From positions 2,117 to 66,116 of the forward strand of contig JBATSB010000010.1 in NCBI GenBank assembly GCA_049293015.1: a DNA stretch of 64,000 nucleotides, written 5' to 3'. This document shows positions 1-64,000 of the stretch, one piece after another. The translations under genes and the position numbers were made by a program. The notes beneath the pieces were generated by a model. The model was not told the origin of the DNA. It was given only the letters and a program-made list of their open reading frames with translations, and made no database searches. This DNA is from Ignavibacteria bacterium. Its GTDB lineage: Bacteria > Bacteroidota > Ignavibacteria > Tepidaquicellales > Tepidaquicellaceae. How positions within the stretch are numbered: position 1 is the stretch's first letter; every line of letters starts with the position of its first letter.

Positions 1-2
1 TA

Positions 3-1019
3 GCTGCTACATGGTTTCAGGGAAATTCCACTGTTTTTTCTGCATTTAACGGACCAGTAACAGGTTACGTTGGTGCAAATTATCAGGTAGTTGGCGGCTT
101 AAATAATATTGACAGTTGGATGGTGCTTCCTGATTTGGATGTAGTAATTGGTGACGAGATAAGATTTCAGTGCAGATCAGTTACAGGTGGTACTTTTCCG
201 GATTCTGTAAGAGTTATGTATAATGATCAGGGAGGTACAACACCTGAAAGTCCGGGCTGGGTAGAACTTGGAAGATTTCAAGCTGCATTTGACGGTTCAT
301 GGGAATTAAAATCATTCGTAGCTCCGACAAGCGGATTAAGTGCAAGATTTGCCATCAGATATGCAGTAGTCGATGGAGGTCCTAATGGAGCTAATAGTGA
401 CTATATTGGAATAGATGCATTAGAAGTTGAAGGACAGGGACTTTTACCTGTTGAGTTATCAAGTTTTGTATCATTGATAAATCAGAATAATGTTACTTTA
501 AACTGGTCAACTGCTTCGGAAATTAATAATTCAGGATTTGAAATTGAACGTTCAAATTTCAACGGTCAGGCATCAAACGACTGGATCAAAGTTGGAAGTG
601 TAAATGGAAACGGAACTTCTTCAAGCAGTCATTCATACACTTTTACAGAAAGAAATTTAATTTCAGGTGTTTATAATTACAGACTAAAACAAATAGATTT
701 CAATGGTAATTTTGAATATTATAATTTAAGCAGCGAAGTAAATATCGGTGTTCCGGTAAATTATGATCTTTCACAAAATTATCCAAATCCTTTTAACCCA
801 TCTACAAAAATCAACTTTGAAATTCCATCTGATGGAAAAGTAAGTTTAAAAGTATTTGATCTTTCAGGTAAAGAAGTTGCTGATCTTGTAAATGAAGTCA
901 AAACTGCAGGATATTATTCTTATAGTTTTAATGCTTCCGGATTATCAAGCGGAATCTATTTTTATAATTTGACATCAAATAATTTCACAGCAACAAAGAA
1001 AATGATGCTAGTGAAATAA
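3..1019 (+). CDS. T9SS-secreted protein, 5' end outside the window (choice-of-anchor-J-like domain, ~100-aa VELxSF beta-sandwich spacer, Por/T9SS C-terminal sorting domain)
   Basis: The frame is open from nt 3 through the ATG at 120 (AATWFQGNSTVF...), so the ORF enters from upstream. The C-terminus carries SQNYPNPFNPSTKI...GIYFY...KKMMLVK. The LLPVELSSF...NNSGFEIERS block is shared with 18321..20987. Confidence 0.8.
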   Translation, partial: AATWFQGNSTVFSAFNGPVTGYVGANYQVVGGLNNIDSWMVLPDLDVVIGDEIRFQCRSVTGGTFPDSVRVMYNDQGGTTPESPGWVELGRFQAAFDGSWELKSFVAPTSGLSARFAIRYAVVDGGPNGANSDYIGIDALEVEGQGLLPVELSSFVSLINQNNVTLNWSTASEINNSGFEIERSNFNGQASNDWIKVGSVNGNGTSSSSHSYTFTERNLISGVYNYRLKQIDFNGNFEYYNLSSEVNIGVPVNYDLSQNYPNPFNPSTKINFEIPSDGKVSLKVFDLSGKEVADLVNEVKTAGYYSYSFNASGLSSGIYFYNLTSNNFTATKKMMLVK

Positions 1020-1066
1020 GATCAAGATTTGTTCTGATTAAAATTCATTTTAATCTTAAAACTATT

Positions 1067-1113
1067 AAAGACTCAAAGTAAATAATTTTTAATTAATTTT
1101 ACTTTGAGTCTTT
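1067..1113 (+). terminator. Hairpin after the T9SS cargo gene (16-bp perfect inverted repeat AAAGACTCAAAGTAAA / TTTACTTTGAGTCTTT, 15-nt loop)
   Basis: Read directly. It lies 48 nt after the stop at 1019 and is followed by a T-rich run. The long loop is atypical for an intrinsic terminator. The arms contain the GACTCAAAG motif of the dispersed repeat family. Confidence 0.45.
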
Positions 1114-1617
1114 CTTCTTATTGAATATTATTTTCTTATCAGTAATTTGCAAATATTTTTTAATACTTTAAATTATTCCAACAATTTTATGTATCGTCAA
1201 ATTTCCAAAATAGATTACTAACCTTTATTTTTACCTCATTAAATGTCTCTTATATTTTTTTTACTGAAAAAAATTTCAATTTTTTATCTGATTTTAATTA
1301 TCAGTCTATTCTGAATCAATTTCAATTTTTCATACTCGAATATTATTTCACAATACAAATTGGAGATTCAACCGAAGTAGATAATAAAAAGCAGATTAAA
1401 ATTTTATTGCTAATTAAAAACATTATAATTAATTTGAACAGAGTTTTTAGAAGCTATGATGAATATTTTCGAACTAATGATTATTTAATGTAGATATGAT
1501 TTCAAAAAAAGATTTGAAGAGATTGGCTGAATTACGATTAAAGGATTCAGCTTGTTTATTAGAAAATAAAAGATATCAGGCTGCAAAAGTATCTGTTCGT
1601 AGTTTTGAAAACAAATA

Positions 1618-1851
1618 ATGAAAAAAAATAATCAACATATTATTCCTTTAGGAAACGGATGGGCTGTAAAGAAAGAAGGAAGCAGAAAGTTTACGATCAT
1701 TACAGATTCAAAAAATACTGCAATAAAAGTCGGAAGACAGATTGCGAGGAATCAAAAATCTGAACTGATTATTCACGGAAAGGATGGAAAGATTATTGAT
1801 AAGGACAGTTATGGTAATGATCCATGTCCGCCTAAAGACAAAAATTATTAA
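1618..1851 (+). CDS. DUF2188 family small protein
   Basis: 77 aa. NGWAVKKEGS...ELIIHGKDGKI..KDSYGNDPCPPKD fits the DUF2188 pattern as I remember it. Confidence 0.7.
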   Translation: MKKNNQHIIPLGNGWAVKKEGSRKFTIITDSKNTAIKVGRQIARNQKSELIIHGKDGKIIDKDSYGNDPCPPKDKNY

Positions 1852-2011
1852 TCAAATAATTCAATTTTTACCAAAATTGATTTAATACCGATTCTATTTA
1901 CACACCTATTACTAATCACAATTTCTTTCTTAATATTCACCAAAATTTCGGATTACATTTCCACCTTAATTATCTTATATTTGTAACAATTTTTTAAACA
2001 AACATTTGACT

Positions 2012-3676
2012 ATGAAAAATAATACTGAGCCCAAAAAGAGCGCATCCAAATCTGAATGGAAGGAAGAAGCACTTAAAGCAAAGACGAACGGTATGAAATT
2101 TACTTCACTCAGCGGACGTGAACTTGACATCTGCTATACCCCCGAAGACAATAAAGAAACAAATTATTATAATGAGATAGGCTATCCGGGAGAATATCCT
2201 TACACCCGCGGAATTCATCACAATATGTACAGAGGCAAACTCTGGACTATGAGACAATTCGCAGGTTTTGGGACACCCGAAGATACCAATCAAAGATTTA
2301 AATATTTACTTGCACACGGTCAGACAGGGCTTTCAACTGCCTTTGATATGCCGACACTAATGGGTTATGATGCTGACGATGAAATTTCCGAAGGCGAAGT
2401 CGGAATTTGCGGCGTTGCGATTTCTTCTTTGCAGGATATGGAAATTCTCTTTGACGGAATTCCTCTTGATAAAGTCTCTACATCTATGACTATCAACTCC
2501 CCTGCTATTATGGTTTATGCATTTTATTTAGCAGTAGCTGAAAAGCAAGGCGTGCCTTTTGATAAATTAAGAGGTACTCTTCAGAACGACATTTTAAAAG
2601 AATACATTGCTCAGAAAGAATATATCTATCCGCCAAAAGAATCAATGAGAATCATTACTGATATGATAGAATATTCCACAAAGGAAGTTCCGCAGTTCAA
2701 TCCTGTTAGTGTCAGCGGCTATCACATCAGAGAAGCCGGCTCTACTGCTGCACAGGAACTCGCGTTCACACTTGCTGACGGATTTGCTTATATCGAAGCA
2801 TGTATAGAAAGAGGAATGGATGTCGATGATTTTGCTCCAAGGATCTCGCATTTCTTTAATTCACACTTAGACTTTTTTGAGGAGATAGCAAAGTTTAGAG
2901 CTGCTCGAAGAATCTACGCAAAGAGAATGAAAAATAAATACGGCGCGAAAAATCCTAAGTCATGGACTTTAAGATTTCATACTCAGACTGCCGGATGTTC
3001 ACTCACTGCTCAGCAGCCTGAAAATAATATTGTAAGAACAGCTATCGAAGCTCTTGCAGGTGTGCTCGGCGGAACTCAAAGTCTTCATACAAATTCAATG
3101 GATGAAACACTTGCATTGCCATCAGACAAAGCTGTTAAAATTGCATTGAGAACTCAGCAGATAATTGCTTATGAACACGGAGTAATAAATGTTGCAGATC
3201 CATTGGGCGGAAGTTATTATGTAGAAAAGCTGACTGACGACATCGAAGCAGAAGCGGAAAAATATTTTGATCTTATAGATGCACAGGGCGGCGTAATTCC
3301 GTGTATTGAAAATGGATTCTTCCAGAGAGAAATTGCAGATGCTGCATATAAGTATCAGCTTGAGCTTGATAAAAAAGAAAAGATCGTAGTTGGTATAAAT
3401 GATTTTGTAGAAGAAAATGAGAAGATCGATATTCCAATTCTTCAGATCTCAAAAGAAGTAGAAGAGAAACAGGTTAAGAGATTAAAAGAATTGAAAGCTT
3501 CACGAAATCAGGAAGAGGTCGATAATGCTCTAAAGCATTTAAGAAAAGTAGCAGAGGACGGAACTAACCTTATGCCTGCTGTACTTGACTGCGCAAGGAA
3601 ATATGTAACGCTTGGTGAAATGTGTGCTGAGCTGAAAGAGGTATTCGGAGTTTATGAAGAACAGGCAGTTTTTTAA
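2012..3676 (+). CDS. Acyl-CoA mutase large (substrate-binding) subunit, methylmalonyl-CoA mutase family, without a B12-binding domain
   Basis: 554 aa. [43 protein letters not shown] and RFHTQTAG are typical MCM/ICM alpha-chain motifs. The ORF track starts at TTG 2006; I prefer the ATG at 2012. Confidence 0.85.
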
Positions 3677-3730
3677 TTCTATCTGAAAGAAAGCTTTTAC
3701 TGAAATTTACTTCAAACCAAAAAGTGCTCG

Positions 3731-3886
3731 ATTCCAAACTCTCAGACTGTCCGAAAACAAAAATTAAAGTTTGCTTACAAGGTTGCCTCCAAGTCTCAAA
3801 GGCTCAAAGAAGCTTATTTTTAAAGTTTTTAAACTTTGAGTCTTTGAGTCTTAGAGGCAATTCCAATGTTTTCAGACCAGATGTCC
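3731..3886. repeat. Composite inverted-repeat element of the GCCTCYAAGRCTCAAAG family
   Basis: Arms GCCTCCAAGTCTCAAAGGCTCAAAG (3785-3809) and CTTTGAGTCTTTGAGTCTTAGAGGC (3834-3858) are reverse complements with a few mismatches. The outer arms CTCAGACTGTCCGAAAACA / TGTTTTCAGACCAGATGTCCGA also pair. Related copies lie at 21979-22059, 56001-56163, 62654-62703 and 63085-63101. Confidence 0.8.
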
Positions 3887-4056
3887 GATATGTATTTAAT
3901 TTAAAATTTTGAGCGGGATAATTCTCGCTCATTTTATTATTACTCAATTTTATTATAAGATCTATCAAAGATAAAAATTACATATACATTGTATCTGCCT
4001 GCCTGATTTCGATCATTATTTTTTTATCTTTTGAATTTTATTTCACTGATGGAAAA

Positions 4057-5535
4057 ATGGGTGTACCACTTGATGACACATGGATACATTTTCAGTTTGC
4101 TGATAATTTTGCACACGGAAATTTTTTTGAATATAACGTCGGTGAGCCAACTGCTGGAACCACTTCTCCTTTATATGTGATAATTATGGGATTAACCAGT
4201 TTTGTCATTCCCAATTTCATTGTTAATTCTCTGATCCTTTCCGGATTATTCTATATTCTGACATGTATTTTTGTTTACAAAATTTCATTATTCCTTTTTC
4301 AAAGCAAATATTCTTCCTTAAAAGAAGGTACATATTCATTTATCACCCCTGAAAAACTTTCACTCTTAGCTTCGATGCTTACAGTTTTTGCAGGGCGATT
4401 TGCCTGGGCTTCTATGTCAGGCATGGAAACGACTTTGTTTACATTTTTCACATTGGCAGGTGTTTATTTCCATTTGAAGAATTTACGGAATAATATTCTT
4501 ACATTACTACCTTCATTATTCTTTGCATTATCTGCAGTTCTTAGGCCGGAAGGTATGCTTTTATATTCAATTTGTGCTTTCGATATTACACTTAACTTAC
4601 TTAAAGATAGAGCATTTAAGCAATATTTCATAAAGTTCTTTACAGGTCTGATAATTTTTCTTTGCATTGTCCTTCCATACTTTATTTTTTCTTACTACAT
4701 AAGCGGTCATTTCTTTCCAAATACATTCCGCGGGCAGGGAGGTGGATTTATTTTTGTTCCAAATTTCACTTATTTGCGAATTGTTTCTATTTTCTTTTTA
4801 AGAGATAATTTTGTTGCAGCTACTTTATTCTTTATATTCATATTCTATTATTTCGGAAATCTTAAAAATTACTTAAAAGATATGAAATATATTAATTTGA
4901 TTGCACTATGGACAATATTTCTCCCGCTCATTTCATCTGTACTGATCCCAAACTGGCGTCATCACGTTAGATACACCATGCCTCTTATTCCATTTATTAA
5001 TATTATAGCCGTTTATTATCTTATTATTTTATTGAATAAAAATTTTCTTCATAAATTGAAAAACATTTTTTATTCAAAAAAATATGTACCTGCATTGATA
5101 GTATTGTTTTCATTTTTCTATTATTTCATTTATGCTGCCGCCTTAGGAAAAAATGTTGATAATATAAATTCACAGCAGGTTAAGATCGCTGAATGGGTAA
5201 AAAACAATGTCGGAAGAGATGAGACTATTGCGATTAACGATATTGGAGCGATTACATTTATCAGCAAAAACAGGATAATCGATATGGCAGGACTTGTTAC
5301 ACCTGAGATTCTGCAATACAGAAATTATACATGGGATGATAACCTGGACTCACTGAATTATCTATTAAAAAAAAATGATGTTAGCTATATTGTCATTTAT
5401 GATCACTGGTTCAAAGAATATCTGCAGAAATATGGTAACCAATTTACCTTTATAACCAGCGCTGTGCTTGAAGAAAACACAATCTGCGGCGGTATAGAAA
5501 TGAAAGTATACAAAACTAATTTCAGTATAAAATAA
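4057..5535 (+). CDS. Polytopic GT-C-like glycosyltransferase membrane protein (ArnT/PMT/arabinosyltransferase-like)
   Basis: 492 aa with many hydrophobic segments followed by a ~130-aa soluble C-terminal domain. An acidic PLDD motif sits near the N-terminus, as in GT-C first loops. It lies directly upstream of a UbiA-family polyprenyl-phosphate phosphoribosyltransferase. The start is uncertain (see finding). Confidence 0.55.
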   Translation: MGVPLDDTWIHFQFADNFAHGNFFEYNVGEPTAGTTSPLYVIIMGLTSFVIPNFIVNSLILSGLFYILTCIFVYKISLFLFQSKYSSLKEGTYSFITPEKLSLLASMLTVFAGRFAWASMSGMETTLFTFFTLAGVYFHLKNLRNNILTLLPSLFFALSAVLRPEGMLLYSICAFDITLNLLKDRAFKQYFIKFFTGLIIFLCIVLPYFIFSYYISGHFFPNTFRGQGGGFIFVPNFTYLRIVSIFFLRDNFVAATLFFIFIFYYFGNLKNYLKDMKYINLIALWTIFLPLISSVLIPNWRHHVRYTMPLIPFINIIAVYYLIILLNKNFLHKLKNIFYSKKYVPALIVLFSFFYYFIYAAALGKNVDNINSQQVKIAEWVKNNVGRDETIAINDIGAITFISKNRIIDMAGLVTPEILQYRNYTWDDNLDSLNYLLKKNDVSYIVIYDHWFKEYLQKYGNQFTFITSAVLEENTICGGIEMKVYKTNFSIK

Positions 5536-5537
5536 AT

Positions 5538-6425
5538 TTGAAAATAATAAAACTTATAGAATTAATCAGACCAAAGCAATGGATCAAAAATCTATTTGTC
5601 TTTGCTCCTATATTATTTGCAGGTAAACTGATGGATCTGCCAATGCTGCTTACAAACATCATTGCTTTTTTTGCTTTCTGCGGTATCTCAAGCAGTATTT
5701 ATGTTTTAAATGACATTGCCGATGTAGAATCTGACAGAGTGCATAAGAAAAAAAGATTCCGACCTCTTGCATCAGGTGACGTTACAATTCCTCAGGCAAA
5801 AATAATGTTTGTAATATTGTTAGTGATTACCATTCTTCTAAGTAGTTTGCTGCCTCCCCTTTTCATTGTTGCCATTACACTTTACTTCATTAACAATCTT
5901 CTTTACACTTTTAAAATAAAGAACATTGTACTTCTTGATGTATTTTCAATATCTGCAGGTTTTATTCTCAGAGTAGTAGCCGGTGCTTTTGCAATTGATG
6001 TCAGCGTTTCAAGCTGGATGATCATTACTACAATTTTCATTTCTCTCTTTCTTGGAATCTCTAAAAGAAGGGCAGAACTCTCCGGTCCCAATCAGGAAAA
6101 TCTCGAAAAGCAAAGAAAAGTATTAAGTGACTATGACGTTGTATTTGTAGATCAGATGAATACAATTGCTGCTACAGGTACTATCATCTCTTATGCTCTC
6201 TATACAGTTTCCGAAAAAGCAATTCAGGCTTTTCATTCTGAGATGCTCATATATACTACTCCATTTGTGATATATGGAATTTTTAGATATCTATTCCTTC
6301 TTCATAAAAAGAATCTTGGAGAAAGTCCTACTCAGATAGTGACAAGAGATATTCCGATTATTATAAATTCCCTAATCTGGCTGCTCTCATGCGCTTTGAT
6401 CATTTACAAAGGGAAATTTTTATAA
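5538..6425 (+). CDS. UbiA-family prenyltransferase, decaprenyl-phosphate phosphoribosyltransferase (DPPR synthase)-like
   Basis: 295 aa. It has the LIRPKQWIKNLFVFAP N-terminus, the NDIADVESDRVHKKKRFRPLASG (NDxxDxxxD) motif and multiple TM segments. The TTG start lies 2 nt after the upstream stop. Confidence 0.75.
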   Translation: MKIIKLIELIRPKQWIKNLFVFAPILFAGKLMDLPMLLTNIIAFFAFCGISSSIYVLNDIADVESDRVHKKKRFRPLASGDVTIPQAKIMFVILLVITILLSSLLPPLFIVAITLYFINNLLYTFKIKNIVLLDVFSISAGFILRVVAGAFAIDVSVSSWMIITTIFISLFLGISKRRAELSGPNQENLEKQRKVLSDYDVVFVDQMNTIAATGTIISYALYTVSEKAIQAFHSEMLIYTTPFVIYGIFRYLFLLHKKNLGESPTQIVTRDIPIIINSLIWLLSCALIIYKGKFL

Positions 6426-6429
6426 TTGA

Positions 6430-7368
6430 TTGAAACAGAACTCCGACATTTCAAATCCTGAAAAGAATTTATTTACTGTTTACAAAGCTGAACTTTTTCT
6501 ACTGTTCGTTACTTTGTCATGGGGTCTGTCATTTCCGTTAATAAAATTAACGTTAGAATATGTCTCGCCTGTGTTATTTAACTTTATCCGGTTCGCTTTA
6601 ACTCTGATTCTTTTTATAATCATTTTTTATAAAAAGATAAGACATATTAAATTTGGTGATCTAAGATATGGAATAATACTCGGCGTATTTATGATACTGG
6701 GTTTTGTCTTTCAGACAATTGGTCTGCAATATACTACAGCTTCCAAATCAGCTTTTATTACAGGTACAAATCTTATCTTCATTCCATTCATTCAATTTAT
6801 TATTTTAAAATCTAAGCCAAAATATTTTAATCTCATTAGTGCTCTGATCGTACTGACCGGGCTATTTATTCTTTCCGAATCATTTGAGATTGTTCCGAAT
6901 GTTGGTGATATTCTTACTATAATCTGTGCTTTTTTCTTTGCTGTTCATATCGTATTGCTGGATAAATATTCAGCAAAGTCCGATGTGAATTTTTTAATTT
7001 TCGGACAATTTCTGATCTCAACGGTTATATGTCTGGTCTTTGCTTTCTTTTATGAACACCTGATTCTTGATGAAACTAAATTTTCGGTCACACCAATTTT
7101 ATTAATAACACTTTTTTTCACAGTGGTATTTTCTACTTTGATAGGTATTGTTTTTATGACAAAGTTTCAGCGACTCACTACACCACTCAAAGCCGGTATT
7201 ATTTACAACATGGAATCAATATTTGCTTTGATCTTTGCTTACTTTATTTTAAATGAAATTATGAATTCAAATCAAATTATAGGTGCAATAATAATGTTGA
7301 TCGGATTAATTTTTTCAGAGATATTCGGAATTATAAACTTTAAAAATTTAATTGGAAAAAAGAATTAA
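6430..7368 (+). CDS. DMT-superfamily (EamA-like) transporter
   Basis: 312 aa with about ten hydrophobic segments in two EamA-like halves. TTG start. Confidence 0.7.
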
Positions 7369-7630
7369 AATTACTGTAAGAGGTTTTGTACAGGGAGTTG
7401 GTTTCAGATTTTTTACTCAGAGAATGGCAAACGAATTTGAAATCAAAGGCTTTGTAAAAAATATGTATAACGGAGATGTCGAAGCTGAAGCACAGGCAAC
7501 ACCAGATCATTTAAATGACTTTGTCTCAGAGTTAAAGATCGGTCCTCGAGGCTCTAAGATCACATCTGTTTTTGTAGATGAAATTCCTATGTCAGATGAA
7601 GTTCAGGAAGAAGATTTTATTATTTTATAA
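7352..7630 (+). CDS. acyP: Acylphosphatase
   Basis: 92 aa with the [13 protein letters not shown]...GFVKN..NGDVE signature. The TTG start overlaps the upstream gene by 17 nt. Confidence 0.8.
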
Positions 7631-7824
7631 TCTCCTGTTTTACTCATCTGGACTCACAATTTTTTTAAGAAAAAATATTTTATTAAAGTTAGAAGTAATT
7701 TTTTAAAAAAATCCCGCCTGTAATACATTGCCGTTAAGAATTCTTGAGAAATTGAAAAAATAAAATATTCTTGTCTGAGAAATTTGCGAAGCAAATTTTG
7801 AGTTGGATATTTTATTCCCCGCTC

Positions 7825-7876
7825 GTTCCCAAACTCCTGTTTGGGAACGCACTTGAATTTGAAACTCCGTTTCAAA
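7825..7876. repeat. Tandem hairpin pair: GTTCCCAAAC-TCCT-GTTTGGGAAC, then TTTGAAAC-TCC-GTTTCAAA
   Basis: Read directly. The same two-hairpin arrangement recurs at 47813-47870 (second hairpin partial) and 58042-58090. Confidence 0.8.
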
Positions 7877-8181
7877 AACATCTCCGGTAATTTATCACCA
7901 GCGAATATTTTTTTGTTTCTTTGGAGCTTGCCTCAGAAGGATCGTTCAAAAGAATGTTAGCAGGAAATTTGAATACTGAATTTAAAAATCAAACTTTTTT
8001 TGATCTGATACACTATAATTTAGAACTATATCCAAACCATATGTGTTGTGAAACCCATGCAACAAAACAAATCACGTCAAATTTGCAATTGACAATAAAC
8101 ATTTAAACTAATATTATTGTGAAACTTAAAATGAACCTATGACGAGACAATTGTTACTTATTCTTTAACAAATTAAGAAAA

Positions 8182-9132
8182 ATGCTGAATACCAGATCAC
8201 TAATCGTAACATTAGTTTTACTTTTCTTTTTTGCCGGAAATACTTACTCTCAAAATAATACTTATGATTTTCTTAGATTAAATGTAGGAGCACGTGCTTC
8301 TGCACTTGGGGGAAGTTTTGTCACAAATACCAATGATGTAAATGGTTTGTTCTATAATCCTGCATCTCTTTCGACAATTACGACTTCGCAGGCTTCCATA
8401 GGTTTTTATAAATATTTACTGGATATTAATTCCGGTAATCTTGCCTATGGACAGAAATTCAAAGACAAGGGTTATTTCGGAGGTACTGTAAAGTATTTTA
8501 ATTATGGCAGCTTTACTAAAAAAGACATTTCAGCAAATGATCTCGGGACTTTTAATGCAAATGACCTGGCGATTTCTTTGGGATACTCCAATGCTTTTCA
8601 GGAAAATTTTTATTACGGTGCTAACCTGAAGTTTATATATTCACAAATCGATGAATTCAATTCAACTGCAATAGCTGTAGATTTGGGTATGCTCTATATA
8701 ATTCCTTCCACTATGTGGAATTTTGGTATTAGCTTATTAAATGCCGGTACACAAATGAGTCAGTATGACAATACAAAAGAAGATCTTCCTCTCGATCTGA
8801 GAGTCGGTGTAAGTAAAAGACTCGAGCATCTGCCGGTAAGGATCAATTTTGAATTCAGTGATCTAACTCAGAGTGGTGAATCTTTTTGGGAAAATTTTAA
8901 GAACTTATCTGTCGGCGGTGAATTTGATTTTAGCGAGAACGTAAAATTCCGTATCGGATATGACAATGCTCAGAGACAGGATCTTAAGACAGGAAGTTCG
9001 ATCGGTATAGCAGGATTTTCTACAGGAATTGGATTTAATTTCCTTGAGAATTATTCTTTTGATTATGCTTTTAGTTCGATGGGAAATGTCGGAACGAATA
9101 ACAGGATAGATGTGGGATTTAAATTGAAATAA
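8182..9132 (+). CDS. porQ: T9SS outer-membrane beta-barrel, PorV/PorQ family (PorQ-like)
   Basis: 316 aa with a signal peptide. The YDFLRLNVGARASALGGSFV...NPASL N-terminal motif and the alternating beta-strand pattern ending ...DVGFKLK resemble PorQ. Five T9SS cargo genes lie in the same window. Confidence 0.55.
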   Translation: MLNTRSLIVTLVLLFFFAGNTYSQNNTYDFLRLNVGARASALGGSFVTNTNDVNGLFYNPASLSTITTSQASIGFYKYLLDINSGNLAYGQKFKDKGYFGGTVKYFNYGSFTKKDISANDLGTFNANDLAISLGYSNAFQENFYYGANLKFIYSQIDEFNSTAIAVDLGMLYIIPSTMWNFGISLLNAGTQMSQYDNTKEDLPLDLRVGVSKRLEHLPVRINFEFSDLTQSGESFWENFKNLSVGGEFDFSENVKFRIGYDNAQRQDLKTGSSIGIAGFSTGIGFNFLENYSFDYAFSSMGNVGTNNRIDVGFKLK

Positions 9133-9150
9133 AATTTAATATATAAATTA

Positions 9151-9187
9151 AAAAAGCCGATCAATAATATTGTCCGGCTTTTTTTTA
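9151..9187 (+). terminator. Intrinsic terminator after the porQ-like gene; member of a conserved terminator module
   Basis: AAAAAGCCGATCAATAATATTGTCCGGCTTTTTTTT has an AGCCG/CCGGCT-based stem plus an 8-T tract about 20 nt after the stop. Near-identical copies lie at 21050-21084 and 17964-18000, with a related copy at 16391-16425. Confidence 0.7.
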
Positions 9188-9217
9188 TGTCAATTTTTGA
9201 TTTTTAGTAAATTCGCC

Positions 9218-9297
9218 GTTGTTGGTGATTCAAAAAGTTTTGAAGCAGATTTTGAATTTGAAGTGTAATTCAAAAAAACTTTTTGGTCACCAACAAC
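9218..9297. repeat. Long hairpin element (GTTGTTGGTGATTCAAAAAGTTTT ... AAAACTTTTTGGTCACCAACAAC)
   Basis: ~23-bp arms read directly around a ~30-nt loop. It shares the CAAAAAGTTT/AAACTTTTTG core with 9398-9480 and 17863-17951, while the outer stem sequence differs. Confidence 0.75.
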
Positions 9298-9397
9298 CTG
9301 AGATGATGAGCACGATAGACTAAGTAAAATTATTTTTTTCATACTATAATTCAAGTTGAATTTTAAATGAGATTAGAGTTTCTTGTCAGCAGGTTTT

Positions 9398-9480
9398 GTT
9401 GTTGTTGGTCAAAAAGTTTAAGCGAGAAGAGTAGTAAATTCAAGTAGAGCATATTAACTTTTTGAAACTCCGACAATGGC
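9398..9480. repeat. Second, more degenerate long hairpin element of the CAAAAAGTTT-core family
   Basis: GTTGTTGTTGGTCAAAAAGTTT ... AACTTTTTGAAACTCCGACAATGGC. The right end TTTTGAAACNCCGACAANGGCT recurs at 13787-13808. Confidence 0.6.
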
Positions 9481-9552
9481 TCGAAATATATGAAGGGTCG
9501 AGTTAGATTCAAAGAGTTGTCATTGTGAGTGAGATTTTGAAGGATTGAAAAT

Positions 9553-11058
9553 TTATGCTGATTTTCTTATTGCAATTATTTTTTCCAACTTATTCATCAG
9601 CCACCTTTTGTAAAAGAATTCCTTATCATTGATTATTTTATCAAACAGGTTGGCTAAATCATAAAGATGATTGTTTTCGATTAGCAAAAATATTTGATTC
9701 AATCTTTTAAGGAATATTAACTTCATTTCTTTTTTCTCTTCTGATATAATCTTGTTCCTTCTAACATATAAATCATAACTTTTAATAATCTTTCCTGCTT
9801 CAAAATAATTACGATTCTCAAAATGTATTAATAGCTGGAGTTCGATGACATATTGCTTTAACTGATTATATGCAATTAAAGATTTGTTATAATGTGCCTG
9901 GAATTCATCCATTAATGATTGAGACTGCTTAATATTACCCTTAAAAAATTCCAGATAAGATTCAGAAAATATTTTCAGAATTTTTCGATATTCTTCTTTA
10001 AGACTAGAATTATACTTTTCAATAAAATCCGATGCCCATTCAATTTTTTCAATTTTTACTGAATGCATTAAAATACTTATATAAAGATCCGGAGAAAGAT
10101 ATTTATTTGTAGAGTTAATGTACAGCTTATTTCTCAGAATAAAATTATTGATCCTGAAAAGTTCATTATCAAAAAATAAAATATCATTATCCTTTTTTAA
10201 CTTTAGTATTATGAATGACATTTGTTTATGAAGATGATGAGATAGCTCATCATGTGTCATTTCTAATGAATGTCTTGAGAGTAATTTTAAATAATGTTGA
10301 AAGTTCTTTACCGATATTTTTACTTCTAAAAGATCGAGATATGAATTCAGCAAATATTTATATAACAACAAATAATCATCTTTTGAGCCTTTATCCGAAA
10401 AGGAATCAGCAAGAAAAAGAATAATATCATACACTGGTTTTCTCTTAATCTCAATATTATAATTTGAGTATAATGTGAAAAGATTTGTAAAATGAGTGAT
10501 CATTCGGAAATAGTAATTTGAAAATTCGATGTGCATTAATTTATTTATTTCCGTGTCAATCTTTTCCAATGATCTTTTGGTTTTTATTTTCTTACATGAA
10601 ATTAGGTAATTAATTTTTTGTATTTGAATTTCCGACTCATCATGCAGATATTCCGGATCAAATTTTTTATTACTCGCGGTATGATTATTTATGCAGCCAT
10701 AACTTAATTCATCCAATCCTCTTTCAGCAAGAGCTGAAATCAACATACAGCCATTGTTTCTTCTCTGAAAATATTTTAATTCAACAAACTTTTCCAATAG
10801 AAGATTTAAGTCCGATAAAATGCTTCGGATAGTATTATCGTTAAAAACTTTTTCTCCGTAGAGTGCAGAATAAATATTTTTCTTGGTAAAATCTTTGTCA
10901 TTAAAGTCCGGACAATACTTTACTATCTCCGTGAAAAGCTCTAAGAGTTTTTTATTTTGATTATGATAAGGCGAACATATAAACAAAGAAAATTCCTTCA
11001 GCTCTACTTTAGTTAGGGTTTGAATAATTTTTATTGTAGGATAATTTGTCAGTCTCAT
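9553..11058 (-). CDS. Hypothetical all-helical (repeat/TPR-like) protein
   Basis: 501 aa from the ATG at 11058; the ORF track begins 4 codons earlier at a TTG. It is K/N/I/L/E/F-rich, with no TM segment, P-loop or catalytic motif recognised. It is divergent from the secreted-protein cluster. Confidence 0.5.
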   Translation of the reverse strand: MRLTNYPTIKIIQTLTKVELKEFSLFICSPYHNQNKKLLELFTEIVKYCPDFNDKDFTKKNIYSALYGEKVFNDNTIRSILSDLNLLLEKFVELKYFQRRNNGCMLISALAERGLDELSYGCINNHTASNKKFDPEYLHDESEIQIQKINYLISCKKIKTKRSLEKIDTEINKLMHIEFSNYYFRMITHFTNLFTLYSNYNIEIKRKPVYDIILFLADSFSDKGSKDDYLLLYKYLLNSYLDLLEVKISVKNFQHYLKLLSRHSLEMTHDELSHHLHKQMSFIILKLKKDNDILFFDNELFRINNFILRNKLYINSTNKYLSPDLYISILMHSVKIEKIEWASDFIEKYNSSLKEEYRKILKIFSESYLEFFKGNIKQSQSLMDEFQAHYNKSLIAYNQLKQYVIELQLLIHFENRNYFEAGKIIKSYDLYVRRNKIISEEKKEMKLIFLKRLNQIFLLIENNHLYDLANLFDKIINDKEFFYKRWLMNKLEKIIAIRKSA

Positions 11059-11224
11059 ATCAAAATACAAATATTGTTTATAATATAGTTGAAATTAATA
11101 AAAAAATTTAATAAAAATAAACCAAATTATAATTACCTTCAAAATTTTTCATATCAGTTTTTCAATTCTGTAGTTTACAACTCTCATCCATTCTCATGAA
11201 ATTAGTAGTAAAAGAAAATCAGTT

Positions 11225-11419
11225 ATGAAAAAAATATTACTACTAACATTAATAATTCTGTTTACTTGCGTCCAAAACATTTCATCTGAAAATATTCTTT
11301 CACGGATAACTTATGACGAATGCACTTATGAAGAAATTATCTGCGATGAAAGCGGATGCACGAAATACATTTATTACTGTGACGGACGGCTTAAACAAGT
11401 AATCCCGGATTGGGATTAA
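11225..11419 (+). CDS. Small secreted Cys-rich protein (64 aa)
   Basis: A signal-like N-terminus MKKILLLTLIILFTCVQNISS is followed by 43 aa with four Cys (CTYEEIICDESGCTKYIYYC). No homologue recognised. Confidence 0.4.
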   Translation: MKKILLLTLIILFTCVQNISSENILSRITYDECTYEEIICDESGCTKYIYYCDGRLKQVIPDWD

Positions 11420-11456
11420 CCGGAAATATAGCTCCAAAAAAATTTAATATATCAAG

Positions 11457-11487
11457 AAAGGAGTAAATGATGATAAGACCACCGTAA
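11457..11487 (+). promoter_or_regulatory. Candidate leader-peptide uORF, copy 1: AAAGGAG + ATG ATG ATA AGA CCA CCG TAA (MMIRPP-stop)
   Basis: A strong SD-like AAGGAG lies 3-6 nt before tandem ATGs, and the ORF has 6 sense codons. The block is conserved at 13977-14006 with only synonymous differences. It lies 70 nt upstream of the CDS at 11558. Confidence 0.55.
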
Positions 11488-11557
11488 GAATTATTAAATA
11501 TTTTGATCAATTCAATTTTAATTAACAGTTTTAAACACTAATTTAAACTAAAAAAAA

Positions 11558-11932
11558 ATGTATAAAAAACTATTTATCCCGGCAATATTTATTATTGCAA
11601 TATTTTCTGCTCTTGTAATTAACAACAATATTTTTTCAAATACTCAATCTAATCCAGCTCCAACATTTCAAGTTACTGTTTACCAAACTGGTGGTTCTAC
11701 TATACAAGCCAATGCAGAAGTTATAGTTGAAAATTCTAATGGTAATACTGTCAAATCTGGGACCACTAATTCATCCGGAATAGTCAGTTGGAGTTGGGAT
11801 CAACCTTATGGAAATTATACTGTAAAGGCATGGTATCCAACTCGGCCACTTGATGGACAATCAGCCCAAAACACAGTAAATTACTCAGGATCAAGTATTT
11901 ATACTTCTGTTACATTAGGTCCAAATTATTAA
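11558..11932 (+). CDS. Small secreted single-domain beta-sandwich protein (CarboxypepD_reg/PEGA-like), C-terminus TLGPNY
   Basis: 124 aa with an N-terminal hydrophobic signal or anchor. The pattern ...[11 protein letters not shown]...[10 protein letters not shown] is typical of carboxypeptidase-regulatory-like folds. It is a paralogue of 14084..14452, sharing YPxxPLDGQSA and the terminal TLGPNY. Confidence 0.6.
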
Positions 11933-11944
11933 ATTTCAAATCAG

Positions 11945-11970
11945 GCAGGGAATTTTTTATTCCCTGCTTT
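11945..11970 (+). terminator. Intercistronic hairpin / possible attenuator (GCAGGGAAT-TTTTT-ATTCCCTGC + TTT)
   Basis: A 9-bp perfect stem lies 13 nt after the stop of 11558..11932 and 13 nt before the ATG of 11983. The structural counterpart is at 14463-14492. Confidence 0.55.
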
Positions 11971-11982
11971 AAAATATTTCTC

Positions 11983-13701
11983 ATGAAAAAAAAAATCTTT
12001 TTATTAATATTTATTCAATTTGTACTTGCACAAATTACCTTTACTCAAACTCCTATGTATTATCAAAATTACCCATTAGAATTAGATGGTAACAGGGAAC
12101 CGTTTCGTAAAGCAGGCATTCCGCTTATAACAGATTTAGATAAAGATGGACAAAAAGAAATAATAACATTTGCTGTAGACTATTATGAATTAATTAATCC
12201 ACCTTGTATGCTTCATATAGTAAGAAGTGATGGCTCTTCTTATCCAAACTTTCCTAAAGGATATAATGAATTAATTTTAGATATTGCTTCCGGAGATGTT
12301 AATAATGATGGTTTTTTAGATATTGCTATAAGGTTTACTCATTCCTTTGATGTTATCGATAGATTCGGAAATCATCTTTCTGGATTTCCGGTAAATTATA
12401 GTGATGGTGATATTAATCCAACGAATTTTATAAGTTTATATGATTTAGATAATGACAATAAACTTGAAATTATTGTAAATAGGGCAGGAGATATTTCAGT
12501 CTATAATTTTGATGGTACTTTGCGAAGTGGTTGGCCAAGATTAATATCCGGAAGAGCTACCTATAATCCTGCTATTGGAGATATTGATAATGATGGTTTT
12601 GCAGAAATTGTTTTAAGCTCTTTCAAATTCACAAACAACATTGTTGATTCCGGAGCTGTGCATGTCTTTAGACATAATGGTTTAGAGTTTTCAAATAATT
12701 TTCCAATATATTTTGATTCTACATATTTCTCTTGGAGTTCCTCTCCATCACTTTTTATAAATAAAAATAATTCTGATTCAACGTTTTTCCTTGTTCCTTT
12801 GGATAAAAACAGTTCATCCTCAGATAGACTTCATAAGTTTCTAAAAATAGATATAAATGGAAAAATATTAGAAAAAAAATATTATGTTGAAACAATGGAT
12901 TTTGGTACTTTGGTTATGGGAGATTTAAATATTGATGGTAAATTAGACTTTTCAACCGGATCACAATTTGGAACTTCTTTATCTGCCTTCGACAACACTC
13001 TTAAAAGAATTGAAGGTTGGCCTTCTTCAGGAAATGGTGAACATTATGCAACTTCTGTCATAGCTAAAATTTCAAATTCCAGTTCAATGAATATTATAAG
13101 TAATTCATGGTCTGCAGAGTCAGTTAGTGGAAATGGTTATATTTATGCCTACACTAGCAATGGTGTTATTTTACCATGGTCTCCATTAAGACCTTATGGA
13201 TTGGTTAAGGGTATTTCAGTTTCAGATTTAAATAATGATGGTTCTGTAGAACTAATAGCAACAGCAACACAACAAAGAAAATTTTATCTTCACGTTTGGA
13301 CTATTCCTGGAATTCAGTTTGCAAATGAGAATTTCCCCTGGCCTCAATACGGTCACGACAGATATCGTACAAATCAATACGGCTTTATTCCTCCTGATGA
13401 ACCTGTTGGAATACTCCCAATAAGCAGCAATGTACCGGATAAGTTTTCCCTCTACCAAAACTTTCCAAATCCTTTTAATCCAACTACAAATATTAAATTT
13501 GATTTAATAAATTCCGGTAACGTAACATTAAAAATTTACGATGCATTAGGAAGGGAAATTTCTACTCTTGTAAATGAAAGACTAAACATCGGGACTTATC
13601 AGATAGTATTTGACGGAAGTAATTTTACTAGCGGGATTTATTTTTATAGTCTGGAGACAGAGAGTTTTAGAGAGACAAAGAAGTTTATTTTGTTGAAGTA
13701 A
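11983..13701 (+). CDS. FG-GAP/VCBS-repeat beta-propeller protein with T9SS C-terminal sorting domain
   Basis: 572 aa with a signal peptide. Repeated Dx[DN]xDGxxE/D[IL] calcium-loop-like motifs are present ([66 protein letters not shown]). The tail reads [17 protein letters not shown] then [17 protein letters not shown]...GIYFY...KKFILLK. Confidence 0.8.
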
Positions 13702-13749
13702 AGTCCTAAAGTTTAAATATTCAGTAAATTTTATAAATGTTTTTTTAAA

Positions 13750-13808
13750 GGCGTTGGTGGATAAAGCAACCAACGCCGACTGGAATTTTGAAACACCGAC
13801 AACGGCTA
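13750..13808. repeat. Hairpin GGCGTTGGT...ACCAACGCC plus TTTTGAAACACCGACAACGGCT end-motif (long-hairpin family relative)
   Basis: Read directly. The end-motif matches 9459-9480. Confidence 0.55.
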
Positions 13809-13976
13809 AATAAGCGACAGAAATTTTTAAAAATATAAGGAATTTAACGCAAATTCAAACATTATCGCATATTTCAATAATATTTTTATATCCGGATAAC
13901 CGTCAAATCAAAAAAAGTGTCCCTAACATGAATAAATAATTTCTCCTAAATTGTATTTAACTTAAAAATAAAACAT

Positions 13977-14006
13977 AAGGAGTAAATGATGATCAGACCA
14001 CCATAA
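13977..14006 (+). promoter_or_regulatory. Candidate leader-peptide uORF, copy 2: AAGGAG + ATG ATG ATC AGA CCA CCA TAA (MMIRPP-stop)
   Basis: Same block as 11457-11487. The differences ATA>ATC and CCG>CCA are both synonymous. It lies 77 nt upstream of the ATG at 14084. Confidence 0.55.
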
Positions 14007-14083
14007 GGAAATTGAAAAAAAGTAAACAAATAAGTATTTATTTATCAATTAAAAAATTAATTTCAGAAAGGAAAAAAATCTAT

Positions 14084-14452
14084 ATGAAAAAATTCAAAGT
14101 AATAGCAGCAATAGTGTTAATTGCAGTAGCAGGATTCTTTGCAACTCAGATAATTTCATCAGATGCAAATGCAGATCCGAATCCACTTCCCCACTTTAAT
14201 ATCAAAGTATTACAATATTCCACTTCATATCCTGTGGAAAATGCTCAGGTCAAGTATTTGACAGGAGGAAATAATGTTTATACAGGTACCACTGATGCAA
14301 ATGGATGGTGTTATACAACTTTGGCAACAGGAACATATAATGTATATGTATATTACCCTGCTCAACCATTGGATGGACAGTCAGCAAATTTGCTAAATTA
14401 TAATCATGATGGAAATGATGATGAAACTTTAACCTTAGGACCAAATTATTAA
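14084..14452 (+). CDS. Small secreted beta-sandwich protein, paralogue of 11558..11932, C-terminus TLGPNY
   Basis: 122 aa from the ATG at 14084 (MKKFKVIAAIVLIAVAGFFA signal or anchor). The ORF-track start at 14012 adds 24 K/I/S-rich residues upstream of the signal peptide and overlaps the leader, so I reject it. Confidence 0.6.
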   Translation: MKKFKVIAAIVLIAVAGFFATQIISSDANADPNPLPHFNIKVLQYSTSYPVENAQVKYLTGGNNVYTGTTDANGWCYTTLATGTYNVYVYYPAQPLDGQSANLLNYNHDGNDDETLTLGPNY

Positions 14453-14462
14453 TTTTAAAAAC

Positions 14463-14492
14463 AGGCAGGCATATATTTTATGTCTGCCTTTA
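14463..14492 (+). terminator. Intercistronic hairpin / possible attenuator (AGGCAGGCAT-loop-ATGTCTGCCT + TTT)
   Basis: A 10-bp stem whose only non-Watson-Crick position is a G-T, which would be a G-U wobble in plus-strand RNA. It occupies the same position as 11945-11970 and shares the 5' CAGGCAGG. Confidence 0.55.
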
Positions 14493-14505
14493 TTAATTCA
14501 ATTTT

Positions 14506-16278
14506 ATGAAAATTATATTTGTAAATATTTTTTTGTTTTGTATAATTCATTCCGGCATTTCCCAAACTCCTGTTTATAAAACCGGATTTCCGATTGTTAT
14601 TGATTCTAACAGAAGTCCTTATCAAAAAGCAGGATTGCCTTTAATTACAGATTTCGAAAAAGACGGTCAAAAAGAAATAATCTTTTTTACAATAGATTAT
14701 TTTGGAATAACAAATCCAAATTATCTGTATGTAACTAATAATGACGGATCTAATTATCCAAATTTTCCTAAAGGATATAATGAACTTATATTAGATGTCA
14801 ATTCAGGAGATGTTGACGGGGATGGATTTCTTGATATTGTTTTAAGATTTTCATTTTCATTTGATGTTATAGACAGATTTGGGAATCACCTACCTGGTTT
14901 TCCTGTGAATTATAGTGATGGAGAATTTACTCCATTAAGACCAATAAATATTTATGATCTGGATAATGATGGAAAGCTTGAAATTATAGTATCAAAAAAA
15001 GGAGAACTTTCAGTATTTAATTATAATGGAACATTAAGACAAGGCTGGCCAAGATACATACCGGGTTCTACAAAAACAAATGCAGCTATCGGCGATATTG
15101 ATAATGACGGTATTGCAGAAATTATAGCTGCTACTGTAAGAAAAATTCCCACCGGCGGATCAGATTCATCAGCTTTAAGGATTTTCAGAGAAAACGGAGA
15201 AAATTTTTCTAATGAATGGCCGGTATATTCAGATTCACTTTATGAAAATTCGGGAGCCTCCCCGACTCTGATAATTAATAGAAATTTTACGGATTCAACA
15301 TATATTTTAATGTCAACTAAAAGAACAAATATTGGCGGTATCAGTAATAACCGTCTTACAAAATTTAATATTTATGGTCAGATTATTGACAGAGGATATG
15401 CAAATGTCTTAAATGGATTAGGAACTATTGTAATTGGAGATTTGGACAGAGATGGGAAACCCGAATATTCAAATGGAGCACAAGGCGATCCATATCTATT
15501 ATTATATTCAAATGAATTAGTTAAACTTTCAGGCTGGCCAAATGAAGGAGTTGGAGAACATTGGGCTACACCTTTAATTGGAAAATTAACGCATTCCAAT
15601 AATTTGAATGTTACAGATAACAACTGGTCAGCCTTTGCACCTAACGGATTTGGAAATGTCTTTGCTTATAATAAAGACGGTTCACCTTTACCCTGGTCTC
15701 CATTAAGACCGGAGGGAATAGTAGAAGGTATTGCTTTATCAGATATTGATAATAATGGATCAGTTGAATTAATTGCAACTTCTTCTAAAGGATACGAAAC
15801 CTATATAGATAAAAATGGATCAGTTGGTTTAACAACAACTTCTTCAAAAAGAATCGCAACCTATCTTCATATTTGGTCATTGGATGGAATTCCTTTTTCA
15901 CATGAAAATTTCCCATGGTCCATGTATGGTCACGACCGCTACAGAACTAATCAATACGGATTCATACCACCCGACGAACCCGTCGGCATTCTCCCAATAA
16001 GCAACAATGTACCGGATAAGTTTTCCCTCTATCAAAACTTTCCAAATCCATTTAATCCAACTACAAATATTAAATTTGATTTGATAAATTCAGGTAATGT
16101 AAGTTTAAAAATTTACGATGCATTAGGAAGAGAAATTTCTACTCTTGTAAATGAAAGGCTAAATATCGGAACATATCAGATAGTATTTGACGGAAATAAT
16201 TTTACCAGCGGAATTTATTTTTATAGTATTGAGACAGAGAATTTCAGAGAGACGAAGAAGTTTATTTTGTTGAAGTGA
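14506..16278 (+). CDS. FG-GAP/VCBS-repeat beta-propeller protein with T9SS C-terminal sorting domain (paralogue of 11983..13701)
   Basis: 590 aa with the same repeat motifs and tail. The last ~290 nt are about 92% identical to the paralogue. It contains a 60-nt in-frame tandem duplication at 15754-15873. Confidence 0.8.
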   Translation: MKIIFVNIFLFCIIHSGISQTPVYKTGFPIVIDSNRSPYQKAGLPLITDFEKDGQKEIIFFTIDYFGITNPNYLYVTNNDGSNYPNFPKGYNELILDVNSGDVDGDGFLDIVLRFSFSFDVIDRFGNHLPGFPVNYSDGEFTPLRPINIYDLDNDGKLEIIVSKKGELSVFNYNGTLRQGWPRYIPGSTKTNAAIGDIDNDGIAEIIAATVRKIPTGGSDSSALRIFRENGENFSNEWPVYSDSLYENSGASPTLIINRNFTDSTYILMSTKRTNIGGISNNRLTKFNIYGQIIDRGYANVLNGLGTIVIGDLDRDGKPEYSNGAQGDPYLLLYSNELVKLSGWPNEGVGEHWATPLIGKLTHSNNLNVTDNNWSAFAPNGFGNVFAYNKDGSPLPWSPLRPEGIVEGIALSDIDNNGSVELIATSSKGYETYIDKNGSVGLTTTSSKRIATYLHIWSLDGIPFSHENFPWSMYGHDRYRTNQYGFIPPDEPVGILPISNNVPDKFSLYQNFPNPFNPTTNIKFDLINSGNVSLKIYDALGREISTLVNERLNIGTYQIVFDGNNFTSGIYFYSIETENFRETKKFILLK

Positions 16279-16390
16279 TTTAATGAAGTTTGAATAGTTA
16301 GTAAAGTTTATTAAAGATTCATTAAGGTGATCAAGGAAATTACCACTGAAAATTTTTTGACCCTCATTAACAGATCAAATATTAGATTCT

Positions 16391-16425
16391 AAAAAAGCCG
16401 GACAATTACATTCTCCGGCTTTTTT
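16391..16425. terminator. Bidirectional terminator between convergent genes
   Basis: AAAAAAGCCGGACAATTACATTCTCCGGCTTTTTT has the stem AGCCGGA/TCCGGCT flanked by an A-tract and a T-tract. It lies between the stops at 16278 (+) and 16434 (-). Confidence 0.7.
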
Positions 16426-16433
16426 AAGTCAAA

Positions 16434-17720
16434 TTATCTTCCCTTCATTCTGTGAGAAACATTGATCCTGTTTTTTTTCAGATTGGCAACGATCTTATCG
16501 ACTTCAGGAATTGCATGATTAAAATATTTTTTCAAACCCCTGCAAAGATAGTTAAGTCCGGGCTCACCATCTGGCGTAAGTATGATCCTGTTCTTTGGAC
16601 ATTCACCGTAGCAATCAGTAAGGAATTCACACTTCATGCAATACTCAGGAAGATAATCAGATTTGGCAGTTCCGAATTTTGTCTGTGATTCTGAAAAAAC
16701 CATCTCAGCAAGATTATTTTCCATTACATTGCCAACCTTATATTCGGGATAAACATAATGGTCGCATGAATAAACACTTCCTTCATTTTCAACGGCAAGA
16801 CCCTTGCCGCAGAATCCGCTGTAGATGCAAACCTGAGATGGCATTCCGAGATGCTGAGCTACAAGAGTTTCTATATGGTTTACAAGAACTTTCCCAACAT
16901 CGCGGTTAAGCCATTCATCAAATACCTTTGAAAGAAAATATCCATAGTCATCAGGATCAACGGACCAATCGGTAACAATTGAATCAGGGTGATCCGGACG
17001 GGCTTCCGGAGATCCGTCTTTTGGAAGTTTTGAAACATCCCAGGTATGAGGAGCTGTTGTTTCAAAACCCTTATATTCTACGATCGGAATAAACTGAATA
17101 TAAGTCGAACCTATTTCACGTCTTAAGAATCTGTAAACATCAAGCGGACGTTTTGCATTTAAACGGTTGACACAAGTGAGTGTGTTGAATGGAACGCGGT
17201 ACTTTTTCAATAGCTTGATCCCATTCATGACAAGATCAAAAGTCGGTTTTCCGTTTTTAGTAATGCGGTAAGCATTATGTATATCGCGTGGACCATCTAT
17301 GCTGATACCGACAAGCCAGTTGTTTTCTTTAAGAAACTTACACCAGTCATCATCCAATAATATTCCATTCGTCTGAAGGTCATTTGATATTTTCTGACCG
17401 GGTTTGGAATACTTTTTCTGAAGCTCAGTTATTTTCTTAAAATAGTTCAAGCCAAGCATGGTTGGTTCTCCACCCTGCCATGAAAATACAATTTCATCAG
17501 CCGTGACGCCTTCAATATATTGACTGATAAAATTTTCAAGTACCTCATCAGTCATTTTCCCTTTTCCGGGACCATCGGGAAGATCTTCCTTGTCGAGATA
17601 GTAACAATATGTGCAGTCAATGTTGCAAGTCGAACCGCCGGGTTTTGCCATCACGTGAAATCTTCTTTGTGCCGGTTGTGTATGACTTTCTGATTGATTA
17701 TAGTTATTATCCAAATTCAT
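16434..17720 (-). CDS. Radical SAM/SPASM enzyme, anaerobic sulfatase-maturating enzyme (anSME/AslB/ChuR) family
   Basis: 428 aa. It has FHVMAKPGGSTCNIDCTYCYY (the CxxxCxxC cluster in the anSME-typical context), GGEPTM, and C-terminal Cys clusters including CMKCEFLTDCYGEC (SPASM). Confidence 0.8.
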   Translation of the reverse strand: MNLDNNYNQSESHTQPAQRRFHVMAKPGGSTCNIDCTYCYYLDKEDLPDGPGKGKMTDEVLENFISQYIEGVTADEIVFSWQGGEPTMLGLNYFKKITELQKKYSKPGQKISNDLQTNGILLDDDWCKFLKENNWLVGISIDGPRDIHNAYRITKNGKPTFDLVMNGIKLLKKYRVPFNTLTCVNRLNAKRPLDVYRFLRREIGSTYIQFIPIVEYKGFETTAPHTWDVSKLPKDGSPEARPDHPDSIVTDWSVDPDDYGYFLSKVFDEWLNRDVGKVLVNHIETLVAQHLGMPSQVCIYSGFCGKGLAVENEGSVYSCDHYVYPEYKVGNVMENNLAEMVFSESQTKFGTAKSDYLPEYCMKCEFLTDCYGECPKNRIILTPDGEPGLNYLCRGLKKYFNHAIPEVDKIVANLKKNRINVSHRMKGR

Positions 17721-17862
17721 TTTATAGTTTAATTTATATTTTAAAAAGATACTTCTGAATTTAGCAGGTCAGATTATCATATCTGACCCATATAGACTTA
17801 TACAATTTCAATTCCATATATAAATGCTCAATTTTAGATTGGTTACTTAATTTGACCATTTT

Positions 17863-17951
17863 GAGCAGTTGATGATGATGTAAAAGTTTGTGAATATAAT
17901 AAGTGAATTTAAATCAAATGTAACTGCAAACTTTTTGGACATCAACTGCTC
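17863..17951. repeat. Long hairpin element (GAGCAGTTGATG..TAAAAGTTTG ... CAAACTTTTTGGACATCAACTGCTC)
   Basis: Read directly. It has the same architecture and AAAGTTT/AAACTTTTTGG core as 9218-9297, but a different, still complementary outer stem. Confidence 0.75.
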
Positions 17952-17963
17952 GAAAATTCATAT

Positions 17964-18000
17964 GAAAAAAACCGGGTAATTATATTGTCCGGCTTTTATT
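17964..18000 (+). repeat. Copy of the conserved terminator module in a divergent intergenic region
   Basis: GAAAAAAACCGGGTAATTATATTGTCCGGCTTTTATT resembles 9151-9187 and 21050-21084, including the downstream GT(A/C)AAATT(T/C)CCGGA. No plus-strand gene ends upstream of it. Confidence 0.6.
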
Positions 18001-18320
18001 TGTGTAAAATTTCCGGATTTTTTCCAAACTCAAATTCCGATTTTTCGCTTAAGATAATTTAAGCTTTTTCAATCCGGTAAATGTAAGGTGTTTCAGTAAA
18101 ATATGAGCTGAATATATATTGATTCTATGATTCAAATCATATGATATGAGTCATACATTACTTAGTTTTATTTGAAATTATAAAAATATTTTTGGGATTT
18201 ATTAAGATGTTTTAAAGAAATTGTCCTGATTAAAAATTTCATGCAATAATTGTTTTTCACTTCAAAAGAACAAATCATTTAAATCCCTAATCATCTAACT
18301 TTGAAAGCGAGGGAAATAAA

Positions 18321-20987
18321 TTGAAAAAATTATATTCTTTAATATTATTGATACTGTTTCTAAACACTGCTGCTTTTTCACAAAGTGAATGGTTTTTACA
18401 GTATGTCGGATCTCTGAAGTCAATAGATTTTATAAATATTAATACCGGTTGGGCTATTGGTTATCAGGGTATTGTTTTAAAAACTACAAATTCAGGAAAA
18501 AACTGGATAATTCAACCAAAAATAAATTCAGGTATGAAATCAGTTCAATTCCTGGACATGAATACCGGTATGATAGTTGGAATCAATACTAATGATAGTT
18601 TAATCTTAAAAACAACAAACGGGGGTATTAACTGGATTCCTCAATCAATTGAAAATAATAAAAATATAAGCGCTATTCATTTTACAGATTCTAATAATTG
18701 GTGGGCAACAATTGGAGATACAATTGTTAAAACTACTAATGGCGGAACCAACTGGATTAATATGCCATACGAAATGAATAACAGCAATTTCAAATCTGTT
18801 TTTTTTATAGATCAAAATACCGGTTGGATAGGGGGAGATAAATTCGATGATATAATACCCGAACCAATTATTCTCAAAACAACGAACGGAGGAACTAACT
18901 GGATTTATATTTATCCCTTCTATAGTGGTGTAGCAATAACTTATTTATATTTTACTGATATTAATACCGGATATGCTTTAGACTTCTATGGTTCGATTAC
19001 TAAATCAACTAACGGTGGAATCGGATGGGATTTTGGTATTAATTCGGATTTATTGGATGGAGAAATCCAATTTATAAACAACAATACGGGTTGGCTGACT
19101 AGTGAATATAGTTCATCAAACGGGAGCTCAATATTAAAAACAACAAACGGCGGAGCAAATTGGTCGTATTTAAATAACACTCCGGCAAGTAGATCTGCTT
19201 GTTTTGTTGATAGCTCATACGCCTGGATAGTAGACACTCAAGGCTATATTTACAGTACCTATAATAAAATGGATTCAAATGACGTAGGAGTGTTTAACAT
19301 TATAAATCCTATTGAGAATTCTGTTCATTATGCAAAATGTACAAATAATGATTCCATTATTCCTAATGTTTCAATAAAGAATTTTGGGCAAAAAGCTCAG
19401 AACAATTTCTTTGATGTTCATTTTGAAATAAAATTTGGTAACAATATTGTTTATCACAGCATTAAACAAGCTACTATTGATGCTTGGGAAACCAAAACAA
19501 TTAATTTCGATCCTTACATTTTAAATTTTGATTTGCAAGCATATAATAATGAAAAGTATAAAATTAATTCTTGGACAAGTTTGGTTACCGATACAAATCC
19601 TCTAAATGATACAGCAGAGTCAGCTTTTTCCGTTGTCAATCCTAATTACGCTTATTCAGATATAAGCGGATATTATTTCTTAAACTCTTCAATAAACGCA
19701 AATTGCATTCCGGATCAGCCTGTATACAATTGGGAAGATACTACAGGCAGTACAAGTCTTATTGTTAACGGACAGGCAGTTGTTCCATTCGCATATTACA
19801 ATAGTTATTACTTTAATGGATGCTTTAGATTGCCGGATGCTTTAACCGGAGGTGATAAATTTAAATTTTTTGGAACCTGCTATGATACAATATTAATTTC
19901 AACCAGCGGGGTAATAGGTTTTGGCGGTATCTCATTAGTTGAAATGAGTTATCCATTTTCTTCGTCAATACCATCTGTTACTGCTCCTCACCCTGCAATT
20001 TTCCCATTTTGGTATTTTACTAATTTCCAGGATCCGGAAATAATAGGCAGGAATTTGAAATACAAAGTCACTGATGACAAATTTATTGTTACCTATGACA
20101 GATTTCCATTATTTAATACACTTTATGATTCCAATGATTATGTTTCATATCAGGTAATTTTAGAAACAGGAATTGACGGCGGCACTGAAAACGGAAATAT
20201 TACTGTTCAGTTTGATAATTCAAAAAGCGGTTCGTTATTCCTGAACAATTATTACAATGGAAATTTACATGAAATGACAATCGGCATACAAAACTCAACA
20301 GGAACAAAGGGTCTTCTTTACAGACGTTCTGAAGCAAATCACGTTGTTACAGTTCCCGGACCGCTGTTCGGTTCTCCCCTTGCAATAAGATTCGGACAAA
20401 TTAATGAACTTCTGCCTGTCGAACTTGAATCTTTTATATCTACTGTATCTGAGAATAATGTAATACTTAACTGGCGTGTAACTTCGGAAATTAATAATTC
20501 CGGATTTGATCTCGAACGGTCAAATGTTAAAGATCAGACGTCAGACTCATGGATAAAAATCGGCAACGTTGCAGGAAATGGTAACTCAAACAGTCCTGTA
20601 AGTTATACCTTTGAAGATAAGAATCTTACTTCCGGAAAATATAAATACCGGCTCAAGCAGATAGATTTTAACGGAAGCTTTGAATACTATGATTTGCAGA
20701 ATGAAGTTATAATAGGTATCCCGGGTAAATATAATCTTTCACAAAACTATCCGAATCCGTTTAATCCTTTAACTAAAATAAAATTTGAGATCCCGGTAGA
20801 TTCTAAGGTAGTATTAAAAATTTATGACAATACCGGCAGGGAGATGAAAACTCTTGTGAATGAATTTAAAACTGCCGGATATTACTCTTTTGATTTTAAC
20901 GGGACCAATCTCGCCAGCGGAGTTTATTTTTATAAATTACATACTGACGGATTCTCTGATACTAAGAGAATGATCTTACTTAAATAA
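18321..20987 (+). CDS. Large T9SS-secreted protein: N-terminal BNR/Ycf48-like beta-propeller repeats, central unknown region, VELxSF spacer, T9SS sorting domain
   Basis: 888 aa with a signal peptide. (L)KTTNGG(T/I/A)NW repeats recur about every 45-60 aa. The C-terminal ~190 aa are homologous to 3..1019 (LLPVELESF...NNSGFDLERS...SQNYPNPFNPLTKI...GVYFY). TTG start preceded by GAGGGA. Confidence 0.8.
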   Translation: MKKLYSLILLILFLNTAAFSQSEWFLQYVGSLKSIDFININTGWAIGYQGIVLKTTNSGKNWIIQPKINSGMKSVQFLDMNTGMIVGINTNDSLILKTTNGGINWIPQSIENNKNISAIHFTDSNNWWATIGDTIVKTTNGGTNWINMPYEMNNSNFKSVFFIDQNTGWIGGDKFDDIIPEPIILKTTNGGTNWIYIYPFYSGVAITYLYFTDINTGYALDFYGSITKSTNGGIGWDFGINSDLLDGEIQFINNNTGWLTSEYSSSNGSSILKTTNGGANWSYLNNTPASRSACFVDSSYAWIVDTQGYIYSTYNKMDSNDVGVFNIINPIENSVHYAKCTNNDSIIPNVSIKNFGQKAQNNFFDVHFEIKFGNNIVYHSIKQATIDAWETKTINFDPYILNFDLQAYNNEKYKINSWTSLVTDTNPLNDTAESAFSVVNPNYAYSDISGYYFLNSSINANCIPDQPVYNWEDTTGSTSLIVNGQAVVPFAYYNSYYFNGCFRLPDALTGGDKFKFFGTCYDTILISTSGVIGFGGISLVEMSYPFSSSIPSVTAPHPAIFPFWYFTNFQDPEIIGRNLKYKVTDDKFIVTYDRFPLFNTLYDSNDYVSYQVILETGIDGGTENGNITVQFDNSKSGSLFLNNYYNGNLHEMTIGIQNSTGTKGLLYRRSEANHVVTVPGPLFGSPLAIRFGQINELLPVELESFISTVSENNVILNWRVTSEINNSGFDLERSNVKDQTSDSWIKIGNVAGNGNSNSPVSYTFEDKNLTSGKYKYRLKQIDFNGSFEYYDLQNEVIIGIPGKYNLSQNYPNPFNPLTKIKFEIPVDSKVVLKIYDNTGREMKTLVNEFKTAGYYSFDFNGTNLASGVYFYKLHTDGFSDTKRMILLK

Positions 20988-21049
20988 GGACATTTGTCCT
21001 ATCAAAATTGTTATATATAGAAACTTAACAAATCCGGAGGGGAAAATGA

Positions 21050-21084
21050 AAAAGCCGGTCAATAATATTGTCCGGCTTTTTTTA
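21050..21084 (+). terminator. Intrinsic terminator after 18321..20987 (conserved module)
   Basis: AAAAGCCGGTCAATAATATTGTCCGGCTTTTTTTAT is almost identical to 9151-9187. Confidence 0.7.
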
Positions 21085-21387
21085 TGTCAAATTCCCGGAA
21101 ATATATTTTCGTACTAATATCAAAATATCAATTTCTATCCGGATTTAAAGTATCAGTACTTCAATGAGAATGATAACTATTATTCAGCTAATAAATGTTT
21201 TCTTTTTGAAATTTTCGGAATTTCCTATTTAATAAAATTTATTAAAATAAATATTTTGAAATTCCCTTTCCTTTTACACCATTACATTCTCTAATTATTT
21301 ACCATTGCGACAAATGAAAAAGTATAATTTCTATTAAGTTTTATCTGAAAAAGAATTAAGTTATTTTTACAACGAATAATAATTTTT

Positions 21388-21891
21388 ATGAAATCTGTTT
21401 TACTTTTAATTTTTTTGATCCTTATTAATACCAATATCTCACAGGCAGATGATGAAACGCCCGTGCAAAAATTCTCAAAAAACAGGATCAAACAACTTTC
21501 TGATGTTTATATTAATAACAATTTAAATATCCGAAATCCTGTAGTAGTAGACATTGATGAAGACGGTGATTTCGATATATTGAAATTTAATGATGAAGGA
21601 AAAGTAGAGTTTTACAATAATACCGGTAGTTTAGAAAAACCCGAGTTTGTTCTTCAAGATAAAAATTTTGATAATTATGAAATGAATACATTGTTCCCTG
21701 TTGGTATTCCTTTTCCGGTATTTCTTGCTGACAGAGATGGAGATATGGACAAAGATATTTTTGGAGTTGTAGAACGAAATAATCAAAACAAGATTGTATA
21801 TGCTGAAAATGCTTTTGATCTTGATCATTATACATTAGTTACTATCATACTTGTATTATTAATTATTATTTTAGTACTGGCAATAGTTTAG
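21388..21891 (+). CDS. Small FG-GAP-like protein with signal peptide and C-terminal TM anchor
   Basis: 167 aa with the motifs VVDIDEDGDFDIL and ADRDGDMDKDIF. The C-terminal hydrophobic segment is YTLVTIILVLLIIILVLAIV. Confidence 0.5.
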   Translation: MKSVLLLIFLILINTNISQADDETPVQKFSKNRIKQLSDVYINNNLNIRNPVVVDIDEDGDFDILKFNDEGKVEFYNNTGSLEKPEFVLQDKNFDNYEMNTLFPVGIPFPVFLADRDGDMDKDIFGVVERNNQNKIVYAENAFDLDHYTLVTIILVLLIIILVLAIV

Positions 21892-21897
21892 AATCTT

Positions 21898-21969
<72 letters not shown>

Positions 21970-21978
21970 CAGCCTTTC

Positions 21979-22059
21979 GCCACTAAGACTCAAAGGCTCA
22001 AAGGCTCAAAGTTTTTAAAAATAAAATTTGATTCCTTTTAACTTTCACGACTTAGAGGC
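21979..22059. repeat. Inverted-repeat element of the GCCTCYAAGRCTCAAAG family immediately 3' of tRNA-Gly
   Basis: GCCACTAAGACTCAAAGGCTCAAAGGCTCAAAG (21979-22011) faces CTTTCACGACTTAGAGGC (22042-22059). Confidence 0.7.
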
Positions 22060-22170
22060 AAAATTTATTATTTAATTTGAGGAAAGTCTGACTCACTAAA
22101 TAGTTGTAACATTTTTAATATGGATAATCTTTAACAATATTAGTCTTTAATTTAAACCTGAAAATATTTT

Positions 22171-24066
22171 TTGAATAAAAGCAAAATAAAATACATAATA
22201 GATTTCGATAGTACGTTTATTAAACTCGAAGCACTTGATGAACTTTTTAATATTTCTAAAACTAAGAGCAGTAAATCAGATTCAGAATTAAAAGAATTTG
22301 AAAGGATCACATCAAGCTCTATGAACGGAAGACTGTCATTCAGTGAGTCACTAAAAAAAAGGATGAAGCTGTTAAAAGCAGACAGAACCCACATCGATAA
22401 ACTTGTAAAAAAACTTTCCGGTAAAGTATCTTCTTCAGTCAAGAGAAATAAATCATTTTTCAAAAATCATTCTGAAGAAATTTACATCATCTCAGGAGGA
22501 TTCAAAGAACTTATAGTACCGGTTGTCGGTAAATTTGGAATTCCAGCAAAGAATGTTTTTGCAAATACTTTTACTTTTGATAAAGATGGAAATATTTCGG
22601 GCTATGATAAAAAGAATCTTCTAAGCTTTGACAATGGAAAAATTGAACAGCTCAAAAAGCTTGGTCTGTCAGGAGAACTTTATGTCATAGGCGATGGCTA
22701 TACAGATTATGAATTGAAAAAAGCAGGGATCGCTCACAAGTTTTTTGCTTTCACAGAAAATGTCGAAAGAGAAATCGTGTCGTCAAAAGCTGATCATATT
22801 ACTCCGAGCATGGATGAATTTTTATATCTGAATAAATTACCGATGTCAATTTCTTATCCAAAGAACCGTATAAAAGTTTTGCTACTCGAAAACATTCATA
22901 AGGACGCTGTTTCAATTTTCAAGGAAGAAGGTTATCAGATAGAGACCTATTCTAAAAGTATGGATGAGAAAGAACTTTGCAAAAAGATCAGAGATGTTTC
23001 AATTCTCGGAATCCGTTCAAAGACTCAGATAAGTAATCAGGTAATTGATCATGCTGACAAGTTAATTTCTATTGGTGCATTTTGTATAGGAACTAATCAG
23101 ATCGATCTCAATTCAGCTTTAAATAAAGGCATCGCAGTTTTCAATGCTCCGTTTAGTAACACCCGCAGTGTTGTCGAGCTTGCACTGGCTGAAATAATTA
23201 TTTTAATGAGAAGGATTTTTGATAAAAGTTTATCATTACACAAAGGTGTCTGGGATAAATCTGCAGCAGGTAGTTTTGAAATAAGAGGAAAGAAGATCGG
23301 TATCATTGGGTATGGAAAAATTGGATCACAATTGTCAGTGCTTGCCGAAGATCTCGGAATGGATGTTTACTATTATGATGTTGTCGATAAATTAGCTTTG
23401 GGAAATGCTACCAAATGTAATTCTCTAAATGAACTTCTGAAAAAGTGTGAGATCATTACACTTCATGTGGACGGAAAAGATTCAAATTCAAATTTTATCG
23501 GAGAAAAAGAATTTAAAACAATGCGTGACGGTACAATTTTTTTAAATCTAAGCAGAGGTCATGTACTAGATATTGAAGCTCTTGCAAAAAATTTAATAAA
23601 CGGAAAGATCAGCGGAGCATCTGTTGACGTATATCCGGAAGAGCCGTCCGGAAATGATGAAGCTTTTGTATCTGTTTTGCAAAACATTCCAAACGTCATT
23701 CTGACCCCGCATATCGGAGGAAGTACAGAAGAAGCACAGAGAAATATTGCTGATTTCGTTCCGAAAAAAATTATTGAATTCATAAATTCCGGTAACACAT
23801 TTTACAGTGTGAATTTTCCCGAGATACAATTACCTCAATTTCAAAATGCACATCGTTTGATACATATTCATGAAAACGTTCCCGGGATACTTGCACAGAT
23901 CAATAATATTCTCGCTTCACATAATATAAACATCATTGGACAGTATCTTAAAACCAATGAGCTTGTAGGCTATGTGATCACTGATATCAAGAAAAAATAT
24001 TCACCTCAGGTCATTCAGGATCTGAAAAAAATTCCTCACACTATTAAATTCAGAATCCTTTATTGA
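22171..24066 (+). CDS. serA: Bifunctional phosphoserine phosphatase (HAD, SerB-like) / D-3-phosphoglycerate dehydrogenase (SerA) fusion with C-terminal ACT-like domain
   Basis: 631 aa. The N-terminus has the IIDFDSTF HAD motif I and GDGYTD motif. The C-terminal part has the 2-hydroxyacid dehydrogenase motifs GIIGYGKIGSQ and LTPHIGGST. TTG start. Confidence 0.8.
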   Translation: MNKSKIKYIIDFDSTFIKLEALDELFNISKTKSSKSDSELKEFERITSSSMNGRLSFSESLKKRMKLLKADRTHIDKLVKKLSGKVSSSVKRNKSFFKNHSEEIYIISGGFKELIVPVVGKFGIPAKNVFANTFTFDKDGNISGYDKKNLLSFDNGKIEQLKKLGLSGELYVIGDGYTDYELKKAGIAHKFFAFTENVEREIVSSKADHITPSMDEFLYLNKLPMSISYPKNRIKVLLLENIHKDAVSIFKEEGYQIETYSKSMDEKELCKKIRDVSILGIRSKTQISNQVIDHADKLISIGAFCIGTNQIDLNSALNKGIAVFNAPFSNTRSVVELALAEIIILMRRIFDKSLSLHKGVWDKSAAGSFEIRGKKIGIIGYGKIGSQLSVLAEDLGMDVYYYDVVDKLALGNATKCNSLNELLKKCEIITLHVDGKDSNSNFIGEKEFKTMRDGTIFLNLSRGHVLDIEALAKNLINGKISGASVDVYPEEPSGNDEAFVSVLQNIPNVILTPHIGGSTEEAQRNIADFVPKKIIEFINSGNTFYSVNFPEIQLPQFQNAHRLIHIHENVPGILAQINNILASHNINIIGQYLKTNELVGYVITDIKKKYSPQVIQDLKKIPHTIKFRILY

Positions 24067-24092
24067 GAACACTCTTTTAAATAAAATTAATA

Positions 24093-25172
24093 TTGAATAA
24101 AATTTATTTTACTCCAGGACCTACGGAATTATATCCCAATGCTAAAAATGATCTGTCAGAAGCTTTGGATAAAAAAATATTTTCCATTAATCACCGAAGC
24201 TTTGAATTTATGGAAATATTTAAAAATACTGTTTCATCTTTGAAAACTTTGATGAATATCCCTGAAGACTTTCATATATTCTTTTTATCATCAGCTACAG
24301 AATGTATGGACAGGATAATTCAAAATTGTTCTGAGAAAAATACATACCATTTTGTGAATGGAGCATTTGCAGACAGGTTTTATAAGACTGCAATTGAGCT
24401 GGGTCGCAATGCTGTGAAGGCTGAAGTTGATTATGGTTGTAGTTTTAATTTTAAAGAAATTAAAATTGATAATGATCCGGAAGTGATCTGCATTACTCAA
24501 AACGAAACAAGTACCGGTGTGGCTATTGATGTTCAGGACATTTATGATCTTAAAACAAAATATCCTGATTCAATTATTGCTGTTGATATCGTAACTTCCG
24601 CACCTTATGTAAATATTGATTTTAATAAAATTGACTGCGCTTTTTTTTCTGTGCAAAAAGGTTTTGGACTGCCCGCAGGACTGGGTGTGTTGATATTAAA
24701 TGACAGATGTTTACAGAAAGCTGAAAAGTTAAAGTCTGAAGAAAAAAGTATTGGCAGTTATCATAATTTTATTTCTCTTTTTGAAAATGCTGTAAAATAC
24801 CAGACTTCTGAAACACCTAATGTGCCCGGAATTTATCTGCTTGGAAAGGTCTGTGAACAAATGAACGCACAGGGAATTTCCGAGATCAGAAAAGGGACAG
24901 AAGATAAAGCTAATCTTTTGTATGACTTTTTTGATTCACATAGATCATTCACACCTTTTGTAAAAGATCCTTCTGATAGATCAAAAACTATAATTGTGAT
25001 TGAAGCAGGCAACAGACAGGAAGAAGTGAAAAAGTTGTTATCGGATAACGGAATAATTGTAGGGTCAGGTTACGGAAAGTTTAAAACAGAACAAATACGT
25101 ATTGCAAATTTTCCAATGCATAAAAAGGATGATGTATTAAAGATCATCAATACACTTAAACATTTAGATTAA
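24093..25172 (+). CDS. serC: Phosphoserine aminotransferase (class V aminotransferase)
   Basis: 359 aa with YFTPGPT at the N-terminus and the FFSVQKGFGLPAGLG PLP-lysine region. It lies immediately downstream of serB/serA. TTG start. Confidence 0.75.
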   Translation: MNKIYFTPGPTELYPNAKNDLSEALDKKIFSINHRSFEFMEIFKNTVSSLKTLMNIPEDFHIFFLSSATECMDRIIQNCSEKNTYHFVNGAFADRFYKTAIELGRNAVKAEVDYGCSFNFKEIKIDNDPEVICITQNETSTGVAIDVQDIYDLKTKYPDSIIAVDIVTSAPYVNIDFNKIDCAFFSVQKGFGLPAGLGVLILNDRCLQKAEKLKSEEKSIGSYHNFISLFENAVKYQTSETPNVPGIYLLGKVCEQMNAQGISEIRKGTEDKANLLYDFFDSHRSFTPFVKDPSDRSKTIIVIEAGNRQEEVKKLLSDNGIIVGSGYGKFKTEQIRIANFPMHKKDDVLKIINTLKHLD

Positions 25173-25185
25173 GCAGATCTAATTT

Positions 25186-26904
25186 TTAATTAAGCTCCAA
25201 AAGTTTTTTCTGAACTTCCTCTACAGCTCTCAGGGTAAGTGCAGCAATAGTCAAAGTCGGATTAGATGCTGCCACAGTAGGAAACACCGAACTTCCTAAT
25301 ATGTACATATTTTTAAGATCGTGGCATTTTAAATTTTTATCAACTACTGAAGTCTTCGGATCGTCCCCCATTTTTGTAGTGCCTACAATATGACCTGCTC
25401 CCCATGGATAAGAATGATGCTGCTCCGTACAACCAAGTGACTCCATCATTTTTTTCTGCAGTATAACAGCAACATCTATACTTGCTTTCACATAATCATC
25501 TAATTTATAAAAGATCCTTGGACGAGGTAATCCGTCTGTTCCAAGAGAATCAAATGCCGGCACGATTCTGTTATTTGGATCGGGAAGTTGTTCACAAAGA
25601 AAAGCAAATCGAATTTCTCTAAGTACATTTTCCTTAATATCATTTCGTAATTTTTTACCATATAAAAAATTGTTTTGACCTTGCTTGATCACTTCATCAG
25701 TAGTTGGAAGATTCATGACACTTGATCTGCCACCACTCTTTTTTAAAAAATATGAAGACAGTACATTTGGATATCCAACAGGCCAGCTCCAGCCGTCATT
25801 TCCTATTTCAATTCTAAAAGCTCCTCTGTCTTTTCTGAATGGTCCGTCTTTTACATTCTCTACTCCTGAAGTTGAAAGCGGTGCCTGATAAGGATATACA
25901 GGATCCTTCGCTAGACCATAACTTAGGACGCAGTTATGATCCATCAGATTTCTTCCAACCTGATCACTGCTGTTTGCAATTCCGTTCGGATATTTTTCAG
26001 ATTTTGACATCAGCATTAATTTAGGTGTCTCAATTGCATGACCTGCAAGAATAAATATTTTGCCTGTAGCGACTTTATCACCATCAGCAGTTTGAAATAA
26101 TATTCCCGTTACACTTCCCTCATCATCAGTCTGAATAAATTTTGCTGTTGAGTTGGTAAGAACTTTTACACCCAACGCTTCAGCTTTTGCAATTGTAAAA
26201 GAAGCATCATACTTTGCACCGACCGGACAAATTGGAATGCAGTTATTACTTCCGCAGCATGCCAGTCTTTCATCTTGCGGTGCTGAAAGTCTTCCCTGAG
26301 GAGTACTTGCCACTTGCAGTTTTATATTTGGTGCGTCAGGCAATGTTAAATTCTGAAAAGCTTTATCAACTTGTTTATCAAGATAAGTCTGGGGGATCAT
26401 TGCTGACGGATAAGGTTCTTCTCTTTTAACTCCGAGTGCTGCCTTGTCATCACCTGAAACAGGAATCTCTTGCTCTGCTGCATAATACCATTTCTCAATT
26501 TCTTTATAAGTGATAGGCCAGTCAGTCCCAACTCCATATTCCGTTTTCATTTTAAAATCATTTTCAACAAATCTTAGACAAGTGCCAAGCCAGTGCCATG
26601 TAGTGCCGCCGACAGCTTTTATATATGTACTCTGAAATTTATCCGGTCCCATTTGAATATAATATTTCTGAGGATCGTCCATCGGTGGATAAGGTGCAGT
26701 CCTTGACACAGGATTATATGGTGAGTCATCACCTCTTTCTGGATCAGCTTTGTATTTTTCAATTGCTTTGCTTCTGTCGATCCTGTCGCCGGCTTCTATT
26801 ATTAGCACTTTTGTATTCGATTTAGCAAGACCAAGAGCCATCAGTGCTCCTGAAATTCCTGCGCCGACTATTACAACATCTGCACTGTATTCACTATTCT
26901 GCAT
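25186..26904 (-). CDS. GMC-family FAD-dependent oxidoreductase (flavoprotein subunit of a membrane-associated sugar/gluconate dehydrogenase)
   Basis: 572 aa with DVVIVGAGISGA Rossmann motif and the C-terminal GMC signature ...GTTKMG...VVD...H...N.YILGSSVFPT. Confidence 0.8.
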   Translation of the reverse strand: MQNSEYSADVVIVGAGISGALMALGLAKSNTKVLIIEAGDRIDRSKAIEKYKADPERGDDSPYNPVSRTAPYPPMDDPQKYYIQMGPDKFQSTYIKAVGGTTWHWLGTCLRFVENDFKMKTEYGVGTDWPITYKEIEKWYYAAEQEIPVSGDDKAALGVKREEPYPSAMIPQTYLDKQVDKAFQNLTLPDAPNIKLQVASTPQGRLSAPQDERLACCGSNNCIPICPVGAKYDASFTIAKAEALGVKVLTNSTAKFIQTDDEGSVTGILFQTADGDKVATGKIFILAGHAIETPKLMLMSKSEKYPNGIANSSDQVGRNLMDHNCVLSYGLAKDPVYPYQAPLSTSGVENVKDGPFRKDRGAFRIEIGNDGWSWPVGYPNVLSSYFLKKSGGRSSVMNLPTTDEVIKQGQNNFLYGKKLRNDIKENVLREIRFAFLCEQLPDPNNRIVPAFDSLGTDGLPRPRIFYKLDDYVKASIDVAVILQKKMMESLGCTEQHHSYPWGAGHIVGTTKMGDDPKTSVVDKNLKCHDLKNMYILGSSVFPTVAASNPTLTIAALTLRAVEEVQKKLLELN

Positions 26905-26925
26905 AAAAAAATTATATAATTTAAT

Positions 26926-27423
26926 TTAAGTAACTGAAGGTTTATTCTGCCAGAATCCAAAGTCTCCTCTGCACTGTGCATTAGGGATCAGATATCCTGT
27001 AGATTTCCATGCATACATTTTTTCATAATCAGATACTTTCATGCCGTCTTTTGTTTTGTAAATTCCTGACATCCAGTATGTGATAAGAGTATCTGCAAGT
27101 TTTTTGTATTCAGGATTTTTTGTTATAACATTTTCGATTTCTTCATCAGAAGGAATATTATCAGAATCTATTTTCAGAGCCTTATATAATTCCTGTAATG
27201 ATTTCTTTGAAGGAGGAAAATTCTTCAGACTGGTATGATAAGTAACTGCCAGAGTTTTATCTAATTCAGAATCGGAAAATCCTGTAAGAATTGAACTAAG
27301 TTTCATAAACTCTGCATCACCAAATTCTACCTTCTTTTCTGTACAACCTTCTATTATTGGTAACACAGCAGCACCTACAGCAGCCACTGAACAAAGCCTG
27401 ATAAAATCTCTTCTGTTTATCAT
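26926..27423 (-). CDS. Tat-signal small subunit of a sugar dehydrogenase complex (FAD-SLDH / gluconate 2-DH subunit-3-like)
   Basis: 165 aa with the MINRRDFIRLCSVAAVGAA twin-arginine leader and the FMKLSSILTGFSDSELDKTLA motif. It lies directly upstream of the GMC gene. Confidence 0.65.
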   Translation of the reverse strand: MINRRDFIRLCSVAAVGAAVLPIIEGCTEKKVEFGDAEFMKLSSILTGFSDSELDKTLAVTYHTSLKNFPPSKKSLQELYKALKIDSDNIPSDEEIENVITKNPEYKKLADTLITYWMSGIYKTKDGMKVSDYEKMYAWKSTGYLIPNAQCRGDFGFWQNKPSVT

Positions 27424-27505
27424 ATTTAAAATTTTTTTAAAACTTAAATATATGGAATTACAATTGCAAGGAATTACTTGATTTGAAATTAATTAGAAAG
27501 GATTT

Positions 27506-28531
27506 CTATAGAATGGTCTTTAGTATCTCAACAGCTTTTTTAGTTTCATCCATACTTACATCCAAATGAAAAACTGCTCGCATTAATTCGTAACTACCGG
27601 AAGAAATTATCACACCGTTTTCTTTCGCTTTATTTATTATTTCTTTTTTCGAATATTTATCACATCCAAAAATTACAATGTTTGTCATTACTGTTGACAT
27701 GTCAATCGACACACTTTCTATTTTTGATAACTTTTCAGCAAAATATTTAGCCTTAGAATGATCTTCTTTGAGACGGTCAATATTATTATTAAGTGCATAA
27801 GTCCCTGCTGCCGCTAATATTCCCACCTGTCTCATTCCGCCGCCTAAAATTTTTCTCCACTTGCGGGCTTTGTCGATAAACTCACTACTGCCGCACAAAA
27901 TTGAACCTACAGGACAACCAAGTCCTTTCGAAAAACAAAAAGAAACTGAATCAAAGTAATCAGCATATACCTTTAATGAAATTCCTGTTTCGACTACAGC
28001 ATTAAATATCCTTGCTCCGTCAAGATGCGTTCTGATATTATATCTTTTTGCTAAATCTGAAATTCCTTTTATTACTTCAATCGGCTGAATGACTCCGCCA
28101 GAGCGGTTATGTGTATTCTCAAGACAAATGAGTTTTGTCACAGGGAAATAATATTCATTTGTCCTGATATATTTTTCAATTTCATCTGCAGTCATAATAC
28201 CATTCTTGCCTGGCACAGGTAGCAGCTGTACATTTGATATTACTGAAGGTGCAGCAGTTTCATAATTTAAAATATGCGATTCACTTTCTACTATAACTTC
28301 ATCGCCCGGATCGGTGTGGCATTTTATTGCAAGCTGATTTCCCATTACACCTGTCGGAACAAATATCGCTGACTCTTTACCAGAAAGATCTGCACATTTC
28401 TTCTGAAGCTCATTCACACTTTCATCTTCAGCAAATACATCATCACCTAGTTTTGCATTCAATATAGCTTCAAGCATTGCCGGTGTTGGCTTAGTCACTG
28501 TATCACTTCTTATGTCTATTACTTTATTCAA
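27506..28531 (-). CDS. ltaE: Low-specificity L-threonine aldolase
   Basis: 341 aa with the N-terminus DIRSDTVTKPTPAML...GDDVFAEDESVNELQ. PLP-dependent beta-eliminating lyase family. TTG start. Confidence 0.8.
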   Translation of the reverse strand: MNKVIDIRSDTVTKPTPAMLEAILNAKLGDDVFAEDESVNELQKKCADLSGKESAIFVPTGVMGNQLAIKCHTDPGDEVIVESESHILNYETAAPSVISNVQLLPVPGKNGIMTADEIEKYIRTNEYYFPVTKLICLENTHNRSGGVIQPIEVIKGISDLAKRYNIRTHLDGARIFNAVVETGISLKVYADYFDSVSFCFSKGLGCPVGSILCGSSEFIDKARKWRKILGGGMRQVGILAAAGTYALNNNIDRLKEDHSKAKYFAEKLSKIESVSIDMSTVMTNIVIFGCDKYSKKEIINKAKENGVIISSGSYELMRAVFHLDVSMDETKKAVEILKTIL

Positions 28532-28588
28532 TTACTTTTCATTATTTCTATTTACCTGAGCCGGCTCAGATTGAATCGGGCTTACAAT

Positions 28589-31048
28589 TTAATTTTGTGA
28601 TTCCTCTTTTTCATCTTCTACTATTCTTGCAACTGCAGAGATAGTATCCCCATCATTTAATCTAATAACTCTTACTCCCTGCGCATTTCTTCCCATTACT
28701 CTGATTGACTTCACATTCTGTCTGATCAATATCCCCTTGGAAGTAATTATCATAAGATCATCAGTGTCGGTTACTTCTTTTATTGAGATCAATTTCCCGA
28801 CTTTATCAGTGGTCTTGACTGTAATCACTCCTTTACCACCTCTGTTGGTAACTCTGTAATCTCCAACATTACTTCTCTTCCCATAACCGTTTTCAGTGAT
28901 CACGAGAATAGTAGCGCTCGGTCTGGATACAGTCACAAAGCCTATTACATAATCGTCTTTTGCAAGTTTTATACCTTTTACACCTGTTGCAGTCCTGCCC
29001 ATTTCACGGGCTTTTGATTCATTAAATCTGATTGCCTGACCATTATGACTTCCAATGACAATTTCCTGTGTACCGTTTGTCAGTTTCACATCTACAAGTG
29101 TATCATCATCTTTAAGATTGATAGCGTTAATTCCACTTTTTCTGATATTGGAATAGCTGTCAAGTTTCGTTTTCTTTATAACACCTGATCTTGTTACCAT
29201 TGTAACAAAAAGTTCTTCGGTAAAATCTTTGACTATAACAAATGAAGAAATGTCATCATCTTTATCTTTTTCAATTAGATTAAGTATTGATTTACCTCTT
29301 GAAGTTCTGCTTCCTTCCGGAATATCATAGACCTTTAGCCAGTAACATTTTCCTCTCTGAGTAAAGAACATTATGTACTGATGAGTAGATCCAATGAACA
29401 TATGCTCATTGAAATCATCTTCTGCACTTCCCATAGAAGCAGCAGTAATACCTTTGCCTCCCCTACCCTGTGATTTGTATGAAGTGACAGGAATTCTCTT
29501 AATGAATCCTTTATTCGAAATAGTAATTACTACATCTTCTTCTTTTACAAGCTCCTTCATCATCTCATCGTCAGTCATTGATTTTACATCATACACGATC
29601 TCAGTTCTTCTCTCATCTCCAAATTTTTCAACAAGTGCTTTCAGATCATCACAGATCATTTCTTTTCTGAGCTGCTCATTATCCAGAATTCTTTTTAATC
29701 TTTCAATCGTCTTTAAAACTTCTTTATATTCATCTTCAATTTTCTTTCTCTCAAGTCCTGTCAATCTCTGCAGTCTCATTTCAAGAATTGCTGTTGCCTG
29801 TATTTCAGAAAGCTTAAAAGATTTCATCAATGCTGTTCTTGCAGTAGGAGCATCAGGTGATTTTTTGATCAGCTTGATTATTTCATCAATATTATCAAGT
29901 GCTATTATGTAACCTTCAAGAATATGCGCTCTCTTCTCTGCAGCATCCAGTTCAAATTTTGTTCTTCTGACAATAACATTAAGTCTATGTTTAACAAAAT
30001 GCTCCATCATCTCTTTTAGATTCAGAACTTTAGGAATCCCGTCAACAAGCGCAAGCATGATCGTACCAAACGTAGTCTGCATTTGTGTATGCTTGTACAA
30101 ATTATTCACAATCACCTGCGGATTACCATCGCGTTTAAGTCCGATCACAATTCTCATTCCGTCCCTGTCACTTTCATCATTTATATCAGAAATGTCTTCA
30201 ACTTTTTTATCTCTTACTAATTGCGCAATATTTTCTATCAGACTTACTTTGTTTACCTGATATGGAATTTCAGAAATTATAATATTTTGCTTGCCGTTTT
30301 TTTCAACTTCTATAGAAACTTTTGCTCTTAAAATTATTTTCCCTCTGCCTGTTTCATAAGCGTCTATCACAGGTTGATAACCGTAAATAATTCCACCTGT
30401 TGGAAAATCCGGAGCTGATACATATTTCATTAATTTCTTAATTGTAATATCAGGATCTTTTATTAACTGAATTATCCCGTTACAGACTTCATTCAGATTA
30501 TGAGGTGGTATGTTTGTAGCCATTCCGACTGCAATACCGTTCGAACCGTTGATAAGCAAATTCGGGATCACTGCTGGCAATACTGATGGCTCTGTTAATG
30601 TATCATCAAAGTTTGGAACGAAATCTACAGTATCCTTCTCAAGATCTTCAAGGATCGCTTCAGCAACTCTTGACAATCTTGCCTCAGTATATCGCATTGC
30701 CGCTGCTGAATCTCCGTCAACTGATCCAAAGTTTCCCTGACCATTCACAAGTGGATACCTAAGTGAAAACTCCTGAACCAATCTTACCATAGTATCATAA
30801 ACAGCTTTATCTCCGTGGGGATGATATTTACCTAATACTTCTCCAACTATTCTTGCTGATTTTTTATGTGCACGGTTCGACGCAAGACCGAGTTCTCTCA
30901 TTCCATATAAAACCCTTCTGTGTACCGGTTTAAGTCCGTCTCTCACATCCGGTAAAGCCCTTGATACTATTACTGACATTGAATAATCAATGTAAGAAGA
31001 CTTCATTTCGTCTTCTATATTTATTGGTATGATTTTTTCGTTTGGCAT
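28589..31048 (-). CDS. gyrA: DNA gyrase subunit A
   Basis: 819 aa with [35 protein letters not shown] (the active-site Tyr region) and C-terminal beta-pinwheel repeats. Confidence 0.95.
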
Positions 31049-31155
31049 TTTATATTATAATTTTAAAACCTTTGTTTTATTAAAATAAATGACTTAATAA
31101 ATTTCGTCAGATAATTTTTATAATAATCTAATTAGAACTTTAATTTCTTTGAACT

Positions 31156-31638
31156 TTAATATTTAGCCGGTTTAATTCCCTGCATAACTCTTAAGAGACC
31201 TATCTGTCCTGCATGATAAGCATCATGTGAAATAATTTCTCTTATATAATTTGAAAATTCTTTTCTTGTATTAAAAAGCTCAATTCCTTTTTTCCTGATC
31301 AATGATTTCATTCTTTTATGTGTCTTTTCAAGAAGAATTAATTCTGCCTGCCATTTTTCTTCATCCGGTTTTTCAGGAATAGACATCCAGTTGCCGGCTT
31401 TTCTTTCTGCTGATGAAAATGGTTTTCCTTCTTCTTCAGAAAAAATATATAGTTTCCAGAAAATTGTATGTTTCACAATTTTCCAAATACTGTTTCTTTT
31501 GTTATCTGGTCTCCATGCAGCTTGCTTAAAATTCAGATCCTTTATCTGCTCAAAAAGCCCAGCCTGCCATCCATTTCCCCCATAAAAAAAAGAGTCCATA
31601 TCCCGCAAATATGCTATTATAGGATTATGAGTTTTCAT
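31156..31638 (-). CDS. DinB-family (DinB_2) protein
   Basis: 160 aa four-helix-bundle type with ...HTIFW... and ...HDAYHAGQI motifs. Confidence 0.7.
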   Translation of the reverse strand: MKTHNPIIAYLRDMDSFFYGGNGWQAGLFEQIKDLNFKQAAWRPDNKRNSIWKIVKHTIFWKLYIFSEEEGKPFSSAERKAGNWMSIPEKPDEEKWQAELILLEKTHKRMKSLIRKKGIELFNTRKEFSNYIREIISHDAYHAGQIGLLRVMQGIKPAKY

Positions 31639-31911
31639 TTTTGAAATTGCTTATTTTTATGGAAATGATCGACCTGTGATAACTAAAATTGATCTTCAAT
31701 CTGTAGTTTCGGGAATTAAATTTTATTGCGTAAAATACTCATTTTTGGTAAAATTTACAATGAATTGATGAGTATTATTCTTTATGAAATGAATTGAAAT
31801 TGCAGTTTTTTATTGAAACAGATCGGAATTTTTTATTGAAATTAAACGCAGTTTAAATGTATTAACTTTTAATCAAATTTTACAAGACTTAACACTAAAT
31901 TTCAGAATTGA

Positions 31912-32187
31912 TTAATTTTGATTTCGCTTTTTATCGGCAACCATAAATTCTTGATTATGAGCCATTTCAAAAAGAAATTCAGGGGAAAAATCAGCACCGT
32001 TTTCCCAGTATATTGTAAAGGGATTCAGTTTGAAATTTCTGAAATATTCTTTGTCTTTAAGTGGTTCAAATATTTCACCCCATATTTCTTCTTTGAGATC
32101 TATGACTTGACTAAAACCGGTATTGAATTCTATATCAATTTTATATTCATCAAGATACTCGGCATTTGTGATGTGTATGTTTTCCAA
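31912..32187 (-). CDS. DUF2442 domain protein
   Basis: 91 aa. Size, pairing with DUF4160 and the ...L.IEF..G....IDL... pattern fit. TTG start. Confidence 0.6.
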   Translation of the reverse strand: MENIHITNAEYLDEYKIDIEFNTGFSQVIDLKEEIWGEIFEPLKDKEYFRNFKLNPFTIYWENGADFSPEFLFEMAHNQEFMVADKKRNQN

Positions 32188-32208
32188 AATATTTATTTTT
32201 ATTCTATT

Positions 32209-32466
32209 TTATTCTAAAGGTTTAATCTTTTTTAATTTTTTCTTTTCAACTGACTGATTCCAATTAAATGATATTTCTCTGATATTTTTCTCTATCCATT
32301 CCTTAACAAGACTTTGAACTTTCATTGGCAGCTTTCCAATTACCTTGCCTGATTTAATTTCAATTTTAGCTTTATATCCCTGATACTCAACATGAATGTG
32401 CGGAGGATTATGATCCTTATAAAACATATAAATTGTTATCCCATAAAATCTTGAAATCTCAGGCAT
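32209..32466 (-). CDS. DUF4160 domain protein
   Basis: MPEISRFYGITIYMFYKDHNPPHIHVEYQGYKA is the DUF4160 signature. I prefer the ATG at 32466 because it is preceded by GAGGAG; the ORF track starts 6 codons earlier. Confidence 0.75.
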   Translation of the reverse strand: MPEISRFYGITIYMFYKDHNPPHIHVEYQGYKAKIEIKSGKVIGKLPMKVQSLVKEWIEKNIREISFNWNQSVEKKKLKKIKPLE

Positions 32467-32574
32467 TTTCTCCTCTTTAACCATTTGAACCTAACAATTT
32501 TTTTAAAGAATCAAAATACCTTTTTTTACCTCTTTAATTTTTTTTTCAATTATTCTGCTCTGTATCTTTAATTC

Positions 32575-33270
32575 TTAAAGTTCCATTTCAGCTTCAGGAT
32601 CTACATCATTATCATCACAGTTTTCATCCAATACATCTAATATAATCCCTTCATTTACATCTACAATAACGGCAGTCAGTTTATTATTAAAAACACATCC
32701 GGTATCAATATTAGAATAATATTCTTTCTTATAAACATATTCTCTAAGTGGTGTATGTCCGAATATCTGAAGTTTGTCCAGTTTCTCTGGAGTACGGCGG
32801 TTCCATAAGATCGAAACATCATCTCCTCCCGGTATTATTCCCGCATGTGAAATTACTGCTTTTTTGAATTCATATCTTAGTGGAAAGCTTTTGATGAAAT
32901 CATAATGACCGAGATCCTTTAATTTCTGTTTAAATTTTTTGAAATCTGAAAATGCTCTTGAATCAATATAAGAATTTTGAGTTTCTTTTCCTCCGTTGTA
33001 GTAATAATGTTCTGCTTCTTTAAACATAAATCCAAGAAATTTATCAGACTTTTCGATCGCCTTCAGCATCATATCTTCATGATTACCTCTTACAGATTTT
33101 ATTGAATTAGAAATACAAAATTCAACAACTGCTTTGGAATATTTTCCTCTGTCGATCAGATCTCCGACAGTATATACATCACCTGCATTTTTCAGCCTGT
33201 CATGAATTTTTTTTAATGTGTAGTAACAGCCGTGTACATCACCTATAACGGCAACAGTATTTTTTGACAT
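32575..33270 (-). CDS. Metallophosphoesterase, PPP-family Ser/Thr phosphatase / ApaH-PrpE-like
   Basis: 231 aa with the motifs VIGDVHGC, GDLIDRG and GNHE. Confidence 0.75.
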   Translation of the reverse strand: MSKNTVAVIGDVHGCYYTLKKIHDRLKNAGDVYTVGDLIDRGKYSKAVVEFCISNSIKSVRGNHEDMMLKAIEKSDKFLGFMFKEAEHYYYNGGKETQNSYIDSRAFSDFKKFKQKLKDLGHYDFIKSFPLRYEFKKAVISHAGIIPGGDDVSILWNRRTPEKLDKLQIFGHTPLREYVYKKEYYSNIDTGCVFNNKLTAVIVDVNEGIILDVLDENCDDNDVDPEAEMEL

Positions 33271-33340
33271 AAAATGTGATTTGGGTTTGCATAAAATTTA
33301 TGAATTATTTGCATTAAATTAAACTTATTAAATTAAAATT

Positions 33341-33742
33341 TTGGATAAATCTAAAATAATTCTTTTTGACGGAGTCTGTAATTTATGTAACTCATCAGTA
33401 AATTTTATTATTGATAATGATAATATTAATACTTTCAAATTTGCATCTCTTCAGTCCGAAAAAGGTACAGAGCTTTTAAAAAAATACGATCTCTTTGATA
33501 AAAATATAGACTCGGTTATCTTGATTGAAAATGACAAAGCATATCTCAAATCAGATGCTGCTCTAAAAATCGCAAAAACACTCGGAGGTAAATACAAATT
33601 GATATATGGGTTTATTATTCTACCTGCATTTATTAGAAATTTTTTTTATGACATTATAGCAAAGAACAGGTATAAGTGGTTTGGAAAAAAAGACTCCTGT
33701 AGAATTCCTACTCCCGAGCTAAAAACCAAATTCCTGGATTAA
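33341..33742 (+). CDS. DCC-family thiol-disulfide oxidoreductase (DUF393)
   Basis: 133 aa with the ILFDGVCNLCNSSVNFII motif. TTG start. Confidence 0.75.
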   Translation: MDKSKIILFDGVCNLCNSSVNFIIDNDNINTFKFASLQSEKGTELLKKYDLFDKNIDSVILIENDKAYLKSDAALKIAKTLGGKYKLIYGFIILPAFIRNFFYDIIAKNRYKWFGKKDSCRIPTPELKTKFLD

Positions 33743-33815
33743 GATCAGAAAATGTTAACATGCATTGTAAATTGCTATGCCTTTATAAAAAAATAGTGAA
33801 TAAGTATATTATTTG

Positions 33816-35855
33816 ATGAAAAAAAATATAAAGTATCTTGTAACGGCAGCACTTCCTTATGCAAATAATTACTTACACATAGGACATATTGCCGGAGCAT
33901 ATCTTCCACCGGATATATTTGTCAGATATAAGAAGCTGAATGACGAGGATGTTATCTTTATTTCGGGATCTGATGAACATGGTACTGCTATTGAGATGGC
34001 TTCCATTTCTGAAAAAATTACACCACAGGAAATAATTGACAGGTATCATTTTGCAAATGAAAAAGCTTTTCAGGACCTTGGAATTGATTTTGATATTTAT
34101 TCACGTACTTCAAATAAAGTTCATCACGAAACTGCAAAAGAATTTTTTCTTAACTTATACAATAAAGGTCAGTTCGTTCAAAAAACAGAGAAGCAGCTTT
34201 TCTCTGAGAAAGAAAACAGATTTTTGGCAGACCGATTTATTACTGGTACATGTCCGGTCTGCGGATTTGAAGAAGCTCGTGGTGACGAATGTGAAAATTG
34301 CGGAAGCAATCTCTCACCTCTTGAATTAATTAATCCTAGGTCAAAGATAACAGGTGATATTCCTGTCGTTAAGGAATCCACAAATTTTTACATACCATTG
34401 GGTGATTATCAGGATGCATTGAATAAATGGCTTAAAGATAAAAATGACTGGAAGCAAAACGTTATTAACTACTGTAAAGGATGGCTTAAAGCAGGTTTAA
34501 AGGACAGAGCAATCACCAGAGATCTTGACTGGGGTGTAAAAGTTCCTGTCGAGGGAAATGACGGAAAGGTAATTTACGTTTGGTTTGAAGCACCGATCGG
34601 TTACATTTCTGCGACTAAAGAGCTTTTTGCAAAAAGAAATGAACCTGAGAAATGGAAAGATTACTGGCAGAATAAGGATACAAAATTAATTCATTTCATT
34701 GGAAAAGATAATATCGTTTTTCATTCTATTATTTTTCCTTCAATGTTAATGGCTCATGGCGATTATATCCTTCCTGAAAATGTACCGGCAAATGAATTTT
34801 TGAATATTGGCGGTGATAAACTTTCAAAAAGTAAAGGCAATGGGATACTTGTAAAGGACATTGTAAAAATTTTCAGTCCGGATGTAATTCGGTATGTGCT
34901 TGCTTCAAACATGCCTGAAAACAAAGATTCTGAATTTACCTGGAAAGATCTGCAAGTAAAAAATAACAGTGAGCTTGCGGGAATACTAGGAAATTTCATT
35001 AACCGAACAGTAGTATTTGCAAAAAATAAATTTGATAATAAAATACCTGAACTTCATAAGTCTGATATTGCAGATGAAGAAATATTAAATTATTTTAAAT
35101 CTCAGTCTAAAAAAATTAGCAGACTTTATGACAGCTTTAGTTTCAGAGAAGCATTATTAAATACTATGGACTGTGTTCGCGCTGCAAATAAATATTTCAA
35201 TGATAACGAACCATGGAAATCTGTAAAAGATGATAAAGAGAGATGTGAAACTGTTATCAGAGTTTGCCTTGAGCTGTGTCATTCAATTGCAATACTGATA
35301 AATCCGTTTATACCTTTTACAACAGAAAGTATATTAAAAATTCTAAATGTAAGTAATAAAGATATGAAGTGGGATAAGATTGGCACATGTGTTCTTGAAA
35401 AAGGTGCAGTACTTGGAGAAAATAAAATACTCTTTCCTCAGATCGAAGATTCTGAAATTGAAAAACTCGAAACAGATTCTTCAGTTGAAAAAGTTGAGAA
35501 GAATGCTGTAAAATCTGAAAAGAAGTCTGAAGGAATTATTACGTTAGAAGATTTCAAAAAAGTAAGTCTCAAAGTTGCTAAGATAATTGAATGTGAAGCA
35601 GTTCCAAAAAGTAAAAAACTACTGAAGCTAAGACTAAAAGTCGGTGACACTGAGAAACAAATTGTCTCCGGTATTTCAGAGCATTATAAACCTGAAGACC
35701 TTATAGGAAAATTAATAGTAGTGGTTGATAATCTTGTACCTTCTAAACTTATGGGAGTTGACTCCGATGGAATGCTTCTTGCTGCGAAACAAAATGGCGA
35801 ACTTAGAATAATTACTATTGATGGTGAAATAGAAACAGGAGCAGAAGTAAATTGA
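33816..35855 (+). CDS. metG: Methionine--tRNA ligase with C-terminal tRNA-binding (EMAP-like) domain
   Basis: 679 aa with PYANNYLHIGH (HIGH), the CPVCG...CENCG zinc knuckle and KLSKSKGN (KMSKS). Confidence 0.95.
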   Translation: MKKNIKYLVTAALPYANNYLHIGHIAGAYLPPDIFVRYKKLNDEDVIFISGSDEHGTAIEMASISEKITPQEIIDRYHFANEKAFQDLGIDFDIYSRTSNKVHHETAKEFFLNLYNKGQFVQKTEKQLFSEKENRFLADRFITGTCPVCGFEEARGDECENCGSNLSPLELINPRSKITGDIPVVKESTNFYIPLGDYQDALNKWLKDKNDWKQNVINYCKGWLKAGLKDRAITRDLDWGVKVPVEGNDGKVIYVWFEAPIGYISATKELFAKRNEPEKWKDYWQNKDTKLIHFIGKDNIVFHSIIFPSMLMAHGDYILPENVPANEFLNIGGDKLSKSKGNGILVKDIVKIFSPDVIRYVLASNMPENKDSEFTWKDLQVKNNSELAGILGNFINRTVVFAKNKFDNKIPELHKSDIADEEILNYFKSQSKKISRLYDSFSFREALLNTMDCVRAANKYFNDNEPWKSVKDDKERCETVIRVCLELCHSIAILINPFIPFTTESILKILNVSNKDMKWDKIGTCVLEKGAVLGENKILFPQIEDSEIEKLETDSSVEKVEKNAVKSEKKSEGIITLEDFKKVSLKVAKIIECEAVPKSKKLLKLRLKVGDTEKQIVSGISEHYKPEDLIGKLIVVVDNLVPSKLMGVDSDGMLLAAKQNGELRIITIDGEIETGAEVN

Positions 35856-36709
35856 TTTACAGATTTAATAACGAGACCTATGATCTTTCGAAAAAGACTT
35901 ATGTCATGGGAATTCTGAACATTACGCCTGACTCATTTTCTGATGGTGGAAAATATTTTGATGGAAAACCTGATCTGGATAAAATAGTAAGTGATGCAAT
36001 CAGGATGGAAAAGGAAGGAGCTGATTTTTTAGATGTCGGCGGAGAATCTACAAGGCCAGGTTCTGAATCAATAAGTATTGATGAGGAAATAACTAGAGTG
36101 GTACCGGTGATAAATGCAATTTGTAAAAAAGTAAATATCCCTGTTTCAATAGACACATATAAAAGTGAAGTCGCAGAAGAAGCACTGAAAGAAGGTGCTT
36201 GTATAGTAAATGATATAAGTGGTTTCAGATTTGATGAAAAGCTACCTAAAGTAACAGCAAAGTATAATGCATCCTGCATATTGATGCACATAAAAGGAAC
36301 TCCAAAAAATATGCAGCAAGATCCTGTATATGAAGATGTAATAAAAGAAATTTCAGATTATCTTGAGACATCAGCGGATATTGCAAAAGATGCCGGCATT
36401 AAACAGATCATATTAGATCCGGGTATTGGGTTTGGTAAAACATTTGAAAATAATCTTGAGATCATCAGAAATTTGTCAGAATTTAAAAAACTTGGTTATC
36501 CAATTCTTCTTGGGACTTCAAGAAAAAGTTTTTTAAATAAAATATCTTCATCACTTCCTGAAAAAAGATTAGTAGGTACGATAGCATCAAATGTAATAGG
36601 CATTTTGAACGGCGCAAACTTAATAAGGGTACATGATGTAAGTGAAAATTTTATAGCAGCTAAAACTGCTGATACAATAATTAATAAATTACCAACAATA
36701 AAATTATAA
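35852..36709 (+). CDS. folP: Dihydropteroate synthase
   Basis: 285 aa with MGILNITPDSFSDGG, DVGGESTRPG and ILDPGIGFGK. The TTG start overlaps the metG stop by 4 nt. The N-terminal length matches E. coli FolP. Confidence 0.9.
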   Translation: MIYRFNNETYDLSKKTYVMGILNITPDSFSDGGKYFDGKPDLDKIVSDAIRMEKEGADFLDVGGESTRPGSESISIDEEITRVVPVINAICKKVNIPVSIDTYKSEVAEEALKEGACIVNDISGFRFDEKLPKVTAKYNASCILMHIKGTPKNMQQDPVYEDVIKEISDYLETSADIAKDAGIKQIILDPGIGFGKTFENNLEIIRNLSEFKKLGYPILLGTSRKSFLNKISSSLPEKRLVGTIASNVIGILNGANLIRVHDVSENFIAAKTADTIINKLPTIKL

Positions 36710-36725
36710 GTAAAAATTATAAACA

Positions 36726-39017
36726 ATGAGTGACAAAGAAAAAATTAATTTAAGCATATTAACAAAACTTCCCAAACAGAAAAAGTCTTCACAGGAAGAG
36801 CTTTTTGAATTTGAAGTAATAGGAATGAATTGTACTAGCTGTGCAGCCAGTATCAAGACCTACCTGGAAAACGTAGATGGAATTTTCAAAGTTGAGATCA
36901 ATTATGCATCAGAAAGCGGGGAAATAATTTTTGATCCTTCTCTGATAAGTAAAGAAAAAATAGTTAAGGATATTAAAAAACTTGGATATGATGTTTCGGG
37001 TGAAGAAGAAGGATATTTATCCGAGCAGCTGAAAATAAAGAATCTAAGAAATCAAAGGACCAAAATATTTGTATCTGTAACTTTATCTCTCATAATAATG
37101 ATGCTCAGTATGCGTGATCATTTTGGAATATCATTTATTTCTGACATCTCTGAAAAGACATTACTTTTAATGCTTACTTTACTGACTTCGGTAGTTATTT
37201 TTTGGTGTGGTTCAAAATTCATTTCAGGTGCATTGATCTCGCTAAAGAACTTATCCTTTGATATGAATACATTAATTTCAATGGGAAGTCTTTCTGCTTA
37301 TTTTTACAGTCTGGTCATTACTCTCAATATGGTGCTCGATCTTAATCTTGCATCACTCGCATCTTCAAAGGAAGTTTATTTCGAAACAGGAGCAATGATA
37401 ATCACCTTCATACTGATAGGAAATTATCTGGAATCTGTAATGAAGTCGAAAACTCAAACATCAGTTCTAAAACTCAAAGACCTTCAGGCAAAAGTTGTAA
37501 ATGTAATAAGAGACGGAAACGAGATGTTCATTCCATTTAAAAAAGTAAGACTTCATGATATTGTCCTGATTAAAACTGGTGATAAAATCCCTGTTGACGG
37601 TAAGATCATTGAAGGTTTTTGTGTAGTAGATGAAAGCGCTATGACCGGAGAAAGTCTGCCTATAGAGAAAAAGGTCGGCGATGATTTGATGAGCGGTACT
37701 GTCTTAAGGAATGGCTTTGTAAAACTTGACGCTCTTAAAGTCGGCAAAGATACTATGCTATCAAAAGTAATAGCATTAGTAAAAGATGCATCATCGAATA
37801 AGCCAAAGATCCAAAAACTTGCAGATAAGATTTCATCAGTGTTTGTCCCAATTGTAATACTAATTTCTGCTTTGACTTTTTCATACTGGTATTTCATTGC
37901 TGATGCAGCTTTTGACAGATCACTTTTATTTGCTGTGTCGGTTCTGATCATTGCATGTCCCTGTGCGCTCGGACTTGCATCCCCTATTGCGATAGTTATT
38001 GGTGTTGGCAGAGCTGCTGAGAATGGAATTCTTTTCAGTAATGTAGATGCGATCGAAAATCTGATGAAGATCGATACTGTTTGTTTTGATAAAACAGGAA
38101 CACTTACAACGGGTGAAATGTCAGTAAAAAATGTTTACACCCGAAATGGATATTCGGAATATGACTTGATGAAATATATTTATTCTGTGGAAAAACTTTC
38201 TACGCATCCGATTGCAAAGTCTATAAATATTTATTCAGTTGATAACAGCGTTCTACCTTTCAATAAAGTTACTGATTTTAAAAATGAATCCGGATTTGGA
38301 GTCAGCGCAATTGTAAACAAAAAAAGAGTAATGATCGGTAATGAAGAGTTATTCAGAAAAAACGATATTACTTTTCCCGAAATATTTTATAACTCAGGAT
38401 ATACAAATCTCTTTGTAAGTATAGATGAAAATATTTCAGGTATCATTGAAATAGAAGATAAAGTAAAAGATAATGCCAAGAGTGTAATAGGGAAATTAAA
38501 GAGCAGGAACTTAGACTTATTTATGATCTCAGGCGACAGTGAAAATGCTGCAGCAAAAACTGCCGGTGAACTTGGTATTAAGAATTATTCCTTCAAAACT
38601 TTGCCTGATGAAAAGGAAAAAATTATTTCAAATCTTCAGAGTAAAAATAAGAATGTTATAATGATCGGTGACGGTATCAACGATGCCCCGTCACTTGCAA
38701 GAGCAAATGTAGGAATGGCAATTGGTTCTGGACAGGATATTGCAATTGATTCTGCAGATGTGATTTTAGTGAAAGATGACCTAAATAATATATTGAAATC
38801 AATTGCGATATCTTCAAAGACTGTAAGTATAATCAAACAGAATTTCTTCTGGGCATTTTTCTATAACGCAATAGCTATTCCTCTTGCGGCAGGACTTTTT
38901 GTGCCTTATGGAATTTACATCAGCCCTGTCATGGCTGCAATGCTGATGGCTTTCAGTGATGTGGTAACCGTTATTGGAAATTCTCTGAGACTTAAATATG
39001 TAAACTTAGACCAATAA
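36726..39017 (+). CDS. Heavy-metal (probably Cu+) translocating P1B-type ATPase
   Basis: 763 aa with an N-terminal HMA domain (GMNCTSCA), the CPC transmembrane motif, DKTGTLT and GDGINDAP. Confidence 0.9.
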   Translation: MSDKEKINLSILTKLPKQKKSSQEELFEFEVIGMNCTSCAASIKTYLENVDGIFKVEINYASESGEIIFDPSLISKEKIVKDIKKLGYDVSGEEEGYLSEQLKIKNLRNQRTKIFVSVTLSLIIMMLSMRDHFGISFISDISEKTLLLMLTLLTSVVIFWCGSKFISGALISLKNLSFDMNTLISMGSLSAYFYSLVITLNMVLDLNLASLASSKEVYFETGAMIITFILIGNYLESVMKSKTQTSVLKLKDLQAKVVNVIRDGNEMFIPFKKVRLHDIVLIKTGDKIPVDGKIIEGFCVVDESAMTGESLPIEKKVGDDLMSGTVLRNGFVKLDALKVGKDTMLSKVIALVKDASSNKPKIQKLADKISSVFVPIVILISALTFSYWYFIADAAFDRSLLFAVSVLIIACPCALGLASPIAIVIGVGRAAENGILFSNVDAIENLMKIDTVCFDKTGTLTTGEMSVKNVYTRNGYSEYDLMKYIYSVEKLSTHPIAKSINIYSVDNSVLPFNKVTDFKNESGFGVSAIVNKKRVMIGNEELFRKNDITFPEIFYNSGYTNLFVSIDENISGIIEIEDKVKDNAKSVIGKLKSRNLDLFMISGDSENAAAKTAGELGIKNYSFKTLPDEKEKIISNLQSKNKNVIMIGDGINDAPSLARANVGMAIGSGQDIAIDSADVILVKDDLNNILKSIAISSKTVSIIKQNFFWAFFYNAIAIPLAAGLFVPYGIYISPVMAAMLMAFSDVVTVIGNSLRLKYVNLDQ

Positions 39018-39020
39018 TAA

Positions 39021-39737
39021 ATGAGCATTGATAATAAAAAAAATGATATACCGGAAAAAGTTGATTTCGATAACTATGCCGGCAGATATGAAAATGTATT
39101 AGATAAGCAGCTTGATTTCTTTGGCGAGGAGAATTCCTATTTTGCAGACTATAAAGTGAAACTCGTAAAGGATACTTTACATTCAGACCCAAAAAGTATT
39201 CTTGAATTCGGATGTGGGATAGGAAGGAATTTAAAATTTTTTACAAAATATTTTCCCGATTCAGAGATTTACGGATCTGATATTTCTGATAAAAGTCTGG
39301 AGATTGCAAAGAATGAAAATCCTTCCGTTAAATTTTTTATGCTTGAAAAAGATGAAATAAAAAATTATACCGCAAAATTTGATCTGATCTTTATATCATG
39401 CGTCCTGCATCATATAGCTCCGGATCTCAGGAAAAGTTCGATGGATACAGTTTATTCTATGCTGAATAATAACGGATGCGCTTATATATTCGAGCATAAC
39501 CCGTACAATCCTGTCACACGTCACATTGTAAATACATGTGAATGGGATACTGATGCGATTTTACTTAACATGAAAGAGTCTGTAGATCTTTTCAAAAAGG
39601 CAGGTCTCGAAGTAACAGAAAAAAATTACACTTTGTTCTATCCTGCTGCACTTAAGTTTATGAGATTCACTGAAAGTTTTTTAAAGAAGATCCCAATGGG
39701 AGGACAGTACTACGTGAAAGCAGTTAAGAAGAATTAG
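39021..39737 (+). CDS. Class I SAM-dependent methyltransferase
   Basis: 238 aa with ILEFGCGIGRN (motif I). Confidence 0.7.
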   Translation: MSIDNKKNDIPEKVDFDNYAGRYENVLDKQLDFFGEENSYFADYKVKLVKDTLHSDPKSILEFGCGIGRNLKFFTKYFPDSEIYGSDISDKSLEIAKNENPSVKFFMLEKDEIKNYTAKFDLIFISCVLHHIAPDLRKSSMDTVYSMLNNNGCAYIFEHNPYNPVTRHIVNTCEWDTDAILLNMKESVDLFKKAGLEVTEKNYTLFYPAALKFMRFTESFLKKIPMGGQYYVKAVKKN

Positions 39738-40458
39738 TCTTTTTTGCAAGCTCTCTGAAATATTCCTTTCTATATGTAAACACTTCCTTTATTGTCCCTA
39801 TAATTACTGATGGTCTCGCACCGGTAGAAATTCCATCCACTCTTGGAAGATGCATTACTCCGACTTCCGTTACACTGTAATCAAGTAAATTTGCCTTCAG
39901 CATTATTTCTGCATCGATGAATGCATCGACTGAATCAATTTTAATTTTTCTAAACAGATCGGTTTTGAATAATTTGAATGCACAGTCTATATCCCAGTAA
40001 TGAATATTAAATACAAGTTTAAGTAAATAGTTATAACATAGCGATGTGAACTTTCTGTAAAGAGAATACTGCTTGTGTTTTCTATATCCGACTACAATAT
40101 CCGTATATGGAAGCAGTGCTACAAATTTTTTCAGCTCATCCAGATCAAACTGATTATCTCCGTCTGTATAAAATACATAATCTAGTTTTGCATTTGTAAA
40201 TCCGTCTTTAAGTGTTGCGCCATATCCCATATTTTTTTCATGATGAATGACCCTTACTTTTTCATATTTTTCTGCAAGTGCATCTGCGACTTCGCCAGTC
40301 TTATCAGGACTTCCGTCTTCGATAATTATGATCTCGTAGTCTTTTAACTTTAATTCTTCAAGAACTATTACTGCAGCATCTACTACCTTTCCAATATTTT
40401 TCTCATCATAATATGCAGGAAAGAAAACCGATAATGAAATATCAGAATTATTATGCAT
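39724..40458 (-). CDS. GT2 glycosyltransferase, polyprenyl-phosphate sugar synthase-like (DPM1/ArnC-like)
   Basis: 244 aa with VFFPAYYDEKNI, IIIEDGSPDKT and YTDGDNQFD (DxD). Confidence 0.75.
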   Translation of the reverse strand: MHNNSDISLSVFFPAYYDEKNIGKVVDAAVIVLEELKLKDYEIIIIEDGSPDKTGEVADALAEKYEKVRVIHHEKNMGYGATLKDGFTNAKLDYVFYTDGDNQFDLDELKKFVALLPYTDIVVGYRKHKQYSLYRKFTSLCYNYLLKLVFNIHYWDIDCAFKLFKTDLFRKIKIDSVDAFIDAEIMLKANLLDYSVTEVGVMHLPRVDGISTGARPSVIIGTIKEVFTYRKEYFRELAKKTNSS

Positions 40459-41407
40459 TGTTCTTTTCCTTTAAAAAATGGTCATAAGTTTTTTTCATTC
40501 CATCTTCAAGTTTTGTATGAGGTTTCCATTTAAAAAATTTCCTTGCACTAGAGTTATCAAGTATATTTACCGGCACATCTAACTTCCTTGCTTTCTGATA
40601 TTCGACATTTACTTTTTTATCTGTAATATTTTGTATAATCTCAATCACCTGATTTAAAGAATAACCCTGACCAGTACTTAAATTAAAAACACTCTCTTCT
40701 GACTCTGTGACTAGTGACATTGCCAGCATTTCTACTGCATCCTTTATATAAATGTAATCTCTGATTACTTCACCGTCACCCCATATCTCAATCTTCTCTC
40801 CATTTATCACTTTATTAAGAAACACTGCAATAGCACCCTGTGCTGCATTTGGGTTCTGCCTTTCACCATAAGGATTTGAAAGACGAAATACAAAATATTT
40901 TTGACCATAGAGAAATTTATACAGATATAAATATTCTTCAATGGTTCTCTTTATGATTCCATACGAACAGACAGGGTTGGAATAATAATTTTCCTTAACA
41001 GGAATTTCATCTGGGATACCATAAACTGTTCCTCCGGAAGAAAGAAAAATAATCTTTTTGATTTTAAGATTTACGCTTTCTTTGAAAAGCTTTAATGATG
41101 AAATAAGATTTGTCTCTGCATCATATTCGGGATTGTCATTGGAATTTGCAGGAAGAGTTGTACTTACAAGATGATAAACAAAATCAATTCCCTTCAGAGA
41201 ATTCATAAGGTCAAACTCATTATTAAAATCACCTTCAATTACTCTTATCCTGTCAAGTAAATGTGAAATATTTTTTTTTGAAAAATTTAATTTATCAAAT
41301 ACAGTAACATCATAATCAAGCTCAAGAAGTTTTTCGCAAAGATGTGAGCCGATGAATCCACCGCCTCCGTAAATTATACATCTTTCCTTATTTTTATCTG
41401 AATTCAT
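40451..41407 (-). CDS. NAD-dependent epimerase/dehydratase (extended SDR, UDP-sugar 4-epimerase-like)
   Basis: 318 aa with the GGGGFIGSHL Rossmann motif and a YxxxK region (YGIIKR). Confidence 0.8.
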   Translation of the reverse strand: MNSDKNKERCIIYGGGGFIGSHLCEKLLELDYDVTVFDKLNFSKKNISHLLDRIRVIEGDFNNEFDLMNSLKGIDFVYHLVSTTLPANSNDNPEYDAETNLISSLKLFKESVNLKIKKIIFLSSGGTVYGIPDEIPVKENYYSNPVCSYGIIKRTIEEYLYLYKFLYGQKYFVFRLSNPYGERQNPNAAQGAIAVFLNKVINGEKIEIWGDGEVIRDYIYIKDAVEMLAMSLVTESEESVFNLSTGQGYSLNQVIEIIQNITDKKVNVEYQKARKLDVPVNILDNSSARKFFKWKPHTKLEDGMKKTYDHFLKEKNNA

Positions 41408-41416
41408 ATCCGAAAT

Positions 41417-43051
41417 TTACTGATTAGATTTTTCAAAAATGAATGCTCCAAATCTTTGATCCGTAGAGATTATTTTATTTAGCAGTTTGTACGTACTGTC
41501 ATTTTCAAGAGTCTCAAGCTGCACATCATTTAACATATCCTTTGGTCTGTAACTGTAATGCGAATCCCATACAATGATCGTACCCGGCTTTATGTCTTTC
41601 AGATTTTCAAGTATGAGTCTTTTGAATTTATCTGGTGATTCCCTGTAAAGCTCATCACTGTAAAATGGAATGAAAGTATGATTATATAAAATTTCCTTAT
41701 CCTGCAGTTCCAGTGTGTTTAGATATTCTGAAGTCTCTTTCAATGCTACATTCTCTGTAGATAAAACTTTAGGGGTAAAGCTAATTGTCAGATAAACGAT
41801 TGCGATCATTAACAAAATTGCAGATACTTTATTGAGATACTCGACTGCAGGTTCTTTTTTTATTAGTAAAATTATTACAAATGAAATTGCGATCACAAAA
41901 AATTTAGAATACTCAGAAGTCTCTAGTAAAATAAATCCGTTAGTGTCTTTAGATAAAAATGCCAGCGTAATAAATGCAAGTACACCGGTTAGTATATATG
42001 ATGTCTTTTTAAATGAAGGCATTGCAAGATTATTCAGACCTACAGTAGCGAATAAAGCAGCTATGGGAGAAATGTGGAGCAGATACCGCCAGTTGCCAGG
42101 ATTCGCACCATCACTGAACATTGTCATAAGCTGAACAAAAAATATTGAAGTAAATATTAAATAAAATATTCCATACTTCATTAAATATTCTTTTATCTTA
42201 TCTGTTTCAGAAATGAATCCAAAAAAACCAAAGAAGAACAGCAGTAAAGTCACAGGTCCGACAATGAAAATATATACAAGTAAGTAATGTGAAATTCCCT
42301 GAGTCTTATAACTGTAAACTGAAAGCGACATGATCTCAGTTAGTACAAACATGATGTCACCGGTTTTTATAAAACCAAGCAGATCATAAATTATCGGAAA
42401 TACTGCAAGCAATATTATCGGCAGATAAACTTTCTTTCTGAAATATATCACTGCAAATATTAGTATGATCACAGCTACTTCCTGTCTGACTGTAAATATG
42501 TATCCGCAAATTAATGCTGACAGTGCATAGCTTTCTTTTTTATAAAGTATGAGCACAAACAAAATCAGCAGACTCGTGAAAATCTCTGCATAAGATCTGA
42601 ATGACAGATCAAAAAATAATGGCTGAACAGATAAAAGCAACGCCCCGAAATATGCATAATTTATTTTACAGACTTTTAAAAGAATGTAAGTATAGTAAAC
42701 TGCAAGTGAAGCTATGAATGCATTGACGAGAAGGACGGCATTATATCCGAAGAGCGAAGGAATGACCATAAAAATTTTATAACCCGGCTTGGGTGAATTT
42801 CCAAGTATCACAAACGGATCACTCCAGAATGAAAGCATATTTATATACTGACCTACTTCATCATCCTGATAAAATCCCAATGAATATTTACTGCTGATAT
42901 AATAGATAATTGTAAACAGCGGTATGACTATCCAGAAATATTTTGATATTAACGGATTGTCATCTAACGGAATTACATTCTTATTAAATTTAGCTGAAGT
43001 CCCTGAACCTGCAGAGCTCCGCACATTTTTTTTCGATTCTTTTTTTGCCAT
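41417..43051 (-). CDS. Polytopic GT-C-like glycosyltransferase membrane protein (ArnT/PMT_2-like)
   Basis: 544 aa with about 12 hydrophobic segments plus a soluble C-terminal domain. It is in an operon with the GT2 polyprenyl-phosphate sugar synthase and the epimerase. Confidence 0.55.
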   Translation of the reverse strand: MAKKESKKNVRSSAGSGTSAKFNKNVIPLDDNPLISKYFWIVIPLFTIIYYISSKYSLGFYQDDEVGQYINMLSFWSDPFVILGNSPKPGYKIFMVIPSLFGYNAVLLVNAFIASLAVYYTYILLKVCKINYAYFGALLLSVQPLFFDLSFRSYAEIFTSLLILFVLILYKKESYALSALICGYIFTVRQEVAVIILIFAVIYFRKKVYLPIILLAVFPIIYDLLGFIKTGDIMFVLTEIMSLSVYSYKTQGISHYLLVYIFIVGPVTLLLFFFGFFGFISETDKIKEYLMKYGIFYLIFTSIFFVQLMTMFSDGANPGNWRYLLHISPIAALFATVGLNNLAMPSFKKTSYILTGVLAFITLAFLSKDTNGFILLETSEYSKFFVIAISFVIILLIKKEPAVEYLNKVSAILLMIAIVYLTISFTPKVLSTENVALKETSEYLNTLELQDKEILYNHTFIPFYSDELYRESPDKFKRLILENLKDIKPGTIIVWDSHYSYRPKDMLNDVQLETLENDSTYKLLNKIISTDQRFGAFIFEKSNQ

Positions 43052-43206
43052 AAATAAGTTTCAAATATATTAATATAAATCCGCAAATGAAATTTACTTT
43101 GAAAAGTCGTTTAATTAATTTTTATATGCTGAGCAATAATTTTAAATTCTATACCCATTTTTTACAAAGATTATAAAATTCAAATAAATTATCTTGTGAA
43201 CTATTT

Positions 43207-43267
43207 ACATTGAACATTGAACATTGAACATTGAACATTGAACATTGAACATTGAACATTGAACATT
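43207..43267. repeat. Heptanucleotide tandem repeat (ACATTGA) x8 plus a partial copy
   Basis: Counted directly. It is followed by degenerate copies and a duplicated ACATTAATAATTGAACATT up to the tRNA at 43330. Confidence 0.9.
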
Positions 43268-43329
43268 AATAATTGAACATTGTACTTTCAGCATTGTACA
43301 TTGAACATTAATAATTGAACATTAAGCTT

Positions 43330-43401
43330 GCCCCTGTGGTGTAATGGATAGCACAAAGGTCTTCGGAACCTTCGGTCAGGGTTCAAATCCTTGCAGGGGT
43401 A
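43330..43401 (+). tRNA. tRNA-Arg (anticodon TCG)
   Basis: Manual cloverleaf. Acceptor GCCCCTG/CAGGGGT, D-stem GTGT/GCAC, anticodon stem AAGGT/ACCTT with loop CTTCGGA, T-arm CAGGG-TTCAAAT-CCTTG, discriminator A. No encoded CCA. Confidence 0.85.
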
Positions 43402-43504
43402 CTAAATCAATTTTATATTTTAAATGTTCAATTTTAAATGAAGAGCCTAGAAAAAGTTAGTAGTTAATAGTGAACAGACTTTGTTAATAGTTCAAATTAC
43501 TAAT

Positions 43505-43568
43505 TACTAACTATTAACTACTAACTATTAACTACTAACTATTAACTACTAACTATTAACTACTAACT
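43505..43568. repeat. 14-nt tandem repeat (TACTAACTATTAAC) x4.5, made of two diverged heptads
   Basis: Counted directly. An inverted copy GTTAGTAGTTAATAGT at 43457-43472 can pair with it. It lies between the tRNA-Arg 3' end and the priA stop. Confidence 0.85.
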
Positions 43569-43575
43569 CTCACTG

Positions 43576-46101
43576 CTACATTAAGTTTACTGCATCCACA
43601 TCAATCGTGATCATTACTTTTTTAGGAATTTTATTCTTTATATAAAATTTCACTTCAGTCAGTATCCATTTCAGGAACACTCCCGAAATATCTTTTTCTT
43701 TAATTGATTTTAAAATGAGATGAAATCTGTATTTATCTTTTAGTTTTGAAAATAAAGGCGGATTAGGAGGAAGTATTTCTAGTAATTTATCTTTGTCGAG
43801 AGTTGATACCAGATTATATAATTCTTTGATCTTACTTTCACAAAGATTTTTATCAGCCGATTTTGATTCTATTATAACAAGTCTGCTGAATGGAGGATAG
43901 TTAAGCTGCCTTCTTACTGCAATTTCCTTTTCATAAAAATTTATATAGTCATGATTTTTCACATTCTCAAATACATAAAATTCTGAATGATTTGTCTGAA
44001 TCAATACCTCGCCGGCTTTCTCGCTCCTGCCGCTCCTCCCCGACACTTGTGTAAGTATCTGAAAAGTTTTTTCCGTAGCCCTGAAGTCAGGATTCAAAAG
44101 TCCGATATCAGCATTCACTACTCCGACAAGTGTCACATCAGGAAAATCCAGCCCTTTGGAAATGATCTGTGTCCCTGCAAGTATGTCTATTTTTTTATCA
44201 TAAAAATCTTTTAGCAAAGTATGAAACTGTCTCTTTGAATTCAAAGAGTCCGAATCAATTCTCTTTATCACTGCTCGAGGAAAAATTTTCTCTAATTCTT
44301 CTTCCACTCTTTCTGTTCCCGCTCCCTTTTCAATTAGCTTGTCCGATCCACATGAGGCACAGACTCTGTTCTTTTTTTTACTGAATCCGCAGTAATGACA
44401 TTTCTGCAGATCGATGGCTTTGTGAAATGTCAGTGCAATGTTGCATCTGATACACATCTCCACTTCTCCGCAGCTCAGACATTCCAGATAAGAATGATAT
44501 CCCCTTCTGTTTTGTAAAATTATAATACTCTCTTTTTTCTCAAGCCGCTCACCTATTTCATATATCAAATCTTTTGAAAGAAATTTGATCTTAACTTTAT
44601 CTATCGTATCAAAAAAATCTTTCACTTTAAATTTGTAATCACTGTTGTCATAATCCTTATCTTCATCTTTTTCTTTTTTTAGCAGATCTATAATTCTTAT
44701 TTCAGGCATTTTAATATTCGAAGCTCTTAGCGGCAAATTGAATAAACCGTATTTTCCTGTCTGTCCGTTGTAATAAGATTCTAATGAAGGTGTAGCTGAG
44801 CCGAGAACTACAGGCGCATTGTTAAGTAAACCTCTGTAGATCGCACAGTCTCTGCCATTATATTTCGGTGAGTTTTCCTGTTTGTAAGATGAGTCATGCT
44901 CTTCATCAACTACTATGATTCCGATATTTTTTAACGGAGCAAATACTGCTGACCTTGCACCGATAACAATTTTAATATCACCGTTTACAATCCTGTCGAA
45001 TGTATCCCGCCTTTCACCTTCTGAAAGTTTACTATGAATGACTCCTATAATATTTCCAAATGCACTTCTGAATCTGTAGATAAGTTGTGGCGTTAGTGAA
45101 ATTTCCGGAACGAGAACTATCGCTGTCTTCTTTTTCTTTAGAACTCTTTTGATTAGATTAATATACACTTCAGTTTTACCGCTGCCTGTTACACCATAGA
45201 TCAGAAATACTTTAAAAATTTCCTTATCAGTAAATTCAGAAATACCTTTAACAATTTTCTCCTGATCAGAATTAAGTGTCAGTGTCTTGTCATCTTCTTT
45301 AAAAATATCTTCCGACTGTCTGAATTCACGTTCCTCTTTTATTTCTATAAGTTCTTTAAGCAGTAATGAATTTATTGATGATGAACTAATACCGCTTATA
45401 TCCGATGCTTCTTTTATAGAATTAAATCTGTCTTCTGACAACAGTTTCATAAATTCGATCTGCTTTTCTGACCGGATCTTATGCTGTGAAATTATTTTAT
45501 CAATTTCTTTTAAGCTGAAATTCAGACTTGCAGTCTTAATTCTTTTTTCACTGACCGTTTTTGAGAATTGATTTTCGGAATATATGATCTTCTTTTCTTC
45601 CAATGTTTTCAAATAACTGGACAAGTCATTGAAATTCAGTTTTCGCTCAAGCTGCTTCTTTGCAGCAAACTCTTTATTCTCAAGCGCTTCTATGATCTTT
45701 AAAAAAATATCTTCCTTCAGCTCTGAATTATCAAGCTGTTTCAGATATTCTTCATGCAGTTTATAAAATTTATCTGTGCTAATATTCATCTTGCCAGGTA
45801 TTGCTGAAAAAATTACTTCACCTATTGGAGCACAATAATATTCCGATAGCCATTTACAGAATTCCATAAGTTCATCTTCTATAATTACGTTTTCATCAAG
45901 CAGATCAAGTATAGAACGTAATTTTTTATGTTCGGTAATATCAGTAACATTAACTATAATTCCTGTGATCTTTTTATTTCCAAATCCTGCAAGAACTCTT
46001 TTACCCGGTATTGCTGATGAAATTAAATGAGGAGGGATCTTGTAAGTGAAAAGATTATCTAACGGCAGATTAAAAGCGACATTGGCAAATAGTTCACTCA
46101 C
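43576..46101 (-). CDS. priA: Primosomal protein N' (replication restart helicase PriA)
   Basis: 841 aa with GVTGSGKTEVY (Walker A), VVDEEHDSSYKQ (DEEH box) and the Cys-rich zinc insertion CLSCG...CIRCN...CHYCG...CASCG. GTG start. Confidence 0.9.
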   Translation of the reverse strand: MSELFANVAFNLPLDNLFTYKIPPHLISSAIPGKRVLAGFGNKKITGIIVNVTDITEHKKLRSILDLLDENVIIEDELMEFCKWLSEYYCAPIGEVIFSAIPGKMNISTDKFYKLHEEYLKQLDNSELKEDIFLKIIEALENKEFAAKKQLERKLNFNDLSSYLKTLEEKKIIYSENQFSKTVSEKRIKTASLNFSLKEIDKIISQHKIRSEKQIEFMKLLSEDRFNSIKEASDISGISSSSINSLLLKELIEIKEEREFRQSEDIFKEDDKTLTLNSDQEKIVKGISEFTDKEIFKVFLIYGVTGSGKTEVYINLIKRVLKKKKTAIVLVPEISLTPQLIYRFRSAFGNIIGVIHSKLSEGERRDTFDRIVNGDIKIVIGARSAVFAPLKNIGIIVVDEEHDSSYKQENSPKYNGRDCAIYRGLLNNAPVVLGSATPSLESYYNGQTGKYGLFNLPLRASNIKMPEIRIIDLLKKEKDEDKDYDNSDYKFKVKDFFDTIDKVKIKFLSKDLIYEIGERLEKKESIIILQNRRGYHSYLECLSCGEVEMCIRCNIALTFHKAIDLQKCHYCGFSKKKNRVCASCGSDKLIEKGAGTERVEEELEKIFPRAVIKRIDSDSLNSKRQFHTLLKDFYDKKIDILAGTQIISKGLDFPDVTLVGVVNADIGLLNPDFRATEKTFQILTQVSGRSGRSEKAGEVLIQTNHSEFYVFENVKNHDYINFYEKEIAVRRQLNYPPFSRLVIIESKSADKNLCESKIKELYNLVSTLDKDKLLEILPPNPPLFSKLKDKYRFHLILKSIKEKDISGVFLKWILTEVKFYIKNKIPKKVMITIDVDAVNLM

Positions 46102-46177
46102 TTACTTTGAATATAAATTATTTATAAATATGTTCTATCGTTTTCAGGTCTTTTGAATATTTCTATCAGAAATCATA

Positions 46178-47668
46178 TCACTTTCGTTTTCCAAACAACA
46201 TTGTAATATTTGCAACTATAAATGTTATCACCACTCCAAAGAATGTGAACCATGTAAGAGTTATAGCCGGCATCACTCCAAACTTAGGCAGTACGAACAG
46301 CAACGATAGAATTACAATTGCAAAAGTATATGAAATGACAGCATCCTTAAGTTGAGCTTTCTCACTCATTATACCAAGCAGAAATACTCCGAGAAGTCCG
46401 CCATAGATAAGCGACTGAATTTTTAATGCAAAGTCAACTGCAGGATTCGTCTCACTTTGAAATAAAAGTCCTGTTCCCATTATCACAATCGCCCAGAAGA
46501 TAGTCGCAAGTTTTGAATACTTAAGTTCATCCTTTTCATTTTTTATGAAATTCTTTCCTTTAAACAGATCAAGTATTGTAGTTGATGCGAGAGAGTTAAA
46601 TGTCGATGACAAAGTTGACATAGAAGCAGAAAGAAGTCCTGCAACAACTATCCCTGCCAGTCCTACAGGCAGACTCTGAACAATGAACATCGGAAATATC
46701 TCATCAGACTTTGTCAGATTCTGTCCGTTCATAACAAGATTTTTAAAATCGACACCTTCATATAATGCAAAAAGCATTAAGCCTACAACTAAAAATATTG
46801 CAAACTGAACTGTCACAATCACTCCGCTCATAATCACTGCTTTCTGTGAAGATCTTTTATCTTTACATGTCAGTAATCTCTGCACTATCATCTGATCTGT
46901 GCCGTGTGAAGCCATTGCCAAAAATGCACCGCCGACAAGTCCTCCGATCAATCCATATCCTCCTGTGAAAAATGATGTGAAACTATCTGACATCTTCAGA
47001 TTGAATATTTGAAACTTATCTCCCGGATTTGCAAATGCAGTGACATCATCCCATCCGTTCGGTAATAAGTTATAGATTACCACCATTGATGCTACTGCTC
47101 CGAATGTATAAACAAACATTTGTATCACATCTGTCCATATCACAGCTTTGATCCCGCCGATGTACGAATAAATCACTGTGATCACTCCGACAATAAGTAT
47201 ACATTCAAAATAACCAAGACCTGTTATAAATTTAATTGGAATAGCTGTTGTAAAAAGTCTGACTCCGTCTGCAAAAATTCTAAGCAATATAAAAGTAACT
47301 GATGCATATTTTCTCATCGGCTCGCCGAATCTGTTTCCGAGGAACTGATACGCCGTCTCCATATTTCCTGAATAATATCTTGGAATGAAAACCATTGCCA
47401 CAACAATTCTGCCGATAAGAAATCCAATGGAAAGCTGCAGGAAATTCATATTGGAAATATATGCAAGCCCCGGAATGCTGATGAAAGTCAGCGTGCTCGT
47501 TTCAGTTGCAACCACAGAGAAACATGCAGCCCACCATGGGATATTACGCGAACCTAGGAAGTAGTCTTTTACAGAAGTCTGCTTACCCGAAGTAATGATC
47601 CCGAATATTGCAACGGCAATTAAATAAACTATTACGATCGTATAATCGACTGGAGAAAAATTTATCAA
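46178..47668 (-). CDS. Sodium:solute symporter family (SSF) transporter
   Basis: 496 aa with about 13 TM segments. The N-terminal DYFLGSRNIPWW and IGGIKAVIWTD regions are typical of SSF. TTG start. Confidence 0.75.
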   Translation of the reverse strand: MINFSPVDYTIVIVYLIAVAIFGIITSGKQTSVKDYFLGSRNIPWWAACFSVVATETSTLTFISIPGLAYISNMNFLQLSIGFLIGRIVVAMVFIPRYYSGNMETAYQFLGNRFGEPMRKYASVTFILLRIFADGVRLFTTAIPIKFITGLGYFECILIVGVITVIYSYIGGIKAVIWTDVIQMFVYTFGAVASMVVIYNLLPNGWDDVTAFANPGDKFQIFNLKMSDSFTSFFTGGYGLIGGLVGGAFLAMASHGTDQMIVQRLLTCKDKRSSQKAVIMSGVIVTVQFAIFLVVGLMLFALYEGVDFKNLVMNGQNLTKSDEIFPMFIVQSLPVGLAGIVVAGLLSASMSTLSSTFNSLASTTILDLFKGKNFIKNEKDELKYSKLATIFWAIVIMGTGLLFQSETNPAVDFALKIQSLIYGGLLGVFLLGIMSEKAQLKDAVISYTFAIVILSLLFVLPKFGVMPAITLTWFTFFGVVITFIVANITMLFGKRK

Positions 47669-47752
47669 GGAATTTTAATTATATTTATATCTAAAATTAT
47701 TTTAGTAATTACTTTATGAAATAAGTAAATATTTATTCAATTTCGATTTCGT

Positions 47753-47834
47753 TCCCGCAGAGTCTCGTGCTCTTCGGACTCTGCGGATATTGAGTTGAAA
47801 ATTTCTTGCTCATTCCCAAACTCCAGTTTGGTAA
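47753..47834. repeat. Mosaic of two hairpin repeats: TCCCGCAGAGTC-loop-GACTCTGCGGA, then TTCCCAAAC-TCCA-GTTTGGTAA
   Basis: Read directly. The first hairpin type recurs at 50001-50035 and 58928-58961. The second recurs at 7825-7848 and 58042-58062. Confidence 0.8.
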
Positions 47835-47881
47835 CGCAATTAAAATTAAAAATTAGTTTCAAACTCATCATTAGGACTGTC

Positions 47882-48730
47882 TTATTCAATTTCTATCTTC
47901 TCTTTTAAAAAATATCCTCTTTCATTCTTACCTATCATAGCGCAAATATTATGCGGATCATGTTCAAAAAATATCATCATATCATTCTCAGCTATATCCT
48001 TGAGATATTTATGTTTCTCTTCAAGCGTCGTCAATGGAAACAGATCATATCCCATTATATAAGGAGCGGGAATGTGACCGGCAGTGGGTATAAGATCTGC
48101 AAGATAAAGCAAAGTATTTACATCATCAGAAATTTTGATCATCTGCATGTGACTGGTATGTCCGTTCACAGGGAGCAGCGAAATGAATTCGTCAAACTTT
48201 TCTTCACCGTCAGTCAGTTTCAGAACTTTAGCTTTCTCTAATGGTTTGTAATTTTCCGGAAAAAAACTTGCTCGGTCTCTTTCTGACGGATTCAATGCCC
48301 ATTCATACTGTTTCTTTTGCACATGATAAATTGCATTCGGAAAAGAAGGGACAGGCTCATTGTTTTCATTATATTCTGTATTTCCTCCCGCATGATCGAA
48401 ATGTAAGTGTGTAAGTATTACATCCGTGATATCACTTTTATTCAGACCGAGATCTGCAAGACTTTTTTCTAAAGTATATTCTGTATAATCAACATCATAT
48501 ATCTTGTTTACTTTTTCTGACAACTTATATCCGATACCTGTATCAACTAGAATTTTTTTCTTACCGTTGTCCAGAAGTAAAGCTCTCGTACACATGTCTA
48601 TCCTGTTTTGTTCATCTGCCGGATTAGTTTTCTGCCAGAGATTCTTTGGCACAACTCCAAACATTGCTCCCCCGTCTAATTTAAAAAGTCCTGTCTGCAC
48701 AGGATGTATAGTATAATCCCCTATTTTCAT
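47882..48730 (-). CDS. MBL-fold metallo-hydrolase
   Basis: 282 aa with the LTHLHFDHAGG (HxHxDH) motif. Confidence 0.8.
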   Translation of the reverse strand: MKIGDYTIHPVQTGLFKLDGGAMFGVVPKNLWQKTNPADEQNRIDMCTRALLLDNGKKKILVDTGIGYKLSEKVNKIYDVDYTEYTLEKSLADLGLNKSDITDVILTHLHFDHAGGNTEYNENNEPVPSFPNAIYHVQKKQYEWALNPSERDRASFFPENYKPLEKAKVLKLTDGEEKFDEFISLLPVNGHTSHMQMIKISDDVNTLLYLADLIPTAGHIPAPYIMGYDLFPLTTLEEKHKYLKDIAENDMMIFFEHDPHNICAMIGKNERGYFLKEKIEIE

Positions 48731-48864
48731 TTTTAAAATTAATTTCTGTCAAAATTTAAGTCATAATAAAGATTATGATTTTAATTTTATATGTAAAATA
48801 AAATTGAATTTAATCTTAAGTATAATGTATTTAACTTAACCGAAAAATTAATAGAAATATACCA

Positions 48865-49935
48865 ATGAAAATTATTATAAATTTATTTATTCTGCTTCTA
48901 GTAAGTACCGGTCTGTATTCACAAAACGCATCGACTTACTTTCCGGCAAATACCGGTTATAAATGGTTTTATAAAAATACTCCTCTCGACTCTTTAAGTA
49001 ATCCAAATTATAACTTATCGACATATCAGGTCGATTCATTCGCAACCAATGTGAATTATAACGGACTGCCTGCATCACTGGTTTTATCACAATCGGGTCT
49101 GACAAATATTAATCAACAGGGATTGTTTACAGATTCAGTTTTTTATAATTTTCAGTCAACCAATGGTTTCTATTTTCTTAATCCTTTAAGTTTTATTAAT
49201 TCTATTCCTGTTTTTGATTCAGTTGCGTTTATTCAGTTTCTCAGATCGTTTGAAGGATGGTATAGTTATTACAGATTTGCGCAGACTGTAAATGTTCCTT
49301 ATACACTTTTCTCAAGAGATACAACTGTAACATTTGATTCTCTTACACTTCCGCTCAGAGTTTCTGCTACAGGAAGGAGACTTAATGATCAGACTATTTC
49401 AACTGTCAACGGAAATTATAATTGCAAAAAGTTTTTAATCACTTTTGGAATTAGTTATGGACTTCTTCCACCGCTTATTTATATTCCGATTGTCAGCATA
49501 CCCGATACAGTTTATATTGCTCAAAATGTCTGGATTGTAAAAGATATCATTCCATCTATTAGTGTTGATTTAAATACAATTGGGATTGATCTGGCATTTA
49601 CTATTCCGGGCAGTTTAAAAGAGCTTACTCAAAATACTATAGGTATATCCGGTCAAAATATTTTTAATCCGGAAAGTTTTTCTCTTGGTCAGAATTATCC
49701 AAATCCCTTTAATCCAAACACAGTTATCAATTACAATATTGTTAAATCAGATTTTATTTCTCTGAAAGTTTTTGACATACTCGGTAATGAAGTTGCTGTT
49801 CTTGTAAATGAAAAACAAAATGCGGGAAGTTATTCAGTGGAATTTGATGGAGCAAGTCTGCCTAGCGGGGTTTATTATTACAGACTCAGTTCAGGTGATT
49901 TTAATGATGTGAAAATGATGACGCTGATAAAATAA
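48865..49935 (+). CDS. T9SS-secreted protein of unknown function
   Basis: 356 aa with a signal peptide. The C-terminus reads LGQNYPNPFNPNTVINY...GVYYYRL...KMMTLIK. Confidence 0.75.
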   Translation: MKIIINLFILLLVSTGLYSQNASTYFPANTGYKWFYKNTPLDSLSNPNYNLSTYQVDSFATNVNYNGLPASLVLSQSGLTNINQQGLFTDSVFYNFQSTNGFYFLNPLSFINSIPVFDSVAFIQFLRSFEGWYSYYRFAQTVNVPYTLFSRDTTVTFDSLTLPLRVSATGRRLNDQTISTVNGNYNCKKFLITFGISYGLLPPLIYIPIVSIPDTVYIAQNVWIVKDIIPSISVDLNTIGIDLAFTIPGSLKELTQNTIGISGQNIFNPESFSLGQNYPNPFNPNTVINYNIVKSDFISLKVFDILGNEVAVLVNEKQNAGSYSVEFDGASLPSGVYYYRLSSGDFNDVKMMTLIK

Positions 49936-50000
49936 TTTCAAATTTCAAATATTAAATTTTAAATACAAAATAAAATCTAGGAATTAAAAATTTTATTTGT

Positions 50001-50110
50001 TCCCGCAGAGTCTCGTGTTCTTCGGACTCTGCGGAATTTGAATTAAATTTTAATTTTCAAAAATGCTTGCACCACACTTTGTCATTCCCGCGTGTTTTTA
50101 GCGGGAATCC
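50001..50110. repeat. Mosaic of two hairpin repeats: TCCCGCAGAGTC-loop-GACTCTGCGGA (50001-50035) and GTCATTCCCGC-loop-GCGGGAATCC (50081-50110)
   Basis: Read directly. The second type recurs as an inverted pair at 62791-62820 and 62974-63002. Confidence 0.8.
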
Positions 50111-50157
50111 ATTCATGTTAAATTATGCTTATCTCTAAATAGAAATTATTTTAAAAA

Positions 50158-51003
50158 ATGAAATTCGGTAAAAAAATTACGATATTCTTAATAGACGGAG
50201 ATCCGAATGGTCGCTTAACTTGTGAACTTTCAAATTGGTCAGGTAAAGCTTATAAAATTCCGAGGATAAATATTAAAGACTGTACTGACAGAGATGACTT
50301 GAAAAGTACAGGAGTCTATTTGCTTTTCGGAAAAGACGATGACGGTAAAGATCAGGTTTATATCGGTGAAGCAGAATCAATTTTAAAACGACTAAATCAA
50401 CAATTGACTCAGAAAGAATTTTGGAAGGAAGCTATAGTATTCATTAGTAAAGATGAAAACCTAAATAAAGCTCATATTAAATATTTAGAAAATAGACTAC
50501 ACGAAATTGCTAAATCCGCAAATCGATATAAACTTGATAATTCAATAATTCCTACTCAGTCTTTAATTTCTGAATCTGACAGAGCAGAAATGGAGGAATT
50601 TATAGAGTATATAAAAATGCTCGTAAATACTTTAGGACATAAAGTGTTTGATGAAAAAAGAGAAGTTAAACCAAAACAAAAGCAAGATACGTTTTTCATA
50701 AAATCCGCTCGTGGAGCAGAGGGTCAAGGTGAACCGACTTCGGAAGGATTTGTTGTTTTTAAAGGGTCAAAAGCAGCGGCTACTATAGTAAATTCAATGA
50801 CTCCTAATTTTATTAGTTTAAGACAAAAATTAATTAATGAAGAAGTTCTTTTAGATAAAAGCGAATACTTGGAGTTTTCAGACGACTACATATTCAGTAG
50901 TCCATCAACAGCTGCAGCAATTGTTATGGGACGAAACGCAAACGGACTTACAGAATGGAAAAACAAAAATAGAAAAACTTTAAAGGAATATGAAGTGAAT
51001 TAA
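50158..51003 (+). CDS. GIY-YIG nuclease-family protein with C-terminal DUF4357 domain
   Basis: 281 aa. GVYLLFGKDDDGKDQVYIGEAESILKRL is GIY-YIG-like. The C-terminal FSSPSTAAAIVMGRNANGLTEWK fits the DUF4357 pattern. Confidence 0.65.
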   Translation: MKFGKKITIFLIDGDPNGRLTCELSNWSGKAYKIPRINIKDCTDRDDLKSTGVYLLFGKDDDGKDQVYIGEAESILKRLNQQLTQKEFWKEAIVFISKDENLNKAHIKYLENRLHEIAKSANRYKLDNSIIPTQSLISESDRAEMEEFIEYIKMLVNTLGHKVFDEKREVKPKQKQDTFFIKSARGAEGQGEPTSEGFVVFKGSKAAATIVNSMTPNFISLRQKLINEEVLLDKSEYLEFSDDYIFSSPSTAAAIVMGRNANGLTEWKNKNRKTLKEYEVN

Positions 51004-51058
51004 ACCCTAGTATAAATTTTTCGATCAAAAGTTTTTTATCCAATTTAAAATTTATAAT

Positions 51059-52327
51059 TTAAAATTGAACAATCCCTTTTTCTGTAGTTAGTACTTTTAA
51101 TTCCTGTTGCTCGATCTTCCCACTTTGATTATCCGCCGTCCATTTCTCTTCAATGATCTTCTGATCCTTTATATCATAATATTCTATCCGTAATTCATTT
51201 CCTTTGAAATTCAAAATCGTAAATCCATTATAACCAATATCGATATTTTTTATCTTAGTATAAATTCTTTCATCATATAAAATTAGATTCCTTTTTTTAT
51301 CCATCTCAGGCAGAACTTTATGTTTAAATTCGATCGGCATCCCACCGTTCCCTATACATCTTCCATAAGCAGGTATCCCTTTTTCAGATGCATACTTCCC
51401 AAAGAAAGTCAGCCGATGCTCATGTCCCCAGATCCACAGTACAGGTCTTTCTCTGCCAATTAGCTTTGCAAGTTGCTCAGCAGGTTTTACATATTCATCT
51501 TCTTTCTCAAATGCCGTGCAATACTGATGATGAGTCATGAAAATTAATCCCCTCTTGTCTTCATCTATTCTTAGTTCTTCTTTGAGCCACTTTAAAATTT
51601 CCTTTCTGAATTCGCATTTAGGTTTGAAAATATATTCTAGCAACGGAATGCCAACTGAGTTATAACCTGTATCAAGTGAGACTATTCTCCAATGATCATT
51701 CTCCATACAAAAGTAACTTGCCTTCTGTCCGGTATATTTATTTTTACTTTTATCATAAATTCCCATACTCGGCAGCAGATCTCTGAAATAAGAAATTCCT
51801 CTAGAATACATTTCATGATTTCCCATCATAGCAAAACTGCCTGATGAACCTCTGTGCCATGAACAGTTATTATCAAGAAAATTCACTTTCATCTCTTCCT
51901 TCATTCCGACAAAGTAAGTGTCACCCATATGTATTGTATAATCAGGATCCTTATCTTCAATAAGGTCTCCGATAATGTCAGACTCCGCCGTATCTGTTGC
52001 CCAGTCAGCAGCAAGTGTAACTGTAATTTCATCTTTACCGTCATTACTCGATTTTTCCATTTTATAAATTCCTTTGTCACTCTCAAGTTCATATGACTGA
52101 AATTTATGACGCAGACCAAATCGGCTTTTTATATAATGAAATATCCAACTGAAAAATTTTGATTCGAAAAAATCTGCAACTTTGTTTAATGCAACATTCT
52201 TAGGTCTGTCCTTTTTGATTACTTCCTTAGTAGTTTCTGTTTTATAATGATTTTCAGCTTCACTTCTTGAAAGATCTATATAATCTTCTTTTTCCCTTTT
52301 TATGATTTCAATTTTCTTATCATCCAT
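51059..52327 (-). CDS. Calcineurin-like metallophosphoesterase with ~95-aa N-terminal extension
   Basis: 422 aa with LAADWATDT, HMGDTYFVG, GNHEMY, THHQ and WGHEHR metal-ligand motifs. Confidence 0.7.
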   Translation of the reverse strand: MDDKKIEIIKREKEDYIDLSRSEAENHYKTETTKEVIKKDRPKNVALNKVADFFESKFFSWIFHYIKSRFGLRHKFQSYELESDKGIYKMEKSSNDGKDEITVTLAADWATDTAESDIIGDLIEDKDPDYTIHMGDTYFVGMKEEMKVNFLDNNCSWHRGSSGSFAMMGNHEMYSRGISYFRDLLPSMGIYDKSKNKYTGQKASYFCMENDHWRIVSLDTGYNSVGIPLLEYIFKPKCEFRKEILKWLKEELRIDEDKRGLIFMTHHQYCTAFEKEDEYVKPAEQLAKLIGRERPVLWIWGHEHRLTFFGKYASEKGIPAYGRCIGNGGMPIEFKHKVLPEMDKKRNLILYDERIYTKIKNIDIGYNGFTILNFKGNELRIEYYDIKDQKIIEEKWTADNQSGKIEQQELKVLTTEKGIVQF

Positions 52328-52356
52328 TTTTTTATCAGTAATTATATTCAGGTAAT

Positions 52357-55300
52357 TTAAATTTTCAGAACTTTTTCAGAAGCCATTGAACTCAATGCCA
52401 TTATTGTCCACTGTGGATTGACTCTCATACTTTCAGGAAAGACTGACGCATCTGCTGCAAAAACATTTTCAAATCCTTCGAGACGGAAATTCTGATCAAG
52501 CACTCTTTTATTCCTGTGAACAGAATTATCTCCCGCCATTATATTTCCTCCTTGTGGATGTGCAGTTCCGATTAACAGATCACTTATTGTCAATGGATAT
52601 TCATTAAATATTTTCTCAAACTTGTCCAGATTTGAAATATTAAGTTCGATCTCAATGCCCGGTTTCATTGGTAAAATTGCTTTTTTAGCTCCAGCATAAA
52701 ATCCGAGTTTTAAAATTGTATTAAATGCATACTGAATATTTTTTCGGTCTTCATTTCCAAGTTCCCAGATAAATGGCTGCCCGTTTAATAGATCAGCTTT
52801 TGTCTGAATTTCACCATTCGGTTCAGAGCCGACGAGTGCTCCGAAATTTGCAGACCTGTTATAATTTTTCATCATTTCATCTCTTCTGCCAAAATAAAAT
52901 GGAACTGACGATAATGCAAATGAAGCAGGCGGATTAAAATATGTTTCAAATACTGCGCGGTTCTTTTCATCCAAAGCTCCAAGCGTGATCTGATTCCCGT
53001 CGAAAGCATTTAATATATCATCGAATTGAAATGTCACAGGAAATGCAAAATTGCAGCTCATCCTTTTTCCTACATTTCCTGTAATTCCGCTTCTCATAAA
53101 GAAATGACTGCTGGCAATGACTCCACTTGCTGCTATCACAGCTTTATTTACTTTTACTTTTTTGATTTCACCATCCTCTGTTCTGACAATTACTCCGTCA
53201 GCTCTTTTTCCTGAATGAGTAAATTTCAATGCAGTCAGATTTGACAATACCTTTACTCCTTTTGCTTCGCACCAGGGAATGTAAGTTTCGAGCATTGTTC
53301 TTTTCGTCTGTCTCTTATTCCCCAGATTCCAGTTCTCATCACCGATCAGATTTCTGTGATTTGCTTTTAGCGGATAAATTGTCTTTAGCTTTTCATCAGA
53401 ATTTTCATTAAATCCTTTTACACCATCTTTAAATTTTGCTGACACATTTTTATTGATTCCTTTTTCATCAAGTTCCTGAATGTTTATTTCTTTCGCAATC
53501 CTTTCATACTCATCACTCAAATTACTTAGGTCAATATCATATTCATTCTGCCATCTGTTTTTTATTTCATTATCCATTTCAATACAGATTGCATTATTAA
53601 CAACTGTCGTCCCGCCGAGACATTCTCCCTGTAATACTGACATTGTAAATTTCTTAGTCTGTTGTAACCCGCCTTCCTTATAAAGCTTTCTCATCATTTC
53701 CATTTCATTATCGCTGAAGTCCTGAAGCGGCTGATATCGATTGCCTCGTTCGATAAGTAAAATCTTTGACGGATCGGAAATCTGCTGTGCTAACCGGTAA
53801 GCCATTACTGCTCCGCCTGCCCCTGAACCAATTATCACATAATCTGCTTCATCAGGAATTTCCTTCTCCTCCACCGATGTAAGTATCCGGGGTGCCACAA
53901 ATTTCTTATCAGATTCATCAGTTGGCTTACGGAAATTATTTTCATCTGCAGGATTTTCAGGAAGCGGAAAAATATTTTCATACGGTGCATCATCTGTAGG
54001 GATTTCCTTTTGCATTCTGTCCCTTGCATAAAAAGGAACATAGCCGACTCTCTTTCTTACATTAATGTCAGAATAATTTGCAAACATTATCATAGCATTT
54101 GCAGCAAGACCGATCTGAAATCCCATGTCAGCAAACATTGGTACAAAAGATTTCGAACATTCAGCAGGATCTCTGTACATATATTTTTTCAGAAACCATC
54201 TCTGCTCTTCCCTGCTCATAACTGATAAACCCGGATGCAACCCAAATATCAGATTAAAAAAATTCTCAATGAGCCAGAATGGAAAATTAAGCAATCCTCT
54301 TTTTCGACCGCTAATACCGCTGATATAATTATCTATAGATTTAAGTATACCTGCATTTTTTCTTTTATCCATTTTTTTTTCATCACCATTTTCCTTTCCA
54401 TCGTCCGCTACTTTATCCATTCCAAAAAAAGCTTCTGCAAGTGCTATCACATTCTTTGCACTGGAAGGATTCAGTGATGATACCATAAAGTCCACATCGT
54501 ATGATAATTTTCTTACTGCTGTGAGGAAAATAAATATGAGTGAACTAAACATTACAAACATCATAAAATACCAGTCAGGGCTTACTGAACTGCCACCTCT
54601 TGTCATTATTGTAAGATCATTTAAATATTCCATTACAAAATAAATAATGATCGCAGCTATTGATCCTACAAAAAATGGAAATAAAAGAATGCCGTATAAA
54701 TACTTTCTTAAAACTAAACTCTTTGCTAATATAAATGCGAGAAATGATATTGTAAAATATAATGTGAGTGTATTACCTAATGAAGGATCGGGATAGCCAT
54801 AAACTGCTCCCAGCCCGCTGTTGCCGTCTGTAAATAATCTGAAATATAATGCTAGTAATACCATTCCAAAAGATACCACTGAAACAATATACAAACTAAT
54901 TTTCATTACCTGTGATGGGACTGAAAAATTTTTTGGGAAATCTCTCTCATCTCTGATCCAGAAACTTTCTGATCTGCACTGAAAAAGAATTATAAAAAAG
55001 AGTACAATCATTACTCCGTCCACTATTGCCGATGTCAAAAGGAAATCAGTAATCTGTGGAACGTTCACAGCAAATAAATAAAAACCGAGTGAGCTGACTG
55101 TCGAAACTGCATGACCGACTATCAATCCCCAGCAGCAGTAATATCTTGCCTTTCGGTTGTAAGCTCCGATAAATGTAAACAATATCATGATCCCTATTTT
55201 TGAAAATGTATTTACAGCAAGTGCGGGATTTACATAAGTCATGGAAATGAGATTTCCAATCTGCTCCGGCCATGGTGTATGTCCGAGCATTCCGATGATA

Positions 55301-55926
55301 AGAATAAATAAATATGCAATGTAAGCAAACCCAAGTATTCTCAATACATAAAATCCAAAATCACGTTTTGGCTTTTCAATAATTTCTTTTGACCATTCTT
55401 CATTAAATAGTTTAACTCTTTCATCATATTCTGCCTTTACTGATTCTCTTTTTCCGTAAATTATTTTTGCAATTAACCTGCTGATCCAGATACACAAAGG
55501 TCCTGCAATCAACGCATCAAAAGAAAGTGTCATCAGAAATCTTAATGGAAGTATCTTTACATCATCTATAAATGTACCGGGCAGATATGTCCACATTGAT
55601 TCTTCACCAAGATCTCTGACGTTTGCCTGAAGATATATATCAAAAATAAAAAGCGGAATAAAAACTATAAGCATTAAGATTAGTGAACTCGACTTACGGA
55701 AAAACATGATAAGCGGAGCAAAGATCAGTCCAAATATAATTACTTCCATTACTTCTACACCAAAGCTCTGAAACTCCAGTAACTGAAATACATCTGTAAT
55801 GCAGTAAACTAAAATTGCAGTTATCACCGATGTAACAAGAATATTTATGATATAACCTGCTGCAACCGGAGCTTTGTCTAGCGGGTCAGGTTTATAATAT
55901 CCTTTGAAGTTAAAAATTGTTGGCAT
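52357..55926 (-). CDS. Fusion protein: ~470-aa polytopic membrane domain + linker domain + C-terminal GMC-family FAD oxidoreductase
   Basis: 1189 aa with at least 12 hydrophobic segments in residues 20-470. DYVIIGSGAGGAVMAYRLA Rossmann motif lies near residue 690. The GMC-type C-terminus reads GTAHPQGGN...VLD...FENVFAADASVFP. Confidence 0.7.
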   Translation of the reverse strand: MPTIFNFKGYYKPDPLDKAPVAAGYIINILVTSVITAILVYCITDVFQLLEFQSFGVEVMEVIIFGLIFAPLIMFFRKSSSLILMLIVFIPLFIFDIYLQANVRDLGEESMWTYLPGTFIDDVKILPLRFLMTLSFDALIAGPLCIWISRLIAKIIYGKRESVKAEYDERVKLFNEEWSKEIIEKPKRDFGFYVLRILGFAYIAYLFILIIGMLGHTPWPEQIGNLISMTYVNPALAVNTFSKIGIMILFTFIGAYNRKARYYCCWGLIVGHAVSTVSSLGFYLFAVNVPQITDFLLTSAIVDGVMIVLFFIILFQCRSESFWIRDERDFPKNFSVPSQVMKISLYIVSVVSFGMVLLALYFRLFTDGNSGLGAVYGYPDPSLGNTLTLYFTISFLAFILAKSLVLRKYLYGILLFPFFVGSIAAIIIYFVMEYLNDLTIMTRGGSSVSPDWYFMMFVMFSSLIFIFLTAVRKLSYDVDFMVSSLNPSSAKNVIALAEAFFGMDKVADDGKENGDEKKMDKRKNAGILKSIDNYISGISGRKRGLLNFPFWLIENFFNLIFGLHPGLSVMSREEQRWFLKKYMYRDPAECSKSFVPMFADMGFQIGLAANAMIMFANYSDINVRKRVGYVPFYARDRMQKEIPTDDAPYENIFPLPENPADENNFRKPTDESDKKFVAPRILTSVEEKEIPDEADYVIIGSGAGGAVMAYRLAQQISDPSKILLIERGNRYQPLQDFSDNEMEMMRKLYKEGGLQQTKKFTMSVLQGECLGGTTVVNNAICIEMDNEIKNRWQNEYDIDLSNLSDEYERIAKEINIQELDEKGINKNVSAKFKDGVKGFNENSDEKLKTIYPLKANHRNLIGDENWNLGNKRQTKRTMLETYIPWCEAKGVKVLSNLTALKFTHSGKRADGVIVRTEDGEIKKVKVNKAVIAASGVIASSHFFMRSGITGNVGKRMSCNFAFPVTFQFDDILNAFDGNQITLGALDEKNRAVFETYFNPPASFALSSVPFYFGRRDEMMKNYNRSANFGALVGSEPNGEIQTKADLLNGQPFIWELGNEDRKNIQYAFNTILKLGFYAGAKKAILPMKPGIEIELNISNLDKFEKIFNEYPLTISDLLIGTAHPQGGNIMAGDNSVHRNKRVLDQNFRLEGFENVFAADASVFPESMRVNPQWTIMALSSMASEKVLKI

Positions 55927-56000
55927 GATATAATCGAAATTTAGTTAATAACTTATGATACACAAACTATAAAGTTTACAACAAACCGAAAGATGCTCAT

Positions 56001-56163
56001 TTCCAAACTCTCAGACTGTCCAAAATTATTATAAATGATTGTAGCCGCAACCTTCAGGTTTTGATTTCAAATGAATTTCTTTTAAAATAAAAACAGTATT
56101 CATAATATTTATTATCTTTTCGGACAAACAGTTTGCTTCTTTGAGCCTTCGAGTCTTGGAGGC
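56001..56163. repeat. GCCTCYAAGRCTCAAAG-family element with a long spacer
   Basis: The left end TTCCAAACTCTCAGACTGTCCAAAA matches 3731-3756. The right end TTTTCGGACAAACAGTTTGCTTCTTTGAGCCTTCGAGTCTTGGAGGC is the reverse complement of the 3756-3813 type sequence. Confidence 0.7.
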
Positions 56164-56183
56164 AAACTTCTGCGGAAACTAAA

Positions 56184-57143
56184 TTAAAGCAACTTACAAA
56201 GAGATTCAAACTCATCTTTACTGCTATTGATCATATCTTCAGCTTTGAGTTTTAATACACGAATATTTGTCGCAGAAGCATCATCCATATTATCGCTGCC
56301 GGTTTCGAGCTTAGTCTGAAATCTGTAAAATCTTTTTTTAACCGGATCAGAATTCAGTATCTGACTTAGCTGATATTCAACAGTCCTGCTGACCCCGTCA
56401 AAAACTACATCAAGCAAAGGTCTCGCCCAGCCTATCAGTCCCCAGTTCTTTGATTCTTCATATGAAATTCTCCGTGTAAGCTCTCCCGTTCCAAGTGATA
56501 CCAAAAGGATTTCTTCGTCACTACCAAACTCTTTAATTGCTTCAGCATAAGCACACATGGAAGGATTATTTGCATAGACTCCGCCGTCAATCAATGCGAA
56601 ATAATCAACAGGAGGTGTGGCTTTTAATTTCAGACTTTCAAAATAAGTAGGGGCAGCACTTGTCGCTCTTGCTACATCTCTCATTTTAAAATCATAATCT
56701 TCAGATTCTTTTGCTTTCCTGGATTTAAAGAAAAAGGGAATCCGCTGCTCGAGTTCATAACTTGGAATGATAAGATTAGTCAGTGATTCCGAAAGCTTTG
56801 TTTCACCGAGATATATCTCTAACACTTCTTCAATGCCTGCAATGGAAAATTTTTCATCAACAAGATTTCCCATTGACATTGTAGATTTCCAGGGAGATTT
56901 TTTAAAGATCTTCTTACCTTCATTTTCATAAAATTTCAATATATCAAGAGCTTTATATCTTGGCTTTCCTTTTGCATCCGGTTTGGTGAGGCATAACGCA
57001 AGAATTCCACCTGTTGAAGTTCCGGCAATCAGATCAAAAATTTCAGAGATTGGTTTCTTCATACGTTTTTCGATCTCATGCAGTATTCTAGCAGGAAGTA
57101 CTCCTCTGATCCCTCCGCCGTCAATTGTCAGTATTTTTTTCAT
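56184..57143 (-). CDS. Patatin-like phospholipase
   Basis: 319 aa with DGGGIRG (oxyanion hole), GTSTGG (GxSxG) and IDGGVYANNP (DGG/A). Confidence 0.85.
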   Translation of the reverse strand: MKKILTIDGGGIRGVLPARILHEIEKRMKKPISEIFDLIAGTSTGGILALCLTKPDAKGKPRYKALDILKFYENEGKKIFKKSPWKSTMSMGNLVDEKFSIAGIEEVLEIYLGETKLSESLTNLIIPSYELEQRIPFFFKSRKAKESEDYDFKMRDVARATSAAPTYFESLKLKATPPVDYFALIDGGVYANNPSMCAYAEAIKEFGSDEEILLVSLGTGELTRRISYEESKNWGLIGWARPLLDVVFDGVSRTVEYQLSQILNSDPVKKRFYRFQTKLETGSDNMDDASATNIRVLKLKAEDMINSSKDEFESLCKLL

Positions 57144-57173
57144 AATAATATTTTATATCGATATTTTAAATTT

Positions 57174-57845
57174 TCATGGCTTTACTATTCTTCCTTCAAG
57201 CTCTACTTTATGTACAGCCACTGCTTCAGATTCAGCTAATGATTTTTTTGGATTCTGAATATTAACGATTGCCGATTCTTCTGCCGATTTTTCTTCTTCT
57301 TTTTTATAATCAAGTCCTCTGTAAAATGCTTTTGCATATGAAGCGATCAGATTCGCTCTGTCTAATCCGTTTACAATCCTTCGTGCACCGACCCAGTCGG
57401 TAGTGTCTTTGTCAAAATACATATTGAGCTTATGTCTTGTGAAAATTCCGTCACGCATTCCTATCATTAATATATCCACACTGTTTCTTGGTTCAAGAGC
57501 AAGGTCAGGTTTATTCAACAGATCCACGCCAAGTATCTTTGTAAAACTTTCATAATTATAATGCCATGTCAATTGACACAATCCTCTTCCATAATAGATC
57601 TGCCCGGTCTTTGCATGCGGCATTCCGTACTTCCTGTTCTTACCTCTTCCATATTCTCCGATGGACGGATTCCATGTATGCGCTGATTCGTGAAATGCCG
57701 TAGCAAGTACATATGCCAGTTCTCTCAAATTTTTGTAACCCTTGTCTTCATCATAGTGATCTATAATATTTTCAATAGTGACAACTCCCATTTGGGTTAA
57801 TGGTCTGTACGGATATTTCATAAAAAATTTTTCTTTGTCTACCAT
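57174..57845 (-). CDS. GH19-like (COG3179 'predicted chitinase'/endolysin-like) hydrolase with acidic/Lys-rich C-terminal tail
   Basis: 223 aa. ...ATAFHESAHTW...YYGRGLCQLTWHYNY... resembles the GH19 catalytic core. No signal peptide seen. Confidence 0.55.
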   Translation of the reverse strand: MVDKEKFFMKYPYRPLTQMGVVTIENIIDHYDEDKGYKNLRELAYVLATAFHESAHTWNPSIGEYGRGKNRKYGMPHAKTGQIYYGRGLCQLTWHYNYESFTKILGVDLLNKPDLALEPRNSVDILMIGMRDGIFTRHKLNMYFDKDTTDWVGARRIVNGLDRANLIASYAKAFYRGLDYKKEEEKSAEESAIVNIQNPKKSLAESEAVAVHKVELEGRIVKP

Positions 57846-57980
57846 GATATGCTATTTTTAATTAATAAAAAATTTTGTTTAATTTATTTTATAATTATTT
57901 CCTCTGTTTAATTTTTTTTCAAATTTAAATAAAATAGCTTTAATCAGTTTAGCTATAAGAATTCTGTCTCTTTAACAGAA

Positions 57981-58016
57981 GTTACACAGGTTACAGAAGT
58001 TACAGTAGTTCCAATA
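57981..58016. repeat. 9-nt tandem repeat (GTTACAGNN) x4
   Basis: The units are GTTACACAG GTTACAGAA GTTACAGTA GTTCCAATA, read directly. The repeat lies about 135 nt upstream of the GH19-like start. Confidence 0.7.
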
Positions 58017-58041
58017 TTTTCTGCAAACCGGAAGATCCTCG

Positions 58042-58090
58042 TTTCCAAACTATGTTTGGAAATATAATTTTAAAGCGAAACTCCGTTTCG
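58042..58090. repeat. Tandem hairpin pair TTTCCAAAC-TAT-GTTTGGAAA and CGAAAC-TCC-GTTTCG
   Basis: Same family and order as 7825-7876. Confidence 0.75.
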
Positions 58091-58386
58091 TAAAAATTCT
58101 TTCAAAAGCAATCCGCAAAAATTTAAAATCTTCAACTTCAACTATTAAATTTTCAGCATCATTAAAAAGATTTTGGTTCATTGAATTTATTTTTGAATAA
58201 TTATAATAGAATTTTAAATAGTACCTTTGGGAAAGTGTCTGTGTATCAGAAATGGCAGTAATGAATTTGGTATTTATATTCATCAGAAAGTAATTTTGTT
58301 TAATGTATAATAATTTTTTTTTGAGGAAAAATAAATAGCCATTTATATCTTTTATATTTTCTATAGTCTTTCTTATAAAGAAATGC

Positions 58387-58416
58387 AGCTCCGGATTCTA
58401 AACCGGAGCTTTTATT
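58387..58416. terminator. Terminator-like hairpin AGCTCCGG-ATTCTAAA-CCGGAGCT + TTTATT in an ORF-free region
   Basis: An 8-bp GC-rich stem with a T-run on the plus strand and an A-run upstream, so it may act bidirectionally. No annotated gene ends here. Confidence 0.5.
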
Positions 58417-58620
58417 GAATTGTATAAATGCAGGTATGTCCTGAAATGAAATTACGAAGTGTCATAAGATTTGTAATGTTTTAATTTTAACAACCGATAC
58501 AAATATAATGACATTACTCTGAAATAATAATAAAGGCACATACAGAAAATTTATAAGTGTATTCACTTAACTTTGCATGAGTAAATTACTGAGTCTTAAT
58601 TGTTTTTATCATAAAAGGTA

Positions 58621-58649
58621 CAAGCCCTGTATCTTTTTTACAGGGCTTG
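58621..58649. terminator. Hairpin CAAGCCCTGT-loop-ACAGGGCTTG; a possible minus-strand terminator
   Basis: A 10-bp perfect stem. On the minus strand it is followed by TACCTTTTATGATAAAAAC. It lies 380 nt downstream of the TonB-dependent receptor stop. Confidence 0.4.
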
Positions 58650-58765
58650 CATTAAAAGGAAGTACTTAAATCGGTAAATAAAAGCAGTTTAAATATAGTT
58701 AGCATTGAAGAATTCTTTCAATTATTGCTTATTCAAATTAGCAATAATACTATTTATATGAATTA

Positions 58766-58834
58766 AGTATATACACACAATTCGTCTGAGTATATATACT
58801 CAATTTTAATGAGTAGATATACTTAAAATGTCTT
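58766..58834. promoter_or_regulatory. Three 23-nt direct repeats (iteron-like) each starting AGTA(T/G)ATA(C/T)AC; the middle one forms the perfect palindrome TGAGTATATATACTCA
   Basis: The units start at 58766, 58789 and 58812, at exact 23-nt spacing. Units 1 and 2 match at about 17/23 positions, units 2 and 3 at about 14/23. Confidence 0.5.
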
Positions 58835-58927
58835 TTAAAGCAAAAAAACGCTGTTTTAAAATGAGTAATAACTGTTTCTTAAATCAGAATTTTTGAAAAA
58901 AAAGATGTTTTAAATAAAATTTATGTT

Positions 58928-58961
58928 TCCGCAGAGTCACCTGCTTTTCGAACTCTGCGGA
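58928..58961. repeat. Hairpin TCCGCAGAGTC-loop-(A)ACTCTGCGGA (CCGCAGAGTC family)
   Basis: Read directly. It lies 69 nt downstream of the receptor stop on the minus strand. Confidence 0.75.
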
Positions 58962-59029
58962 TACTGATTTAATGGACTTTAGTGCGCTATTAGGAAATTT
59001 TTAAAAAAAAGAATTGATATAAAACGTTT

Positions 59030-61399
59030 TTAAAATTCGAAGAATAACCCTGAATTGTAATTTCTGTTTGGAGCTTGAATCCGTTCCAGCTCCTGATAAG
59101 TTTCATTGAAAAGATTGTCAACTGAAATAAAAAATGAAAGTTTGCTTGTAATCTGTTTACTTAATTTTAAATTCAACAGAAAATAAGAATCCGGCTCTTC
59201 ATAGTCATAAAATAAAACTTCTTCAATTTCACTGAGATATCTGCCGTTAACATTCAGATTGAAATCATAATAATTCATATTTGCAGTAAAGTTGAAATTA
59301 TTTTCAGGTTTGTATGGAAGGAAATCATTTTCCCTGTTCTCAGACAGATCTCTAGCCTGAAGATAGGTATATCCTATGTTAAAATAATAATCAACCGGTG
59401 AATTGAATAATTTGAAATCAGAATTATAATCAATATAAAATTCAAAACCTTTGACCTGAGTATTGGCAACATTCTGTACCTGAAAAGGTCCGTAAAGAGA
59501 ACCGCCGACATTAACATACTGAATCAGATTTGTATAATAATTGTAGAAAAACGCCATGTCAATATTAAATCTGTTTAGATACTGTTTTCTCATCCCTACT
59601 TCAAATGAAAGCATTTCCTCCGGTTTCAGATTTGGATTATATAAGAAATCAAATCCACCGAATAATTCCTTTTTAAAATATAACTCAGCGATAGAAGGAG
59701 CTCGGAAAGCTCTGCCGCCAAGTATTCGAAATGATGAATTCGAAAATACTAAATTTGATGAAACAGGACTGTACACAAATGACAGTTTTGGACTCAGTTG
59801 AAAAGAATGTACACCTGAAACAACCTGATTAAAATCAGCTCTTAAACCAATTGTAGATGTCAAAATATCATTTCCATTTATGTCCTGAATCATCTTCCAT
59901 TGATCCTGCGCAAATATTCCAAAATTATTCATCTGTTGGTCGCCATATAAAATTTCTTCAGGATCCGATTTAACAATATTTATCTGTAAATCTAAACCTG
60001 ATACCAGGTAGTTCGATCTGCCAAGCTGAAAATCCACCTGTGTAATATTTCCTATATTATATGAATCAATAAATGTATTTAGACCTAAGCCGGTATCTGC
60101 AAACTGTATGGATACGGGATTGTTTGGATTGTAATAAGAATTGCTGTTTAAATAATAATAATAAAATCTTGTGGTATATTTTGAATTACTGTTTGGTATC
60201 GCTCTGTAAAAAAGATCATAGCTCTGAGACTTTTTATTTATATAATCACCAATATAATGATCGGCTACTTTATACGGCTCGGCTGTCTGCCCTGCATCCT
60301 TTTTCCAGTATCTTGGAAAGTCACTTTCTGAACTTGTATATTGTATAGTAGCTTCCAGATCCCTGTTACTGAAAAGATCGTAAGTTACCTTTCCCGTCAG
60401 ACTGTAAAAATCATAACCTGACTGTTGGGAATATCCGTCGTTATAATTATAATTTAAATTAGCCAGGTATGAAAACTTTTTAATAGTGTTACTGTGAATA
60501 ATATTTGCACCTGATAAAGTCTGTAGTTTGTTTGAAAAACTCAAACTGTCAGGAAGTTTTTCATAAAAACCATAATTCATATTCACTGCAGTATATGATT
60601 TATATGTCGGCTTTTTGGTTATCACATTTACAACTCCCCCAATAGCACTCGATCCATACAATGAAGAAAATGCGCCTTTGACTACTTCTGTTCTCTCAAT
60701 AATAGATACAGGTATCAGCGACCATAATGCACCTTTAGAATCTCCTGTCAGCGAAGGTCTTCCGTCAAGCAAAAGCAAAACTCTGTTCCCAATACCTCCG
60801 CCTGCAACGTCTGAAGAAGCACGGATTGAAAGTGAATTGACATTGATTCCACTGCTTCTGTTTATTGTAACACCTTGTACTTCCTCAAGTACTTTATCGA
60901 AAGTCAGAATATTTTTATTAAAAATTTCCTCAGACCCAACCACTGAAATCGATGACGGCGTCTGCTGTAAAGTTACTTCTGTCTTGGATGAAGTAACATT
61001 GATCTTATCAATCTCAATATCTGCCTGCTCTAAATAAATATTTTTTTCAAGTACTTCATTTGATTTTATTGTCACTACTTCTTCATAATCTGAATATCCA
61101 ATATGAGAAGCTTTCAGATTGTATGAGCCACCTTTAATTTTACTGAAACTATACTCGCCGGATATTTCTGATCGTGTATGAAATTTCTCTCCTGAAGCAA
61201 TATTAACCAGACTAACATTGACTTCCATTAAGATCGAACTGGTTTCCTTATCTATCACCTTCCCTTTTATGACTGATGCATTTTCTTTTGCTGAAATACT
61301 TTTTCCAAACAACATAAATAAAGAAACGAACAGTACTTTCGAAATAAAAATACTGTTCGTAATAGTTTTATATAATTTGTATTTGGAAATAAATTTCAT
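59030..61399 (-). CDS. TonB-dependent outer-membrane receptor with N-terminal CarboxypepD_reg-like domain
   Basis: 789 aa with a signal peptide. VIKGKVIDKET...GSYNLKASHIGY is the carboxypeptidase-regulatory-like domain. The plug reads ...VVKGAFSSLYGSSAIGGVVNVITK. The terminal aromatic is ...GLFFEF. Confidence 0.85.
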   Translation of the reverse strand: MKFISKYKLYKTITNSIFISKVLFVSLFMLFGKSISAKENASVIKGKVIDKETSSILMEVNVSLVNIASGEKFHTRSEISGEYSFSKIKGGSYNLKASHIGYSDYEEVVTIKSNEVLEKNIYLEQADIEIDKINVTSSKTEVTLQQTPSSISVVGSEEIFNKNILTFDKVLEEVQGVTINRSSGINVNSLSIRASSDVAGGGIGNRVLLLLDGRPSLTGDSKGALWSLIPVSIIERTEVVKGAFSSLYGSSAIGGVVNVITKKPTYKSYTAVNMNYGFYEKLPDSLSFSNKLQTLSGANIIHSNTIKKFSYLANLNYNYNDGYSQQSGYDFYSLTGKVTYDLFSNRDLEATIQYTSSESDFPRYWKKDAGQTAEPYKVADHYIGDYINKKSQSYDLFYRAIPNSNSKYTTRFYYYYLNSNSYYNPNNPVSIQFADTGLGLNTFIDSYNIGNITQVDFQLGRSNYLVSGLDLQINIVKSDPEEILYGDQQMNNFGIFAQDQWKMIQDINGNDILTSTIGLRADFNQVVSGVHSFQLSPKLSFVYSPVSSNLVFSNSSFRILGGRAFRAPSIAELYFKKELFGGFDFLYNPNLKPEEMLSFEVGMRKQYLNRFNIDMAFFYNYYTNLIQYVNVGGSLYGPFQVQNVANTQVKGFEFYIDYNSDFKLFNSPVDYYFNIGYTYLQARDLSENRENDFLPYKPENNFNFTANMNYYDFNLNVNGRYLSEIEEVLFYDYEEPDSYFLLNLKLSKQITSKLSFFISVDNLFNETYQELERIQAPNRNYNSGLFFEF

Positions 61400-61407
61400 T
61401 TAAACTA

Positions 61408-61929
61408 TTAGTAAACTTTTTTTGTAGTATCAGACCATGATAACATACTGATTCCTTCTGTACCCTGGTTTTCAGTCCCAATCGTTGCATTTTTTGGAGG
61501 ATTTAAAAAGCAAGTTGAATACTGAGCTCTTGCTGTATCACAACCATAAACTGACATTATCGGACTCTGTCCGCCGGTCGTTTTTCTGAATCCTACAGAA
61601 ATAACATAACTTCCCGGATTAAGGTCTTTCAGAGTGTATGGATACTGCAGGTCAAGTACATTGTTGGTTCTTTTAATTGTTAAAGTATCAAAAGCTGTAG
61701 GTCCTGCCATTGGAGGCCAGCCCGTTGACGGATAAGCTGAAATCAAATATGTGCCTCCTGATAAAATAAAATTAGTATCTACAAATGTTACTATACCGTT
61801 CACTGTTTTATCAGCCGGTCCTACAGGTGCTACTATATTGTTATCATCGTCTGAACAGCTATAAATAGATAATGTAATTAGTATTGCAAATACAACTGAC
61901 ATTAAAGGATTGTTAAATATTTTTTTCAA
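61408..61929 (-). CDS. Lipoprotein of unknown function, co-transcribed with the TonB-dependent receptor
   Basis: 173 aa with the lipobox LSIYS-C followed by SDDDNN. Its stop lies 8 nt upstream of the receptor ATG. TTG start. Confidence 0.6.
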   Translation of the reverse strand: MKKIFNNPLMSVVFAILITLSIYSCSDDDNNIVAPVGPADKTVNGIVTFVDTNFILSGGTYLISAYPSTGWPPMAGPTAFDTLTIKRTNNVLDLQYPYTLKDLNPGSYVISVGFRKTTGGQSPIMSVYGCDTARAQYSTCFLNPPKNATIGTENQGTEGISMLSWSDTTKKVY

Positions 61930-62205
61930 TTTAATATATATTTAGTTTATAATTAATTTTCTGAAGCAAATTTAATAATGTATCACTTTAACAAATATGA
62001 TTTTAATCATAATAGTTAAATTGTTTTAATGATATTTATCACGTAATAATTCATTAGAAATATCAGATTTTTTAGAAAAAAAAATCTGAGTTAAAACAGT
62101 TTTGAAATAATATAAGGAATGAACAGCCACAAAAGTCCTTTCGCAAGAAAAAATATAAATCCCCAAAAGCCGAGCTTCCTAATAAATGATTTTATTTTTT
62201 CAGAT

Positions 62206-62544
62206 TTACCTGGCAATGACTTCGTAAGTTTTAAAATCTGATGTCATAGGCATTTCTTCTCCCTTTTCCTTTGCAATCTTCAGATCTTCAAATCCCCTTT
62301 TATGTCCTTCTATAAAGGCAGGAGATTTTGTCCATCCTTTAAATGCATCCTCTGAGTTCCAGTGACTGACGATCAAATATCTGTTGCTTCCGTCCATTGG
62401 TTTTAAAACTTCCATATTATGAAATCCGGGCATTGTGTCAATTGCCTTTGCCCTGGATCCAAATAGTTCTTCAAACCTTTCCGTATAATGTTCCTTGCAG
62501 TCAATATAATTTATTGCTACAAATTTCTTTTCTTCTTTTTCCAT
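62206..62544 (-). CDS. ABM-domain monooxygenase (IsdG/HmoA-like, possible heme-degrading enzyme)
   Basis: 112 aa. FVAINYI...FEE.F......I....GF....VL.P.....YLIVSHWNSEDAFKGW is the antibiotic-biosynthesis-monooxygenase fold pattern. Confidence 0.65.
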   Translation of the reverse strand: MEKEEKKFVAINYIDCKEHYTERFEELFGSRAKAIDTMPGFHNMEVLKPMDGSNRYLIVSHWNSEDAFKGWTKSPAFIEGHKRGFEDLKIAKEKGEEMPMTSDFKTYEVIAR

Positions 62545-62686
62545 TATTATTTTTATTTGTTAAAAATTTTATCTGCAAATATAATGCTTATTAAGACTAT
62601 GTTCAAATAAGAAAACATACTCTTTTAATATTATCGAGATTCCTGATCGTATGAAAACTCTTCGACTATCTGAAAACGTTGGAATT

Positions 62687-63101
62687 GCCTCTAAGGCTCA
62701 AAGTGAAAAAAATTAGGAGCTATATGATTTATTGTGAATTTTTTTAATGTATCAAATCCATATTGTTCAAAATCTAAAACTTTTCTTCATGTCATTCCCG
62801 TATGCTCCTAGCGGGAATCCAGTCAGAAAGTTTAGATTGAAAGGTATGAGTATTTATTGTGCACATATAATCGTAAGTGAATAAAATGGCACAATAAATA
62901 TTTAATTATTTATAATTTTAAATAATATTAAAAGGAAAGAATAGAAATATCATTTGAGATTTCGTGATGATTAGATTCCCGCTAGGAGCATGCGGGAATG
63001 ACAAAATTTGTGAAAAATAAAAATATATTTATCTTTCTATTTTCCACTATAAATCATATACCACCAATAATTTAAACTAAACTACTTCGAGCCTTCGAGG
63101 C
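62687..63101. repeat. 415-bp nested inverted-repeat structure
   Basis: Three roughly concentric arm pairs. Outer: GCCTCTAAGGCTCAAAG (62687) / CTTCGAGCCTTCGAGGC (63085). Next: TATATGATTTATTGTG / CACTATAAATCATATA. Next: GTCATTCCCGTATGCTCCTAGCGGGAATC (62791) / GATTCCCGCTAGGAGCATGCGGGAATGAC (62974). An inner hairpin TATTTATTGTGC/GCACAATAAATA lies at 62851-62900. Confidence 0.8.
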
Positions 63102-63114
63102 AAATTAAGTAATT

Positions 63115-64000
63115 TTAAACTGTTACCCTAAGCAAATAACCCTTAAGATAATTAGTCTCTGGCATTTGCGGCAATACCGGATGGTCAAACGAGGAATTTC
63201 TGAATTCAATGATCTGTATCTTTCTTTTAGCTTTTTCTGCACTTTGAACAAGCATTTCCTCAAATGCTTTTTCACTGATATGATGAGAGCAGGAAAATGT
63301 AAACAGAAATGAATTTGGCTTTAACAATTTCATCGATTTGTAATTTAATTCTGTATAACCTTTTAAAGCTGTATGTATATTTTTTTTAGACTTAGTAAAT
63401 GAAGGCGGATCCAGTATTACAAAATCAAATCTATCTGTCTTTTGGAAATATTCATTTACCAGTTCAAATACATCTGCCTTTTTAAAATCAATATTTTTAA
63501 TTCCATTCAAATGTGCATTACCTTCAGCCATTTCTATCGAATGATCTGATGAATCAACAGCAGTTATAACTTCAGCACCTGCACGAGAAGCATTCAGCGC
63601 AAAGCCACCTTCATTGCAAAAAAGATCTAACACTTCATCACCTTCCTTAATATACTTTCTCAGCAAAGTTCTGTTCTCCTGTTGATCTAAATAATAGCCC
63701 GTCTTCTGACCTTTCAAAAGATCTATATTAATTTTCATACCATCAAGCTCAACTTCAAATTTAGCTGCTTCACTTCCCGATCTGTCAAATAAAATTCCTT
63801 CAGTTTTTTCTAATCCTTCAAGTGTCCTAATCTCATTATCATTTTTCTCAATTACAAGATCAGCTTTAAAATTTGTATCAAGTACTTCTGTAATTTCTTT
63901 TTTAAATAATTCCATACCCGCTGAAAAAATCTGAACCGAATACTTTTCCCCGAATCTATCTATAATTAGTCCCGGAAGAAAATCACTTTCGCTGTTTACT
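63115..64000 (-). CDS. Class I SAM-dependent rRNA methyltransferase, RlmI/RlmK-like; N-terminus outside the window
   Basis: VLDLFCNEGGFALNASRAG and ILDPPSF motifs. The frame stays open upstream of the ATG at 63915 to the window end (...GLIIDRFGEKYSVQIFSAGMELF), which matches the RlmI PUA-to-MTase junction. Confidence 0.8.
   Translation of the reverse strand, partial: VNSESDFLPGLIIDRFGEKYSVQIFSAGMELFKKEITEVLDTNFKADLVIEKNDNEIRTLEGLEKTEGILFDRSGSEAAKFEVELDGMKINIDLLKGQKTGYYLDQQENRTLLRKYIKEGDEVLDLFCNEGGFALNASRAGAEVITAVDSSDHSIEMAEGNAHLNGIKNIDFKKADVFELVNEYFQKTDRFDFVILDPPSFTKSKKNIHTALKGYTELNYKSMKLLKPNSFLFTFSCSHHISEKAFEEMLVQSAEKAKRKIQIIEFRNSSFDHPVLPQMPETNYLKGYLLRVTV

Follow-up and report, generated by a model that had tools for sequence, protein, structure and literature searches.

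A conserved five-codon open reading frame with a strong Shine-Dalgarno sequence, a candidate translated leader of secreted-protein cassettes in Ignavibacteria

Two neighboring cassettes of secreted-protein genes in a 64,000-nt stretch of DNA from the metagenome-assembled genome (MAG) of an Ignavibacteria bacterium (the window, analyzed at its full length) are each preceded by a mini-ORF of five codons that follows a strong Shine-Dalgarno (SD) sequence. Judging from its sequence, this block is a real element under selection and no duplication relic. It has the appearance of a translated leader element not described before, and the Pro-Pro ending of its peptide is not its conserved core.

Two copies of the block in the window

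The original prediction described a six-codon upstream ORF in two copies. Copy 1 of the block occupies positions 11457–11487 of the window, as predicted, with the sequence AAAGGAGTAAATGATGATAAGACCACCGTAA; copy 2 occupies 13976–14006, with the sequence TAAGGAGTAAATGATGATCAGACCACCATAA, and begins one base before the 13977 first given. Pairwise alignment of the two blocks yields 28/31 identical positions (90%), compared to 42% identity in the upstream flanks and 59% in the downstream flanks, which agrees with the earlier description of an island of identity amid poorly alignable leaders. The small genes that follow the two copies are paralogues with a mere 57% nucleotide identity. A 28-nt degenerate pattern, allowing at most three mismatches, matched only copies 1 and 2 in the window, and had zero matches across 100 dinucleotide-preserving shuffles of it. 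The two mini-ORFs differ at ATA/ATC and at CCG/CCA, and both changes are in third positions and synonymous, as had been noted.

The AAGGAG sequence lies 6 nt from the second of two ATGs and 3 nt from the first. The second ATG (11470 in copy 1; 13989 in copy 2) is the conserved start, and the first is missing in relatives; the mini-ORF therefore has five codons and not six. The extra in-frame ATG of copy 1, at 11467–11469, is probably unused. Copy 2 also has an extra ATG, at 13986–13988. The features of the two cassettes, all on the forward strand, are as follows.

11225..11419, +, small secreted-protein ORF of 64 aa, ending 35 nt before the copy 1 SD
11455..11463, +, SD of copy 1, AGAAAGGAG, 6 nt before the conserved ATG
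11470..11487, +, mini-ORF copy 1, ATG ATA AGA CCA CCG TAA (Met-Ile-Arg-Pro-Pro-stop)
11488..11557, +, spacer of copy 1, 70 nt from mini-ORF stop to main start, A/T-rich, unstructured
11558..11932, +, cassette 1 gene A, CarboxypepD_reg-like secreted protein of 124 aa
11983..13701, +, cassette 1 gene B, FG-GAP repeat protein of 572 aa, with a C-terminal sorting domain of type IX secretion (T9SS)
13977..13982, +, SD of copy 2, AAGGAG
13989..14006, +, mini-ORF copy 2, ATG ATC AGA CCA CCA TAA (Met-Ile-Arg-Pro-Pro-stop)
14007..14083, +, spacer of copy 2, 77 nt, A/T-rich, unstructured
14084..14452, +, cassette 2 gene A, small protein of 122 aa, paralogous to gene A of cassette 1
14506..16278, +, cassette 2 gene B, FG-GAP protein of 590 aa, likewise with a C-terminal T9SS sorting domain (Pfam)

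The cassette order is a small secreted protein, the mini-ORF, a CarboxypepD_reg-like protein of ~124 aa and an FG-GAP T9SS cargo protein of ~570 aa. CarboxypepD_reg-like and FG-GAP T9SS cargo genes follow each copy, in line with the predicted secreted-protein genes, and the 70 nt of the spacer at 11488..11557 match the predicted distance from copy 1 to its downstream gene. Gene A of cassette 1 has a weak match to Pfam PF13620 (1.7e-05) and is 100% identical to an Ignavibacteria MAG protein (NCBI entry WAT71_00660), while its gene B matches FG-GAP_3 (5.5e-17) and Por_Secre_tail (2.1e-11). A Pfam search with the 64-aa ORF at 11225..11419 gave no match. The start of gene A in cassette 2 was set at the ATG at 14084, and not at the upstream TTG at 14012. 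Between the two cassettes, the final ~300 nt of gene B are 91% identical and the remainder is 50–75% identical.

Conservation across relatives

Orthologous and paralogous cassettes in other Ignavibacteria MAGs and in metagenomes were found via the protein, independently of the motif. In all, 22 unique mini-ORF versions were compared. The mini-ORF and the secreted-protein genes recur together in several of these MAGs and metagenomes, so that the pattern extends beyond the window, with the same mini-ORF before secreted-protein genes in related genomes. The shared element consists of a near-optimal SD, (AGA)AAGGAG(G), a spacer of 5–9 nt with variable sequence, an ATG, five codons in every complete version, and a stop. 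Column entropy is 0–0.3 bits at most ORF positions versus 1.0–1.9 bits in the flanks. From the mini-ORF stop to the main ATG there are 68–70 nt in most cassettes, and the sequence there is barely alignable.

The consensus peptide is Met-Ile-Arg-[Pro/Ser]-[Pro/Leu/Thr]. The ATG is invariant (22/22), codon 2 is ATA, ATT or ATC (Ile) in 21/22 with Ser in one copy, residue 3 is always Arg (22/22), residue 4 is Ser or Pro throughout (22/22), and residue 5 is Pro in 17 versions and Leu or Thr in the other five. Codon 6 is a stop (TAA, TAG or TGA) in all versions but one population variant, where it has mutated to TAT (Tyr). The endings are RPP* in eight versions, RSP* in eight, RSL* in two, RST* in two and RPL* in one; the remaining version, an RSP sequence, is the TAT variant. 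With RPP* in only 8/22 versions, and RSP*, RSL*, RST* and RPL* present as well, Pro-Pro-stop, the functional core that had been proposed, is not the conserved part. The third positions of AGA (codon 3) and YCA (codon 4) are invariant, and a constraint at the RNA level is therefore possible. The claim that the peptide is preserved holds for the synonymous Ile codons in 21/22 versions, and breaks down at positions 2, 4 and 5, where changes are non-synonymous. Non-synonymous variation in relatives, which the original prediction had named as counting against it, was thus found in part (RSP, RSL, RST, RPL and one Ser2), and so was the loss of the motif from related loci. The mini-ORF is missing in four cassette lineages (L008, L017, L046 and L007a/L050), and L008 is the closest orthologue (81% identity), yet has no mini-ORF. 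L008 and L017 have retained a strong SD and lost the ATG and mini-ORF, which fits ribosome capture as part of the function.

A small gene stands 27–35 nt before the mini-ORF in seven relatives (L001, L009, L010, L015, L016, L025 and L031); its homology to the 64-aa ORF was judged by eye from a shared C-terminal pattern. With a small gene at this distance from copy 1 and in several relatives, the mini-ORF may be intercistronic and not 5′-terminal. In two further loci (L028 and L043), it lies 6–12 nt after a T9SS gene and 181–201 nt before the next gene, and in L043 a strong terminator separates it from that gene; consequently, the partner gene of the mini-ORF is not always clear.

Several candidate variants were set aside. 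A 22-codon ORF in L001 is no frameshift but a stop-codon point variant, because L002 and L004 encode the same protein with TAG where L001 and L005 have TAT. The sequence ATGCTGATGATCAAGTAA at the edge of L007 was rejected as a variant of the upstream ORF, since in L050 it turns out to be where the T9SS gene before it ends (C-terminus ...RMLMIK*). The metagenome pattern matches L019 and L024 (eukaryote-like or devoid of ORFs), L022 and L027 (antisense within a gene, 60% GC) and L036 (inside an ORF) were judged to be due to chance and left out of the evidence. A human-gut phage contig of 190 kb (L021 group, L045) and L026 also carry an SD with Met-Ile-Arg-Pro-Pro-stop; when this region of the gut contig was compared with a phage collection by megablast, nothing matched.

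Shine-Dalgarno context

SD cores (GGAG, GAGG or AGGA, between -20 and -4) precede 4/43 ORFs of at least 100 aa in the window, with a 5-mer in one, and such cores are present in 8% of any 17-nt segments, so that the genes carry them at background frequency. The only intergenic AAGGAG or AGGAGG sequences in the window with a start codon at SD distance are those of the two mini-ORFs. These counts bear out the SD scarcity originally seen by eye. The related suggestion of Bacteroidota-like initiation is right about the scarcity and wrong about Bacteroidota proper, as the lineage is Ignavibacteria. For this class, the SD consensus is AAAGGAGG, paired by the anti-SD CCUCCUUU, and 32% of mRNAs bear an SD (PMC10783764 Table 1). 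The copy 1 SD, AGAAAGGAG, agrees with the class consensus at 7/8 bases, and the strongest mini-ORF SDs reach AGAAAGGAGG, which includes AAAGGAGG. Between the extended SDs, AGAAAGGAG(G) and (G)AAAGGAGG, and the main ATG downstream, which they do not serve, there are 68–94 nt in addition to the 18-nt ORF. A strong SD is also found on the 69–74-aa upstream gene in five relatives (L001, L009, L031, L013 and L014). Within the window, Rfam at gathering thresholds found no 16S gene, and the six-frame translation contained no bS21-like motif.

Structure, terminators and promoters of the leader

Five leaders folded no better than their shuffles (z-scores of +1.64, +0.99, +0.11, −0.25 and +1.71). For copy 1 (z = +1.64), 195 of 200 shuffles folded equally well or better, and the copy 2 leader has z = +0.99. 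As there is no significant structure in these five leaders, a model with an attenuator or a masked ribosome binding site (RBS) was rejected. A scan for terminator-like sites within 11488–11557 and 14007–14083 found none. Across the whole window, Rfam at gathering thresholds returned two tRNAs only and no cis-regulatory match, and none appeared at E ≤ 1 within 11200–14200. Sigma-70-type promoter-like sites showed no excess (16 versus 17.2 in shuffles); by eye, -10-like A/T hexamers lie 8–20 nt upstream of many SDs (TATAAT in L031, TATAAA in the L011 group). Another idea was that GAUCACCU, which some mini-ORFs contain, might pair with the SD as a mimic of the 16S 3′ tail. This was rejected because the pairing spans 3–4 bp plus a bulge and is absent in the window copies, and because the Pro/Ser-Pro codons account for GAUCACCU.

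Proposed mechanism

Starting from the observed conservation, ORF geometry, SD context and lack of RNA structure, our leading, still tentative reading is that the element would be a translated, ribosome-parking leader ORF of five codons, which acts by ribosome occupancy and uses no RNA switch. The anatomy is that of a translated ORF, with an SD-ATG spacing of 5–9 nt, a fixed length, three alternative stops and synonymous Ile codons. The strong SD would capture a ribosome on the leader, and the ribosome is proposed to dwell there because the ORF is five codons long and ends in Arg-x-Pro-stop in most versions, a context known for slow peptidyl transfer or termination. Its occupancy would shield the A/U-rich leader from nucleases and/or hand ribosomes to the SD-less start ~70 nt downstream. 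Because there is no alternative RNA structure, we propose that the effect on the downstream genes would come from ribosome occupancy itself, and the mini-ORF would be a positive expression element and not an on/off attenuator. We infer from the sequence that the mini-ORF is translated, that the ribosome dwells on it and in which direction the effect goes.

Several observations count against this ribosome-parking leader, among them the possibly intercistronic position of the mini-ORF, the invariant third positions of AGA and YCA, and the unclear partner gene in L028 and L043. A distance of 68–70 nt is long for a ribosome hand-over, and does not fit short-range reinitiation, which was proposed for distances near 10 nt (PMC4833913). 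Leu or Thr at position 5 (5/22) weakens the termination-pause component. The four cassette lineages without a mini-ORF also speak against it. As to its distribution, it is plausible, though short of probable, that the mini-ORF is a cis element peculiar to one family, that of the multi-copy cassettes of a single Ignavibacteria lineage whose ordinary genes do without SDs. A broader reading is quite unlikely: the mini-ORF would found a new class of SD-dependent parking leaders, ultra-short (five codons) and with an Arg-x-Pro-stop ending, through which SD-poor FCB-group bacteria tie the expression of multi-copy T9SS cargo cassettes to the condition of their translation machinery without an RNA switch. 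The condition in question would be the supply of ribosomes with an exposed anti-SD, or the capacity for termination or EF-P, and the units in the gut phage contig and L026 would then represent convergent use.

Alternative explanations

The original prediction, a conditional arrest peptide, would have a stall on Pro-Pro-stop or Arg-x-Pro-stop report EF-P, prolyl-tRNA or release-factor status and so regulate the secreted-protein genes. It can point to the eight RPP-stop versions, to Pro at residue 5 in 17/22, to a strong SD that would secure translation of the mini-ORF, and to the invariant Arg followed by Ser or Pro, which resembles the R-x-P part of RxPP cores (PMC12992588). We nevertheless consider it unlikely: Pro-Pro is variable, and RSL*, RST* and RPL* are present in intact cassettes; the stop can be TAA, TAG or TGA, which speaks for no release-factor specificity; a stalled ribosome would have no hairpin, terminator or masked start to remodel; by eye, the A/T-rich spacer contains little C and hence no obvious Rho loading site; and a chain of five residues is too short for the exit-tunnel constriction. 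The anatomy of a translated ORF and the selection on it survive from the stalling-leader claim, and the Pro-Pro-stop core and the RNA-switch route do not; what also survives is the Pro before the stop in 17/22 versions and an Arg in the register of the R-x-P(P) arrest core. At the other extreme, the block may go untranslated and serve as a DNA operator, a promoter element or a protein or small-RNA binding site, its ORF look being incidental. The element is short, codons 3 and 4 never change at their third positions, and the case for translation is a sequence signature. This reading is nonetheless highly improbable, because an SD-ATG gap that varies over 5–9 nt with an unconserved spacer is what translation initiation typically shows and would be unusual in a bipartite binding site, the stop position is kept by three different codons, and the Ile codon changes are synonymous in 21/22 versions.

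Two other alternatives assign the function to the SD. A STAB-SD-like stabilizer, in which the SD alone binds 30S subunits or ribosomes and protects the mRNA, would make the mini-ORF dispensable or a tuning accessory. The (G)AAAGGAGG sequence 68–94 nt upstream of a start that it cannot serve, the SDs that outlast the ATG in L008 and L017, the cryIIIA STAB-SD core (GAAAGGAGG) and the -10-like hexamers upstream of many SDs are all in keeping with it. However, such hexamers are expected by chance at 33% GC, the promoter scan shows no excess over its shuffles, and the ATG, Ile, Arg, length and stop position are far more tightly held than the flanks, none of which a bare SD needs; we judge the stabilizer improbable. 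The extended SD may instead be read only by ribosomes with an exposed anti-SD, for example those without bS21, and so couple the cassettes to ribosome composition. The window genes make no use of SDs in a class that has the anti-SD CCUCCUUU, the cassette concentrates rare strong SDs on the mini-ORF and the 69–74-aa upstream gene, and there is a precedent in Bacteroidia (PMC9976891, PMC13000453). But anti-SD sequestration is demonstrated in Bacteroidia only, and Ignavibacteria, for which 32% of mRNAs are listed as bearing an SD, are not blind to SDs as a class, which leaves this specialized-ribosome reading very unlikely.

Significance

Bacteria of the FCB group (Fibrobacteres-Chlorobi-Bacteroidetes) largely ignore SD sequences, and the role of the few strong SDs left in their genomes has so far been answered only for Flavobacteriales rpsU. 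Here, rare strong SDs concentrate on a five-codon ORF and a small neighbor gene before repeated secreted-protein cassettes. The mini-ORF is an object that can be mutated at its SD, ATG, Arg3, Pro5 and length. It would show whether Arg-x-Pro has an effect at a stop when the chain cannot reach the exit tunnel's contacts, and whether a leader ORF controls a gene 70 nt off without an RNA switch. Even with a simply positive effect, the mini-ORF would give a poorly tractable phylum a compact expression element. Literature searches on the MIRPP peptide returned enamel-peptide and microRNA papers only, and those on upstream ORFs and SDs in Bacteroidetes returned nothing describing this mini-ORF; the literature searched thus agrees with the original remark that no described leader of this sequence was known to its author.

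Comparison with known systems

Attenuators of the trpL/ermCL type differ from the mini-ORF in the aspects compared: no terminator/antiterminator or RBS-sequestering hairpins follow it in the leaders analyzed, its codons (a single Arg and one or two Pro) form neither a regulatory run nor a drug-dependent arrest motif, and the genes after it encode secreted proteins and not biosynthesis or resistance functions. STAB-SD is a 5′ mRNA stabilizer of Bacillus (cryIIIA, core GAAAGGAGG), and ermC mRNA is stabilized in a stall-dependent manner. Like a STAB-SD, the element has an extended SD far upstream of the main start, and the SD outlives the ORF in two lineages. Unlike a STAB-SD, it has a conserved, optimally spaced start codon and a conserved ORF of fixed length (five codons); it also comes from an FCB-group organism and can follow an upstream gene rather than mark a 5′ end. 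SD-led minigenes, such as lambda bar (AUG-AUA-stop) and pentapeptide minigenes, act through the toxicity of peptidyl-tRNA drop-off or confer macrolide resistance. The mini-ORF shares with them a very short length, a strong SD and an AUG AUA start, and the pentapeptide minigenes are also five codons long; we know of no minigenes that are conserved leaders of secreted-protein operons.

A C-terminal Pro before a stop causes pausing and SsrA tagging, and TnaC, a peptide of 24 residues that ends in ...Arg-Pro-stop, needs tryptophan and blocks Rho. The mini-ORF likewise mostly ends in Pro (Pro-Pro or Ser-Pro) with an Arg nearby, but it has neither a ligand-sensing chain nor an obvious C-rich Rho site. 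The RAPP/RxPP peptides (ApdA, ApdP and ApcA, and SecM with RAGP) are, like the mini-ORF, encoded by upstream ORFs before exported-protein genes. In the R-x-P-P arrest motifs, the Arg is irreplaceable and x has been reported as Gly, Ala, Ser or Pro; it is mainly Ala or Gly in the RxPP core, with Ser or Pro partly active (PMC12992588). The mini-ORF matches this register, as its invariant Arg stands two residues before the would-be P-site Pro with Ser or Pro between them. It differs in that the fourth core position is a stop (one TAT) and never a Pro codon, so that the A site would hold a stop where the RxPP peptides have a Pro codon, and any pause would occur at termination. Its P-site Pro is Leu or Thr in 5/22 versions, only Met-Ile precedes the Arg, with no N-terminal targeting or tunnel-contacting segment, and no hairpin masks an RBS (z of −0.25 to +1.71). 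The Flavobacteriales rpsU gene has an extended SD that is preferred by ribosomes lacking bS21 (PMC9976891, PMC13000453). Like rpsU, the mini-ORF has an extended SD that is strong and rare for its SD-poor FCB-group genome, whereas the SD here would drive a five-codon ORF and not a ribosomal protein gene.

A conserved block ahead of two secreted-protein cassettes

We searched the window with a degenerate 28-nt pattern for the mini-ORF block, allowing up to three mismatches, and found two matching sites; 100 dinucleotide-preserving shuffles of the window yielded zero matches. The blocks, the cassettes behind them and the surrounding genes of interest are as follows.

11457-11487, + strand: mini-ORF block, copy 1, AAAGGAGTAAATGATGATAAGACCACCGTAA
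13976-14006, + strand: mini-ORF block, copy 2, TAAGGAGTAAATGATGATCAGACCACCATAA
11225-11419, + strand: 64-aa small secreted-protein ORF ahead of copy 1, stopping 35 nt before its Shine-Dalgarno (SD) sequence
11558-11932, + strand: cassette 1 small secreted protein, weak CarboxypepD_reg-like match (122-124 aa for the pair)
14084-14452, + strand: cassette 2 small secreted protein, weak CarboxypepD_reg-like match (122-124 aa for the pair)
11983-13701, + strand: cassette 1 FG-GAP repeat protein with type IX secretion system (T9SS) C-terminal sorting domain, 572 aa
14506-16278, + strand: cassette 2 FG-GAP repeat protein with T9SS C-terminal sorting domain, 590 aa
16434-17720, - strand: radical SAM/SPASM gene immediately after cassette 2
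8182-9132, + strand: PorV/FadL-like outer-membrane protein near the cassettes
18321-20987, + strand: protein with T9SS sorting tail near the cassettes
48865-49935, + strand: protein with T9SS sorting tail near the cassettes
32209-32466, - strand: DUF4160 gene, another SD-bearing gene (GAGGAG, start at 32466)

The block is present twice, as the original prediction described. Pairwise alignment of the leaders gives 28 of 31 identical nucleotides within it, with 42% identity in the upstream flank and 59% in the downstream flank. Because the small genes that follow share just 57% of their nucleotides, the block is conserved more than the coding sequence it precedes. The two differences inside the ORF are both synonymous, as had been claimed.

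The FG-GAP genes of the two cassettes are 50-75% identical in nucleotides over most of their length. Their last ~300 nt, including the C-terminal sorting domain, reach 91% (13400-13701 versus 15980-16278), which suggests gene conversion or a very strong constraint on the tail. Two hairpins lack a clear U-tail: TAATCCCGGATTGGGATTA (11400-11418) overlaps the stop codon of the 64-aa ORF, and GGCGTTGGTGGATAAAGCAACCAACGCC (13748-13775) lies 47 nt past cassette 1 and ~200 nt before mini-ORF copy 2. A further site, AAGGAGACTTAATGATCAGACTA (49374-49396, + strand), has an SD followed by ATG ATC AGA, the mini-ORF's first nine bases; it opens a 17-codon ORF, out of frame within the T9SS-tail gene at 48865-49935, and probably arose by chance.

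SD sequences are scarce in the window

A GGAG, GAGG or AGGA core at -20 to -4 precedes only four of the 43 window ORFs of at least 100 aa, compared with a background of 8% of all 17-nt windows, and a 5-mer SD precedes one of 43. The impression that SDs are scarce was therefore correct, and the GAGGAG named as an exception was found on the DUF4160 gene. This gene, among the very few in the window with an SD, may be horizontally acquired; together with a DUF2442 gene it forms a pair at 31912-32484 (- strand). In the whole window, only the two mini-ORFs combine an intergenic AAGGAG or AGGAGG with a start codon at SD distance. The class Ignavibacteria has the anti-SD CCUCCUUU, the SD consensus AAAGGAGG and 32% SD-bearing mRNAs (PMC10783764 Table 1), so ribosomes of the class can read such an SD, these being class-level data and not this organism's 16S. 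On that evidence, the window lineage relies on SDs still more sparingly than the class as a whole.

The mini-ORF recurs in related cassettes

Related cassettes were found independently of the motif through the small protein, by protein search with contig look-ups and by scanning species-representative genomes; further loci came from a DNA-pattern search of metagenomes. The window's small protein is 100% identical to that of an 'Ignavibacteria bacterium' MAG and every genomic relative is an Ignavibacteria MAG; the lineage is therefore Ignavibacteriota, which falls in the FCB group (Fibrobacteres-Chlorobi-Bacteroidetes) as a sister of Bacteroidota rather than inside it. The mini-ORF recurs before secreted-protein cassettes and is missing from four cassette lineages.

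Mini-ORF versions and cassettes lacking the mini-ORF (L numbers denote related loci)
MIRPP*: both window copies, L025, L028, L031, L033, L043
MIRSP*: L002/L004, L010, the L011-L014 and L034-L039 group, L047-L049 (TGA stop)
MIRSL*: L009, L044
MIRST*: L015, L016
MIRPL*: L007
MSRSP*: L011 and L012, in a third copy
TAT replacing the TAG stop, population variant: L001, L005 (ORF lengthened to 22 codons)
Lacking: L008, closest orthologue (81% identity), SD kept
Lacking: L017, SD kept, ATG lost, ~10 nt deleted
Lacking: L046, main gene with its own GGGAG
Lacking: L007a/L050, cassette 63 nt after the previous T9SS gene

The ORF was originally read as six codons, MMIRPP. Relatives lack the additional upstream ATG, which in the window copies is 3 nt from the SD; the start that is conserved is thus the second ATG, giving a five-codon ORF. 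Across 22 unique versions, the SD is (AGA)AAGGAG(G), 5-9 nt ahead of the ATG, with a variable intervening sequence. ATG and AGA are invariant, as are the AT that opens codon 2 and the CA that closes codon 4. The third base of codon 2 is A, T or C, all encoding Ile; codon 4 alternates between CCA and TCA; every position of codon 5 is variable; and codon 6 is always a stop (TAA, TAG or TGA). Most ORF positions have a column entropy of 0-0.3 bits, versus 1.0-1.9 bits in the flanks. Endings in RSP, RSL, RST and RPL among relatives show that Pro-Pro-stop, the proposed core, is not conserved. Most cassettes have 68-70 nt between the mini-ORF stop and the main ATG; window copy 2 has 77 nt, and L001, L002 and L009 have 93-94 nt. 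This spacer can hardly be aligned between cassettes.

A small secreted-protein gene (64-74 aa) lies upstream of the mini-ORF in several loci, ending 27-35 nt before its SD (L001:5600-5838, L009, L031, L013, L014; window 11225-11419). In several lineages, though not in the window, it has its own strong SD (AAAGGAGGAACAATG, ACAGGAGGAAAAAATG). The cassette seems to gather the rare SDs of these genomes. The ~580-nt gap between the tandem cassettes of L011 (5140-5720) holds an apparent decayed copy of this gene's C-terminus, directly adjoining the second mini-ORF, which has thus outlived its upstream neighbour there.

Occurrence outside the cassettes

Scanning metagenomes with AAGGAG-N5-11-ATGATHAGAYCAMYNTAR returned 26 loci, including further cassettes (L031, L033-L035, L037, L039, L044). 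Three Ignavibacteria-like loci (L025, L028, L043) have other secreted proteins downstream, for which no Pfam match was found. In L028 and L043, 6-12 nt separate a preceding T9SS gene from the mini-ORF start, and 181-201 nt separate the mini-ORF from the next gene; in L043 a strong intrinsic terminator occupies the latter interval (z = -3.3). At that locus (L043:761-1000, - strand), the mini-ORF SD (GAGGCAG) can pair with a CUGCCUC ~90 nt downstream that directly precedes the terminator's 16-bp hairpin and U-run; L043 is the sole locus with attenuator-like features. Matches in L019, L022/L027, L024 and L036 were judged to be chance.

Ten human-gut contigs share one element: TATAAT, 8 nt, AAAGGAG, 7 nt, ATG ATT AGA CCA CCG TAA (MIRPP*).

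L021:2357-2387, - strand: human-gut element, likewise in L020, L023, L029, L030, L032, L038 and L040-L042
L045:2145-2175: its copy in the viral collection

The latter, a 190-kb viral contig, is the single match in that collection, and megablast of the gut contig region against a phage database gave no match. The element lies 57 nt upstream of an RNA-polymerase-like gene with its own SD and a 488-aa product containing RNA polymerase Rpb1 domain 2; across the gap is a candidate dCMP deaminase, by eye. This viral MIRPP* may reflect chance or convergence. A phage-like contig (L026:1616-1648, - strand; 44% GC) carries an intergenic AAGGAGG-N8-ATGATAAGACCACCATAA (MIRPP*) after a terminator-like hairpin, and a 199-aa gene that weakly matches HTH follows 245 nt further on. 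The contig also has an ORF that by eye is a candidate DNA polymerase I. Pro-Pro occurs in four of six matches outside Ignavibacteria, under a pattern permitting eight residue pairs; this share is suggestive, though drawn from small numbers and confounded by base composition.

Proposed mechanism of the mini-ORF

Window leaders fold no better than their shuffles (z = +1.64 and +0.99), nor do those of three relatives (z = +0.11, -0.25 and +1.71). Neither window leader has a terminator-like site, promoter-like sites show no excess, and Rfam gave no match, even at E<=1. Consequently, there is no substrate for terminator/antiterminator switching or for unmasking a sequestered start; the spacer looks A/T-rich and C-poor by eye, and therefore offers no obvious Rho loading site. 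The stalling-leader proposal stands insofar as the mini-ORF is a real and, judging from its conservation, probably translated leader ORF; its stall-operated control of the downstream gene finds no switch to act on. A conditional Pro-Pro or EF-P sensor is accordingly unlikely, Pro-Pro-stop not being the conserved core.

We tentatively favor a positive element in which the translated mini-ORF acts by ribosome occupancy, as no RNA switch lies downstream. Translation would hold a ribosome on the leader, which may protect the A/U-rich RNA or hand the ribosome over to the SD-less start. In the ending, an invariant Arg stands at position 3, Ser or Pro follows it, and 17 of 22 versions finish with Pro. 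In the R-x-P-P arrest core, Arg is described as irreplaceable, with Gly, Ala, Ser or Pro reported at x (PMC12992588). The R-x-P register is the same, with a stop codon in place of the A-site Pro, so the ending is consistent with known slow contexts. A STAB-SD-like stabilizer, whose SD alone is functional, would fit L008 and L017 keeping the SD after losing the mini-ORF; with the ATG and ORF conserved besides the SD, we rate it slightly less probable than even the sensor. By analogy to rpsU in Flavobacteriales (PMC9976891, PMC13000453), the mini-ORF might instead report ribosomes with an exposed anti-SD, which we consider improbable. Codons 3 and 4 show no third-position variation in 22 versions, which fits an untranslated binding site; this invariance may reflect the codon bias of a 33% GC genome, and could also reflect RNA-level constraint. 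The variable but optimal-range SD-ATG spacing, fixed ORF length and interchangeable stops favor a translated ORF over a nucleic-acid binding motif, leaving such a site the least likely reading.

Comparison with known systems

The mini-ORF most resembles a leader-peptide or ribosome-stall element, yet it falls outside the established families. RxPP arrest peptides have a fourth Pro, an N-terminal sensing segment and a masked ribosome-binding site, all missing here, as are the alternative hairpins and regulatory codon runs of classical attenuators. STAB-SD elements match in their SD, to which the conserved ATG and ORF are additional. Our literature search found no description of the peptide or element. 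Given this and the lack of an Rfam family, we class it as an undescribed, probably translated leader mini-ORF.

Follow-up and report, generated by a model that had tools for sequence, protein, structure and literature searches.

A tandem module with a five-codon leader, a small exported beta-sandwich protein and a T9SS propeller in an Ignavibacteria genome

Two consecutive copies of one module (11458-13701 and 13977-16278) were found in the 64-kb stretch of DNA from an uncultured member of the Ignavibacteria analysed here, hereafter the window. Each copy holds, in the same order, a Shine-Dalgarno (SD)-led five-codon uORF, a gene for a small exported beta-sandwich protein, a hairpin and a gene for an FG-GAP propeller with a T9SS tail. 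Our best reading, to which we give about an even chance, is that a stall-type leader controls the module and that its products are a T9SS surface propeller and a periplasmic partner made in excess. A previous examination of the DNA (the sequence-only reading) had proposed a tandem four-part module, and all four parts were recovered in both copies where it had placed them; a tiny secreted-protein gene upstream of the first leader, absent from that account, constitutes a fifth part. Its view that this is not a described system was also borne out, as nothing corresponding to the module was found in Pfam, NCBIfam, PADLOC, Rfam or literature searches.

Products of the module and their relatives

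The first small protein (11558..11932, + strand; 124 aa) consists of a signal peptide and, by prediction, a seven-strand beta-sandwich of the CnaB/transthyretin-like type; it carries a YPxRPxDGQ loop and finishes with L-G-P-N-Y-COOH. Small protein 2 (14084..14452, +; 122 aa) represents a second subtype (NIxV.QY...WCYTTLATGTYNVYVYYP) and has a signal peptide with likely cleavage at ANA|D; both proteins terminate in TLGPNY. The start of the latter at TTG 14012, as given in the ORF list, was replaced by ATG 14084. The two had been described as alike in little beyond two motifs, but they can instead be aligned over their full length, with 38% identity (E=1e-17). Within the family, V41, T70, G74, G85, Y87, P97, D99, Q101, L120, G121 and Y124 are invariant or nearly so.

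The AF2 model of small protein 1 had a mean pLDDT of 86, with residues 35-124 above 94, and shows the seven strands of a prealbumin-like sandwich. Foldseek matched the model to SdrD B, CnaB2 and transthyretin (E 5e-5 to 1e-3, probability 1.0, target-normalised TM up to 0.75), and the small-family profile matched a Bacillus anthracis collagen-adhesin chain at 6.6e-12. In contrast to the CnaB, SdrD-B and transthyretin-like (CarboxypepD_reg) domains, the small protein stands alone as an exported protein rather than as a repeat in a large adhesin. It also differs in scoring below the Pfam cut-off (CarboxypepD_reg PF13620, 25.5 and 22.4 bits for the two copies, cut-off 32.3), in having its own YPxRPxDGQ and LGPxY-COOH motifs, and in lacking a conserved isopeptide triad (Lys in the first strand, Asn/Asp in the last and a catalytic Glu/Asp) in the small-family alignments, which likewise contained no sortase or lipoprotein signal.

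The large proteins (11983..13701, +, 572 aa; 14506..16278, +, 590 aa) share 58% identity; the last ~275 nt of the second gene are 91-94% identical to copy 1, compared with 55-70% elsewhere. Both matched FG-GAP_3 (62.6 bits for large protein 1 and 73.0 bits, cut-off 26.9) and Por_Secre_tail PF18962 (44.4 and 44.3 bits, cut-off 27), and large protein 1 scored 43.8 bits for TIGR04183 (cut-off 23), which agrees with the earlier contrast between a small protein devoid of a T9SS domain and a large T9SS cargo. In large protein 1, a signal peptide is followed by the propeller (about residues 25-445), a conserved linker and a C-terminal domain (494-569). The corresponding AF2 model (pLDDT 89, pTM 0.84) predicts four-strand blades over residues ~30-445 and a C-terminal beta-sandwich at residues 501-570, and a Sec signal is indicated both by the hydrophobic N-terminus in the sequence and by a model helix at 2-19. 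The large protein resembles other type-A T9SS cargo in carrying a signal peptide and a C-terminal sorting domain of type A, a domain that large protein 2 also has.

The best Foldseek matches of the large protein were propellers, including Vibrio cholerae Bap1 (PDB 6mlt, E=8e-11), likewise a secreted binding-type propeller, although the TM-score was only about 0.4, the beta-prism insert of Bap1 is missing from the large protein and the secretion route is another one. To our knowledge, the partners so far described next to T9SS cargo are outer-membrane barrels of the PorP/SprF-like kind, and the cargo they serve is of type B. The SprB/SprF-type pairs of gliding Bacteroidota provide a precedent for a cognate partner encoded beside T9SS cargo, whereas the partner proposed here, a beta-sandwich of 95 residues, is soluble, and its gene lies upstream of that for a type-A cargo. 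The window also contains a PorV-like gene at 8182-9132 (PF19572, 28.0 bits, cut-off 27) and several further genes for cargo with T9SS tails.

The additional tiny gene (11225..11419, +) encodes a Cys-rich 64-aa protein with a signal peptide, identified from the ORF list and by alignment as a divergent member of a family of ~65-88 aa with the motif YTYExVFxDGVWWIYVYDxDGxLVxxYP. Members of this family (aligned with L001, L033, L023, L015, L034 and L013) precede the leader in many modules. On the opposite strand, a divergently transcribed gene of ~505 aa without a signal peptide or known domain (9553..11070, -) is a candidate regulator or accessory gene; its homologues adjoin modules in L001 (521 aa), L007 (497 aa), L013 (502 and 479 aa) and L042 (488 aa; 23% identity, E=1e-22), and its product had no match in Pfam, NCBIfam, PADLOC or PDB. 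PADLOC returned no match for the small, large, tiny or 505-aa proteins.

The pairing of a small non-T9SS protein with a T9SS propeller, which had been postulated to be fixed, was kept in all related loci examined, comprising Ignavibacteria MAGs and propellers at 42-47% identity, and the homologues of the two proteins thus remained co-localised down to this distance, contrary to the loss of co-localisation that would have counted against the sequence-only reading. The modules form arrays of up to about 12, with at least 12 in one MAG (L015, L010, L013), and adjacency is near one-to-one, with some propeller copies lacking a small gene (L007, L016). Distances among the small proteins correlated with those among the propellers (r=0.85, Mantel p=5e-4, 20 pairs), the small protein diverging slightly faster (mean identity 0.53 vs 0.59). 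The two proteins co-diverge, which co-duplication alone would also predict. The TLGPNY/LGPxY end and the leader are confined to one clade and are absent from the most divergent paired loci (L040-L042). Gene order is conserved among the modules: the tiny gene where present, the SD-led five-codon uORF, the gene for the Sec-exported beta-sandwich, the hairpin and the gene for the T9SS FG-GAP propeller. The proposition that this is a lineage-specific operon module of Ignavibacteria, amplifying in tandem, with two protein products that evolve as a unit and an expression set by two cis-acting RNA devices, is in our view evenly poised between right and wrong.

The leader uORF and the flanking RNA elements

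Each leader starts with a strong SD (AAGGAG; 11458..11463 and 13977..13982, +), followed by a uORF that reads M-I-R-P-P-stop in both copies (ATG ATA AGA CCA CCG TAA at 11470..11487 and ATG ATC AGA CCA CCA TAA at 13989..14006, both +), the two nucleotide differences being synonymous. An additional in-frame ATG of leader 1, at 11467, is located just 3 nt from the SD; the peptide had been read as MMIRPP, but the homologues and the SD spacing put the start at the second ATG and yield the five-codon MIRPP. The 31-nt island AAGGAGTAAATGATGATMAGACCACCRTAAG occurs exactly twice in the 64 kb (11458-11488 and 13977-14007; 0 expected from shuffles) and is the sole conserved block, the rest of the upstream DNA being unalignable between the copies.

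This genome otherwise hardly uses SD sites. Among the 43 ordinary genes of the window, even a 4-mer SD motif is about as frequent (4 genes) as in the background (8%), a 6-mer SD stands at no real gene start in the window, and the small genes themselves lack an SD. For the class Ignavibacteria, one survey gives about 32% SD-led genes (PMC10783764). An isolated strong SD in an FCB genome with SD-less ordinary genes recalls the SD-dependent translation of rpsU in Flavobacteriia (PMC9976891, PMC13000453), although here the SD heads a mini-ORF and not a ribosomal protein gene; being isolated in an SD-poor genome, it may therefore be read by a subset of ribosomes or by ribosomes in a particular state.

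The sequence-only reading had assumed a dedicated leader peptide, and two observations are in favour of this: all 23 distinct SD+M-x-R-x-x-stop sites in 410 kb are situated 81-95 nt 5' of a small gene, and the variation among them is of the coding type. Strong-SD mini-ORFs in general were at the leader position upstream of a small gene in 29 of 39 cases. The leader variants have five codons throughout and an invariant Arg3, residue 4 is S, P or A (TCN, CCN or GCN), and Pro5 is replaced by Leu or Thr in some copies; M-I-R-(P/S/A)-P-stop accounted for 13 of the 17 distinct variants. Entropy at codon position 3 (0.84 bits) was about twice that at positions 1 and 2 (0.46 and 0.44 bits), so that in the aligned sequences the uORF shows a coding-type pattern of variation, and even an MTRAP variant, with 6 of its 18 nt changed relative to the most frequent form, MIRSP (ATG ATT AGA TCA CCT TAG), keeps it. 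The leader is unusually prone to mutation in natural populations: within one species, three of the six variable sites in 5 kb fall inside the 18-nt uORF and all three are disruptive (start loss, Pro-to-Leu and stop loss), the others being I325L and two changes that are synonymous. At the leader position, distant family members have either no mini-ORF or SD-led ones of unrelated sequence (MKKAPT-stop, MS-stop, MGALR-stop), and for this reason the translation of any mini-ORF may outweigh the peptide sequence of the leader.

By its sequence, the leader conforms to the arrest core R-(A/G/S/P)-P, in which Pro occupies the P site and the A site holds Pro, Gly or, as would be the case here, a stop codon. 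RAP(P) arrest cores have Pro in the P site and do not function with any residue but Arg at the first position, whereas Gly, Ser, Asp or Pro can stand in for the middle Ala (PMC12992588). The N-S-P-stop and N-A-P-stop peptides of Bacteroidota depend on residues -3 and -1 and arrest the ribosome when the stop codon has entered the A site (PMC10987492). The leader resembles the RAPP-like peptides (ApdA, ApdP, ApcA and SecM; RQH family) and the NSP/NAP-stop peptides in its R-(A/S/P)-P core with Pro as the last residue added (PMC10987492, PMC12992588, PMC10951233). Further likenesses are the invariant Arg, a middle residue from the experimentally tolerated set, a stop codon after the core, as in the NSP/NAP-stop classes and the RAP-stop variants among ApcA relatives, and its placement, as a uORF, ahead of the regulated genes, whose products are exported. 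It differs in its length of 5 residues as opposed to about 50-150, and it has neither the N-terminal localisation signal nor the tunnel-contacting, tunnel-spanning chain of arrest peptides; against the predicted stalling counts that a five-residue peptide cannot reach the exit-tunnel constriction. Because it has no signal or membrane segment, the leader cannot be a force-released 'monitoring substrate'. It is also not followed by an SD-masking stem-loop, and the downstream genes do not encode Sec or YidC components.

TnaC of the tna operon, a peptide of 24 residues ending in R-P-stop, blocks termination, needs free tryptophan and hides a Rho loading site. The leader shares the R-P-stop end and a ribosome, putatively stalled here, before an unstructured spacer and a structural gene, but the spacers have no C-over-G bias and neither a structure nor a C-rich tract able to transmit a stall, and no ligand is implied. 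Searches for classical attenuation of the trpL/hisL type yielded no regulatory codon run, no hairpin between uORF and gene and no Rfam leader match. The STAB-SD of cryIIIA and the stalled-ribosome leader of ermC are 5'-end mRNA stabilisers in Firmicutes with RNase J. They are similar in that the mRNA can be protected by a ribosome retained at a strong SD that lies 5' of the true start codon and may or may not be joined to a short ORF. However, leader 1 comes after another gene, the tiny gene, and so is not necessarily close to a 5' end.

The spacer between leader 1 and small gene 1 (11488..11557, +) is 70 nt long, has an A+T content of about 86% and is unstructured (z=+1.37 for the fold of 11455-11575); the region from leader 2 to its start codon folded no better than shuffles (z +0.97). 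Across 18 distinct spacers, lengths were 63-94 nt (17 of them within 63-77 nt) and the mean fold z was +0.43. No SD-masking stem-loop or attenuator structure was found after the uORF in the leader regions of the window or in the 18 spacers, and the idea that a stalled ribosome melts an SD-masking hairpin was rejected, as the leader regions are unstructured.

In contrast to its sequence, the structure of the intercistronic hairpin was shown by comparison of the modules to be conserved: of 34 distinct modules, 32 have an equivalent at z<=-2, and the stems comprise at least 10 different sequences. Hairpin 1 (11943..11969, +; -17.6 kcal/mol, z -4.2) has an 11-bp stem and a 5-nt loop, is followed by TTTAAAATATTT and ends 13 nt 5' of large gene 1. 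Hairpin 2 (14463..14489, +; -17.7 kcal/mol, z -4.9) also has an 11-bp stem, followed by TTTATTAATT. The U-tracts 3' of the intercistronic hairpins are interrupted; in a terminator consensus scan hairpin 2 passed, while hairpin 1 failed because of its interrupted T-run. A terminator-like hairpin after large gene 1 (GGCGTTGGT...ACCAACGCC; 13750..13777, +; z -2.7 for region 13700-13790) precedes a putative promoter- or operator-like element, CCGTCAAATC-N7-GTGTCCCTAACAT-N10-TTTCTCCTAA-ATTGTA (13900..13956, +), a conserved block about 20 nt upstream of the leader 2 SD; its near-identical counterparts in L001 and L033 stand ahead of the tiny gene. The array is closed by a bidirectional terminator (A6-GCCGGA...TCCGGC-T6; 16391..16425, z -3.4), which also closes a convergent sulfatase-maturase gene.

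Proposed mechanism and alternatives

Ribosomes would load at the only strong SD of the region, translate M-I-R-(P/S/A)-P and pause at uORF termination, since R-x-P-stop forms the core of the RAPP-like and NSP/NAP-stop arrest peptides. Parked where the AU-rich, unstructured spacer of fixed length (~70 nt) begins, such a ribosome would then set the use of the downstream message, probably by protecting the mRNA and/or by ribosomes being passed on to the small gene, which lacks an SD. The hairpin 3' of the small gene would end or stabilise most transcripts, so that the small protein would be made in excess over the propeller. Exported by Sec and devoid of a T9SS tail, the small protein may bind the folded propeller in the periplasm as its cognate partner, with the invariant YPxRPxDGQ loop and the L-G-P-x-aromatic-COOH end as candidate contact surfaces. 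The C-terminal domain of the propeller would carry it, possibly with the bound partner, via T9SS to the cell surface.

The leader could also be a sequence-independent ribosome-loading or mRNA-stabilising element of the STAB-SD or bicistronic-design type, in which a strong SD and any short ORF protect the transcript or allow re-initiation at the small gene, R-x-P-stop being a habit of the clade without arrest. The unrelated mini-ORFs at equal distance in distant members, an unstructured spacer of fixed length that would suit sliding or re-initiation, and the small genes lacking an SD would all fit, as would the published hypothesis that leader genes boost expression through re-initiation (PMC4833913). 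We nevertheless consider this somewhat unlikely: despite free wobble changes, Arg3 is invariant, residue 4 is restricted to S/P/A and residue 5 is mostly Pro, and P5L occurs among recurrent natural alleles beside start and stop loss, suggesting that the residue matters. It appears highly implausible that the 31-nt island is untranslated and is instead bound by a protein or an RNA, for example as an operator or by mimicking the 16S tail. A conserved promoter-like element is close by, and many copies contain within the uORF GATCACCT, a string identical to part of the 3' tail of 16S rRNA, but the copies in the window have GACCACC in place of this string. Moreover, complementarity between the SD and downstream sequence is not conserved, no Rfam family matched, and start, stop, frame length and SD spacing are kept while variation is wobble-biased.

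With regard to the proteins, arrays of diverging cognate pairs, a faster-diverging small partner and an architecture that predicts its excess are also what would be seen if the propeller were antagonistic or self-harmful and the small protein its protector, the arrays reflecting an arms race; in addition, the module of a relative sits in a variable slot, the counterpart of which in the present genome is taken up by a candidate defence gene. A system of this effector-immunity or inhibitor type is nonetheless quite unlikely, given that Pfam, NCBIfam and Foldseek revealed no toxin, enzyme or known effector domain in the propeller, that no part of the module matches PADLOC and that some propeller copies have no small gene; FG-GAP propellers are, besides, typically binding modules. 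We regard it as very unlikely that the small protein acts independently as an abundant component of a structure or matrix, a pilin- or adhesin-like block that is co-regulated with the propeller without binding it directly. Its fold resembles pilin and adhesin stalk domains, the same domain is found in up to 39 repeats in giant proteins, and a hairpin after the gene for a major subunit is a classic operon design, as in pap and puf. However, the absence of an isopeptide triad and of sortase or lipoprotein signals from the family speaks against such a role, and near one-to-one adjacency with co-divergence is hard to explain via co-regulation alone.

Returning to the stall-type leader and the propeller with its periplasmic partner, a bolder version, which we advance only tentatively and consider unlikely, is that the leader is the shortest natural nascent-peptide arrest element yet, blocking its own termination through contacts in the peptidyl-transferase centre only, with the help of a rare strong SD and possibly a special ribosome state. 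Start-loss, Pro-loss and stop-loss alleles would then repeatedly flip this switch in natural populations, and the small partner might hitch-hike through T9SS on the propeller. If this is true, the M-I-R-x-P leader would constitute a tunable switch for a T9SS cargo-partner module.

Tandem modules and their paired proteins

The sequence-only reading had described a tandem module of four parts (leader uORF, small protein gene, hairpin and large protein gene) in this DNA of an uncultured Ignavibacteria bacterium, and all four were found in both copies. Each copy opens with a 31-nt island, AAGGAGTAAATGATGATMAGACCACCRTAAG, which occurs exactly twice in the window (11458-11488 and 13977-14007; chance expectation none) and is the sole conserved block in otherwise unalignable upstream DNA. 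The small protein genes (11558-11932 and 14084-14452) encode exported proteins of ~122 aa that are 38% identical to each other (E=1e-17), the first having a 100% identical counterpart among NCBI MAG proteins. They are followed by 11-bp hairpins at 11943-11969 and 14463-14489 (-17.6 and -17.7 kcal/mol; z -4.2 and -4.9), and then by the large protein genes (11983-13701 and 14506-16278), whose products, FG-GAP propellers with a T9SS type-A tail, score above the Pfam and NCBIfam cut-offs and are 58% identical. The last ~275 nt of the large genes (13427-13701 and 16004-16278), which encode the T9SS C-terminal domain, share 91-94% DNA identity, whereas the remainder of the genes shares 55-70%. This difference suggests that recent gene conversion between the tandem copies has homogenised the sorting domain.

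The pairing of small and large proteins, proposed to be fixed, also held outside the window, with a large-protein homologue after the small gene in every locus fetched; the lack of co-localisation that would have counted against the reading was not observed. Co-localisation was examined in both directions: a large-protein homologue follows each of four divergent small proteins (28-43% identical), and a small gene lies directly upstream of each of the propellers 42-47% identical to those of the window (family profile E 6e-7 to 5e-11). The small family is modest and mostly Ignavibacteria-specific, and consists of stand-alone proteins of about 115-130 aa. Among the related loci, one species carries a single module (L001-L006, L008, L025), the L007 contig carries two modules and one extra propeller gene, and several MAGs hold long arrays, with at least 12 modules on contig JADJYU010000007.1 within about 37 kb (L015, L010, L013). 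Small-protein and propeller identities were correlated across 20 intact pairs (r=0.85, Mantel p=5e-4), and the modules are therefore duplicated and diverge as units, although such co-divergence does not prove that the two proteins bind each other.

The small protein carries a signal peptide with clear cleavage sites (VNA/QD and AFA/QD in relatives, ANA/D in copy 2), and the rest is predicted to form a confident seven-strand sandwich (pLDDT above 94, residues 35-124). The fold most resembles those of SdrD B, CnaB2 and pilin domains and of transthyretin, the CnaB-type domains being the closest known relatives of the protein, and the same domain type is repeated up to 39 times in giant proteins. 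The Pfam CarboxypepD_reg score was below cut-off, and the family alignments contain no conserved isopeptide triad. Two marks set the family apart, the loop YPxRPxDGQ and the terminus L-G-P-x-(Y/W)-COOH, the latter missing in the most divergent small partners. The idea that the TLGPNY end is the modified peptide core of a neighbouring radical-SAM/SPASM gene (16434-17720, minus strand) was rejected, since that gene is a sulfatase maturase equivalog (anaerobic sulfatase-maturating enzyme, TIGR03942 at 493 bits, cut-off 349), is encoded on the opposite strand and is missing at the other loci. It is convergent with the module, the two having a bidirectional terminator at 16391-16425 in common, and is unrelated to it.

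In the model of the large protein (pLDDT 89), a conserved linker connects the propeller to a C-terminal sandwich. Structurally it is closest to generic propellers, among them PorZ and the V. cholerae matrix protein Bap1 (E=8e-11), and T9SS type-A cargo is the closest known class. Searches of Pfam and NCBIfam revealed no catalytic or toxin domain, and PADLOC gave no match. The sequence-only interpretation is partly supported: the pairing and the leader are real, and a surface two-component system is a candidate function. That the module is not a described system is borne out: no known system combines the leader, type-A cargo and a CnaB-type partner, and literature treating Ignavibacteria, T9SS and FG-GAP together yielded nothing on the module. 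To our knowledge, known adjacent partners of T9SS cargo serve type-B cargo only. The pairing represents a new two-protein family set for T9SS biology, a stand-alone CnaB-like partner with FG-GAP cargo, which in some genomes has grown to a dozen copies.

Accessory genes and genomic surroundings

Upstream of the leader, many modules carry a tiny secreted-protein gene (11225-11419 in the window; family YTYExVFxDGVWWIYVYDxDGxLVxxYP), which in two other species also has a strong SD (AAAGGAGGAA; starts at L001 7617 and L033 1458). A conserved promoter- or operator-like element at 13900-13956 is common to these two species, where it lies upstream of the tiny gene; in module 2 of the window it is joined directly to the leader SD, as would result from loss of the tiny gene. 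A 505-aa gene (9553-11070, minus strand) has homologues of about 500 aa accompanying modules in several genomes. It contains no detectable domain, and PADLOC, Pfam (E<=1), NCBIfam and PDB sequence searches returned nothing for it. About 400 nt from it lies a gene for a 316-aa outer-membrane barrel (8182-9132, plus strand; FadL/TodX 34.5 bits; PorV 28.0 bits, just above the cut-off of 27), which is not adjacent to modules in other genomes.

Elsewhere in the window, a gene for a 281-aa DUF4357 protein (50158-51003, plus strand; PADLOC candidate defence family PDC-S14, E=2.6e-120) is located between a 356-aa T9SS cargo gene and a Metallophos gene. In a related species exactly that slot holds a whole module (521-aa gene, tiny gene, leader, small and large genes; L001 5856-10154), and the slot is therefore read, from this comparison of loci, as a variable-island position. 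Propeller cargo of the T9SS seems abundant in the lineage. Other T9SS-tailed proteins are encoded at 18321-20987 and 48865-49935 (both plus strand), including an 888-aa BNR/YCF48-like propeller, and in divergent loci (L040, L042) a ~315-aa BNR-like gene follows the FG-GAP gene. A 167-aa ORF (21388-21891, plus strand) adjoining tRNA-Gly (21898-21970) gave a weak, below cut-off match to FG-GAP_3 (20.4 bits), and may represent a propeller-family fragment or a short relative of that family.

Predicted signal-peptide cleavage would expose an N-terminal Gln in module proteins (QTP in large and QD, after Ala, in small proteins; for example at residue 22 of the protein encoded at 11983-13701 and in the relatives' proteins P0130, P0140 and P0146), and Gln22 of the large protein is at least 90% conserved among 45 propellers. 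This resembles the Bacteroidetes 'Q-rule', which has been reported not to hold for the FCB group as a whole (PMC5837995).

A conserved leader with a mutational hot spot

The dedicated leader peptide that had been postulated for the module is real and conserved. Comparison with relatives places its start at the second ATG, 6-9 nt downstream of the SD, giving a product of five residues. Across 410 kb of fetched Ignavibacteria DNA, both strands included, all 23 distinct sites with an SD followed by M-x-R-x-x-stop lie 81-95 nt upstream of a small gene, as do 29 of 39 strong-SD mini-ORFs of any sequence. By comparison, of the 43 ordinary genes in the window just 4 are preceded by even a 4-mer SD motif (background 8%), a 6-mer occurs at no real gene start there, and the 64 kb contain no intergenic strong-SD starts other than the two leaders.

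The peptide variants are MIRPP (both window copies and the related loci L023 and L033), MKRPP, MIRPL, MIRSP, MIRST, MIRSL, MNRSP, MSRSP and MTRAP. All variants have the same length and an invariant Arg, with Ser, Pro or Ala at residue 4 and, in most, Pro at residue 5; codon entropy at the third position (0.84 bits) is about twice that at the first (0.46) and second (0.44). MTRAP differs from the commonest variant, MIRSP (ATG ATT AGA TCA CCT TAG), at 6 of 18 nt while keeping the pattern. Together, fixed length, invariant Arg, restricted residues and wobble-biased entropy bear the signature of a translated, peptide-constrained ORF. The uORF ends in TAA or TAG in all distinct variants and never in TGA, which terminates several small genes of the same arrays; this may hint at release-factor specificity, related copies making the count weak. 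No relevant literature was found for the exact peptide strings, and Rfam gave no leader or hairpin match (gathering score over the whole window; E<=1 over 11050-16450), its single match being a sub-threshold Thr_leader on the final terminator.

Over 5 kb, eight contigs that represent one species in different samples share at least 99.8% identity and differ at only six sites, three of which fall inside the 18-nt uORF (L001 7890-7907; chance expectation about 0.02 of six). These are ATG to ATA, causing start loss (two contigs), CCA to CTA, changing Pro5 to Leu (three contigs), and a deletion of 1 nt through which the stop codon is lost (three contigs). The resulting alleles in this species (L001-L008, L025) are wild type, P5L, start loss combined with P5L, and stop loss. 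The other three variable sites, all in the neighbouring 521-aa gene, look neutral (two synonymous, one I325L). ATA start-loss uORFs are also present in other arrays (L012, L013, L016). In nature the uORF is therefore altered repeatedly, and it appears to have a phenotypic consequence.

Possible modes of action of the leader

The closest known systems for the leader are the RAPP-like and xSP/xAP-stop arrest uORFs. In the RAP(P) core, mutagenesis showed that Arg is irreplaceable, that Ala can be replaced fully by Gly and partly by Ser, Asp or Pro, and that the P site holds Pro during arrest (PMC12992588). A survey of bacterial genomes described Bacteroidota-specific uORF peptides ending in N-S-P-stop or N-A-P-stop, which stall while the A site contains the stop codon and require residues -3 and -1, and listed RAP-stop among ApcA-like uORFs (PMC10987492). 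The leader, R(-3)-[S/P/A](-2)-P(-1)-stop, is an exact fit to this arrest core. Unlike these families, however, it consists of five residues only and has neither a localisation signal nor a predicted downstream masking hairpin, and, according to the survey, RAPP-like motifs in ordinary proteins mostly fail to cause stalling unless a suitable N-terminal segment is present (PMC10987492). On this comparison, a translated cis-regulatory uORF is well supported, and termination arrest, still unproven, is the favoured mechanism. The main rival is that the leader acts as a sequence-independent ribosome-loading or stabilising element. In more distant members of the family, the SD-led mini-ORF at this distance is unrelated (MKKAPT, MS and MGALR, each followed by a stop) or absent.

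How a termination arrest at the leader might be read out is constrained by the spacer. In 17 of 18 distinct spacers, 63-77 nt separate the uORF stop from the small-gene start, and this DNA is about 86% A+T and unstructured (fold z from leader to start +1.37 and +0.97 for the two window leaders; mean +0.43 over 18 spacers). Folding thus revealed no classical attenuator or SD-masking structure after the uORF, and a C-rich Rho-loading spacer was without support (C 7.5% vs G 6.4%, no C-over-G bias), which disfavours SD-masking and typical Rho-site models. Plausible remaining routes would be mRNA protection or ribosome hand-over. Pairing of the SD with an anti-SD mimic inside the island was not conserved in the window copies by sequence inspection, and sigma-70-like promoter hexamers in the spacer were as frequent as expected (31 vs 31.0) and variable in position, so that no claim is made for them.

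The hairpin directly 3' of the small gene is a further conserved element, with z<=-2 in 32 of 34 distinct modules and a stem of at least 9 bp in all 34, formed by at least 10 unrelated stem sequences; pseudogene fragments, serving as internal controls, have no hairpin. Its tails are T-rich but interrupted, and hairpin 2 passes a terminator scan, whereas hairpin 1 does not. A possible explanation is that it functions as a leaky terminator or 3' stabiliser, so that more small protein than propeller would be made.

Of all parts of the module, the leader with its natural allelic series is of the greatest interest and lends itself best to direct testing; the alleles supplied by the hot spot are wild type, P5L and the start-loss and stop-loss forms. 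Should ribosomes stall on the pentapeptide, an R-x-P core alone would suffice to arrest termination, providing a minimal, easily tested model of how arrest works chemically in the peptidyl-transferase centre. Stalling would also mean that T9SS cargo is controlled post-transcriptionally, in a phylum that has been little studied and in which ordinary genes are apparently SD-less.

Follow-up and report, generated by a model that had tools for sequence, protein, structure and literature searches.

A conserved five-codon leader ORF behind a strong Shine-Dalgarno sequence heads a family of secreted-protein operons in Ignavibacteria and may act as a regulatory element

Two paralogous operons in the 64-kb stretch of Ignavibacteria DNA analysed here (the window) are each preceded by a strong Shine-Dalgarno (SD) sequence and a minimal upstream ORF (uORF) encoding M-I-R-P-P, and related versions of this uORF, with their reading frame preserved, occur upstream of homologous operons both in MAGs of other Ignavibacteria and in metagenome contigs. 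Each uORF copy heads a pair of genes, one for a small secreted protein (B) followed by one for an FG-GAP/T9SS-sorted protein (C). Judged from sequence comparisons, the chances are about even that the element is a selected, translated, cis-acting regulatory leader mini-ORF of this B-C operon family. The leader between uORF and B carries no conserved RNA structure, and naturally occurring variants that alter the ORF are concentrated within it in one sampled population; translation, slow termination and an altered expression of B-C, in either direction, are what we infer from this pattern.

The element described in the initial annotation, copy 2, comprises the SD AAGGAG at 13977..13982 (+; orthologues have AAGGAGG there) and the ORF ATGATGATCAGACCACCATAA at 13986..14006 (+), which reads ATG ATG ATC AGA CCA CCA TAA. 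Direct reading of the sequence confirmed both, as well as the 77 nt that separate the uORF stop from the ATG of gene B2 at 14084. A search tolerating three mismatches recovered exactly one further copy in the 64 kb, ATGATGATAAGACCACCGTAA at 11467..11487 (+; ATG ATG ATA AGA CCA CCG TAA), with no match of any kind in 100 shuffled controls, and a profile HMM search of the 64 kb found no third copy of the block. Copy 1 also follows an AAGGAG (11458..11463, +; extended form AGAAAGGAG) and its stop lies 70 nt from the ATG of gene B1 at 11558, so that the two copies are, as had been claimed, equivalently placed before paralogous operons. The two ORFs differ at two third-position sites, ATC/ATA (Ile) and CCA/CCG (Pro), both synonymous. 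Over the 31-nt block from AAGGAG to TAAG the copies are identical at 29 positions, whereas the 60 nt 5' of it have diverged to 30% identity, against a random expectation of 28%, in agreement with the earlier observation that the surrounding leader is no longer recognizably shared. In both copies a TAA sits between AAGGAG and the first ATG, which lies only 3 nt past the SD; the spacing to the second ATG (13989 and 11470) is 6 nt, and 13989 is the likely start in copy 2, giving MIRPP-stop. The 77-nt leader that connects copy 2 to B2 (14007..14083, +) is A/T-rich, with no ATG and no predicted stable structure, and the leaders of the window are in general A/T-rich and very C-poor. The identity of the two in-genome copies could by itself come from gene conversion.

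Gene B2 (14084..14452, +), recorded at NCBI as protein WAT71_00670 of an Ignavibacteria MAG, encodes a small secreted protein of 122 aa with a signal-peptide-like N-terminus, and B1 (11558..11932, +) encodes its 124-aa paralogue. They are followed by C2 (14506..16278, +; 590 aa) and C1 (11983..13701, +; 572 aa), which have FG-GAP repeats and a T9SS C-terminal sorting domain (FG-GAP and Por_Secre_tail matches in Pfam and NCBIfam). The paralogy proposed for the small secreted proteins holds for both genes of the pair, with 38% protein identity between the B copies and 58% between the C copies (60% and 68% at the DNA level). Weak CarboxypepD_reg-like matches of B in Pfam and NCBIfam, below the Pfam cut-off, suggest a beta-sandwich fold, whilst an exact-sequence look-up of the C2 protein returned no match on record. 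B homologues begin MKK... at the position of ATG 14084; for this reason the TTG at 14012 is not the start of B2, as the initial annotation had suspected, and TTG-extended annotations of B-type genes, such as that of the 141-aa P0003, are wrong. In both units a hairpin with a T-rich tail lies between B and C, at 14463..14489 (+; terminator-like) in the B2/C2 gap and at 11945..11967 (+; read from the sequence as GCAGGGAA/TTCCCTGC then TTTAAAATATTT) in the B1/C1 gap. The 5' neighbour of uORF copy 2 is the end of C1 with a GC-rich hairpin, and that of copy 1 is gene A (11225..11419, +), which encodes a 64-aa small signal-peptide protein and has counterparts 5' of the uORF in several orthologous loci. 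A 505-aa protein of unassigned function, encoded in divergent orientation, is a conserved neighbour; Pfam, NCBIfam and PDB sequence searches with this protein and with gene A gave nothing usable. A link between the uORF and RiPP biosynthesis through a neighbouring radical-SAM gene was considered and rejected, as that gene encodes an anaerobic sulfatase maturase and is not syntenic in other species.

Scans for the exact pattern GGAG-N2-7-ATGATGATHMGNCCNCCNTAA gave no match in 185,579 species genomes and one unrelated, GC-rich match in the JGI metagenomes (L006). The double ATG, Pro-Pro and TAA turned out to be lineage-specific, which made this pattern too strict, and orthologous operons were therefore gathered through homologues of the B protein in Ignavibacteria MAGs and metagenome contigs. 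Most of the homologous leaders contain AAGGAGG, a spacer of 6-9 nt, ATG, four codons and a stop, with a consensus peptide that is mostly M-[I/T/S]-R-[P/S/A]-P-stop. Among the distinct intact versions from other Ignavibacteria (n = 17), Arg3 is invariably encoded by AGA, and Pro5-stop is present in 13, the rest ending in Leu or Thr. The commonest dipeptide before the stop is Ser-Pro: MIRSP occurs in L009/11, L016, L017, L019, L020 and L030-32, and MIRPP in the window copies, L023, L024 and L033/34. Single variants are MIRPL (L014), MIRSL (L015) and, with a weakened SD, MIRST (L021/22); MSRSP (L017:92) keeps length, Arg3 and Pro5. So does MTRAP (L020:263-280; ATG ACT AGA GCG CCG TAA), which still follows an SD although its flanks are unrelated and its B gene belongs to a divergent subfamily. 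In L027, a distant homologue with 30% identity in the B protein, an SD-led six-codon ORF, MKKAPT-stop, occupies the same place.

Codon usage across these versions provides the codon-level comparison of related leaders that had been put forward as a check. Ile is encoded by ATA, ATC or ATT, Pro by CCA, CCG or CCT, and TAA, TAG and TGA all serve as stops; since all Ile codons, three Pro codons and the three stops are used, the conserved unit is MIRxP-stop from the second ATG. The initial annotation was thus right about the uORF itself, whilst MMIRPP as a unit did not hold up, because orthologues have a single ATG at 6-9 nt from the SD and the conserved ORF is one of five codons. Pro-Pro is likewise lineage-specific, the common features being Arg3 and, mostly, Pro5 with the stop. 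Selection on the uORF, as opposed to chance or simple descent, had been argued from the two window copies; this frame-preserving variation across other Ignavibacteria MAGs and metagenome contigs is the better evidence for it, and it spans species-level divergence (B proteins 55-68% identical). The uORF belongs with B, since it lies 62-94 nt from B, wherever the ORF is present, whether its 5' neighbour is gene A or a C gene. In L024, where B is truncated, the uORF stands 184 nt 5' of a C gene, and the ATG with which the next ORF begins overlaps the uORF stop (ATGA). The B-C operon family is tandemly amplified in an Ignavibacteria clade. No description of the element emerged from literature searches on the peptide strings and on uORFs or leader mini-ORFs in Ignavibacteria and Bacteroidota. 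The AGATCACC within some uORFs was considered as a mimic of the 16S 3' tail (GAUCACC) and discarded; neither the Pro-Pro versions nor L020:263 contain it, and the resemblance is for that reason put down to the R-S-P codons.

The uORF is dispensable, as it is lost or degraded in several lineages (L001-3, L004, L005, L007, L010/13 and L025/29). It is absent from L004 and L005, and its loss from L025/L029 and L007 looks like deletion. In a third paralogue (L001-3), whose B protein also bears a WAT71_ tag, the block has decayed to ATAATAAGACCGATGTATAG and the remaining leader is close to that of copy 2. A finer view comes from seven contigs of one species with an identical B protein (P0007), aligned over 5.7 kb. 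Between L009 coordinates 3600 and 8713 (5.1 kb) there are eight variable columns, three of which fall inside the 18-nt uORF: ATG to ATA, CCA to CTA (P5L) and a deletion that removes the G from TAG and lengthens the ORF to 22 codons. By our own calculation, the probability that at least three of eight sites fall at random in 18 of ~5100 positions is ~1e-6. All three variants remove the Pro-stop configuration and none touches the SD. The following 2.8 kb (leader, B and C) contains no variable site across the seven contigs. Because three of eight variants lie in the uORF and none in the next 2.8 kb, selection is specific to the uORF; the selected effect is apparently uORF-specific too, given that B and C, a loss-of-function target of more than 2 kb, are untouched. 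The pattern seems to be that expected of a regulatory element and is comparable to inducible erm genes, in which leader mutations deregulate expression.

The strength of the SD is itself unusual in its setting. The window has 33% G+C, and AGGAG or GGAGG within 30 nt 5' of the start was found for none of its 29 long ATG-start ORFs, against which the SD of the uORF stands out; a weak AAGGAAAA-type SD precedes two of the 29. Across both strands of the 64 kb, the two uORFs have the only intergenic strong SDs that are correctly spaced from an ATG. In ~89 kb of related loci, strong SDs before real starts are likewise almost all those of uORFs, with exceptions at gene A in two lineages and at B in two distant homologues that have no uORF (L026 and L028). 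At loci with a uORF, the SD of B is weak or missing. Other SD-led mini-ORFs encountered during these scans (L025:2153, L026:1750, L008:3100 and window positions 49375 and 21036) lie within coding sequence or a terminator hairpin and were set aside as chance occurrences. In Bacteroidia, bS21, bS18 and bS6 sequester the anti-SD so that ribosomes ignore SDs, and rpsU is the one strong-SD gene, read by bS21-free ribosomes; Chlorobia show the same rpsU signature (PMC7797042, PMC9976891). For the class Ignavibacteria, one survey gives ~32% SD-bearing genes (PMC10783764).

The leaders gave no sign of a structural switch. The minimum free energy of the copy 2 leader (14007..14083) is -6.7 kcal/mol, against a shuffle mean of -6.8, and the values of 11 of 13 leaders are at or above the mean of their shuffles. 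RNAalifold returned no consensus pairs for the 13 leaders, Rfam 15 matched only two tRNAs at the gathering threshold, and between 11100 and 14600 there was no Rfam match at E<=1. The lack of stable or conserved structure and of Rfam matches excludes hairpin-switch attenuators, riboswitches and RBS-sequestering leaders of the erm/cat type, and it leaves ribosome occupancy as the plausible signal. A hairpin between the SD and the 3' part of the uORF was discarded as a conserved feature, as it occurs only in the L017/L020/L033 types.

We propose that the strong SD would load ribosomes onto the five-codon ORF M-I-R-(P/S)-P-stop, which in this genome would be MIRPP-stop from 13989, and that peptidyl-tRNA(Pro) in the P site opposite the stop codon would slow termination. 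In E. coli, slow termination at a C-terminal Pro is established, and Pro-Pro and Pro-stop are both recognized as slow steps. A dwell of the ribosome on the SD-to-stop segment would therefore be expected from Pro-stop, to which Pro-Pro would here add a slow peptide-bond step. A study of TnaC (PMC8429421) bears on slow C-terminal-Pro termination in E. coli. Ribosome occupancy of the SD-to-stop segment could then be what signals to B-C and to the unstructured leader of 62-94 nt, and three routes suggest themselves: occupancy might shield the leader from RNases or Rho, or expose it to them, and so act through decay or termination factors; it might lead to A-site cleavage and decay; or it might hand ribosomes over to the SD-less start of B. 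Any one of these routes taken singly is considerably less probable than not. Peptide identity is evidently not absolute, since some intact ORFs have Leu or Thr in place of Pro5 and the distant homologue has MKKAPT-stop. Five residues are, moreover, too few for a peptide to extend to the exit-tunnel constriction on which classical arrest peptides rely, and we know of no mechanism that would directly link the uORF to B over 62-94 nt with no structure between them.

The main rival, which we regard as fairly unlikely, keeps the ribosome and dispenses with the peptide. The strong SD would be a docking site and the minimal ORF would merely permit release, with the mRNA stabilized in a STAB-SD-like manner or ribosomes fed to B by re-initiation or by 70S scanning along the unstructured, ATG-poor leader. 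Several comparative observations would suit such an arrangement: no part of the block is better conserved than the SD, most leaders have no ATG and are no more structured than their shuffles, and L027 retains an SD-led ORF with a different peptide. The weak or missing SD of B beside a uORF and the strong SD of B in the uORF-less L026 and L028 point the same way, as does the ATGA overlap in L024. However, an irrelevant peptide would not account for the invariant AGA of Arg3 or for a Pro5 that is kept in the otherwise diverged paralogue L020:263; the population variants affect the start codon, Pro5 and the stop codon but always spare the SD; and B has gained no strong SD in the uORF-less L005, L007 and L025.

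Distinctly improbable, in our assessment, is that the block works at the DNA level, as an operator or as an upstream element of a promoter before B, with an incidental resemblance to an ORF and a position off the B mRNA. A predicted sigma70-like motif, TTAACA-N16-TAAACT, lies in the leader of copy 1 (11522..11549, +), ends 8 nt before the B1 ATG and is a possible internal promoter. Most orthologues have an equivalent motif, TT[TA]ACA-N16/17-TAWWAA, between uORF and B; it ends 17-26 nt short of the B ATG and is kept where the uORF has been deleted (L025, L029 and L026). Because this motif is conserved and outlives the uORF, B is perhaps often transcribed without it, which also counts against the regulatory reading that we favour. 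The divergently encoded 505-aa neighbour could be a regulator. Against a DNA-level role, the spacing between the block and the -35-like hexamer takes values of 13, 16, 18, 21, 22, 29 and 34 nt, neither fixed nor helically phased, and the block has no dyad symmetry. The variation leaves SD-ATG spacing and ORF length intact and keeps a stop, whichever of the three it is, and L020:263 retains the ORF and not the nucleotide sequence. In copy 2 and its closest relatives (L001 and L004), furthermore, the promoter motif 3' of the uORF is weak or absent. The likeliest arrangement is that the uORF is carried on transcripts arriving from upstream (from A, the preceding unit or the intergenic region), possibly alongside shorter transcripts that start past it. 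Good sigma70-type pairs also occur elsewhere in the window, for example TTGACA-N17-TATTAT 5' of 8182. A CTCC ~30 nt 5' of the SD was dropped as a conserved feature, being confined to the window copies.

That the element is an EF-P-dependent polyproline sensor, in which Pro-Pro-stop would stall ribosomes when EF-P activity or prolyl-tRNA is limiting, seems very improbable. Pro-Pro-stop is indeed what both window copies, L023, L024 and L033/34 encode, but it accounts for only 5/17 distinct intact versions, the others including Ser-Pro, Pro-Leu, Ser-Leu, Ser-Thr and Ala-Pro, and for this reason it cannot be the conserved function. Least credible of all is a functionless relic whose similarity stems from recent duplication or gene conversion among tandem operons. 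Recombination among operon units is real: the last 333 nt of the C genes are homogenized to 90% identity (68% overall), and in L035 an identical B1 and leader are joined at the block to an upstream region ~90% identical to the one before copy 2. The block of the third paralogue is decayed. The conservation of frame across species nevertheless argues against a mere product of conversion, and neutral decay does not explain why ORF-altering polymorphisms are in excess within 5 kb that hardly vary elsewhere.

The proposed regulatory mini-ORF fits the general kind of a bacterial leader ORF and fails the defining tests of each characterized family with which we compared it. To our knowledge, nearly all characterized bacterial leader ORFs depend on hairpin switches in the RNA, on long arrest peptides that contact the tunnel, or on the binding of a drug. 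The closest likeness is to TnaC of the E. coli tna operon, an SD-led leader ORF whose regulatory event, as proposed here too, is a ribosome that lingers at termination while peptidyl-tRNA(Pro) faces the stop. TnaC ends ..R-P-stop, where Pro directly before the stop is found in 13 of the 17 versions here, and occupancy of the leader, rather than a hairpin switch in the leader-peptide region, sets downstream expression. TnaC differs, however, in having 24 residues, tunnel contacts (W12 and D16) and free tryptophan as its signal, where the present element has five residues; it is RF2/UGA-specific and masks a Rho loading site, whereas all three stops are used here and neither a ligand nor a rut site is evident from the sequence. 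Drug-sensing leaders (cat86 MVKTD, cmlA MSTSKNAD, the ErmDL MRLR core, MsrDL and ToiL) are similarly very short SD-led ORFs in which a few residues near the peptidyl-transferase centre decide stalling. They act, though, by blocking Rho or by melting a hairpin, one that either hides an RBS or serves as a terminator, and the genes behind them are for resistance or stress, whereas the Ignavibacteria element has no hairpin and precedes genes for secreted proteins of a structural type. Attenuators such as trpL, pheL and hisL differ further, as alternative terminator and antiterminator hairpins are missing from the 13 leaders, M-I-R-x-P contains no codon run, and what lies downstream is not a biosynthetic operon but the genes for a secreted Ig-like protein (B) and an FG-GAP/T9SS protein (C).

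STAB-SD of Bacillus thuringiensis cryIIIA and the stabilization by stalling at ermC resemble the element in having a near-perfect SD (GAAAGGAGG-type) far 5' of the main start. The gene concerned also encodes a secreted or abundant protein, and its SD is not used to start the main ORF. STAB-SD, unlike the element, needs no ORF, whilst here the SD is always followed at 6-9 nt by an ATG and a five-codon ORF; the 5'-exonuclease logic that STAB-SD counters may, besides, not operate in Ignavibacteria. The lambda bar minigenes and the pentapeptide minigenes (23S rRNA E-peptide) likewise have an SD and no more than 2-5 codons; AUG AUA is the opening of the bar minigenes too, and a pentapeptide is the optimal length for the E-peptide effect. 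They are known, however, for toxicity by peptidyl-tRNA drop-off or for cis macrolide resistance in laboratory settings and not as conserved operon leaders, and they have a different peptide consensus. Autoregulation of rpsU (bS21) in Bacteroidia and Chlorobia shares a rare strong SD among SD-poor genes (PMC9976891, PMC7797042), but the SD of rpsU serves the main gene itself and is a readout of bS21-free ribosomes, and sequestration is described for Bacteroidia, not Ignavibacteria.

A bolder form of the regulatory reading, which we consider unlikely, is that MIRxP-stop represents a new class of minimal five-residue termination-arrest peptide that senses the state of the ribosome and couples the expression of T9SS surface proteins to it. 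If so, the sensed state might be anti-SD availability or bS21-free ribosomes, as at rpsU, or else release-factor or prolyl-tRNA capacity, and point mutations in the 18-nt ORF would be the way in which a population re-tunes expression. Should the element be translated and regulatory in the plainer sense, it would provide a minimal model for sequence-dependent slow termination and a second natural use of SD/anti-SD pairing, besides rpsU, in SD-poor Bacteroidota-related bacteria. This conserved ORF is missed by gene callers. For a translated, regulatory leader, the sampled population would also amount to a natural experiment, as start-loss, P5L and stop-loss alleles segregate there in operons that are otherwise identical.

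Over their whole length, the FG-GAP/T9SS-sorted protein genes of the two tandem units (C1, 11983-13701; C2, 14506-16278) share 68% identity, rising to 90% over the final 333 nt (13369-13701 vs 15946-16278), which correspond to the T9SS sorting domain. This elevated 3' identity suggests that gene conversion or unequal crossing-over has occurred between the units. L035, a contig from another sample, carried an identical copy of the small secreted protein gene B1 together with the copy-1 leader (L035:941-1381 vs window 11440-11600). Upstream of the uORF, the SD-led mini-ORF 5' of gene B, the same contig contained a copy-2-type intergenic region, comprising a C 3' end and hairpin (~90% identical to window 13640-14010), and its similarity changes from copy-2 type to copy-1 type at the conserved uORF block.

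Within a single species (L008-L013, L015), four uORF alleles segregate at L009 coordinates 5889-5906: MIRSP-stop, MIRSL-stop, a form with an ATA start and a stop-loss form of 22 codons. Genes A, B and C were otherwise identical among the carriers of these alleles, and the 18-nt uORF held three of the eight polymorphic sites found across 5.1 kb. At L024:1058-1260, the TGA stop of a MIRPP uORF overlaps the ATG of a B remnant (ATGA) that is truncated to 59 aa and has no signal peptide. The gene 3' of this remnant is of C type, and upstream there is a gene A that is truncated and led by a strong SD. At the start of contig L014 (L014:1-100), a terminator-like hairpin (CCGGAGTCT...AGACTACGG plus ATTTTTT) comes after ATGCTGATGATCAAGTAA (possibly MIK-stop), ~30 nt 5' of a B-type gene; this arrangement may represent a leader variant containing a genuine attenuator, its SD region lost to the contig end.

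Shine-Dalgarno sequences are essentially absent from the genes of the window, with AGGAG/GGAGG found within 30 nt upstream of none of the 29 long ORFs with an ATG start (for example, the genes at 8182, 16434-17720(-), 25186-26904(-) and 48865). Gene upstream regions were A/T-rich and Bacteroidia-like. The Bacteroidetes-type TAnnTTTG motif was present 5' of several genes (about -18 of 43051(-), -39 of 62544(-), -30 of 2006 and -25 of 18321), with sigma70-like pairs preceding others, such as TTGACA-N17-TATTAT before 8182. A GGAGG..ATG at 21036-21085 was rejected as a mini-ORF, as it belongs to a terminator hairpin (AAAAAGCCGG...CCGGCTTTTTT) 3' of the gene for an 888-aa T9SS protein.

Hairpins with T-rich tails occupy both B-C gaps (B1-C1, 11945-11967; B2-C2, 14463-14489) and may act as partial terminators that set the B:C expression ratio. 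Between units 1 and 2, a GC-rich hairpin (GGCGTTGGT ... ACCAACGCC, 13750-13777) 50 nt past the C1 stop may likewise be a terminator; it is conserved in L035 and is preceded by a T-run, with no clean T-tail on the + strand.

The anaerobic sulfatase maturase gene adjoining unit 2 (16434-17720 (-); radical SAM/SPASM, TIGR03942, E=4.5e-148) was rejected as a partner of the uORF because, in other species, the operon shows no synteny with it. Divergent from the A-uORF-B-C module, a conserved neighbouring gene encodes a helical protein of 505-521 aa (window 9553-11070 (-); L008:3856-5421 (-)), a candidate regulator that returned no sequence match in Pfam, NCBIfam or PDB. In the species carrying P0007, the B protein identical across its seven aligned contigs, the genes flanking the whole module are orthologous to 48865-49935 and 51059-52327 of the window, so the module has been relocated in one piece. 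Gene A, encoding a small signal-peptide protein (window 11225-11419; L009:5616-5837; L023:2018-2236), is variable, its window form being Cys-rich and others bearing a WW(I/K)Y(V/E)Y motif; a strong SD (AAAGGAGGAA) precedes it in two lineages, and the window gene A has no strong SD.
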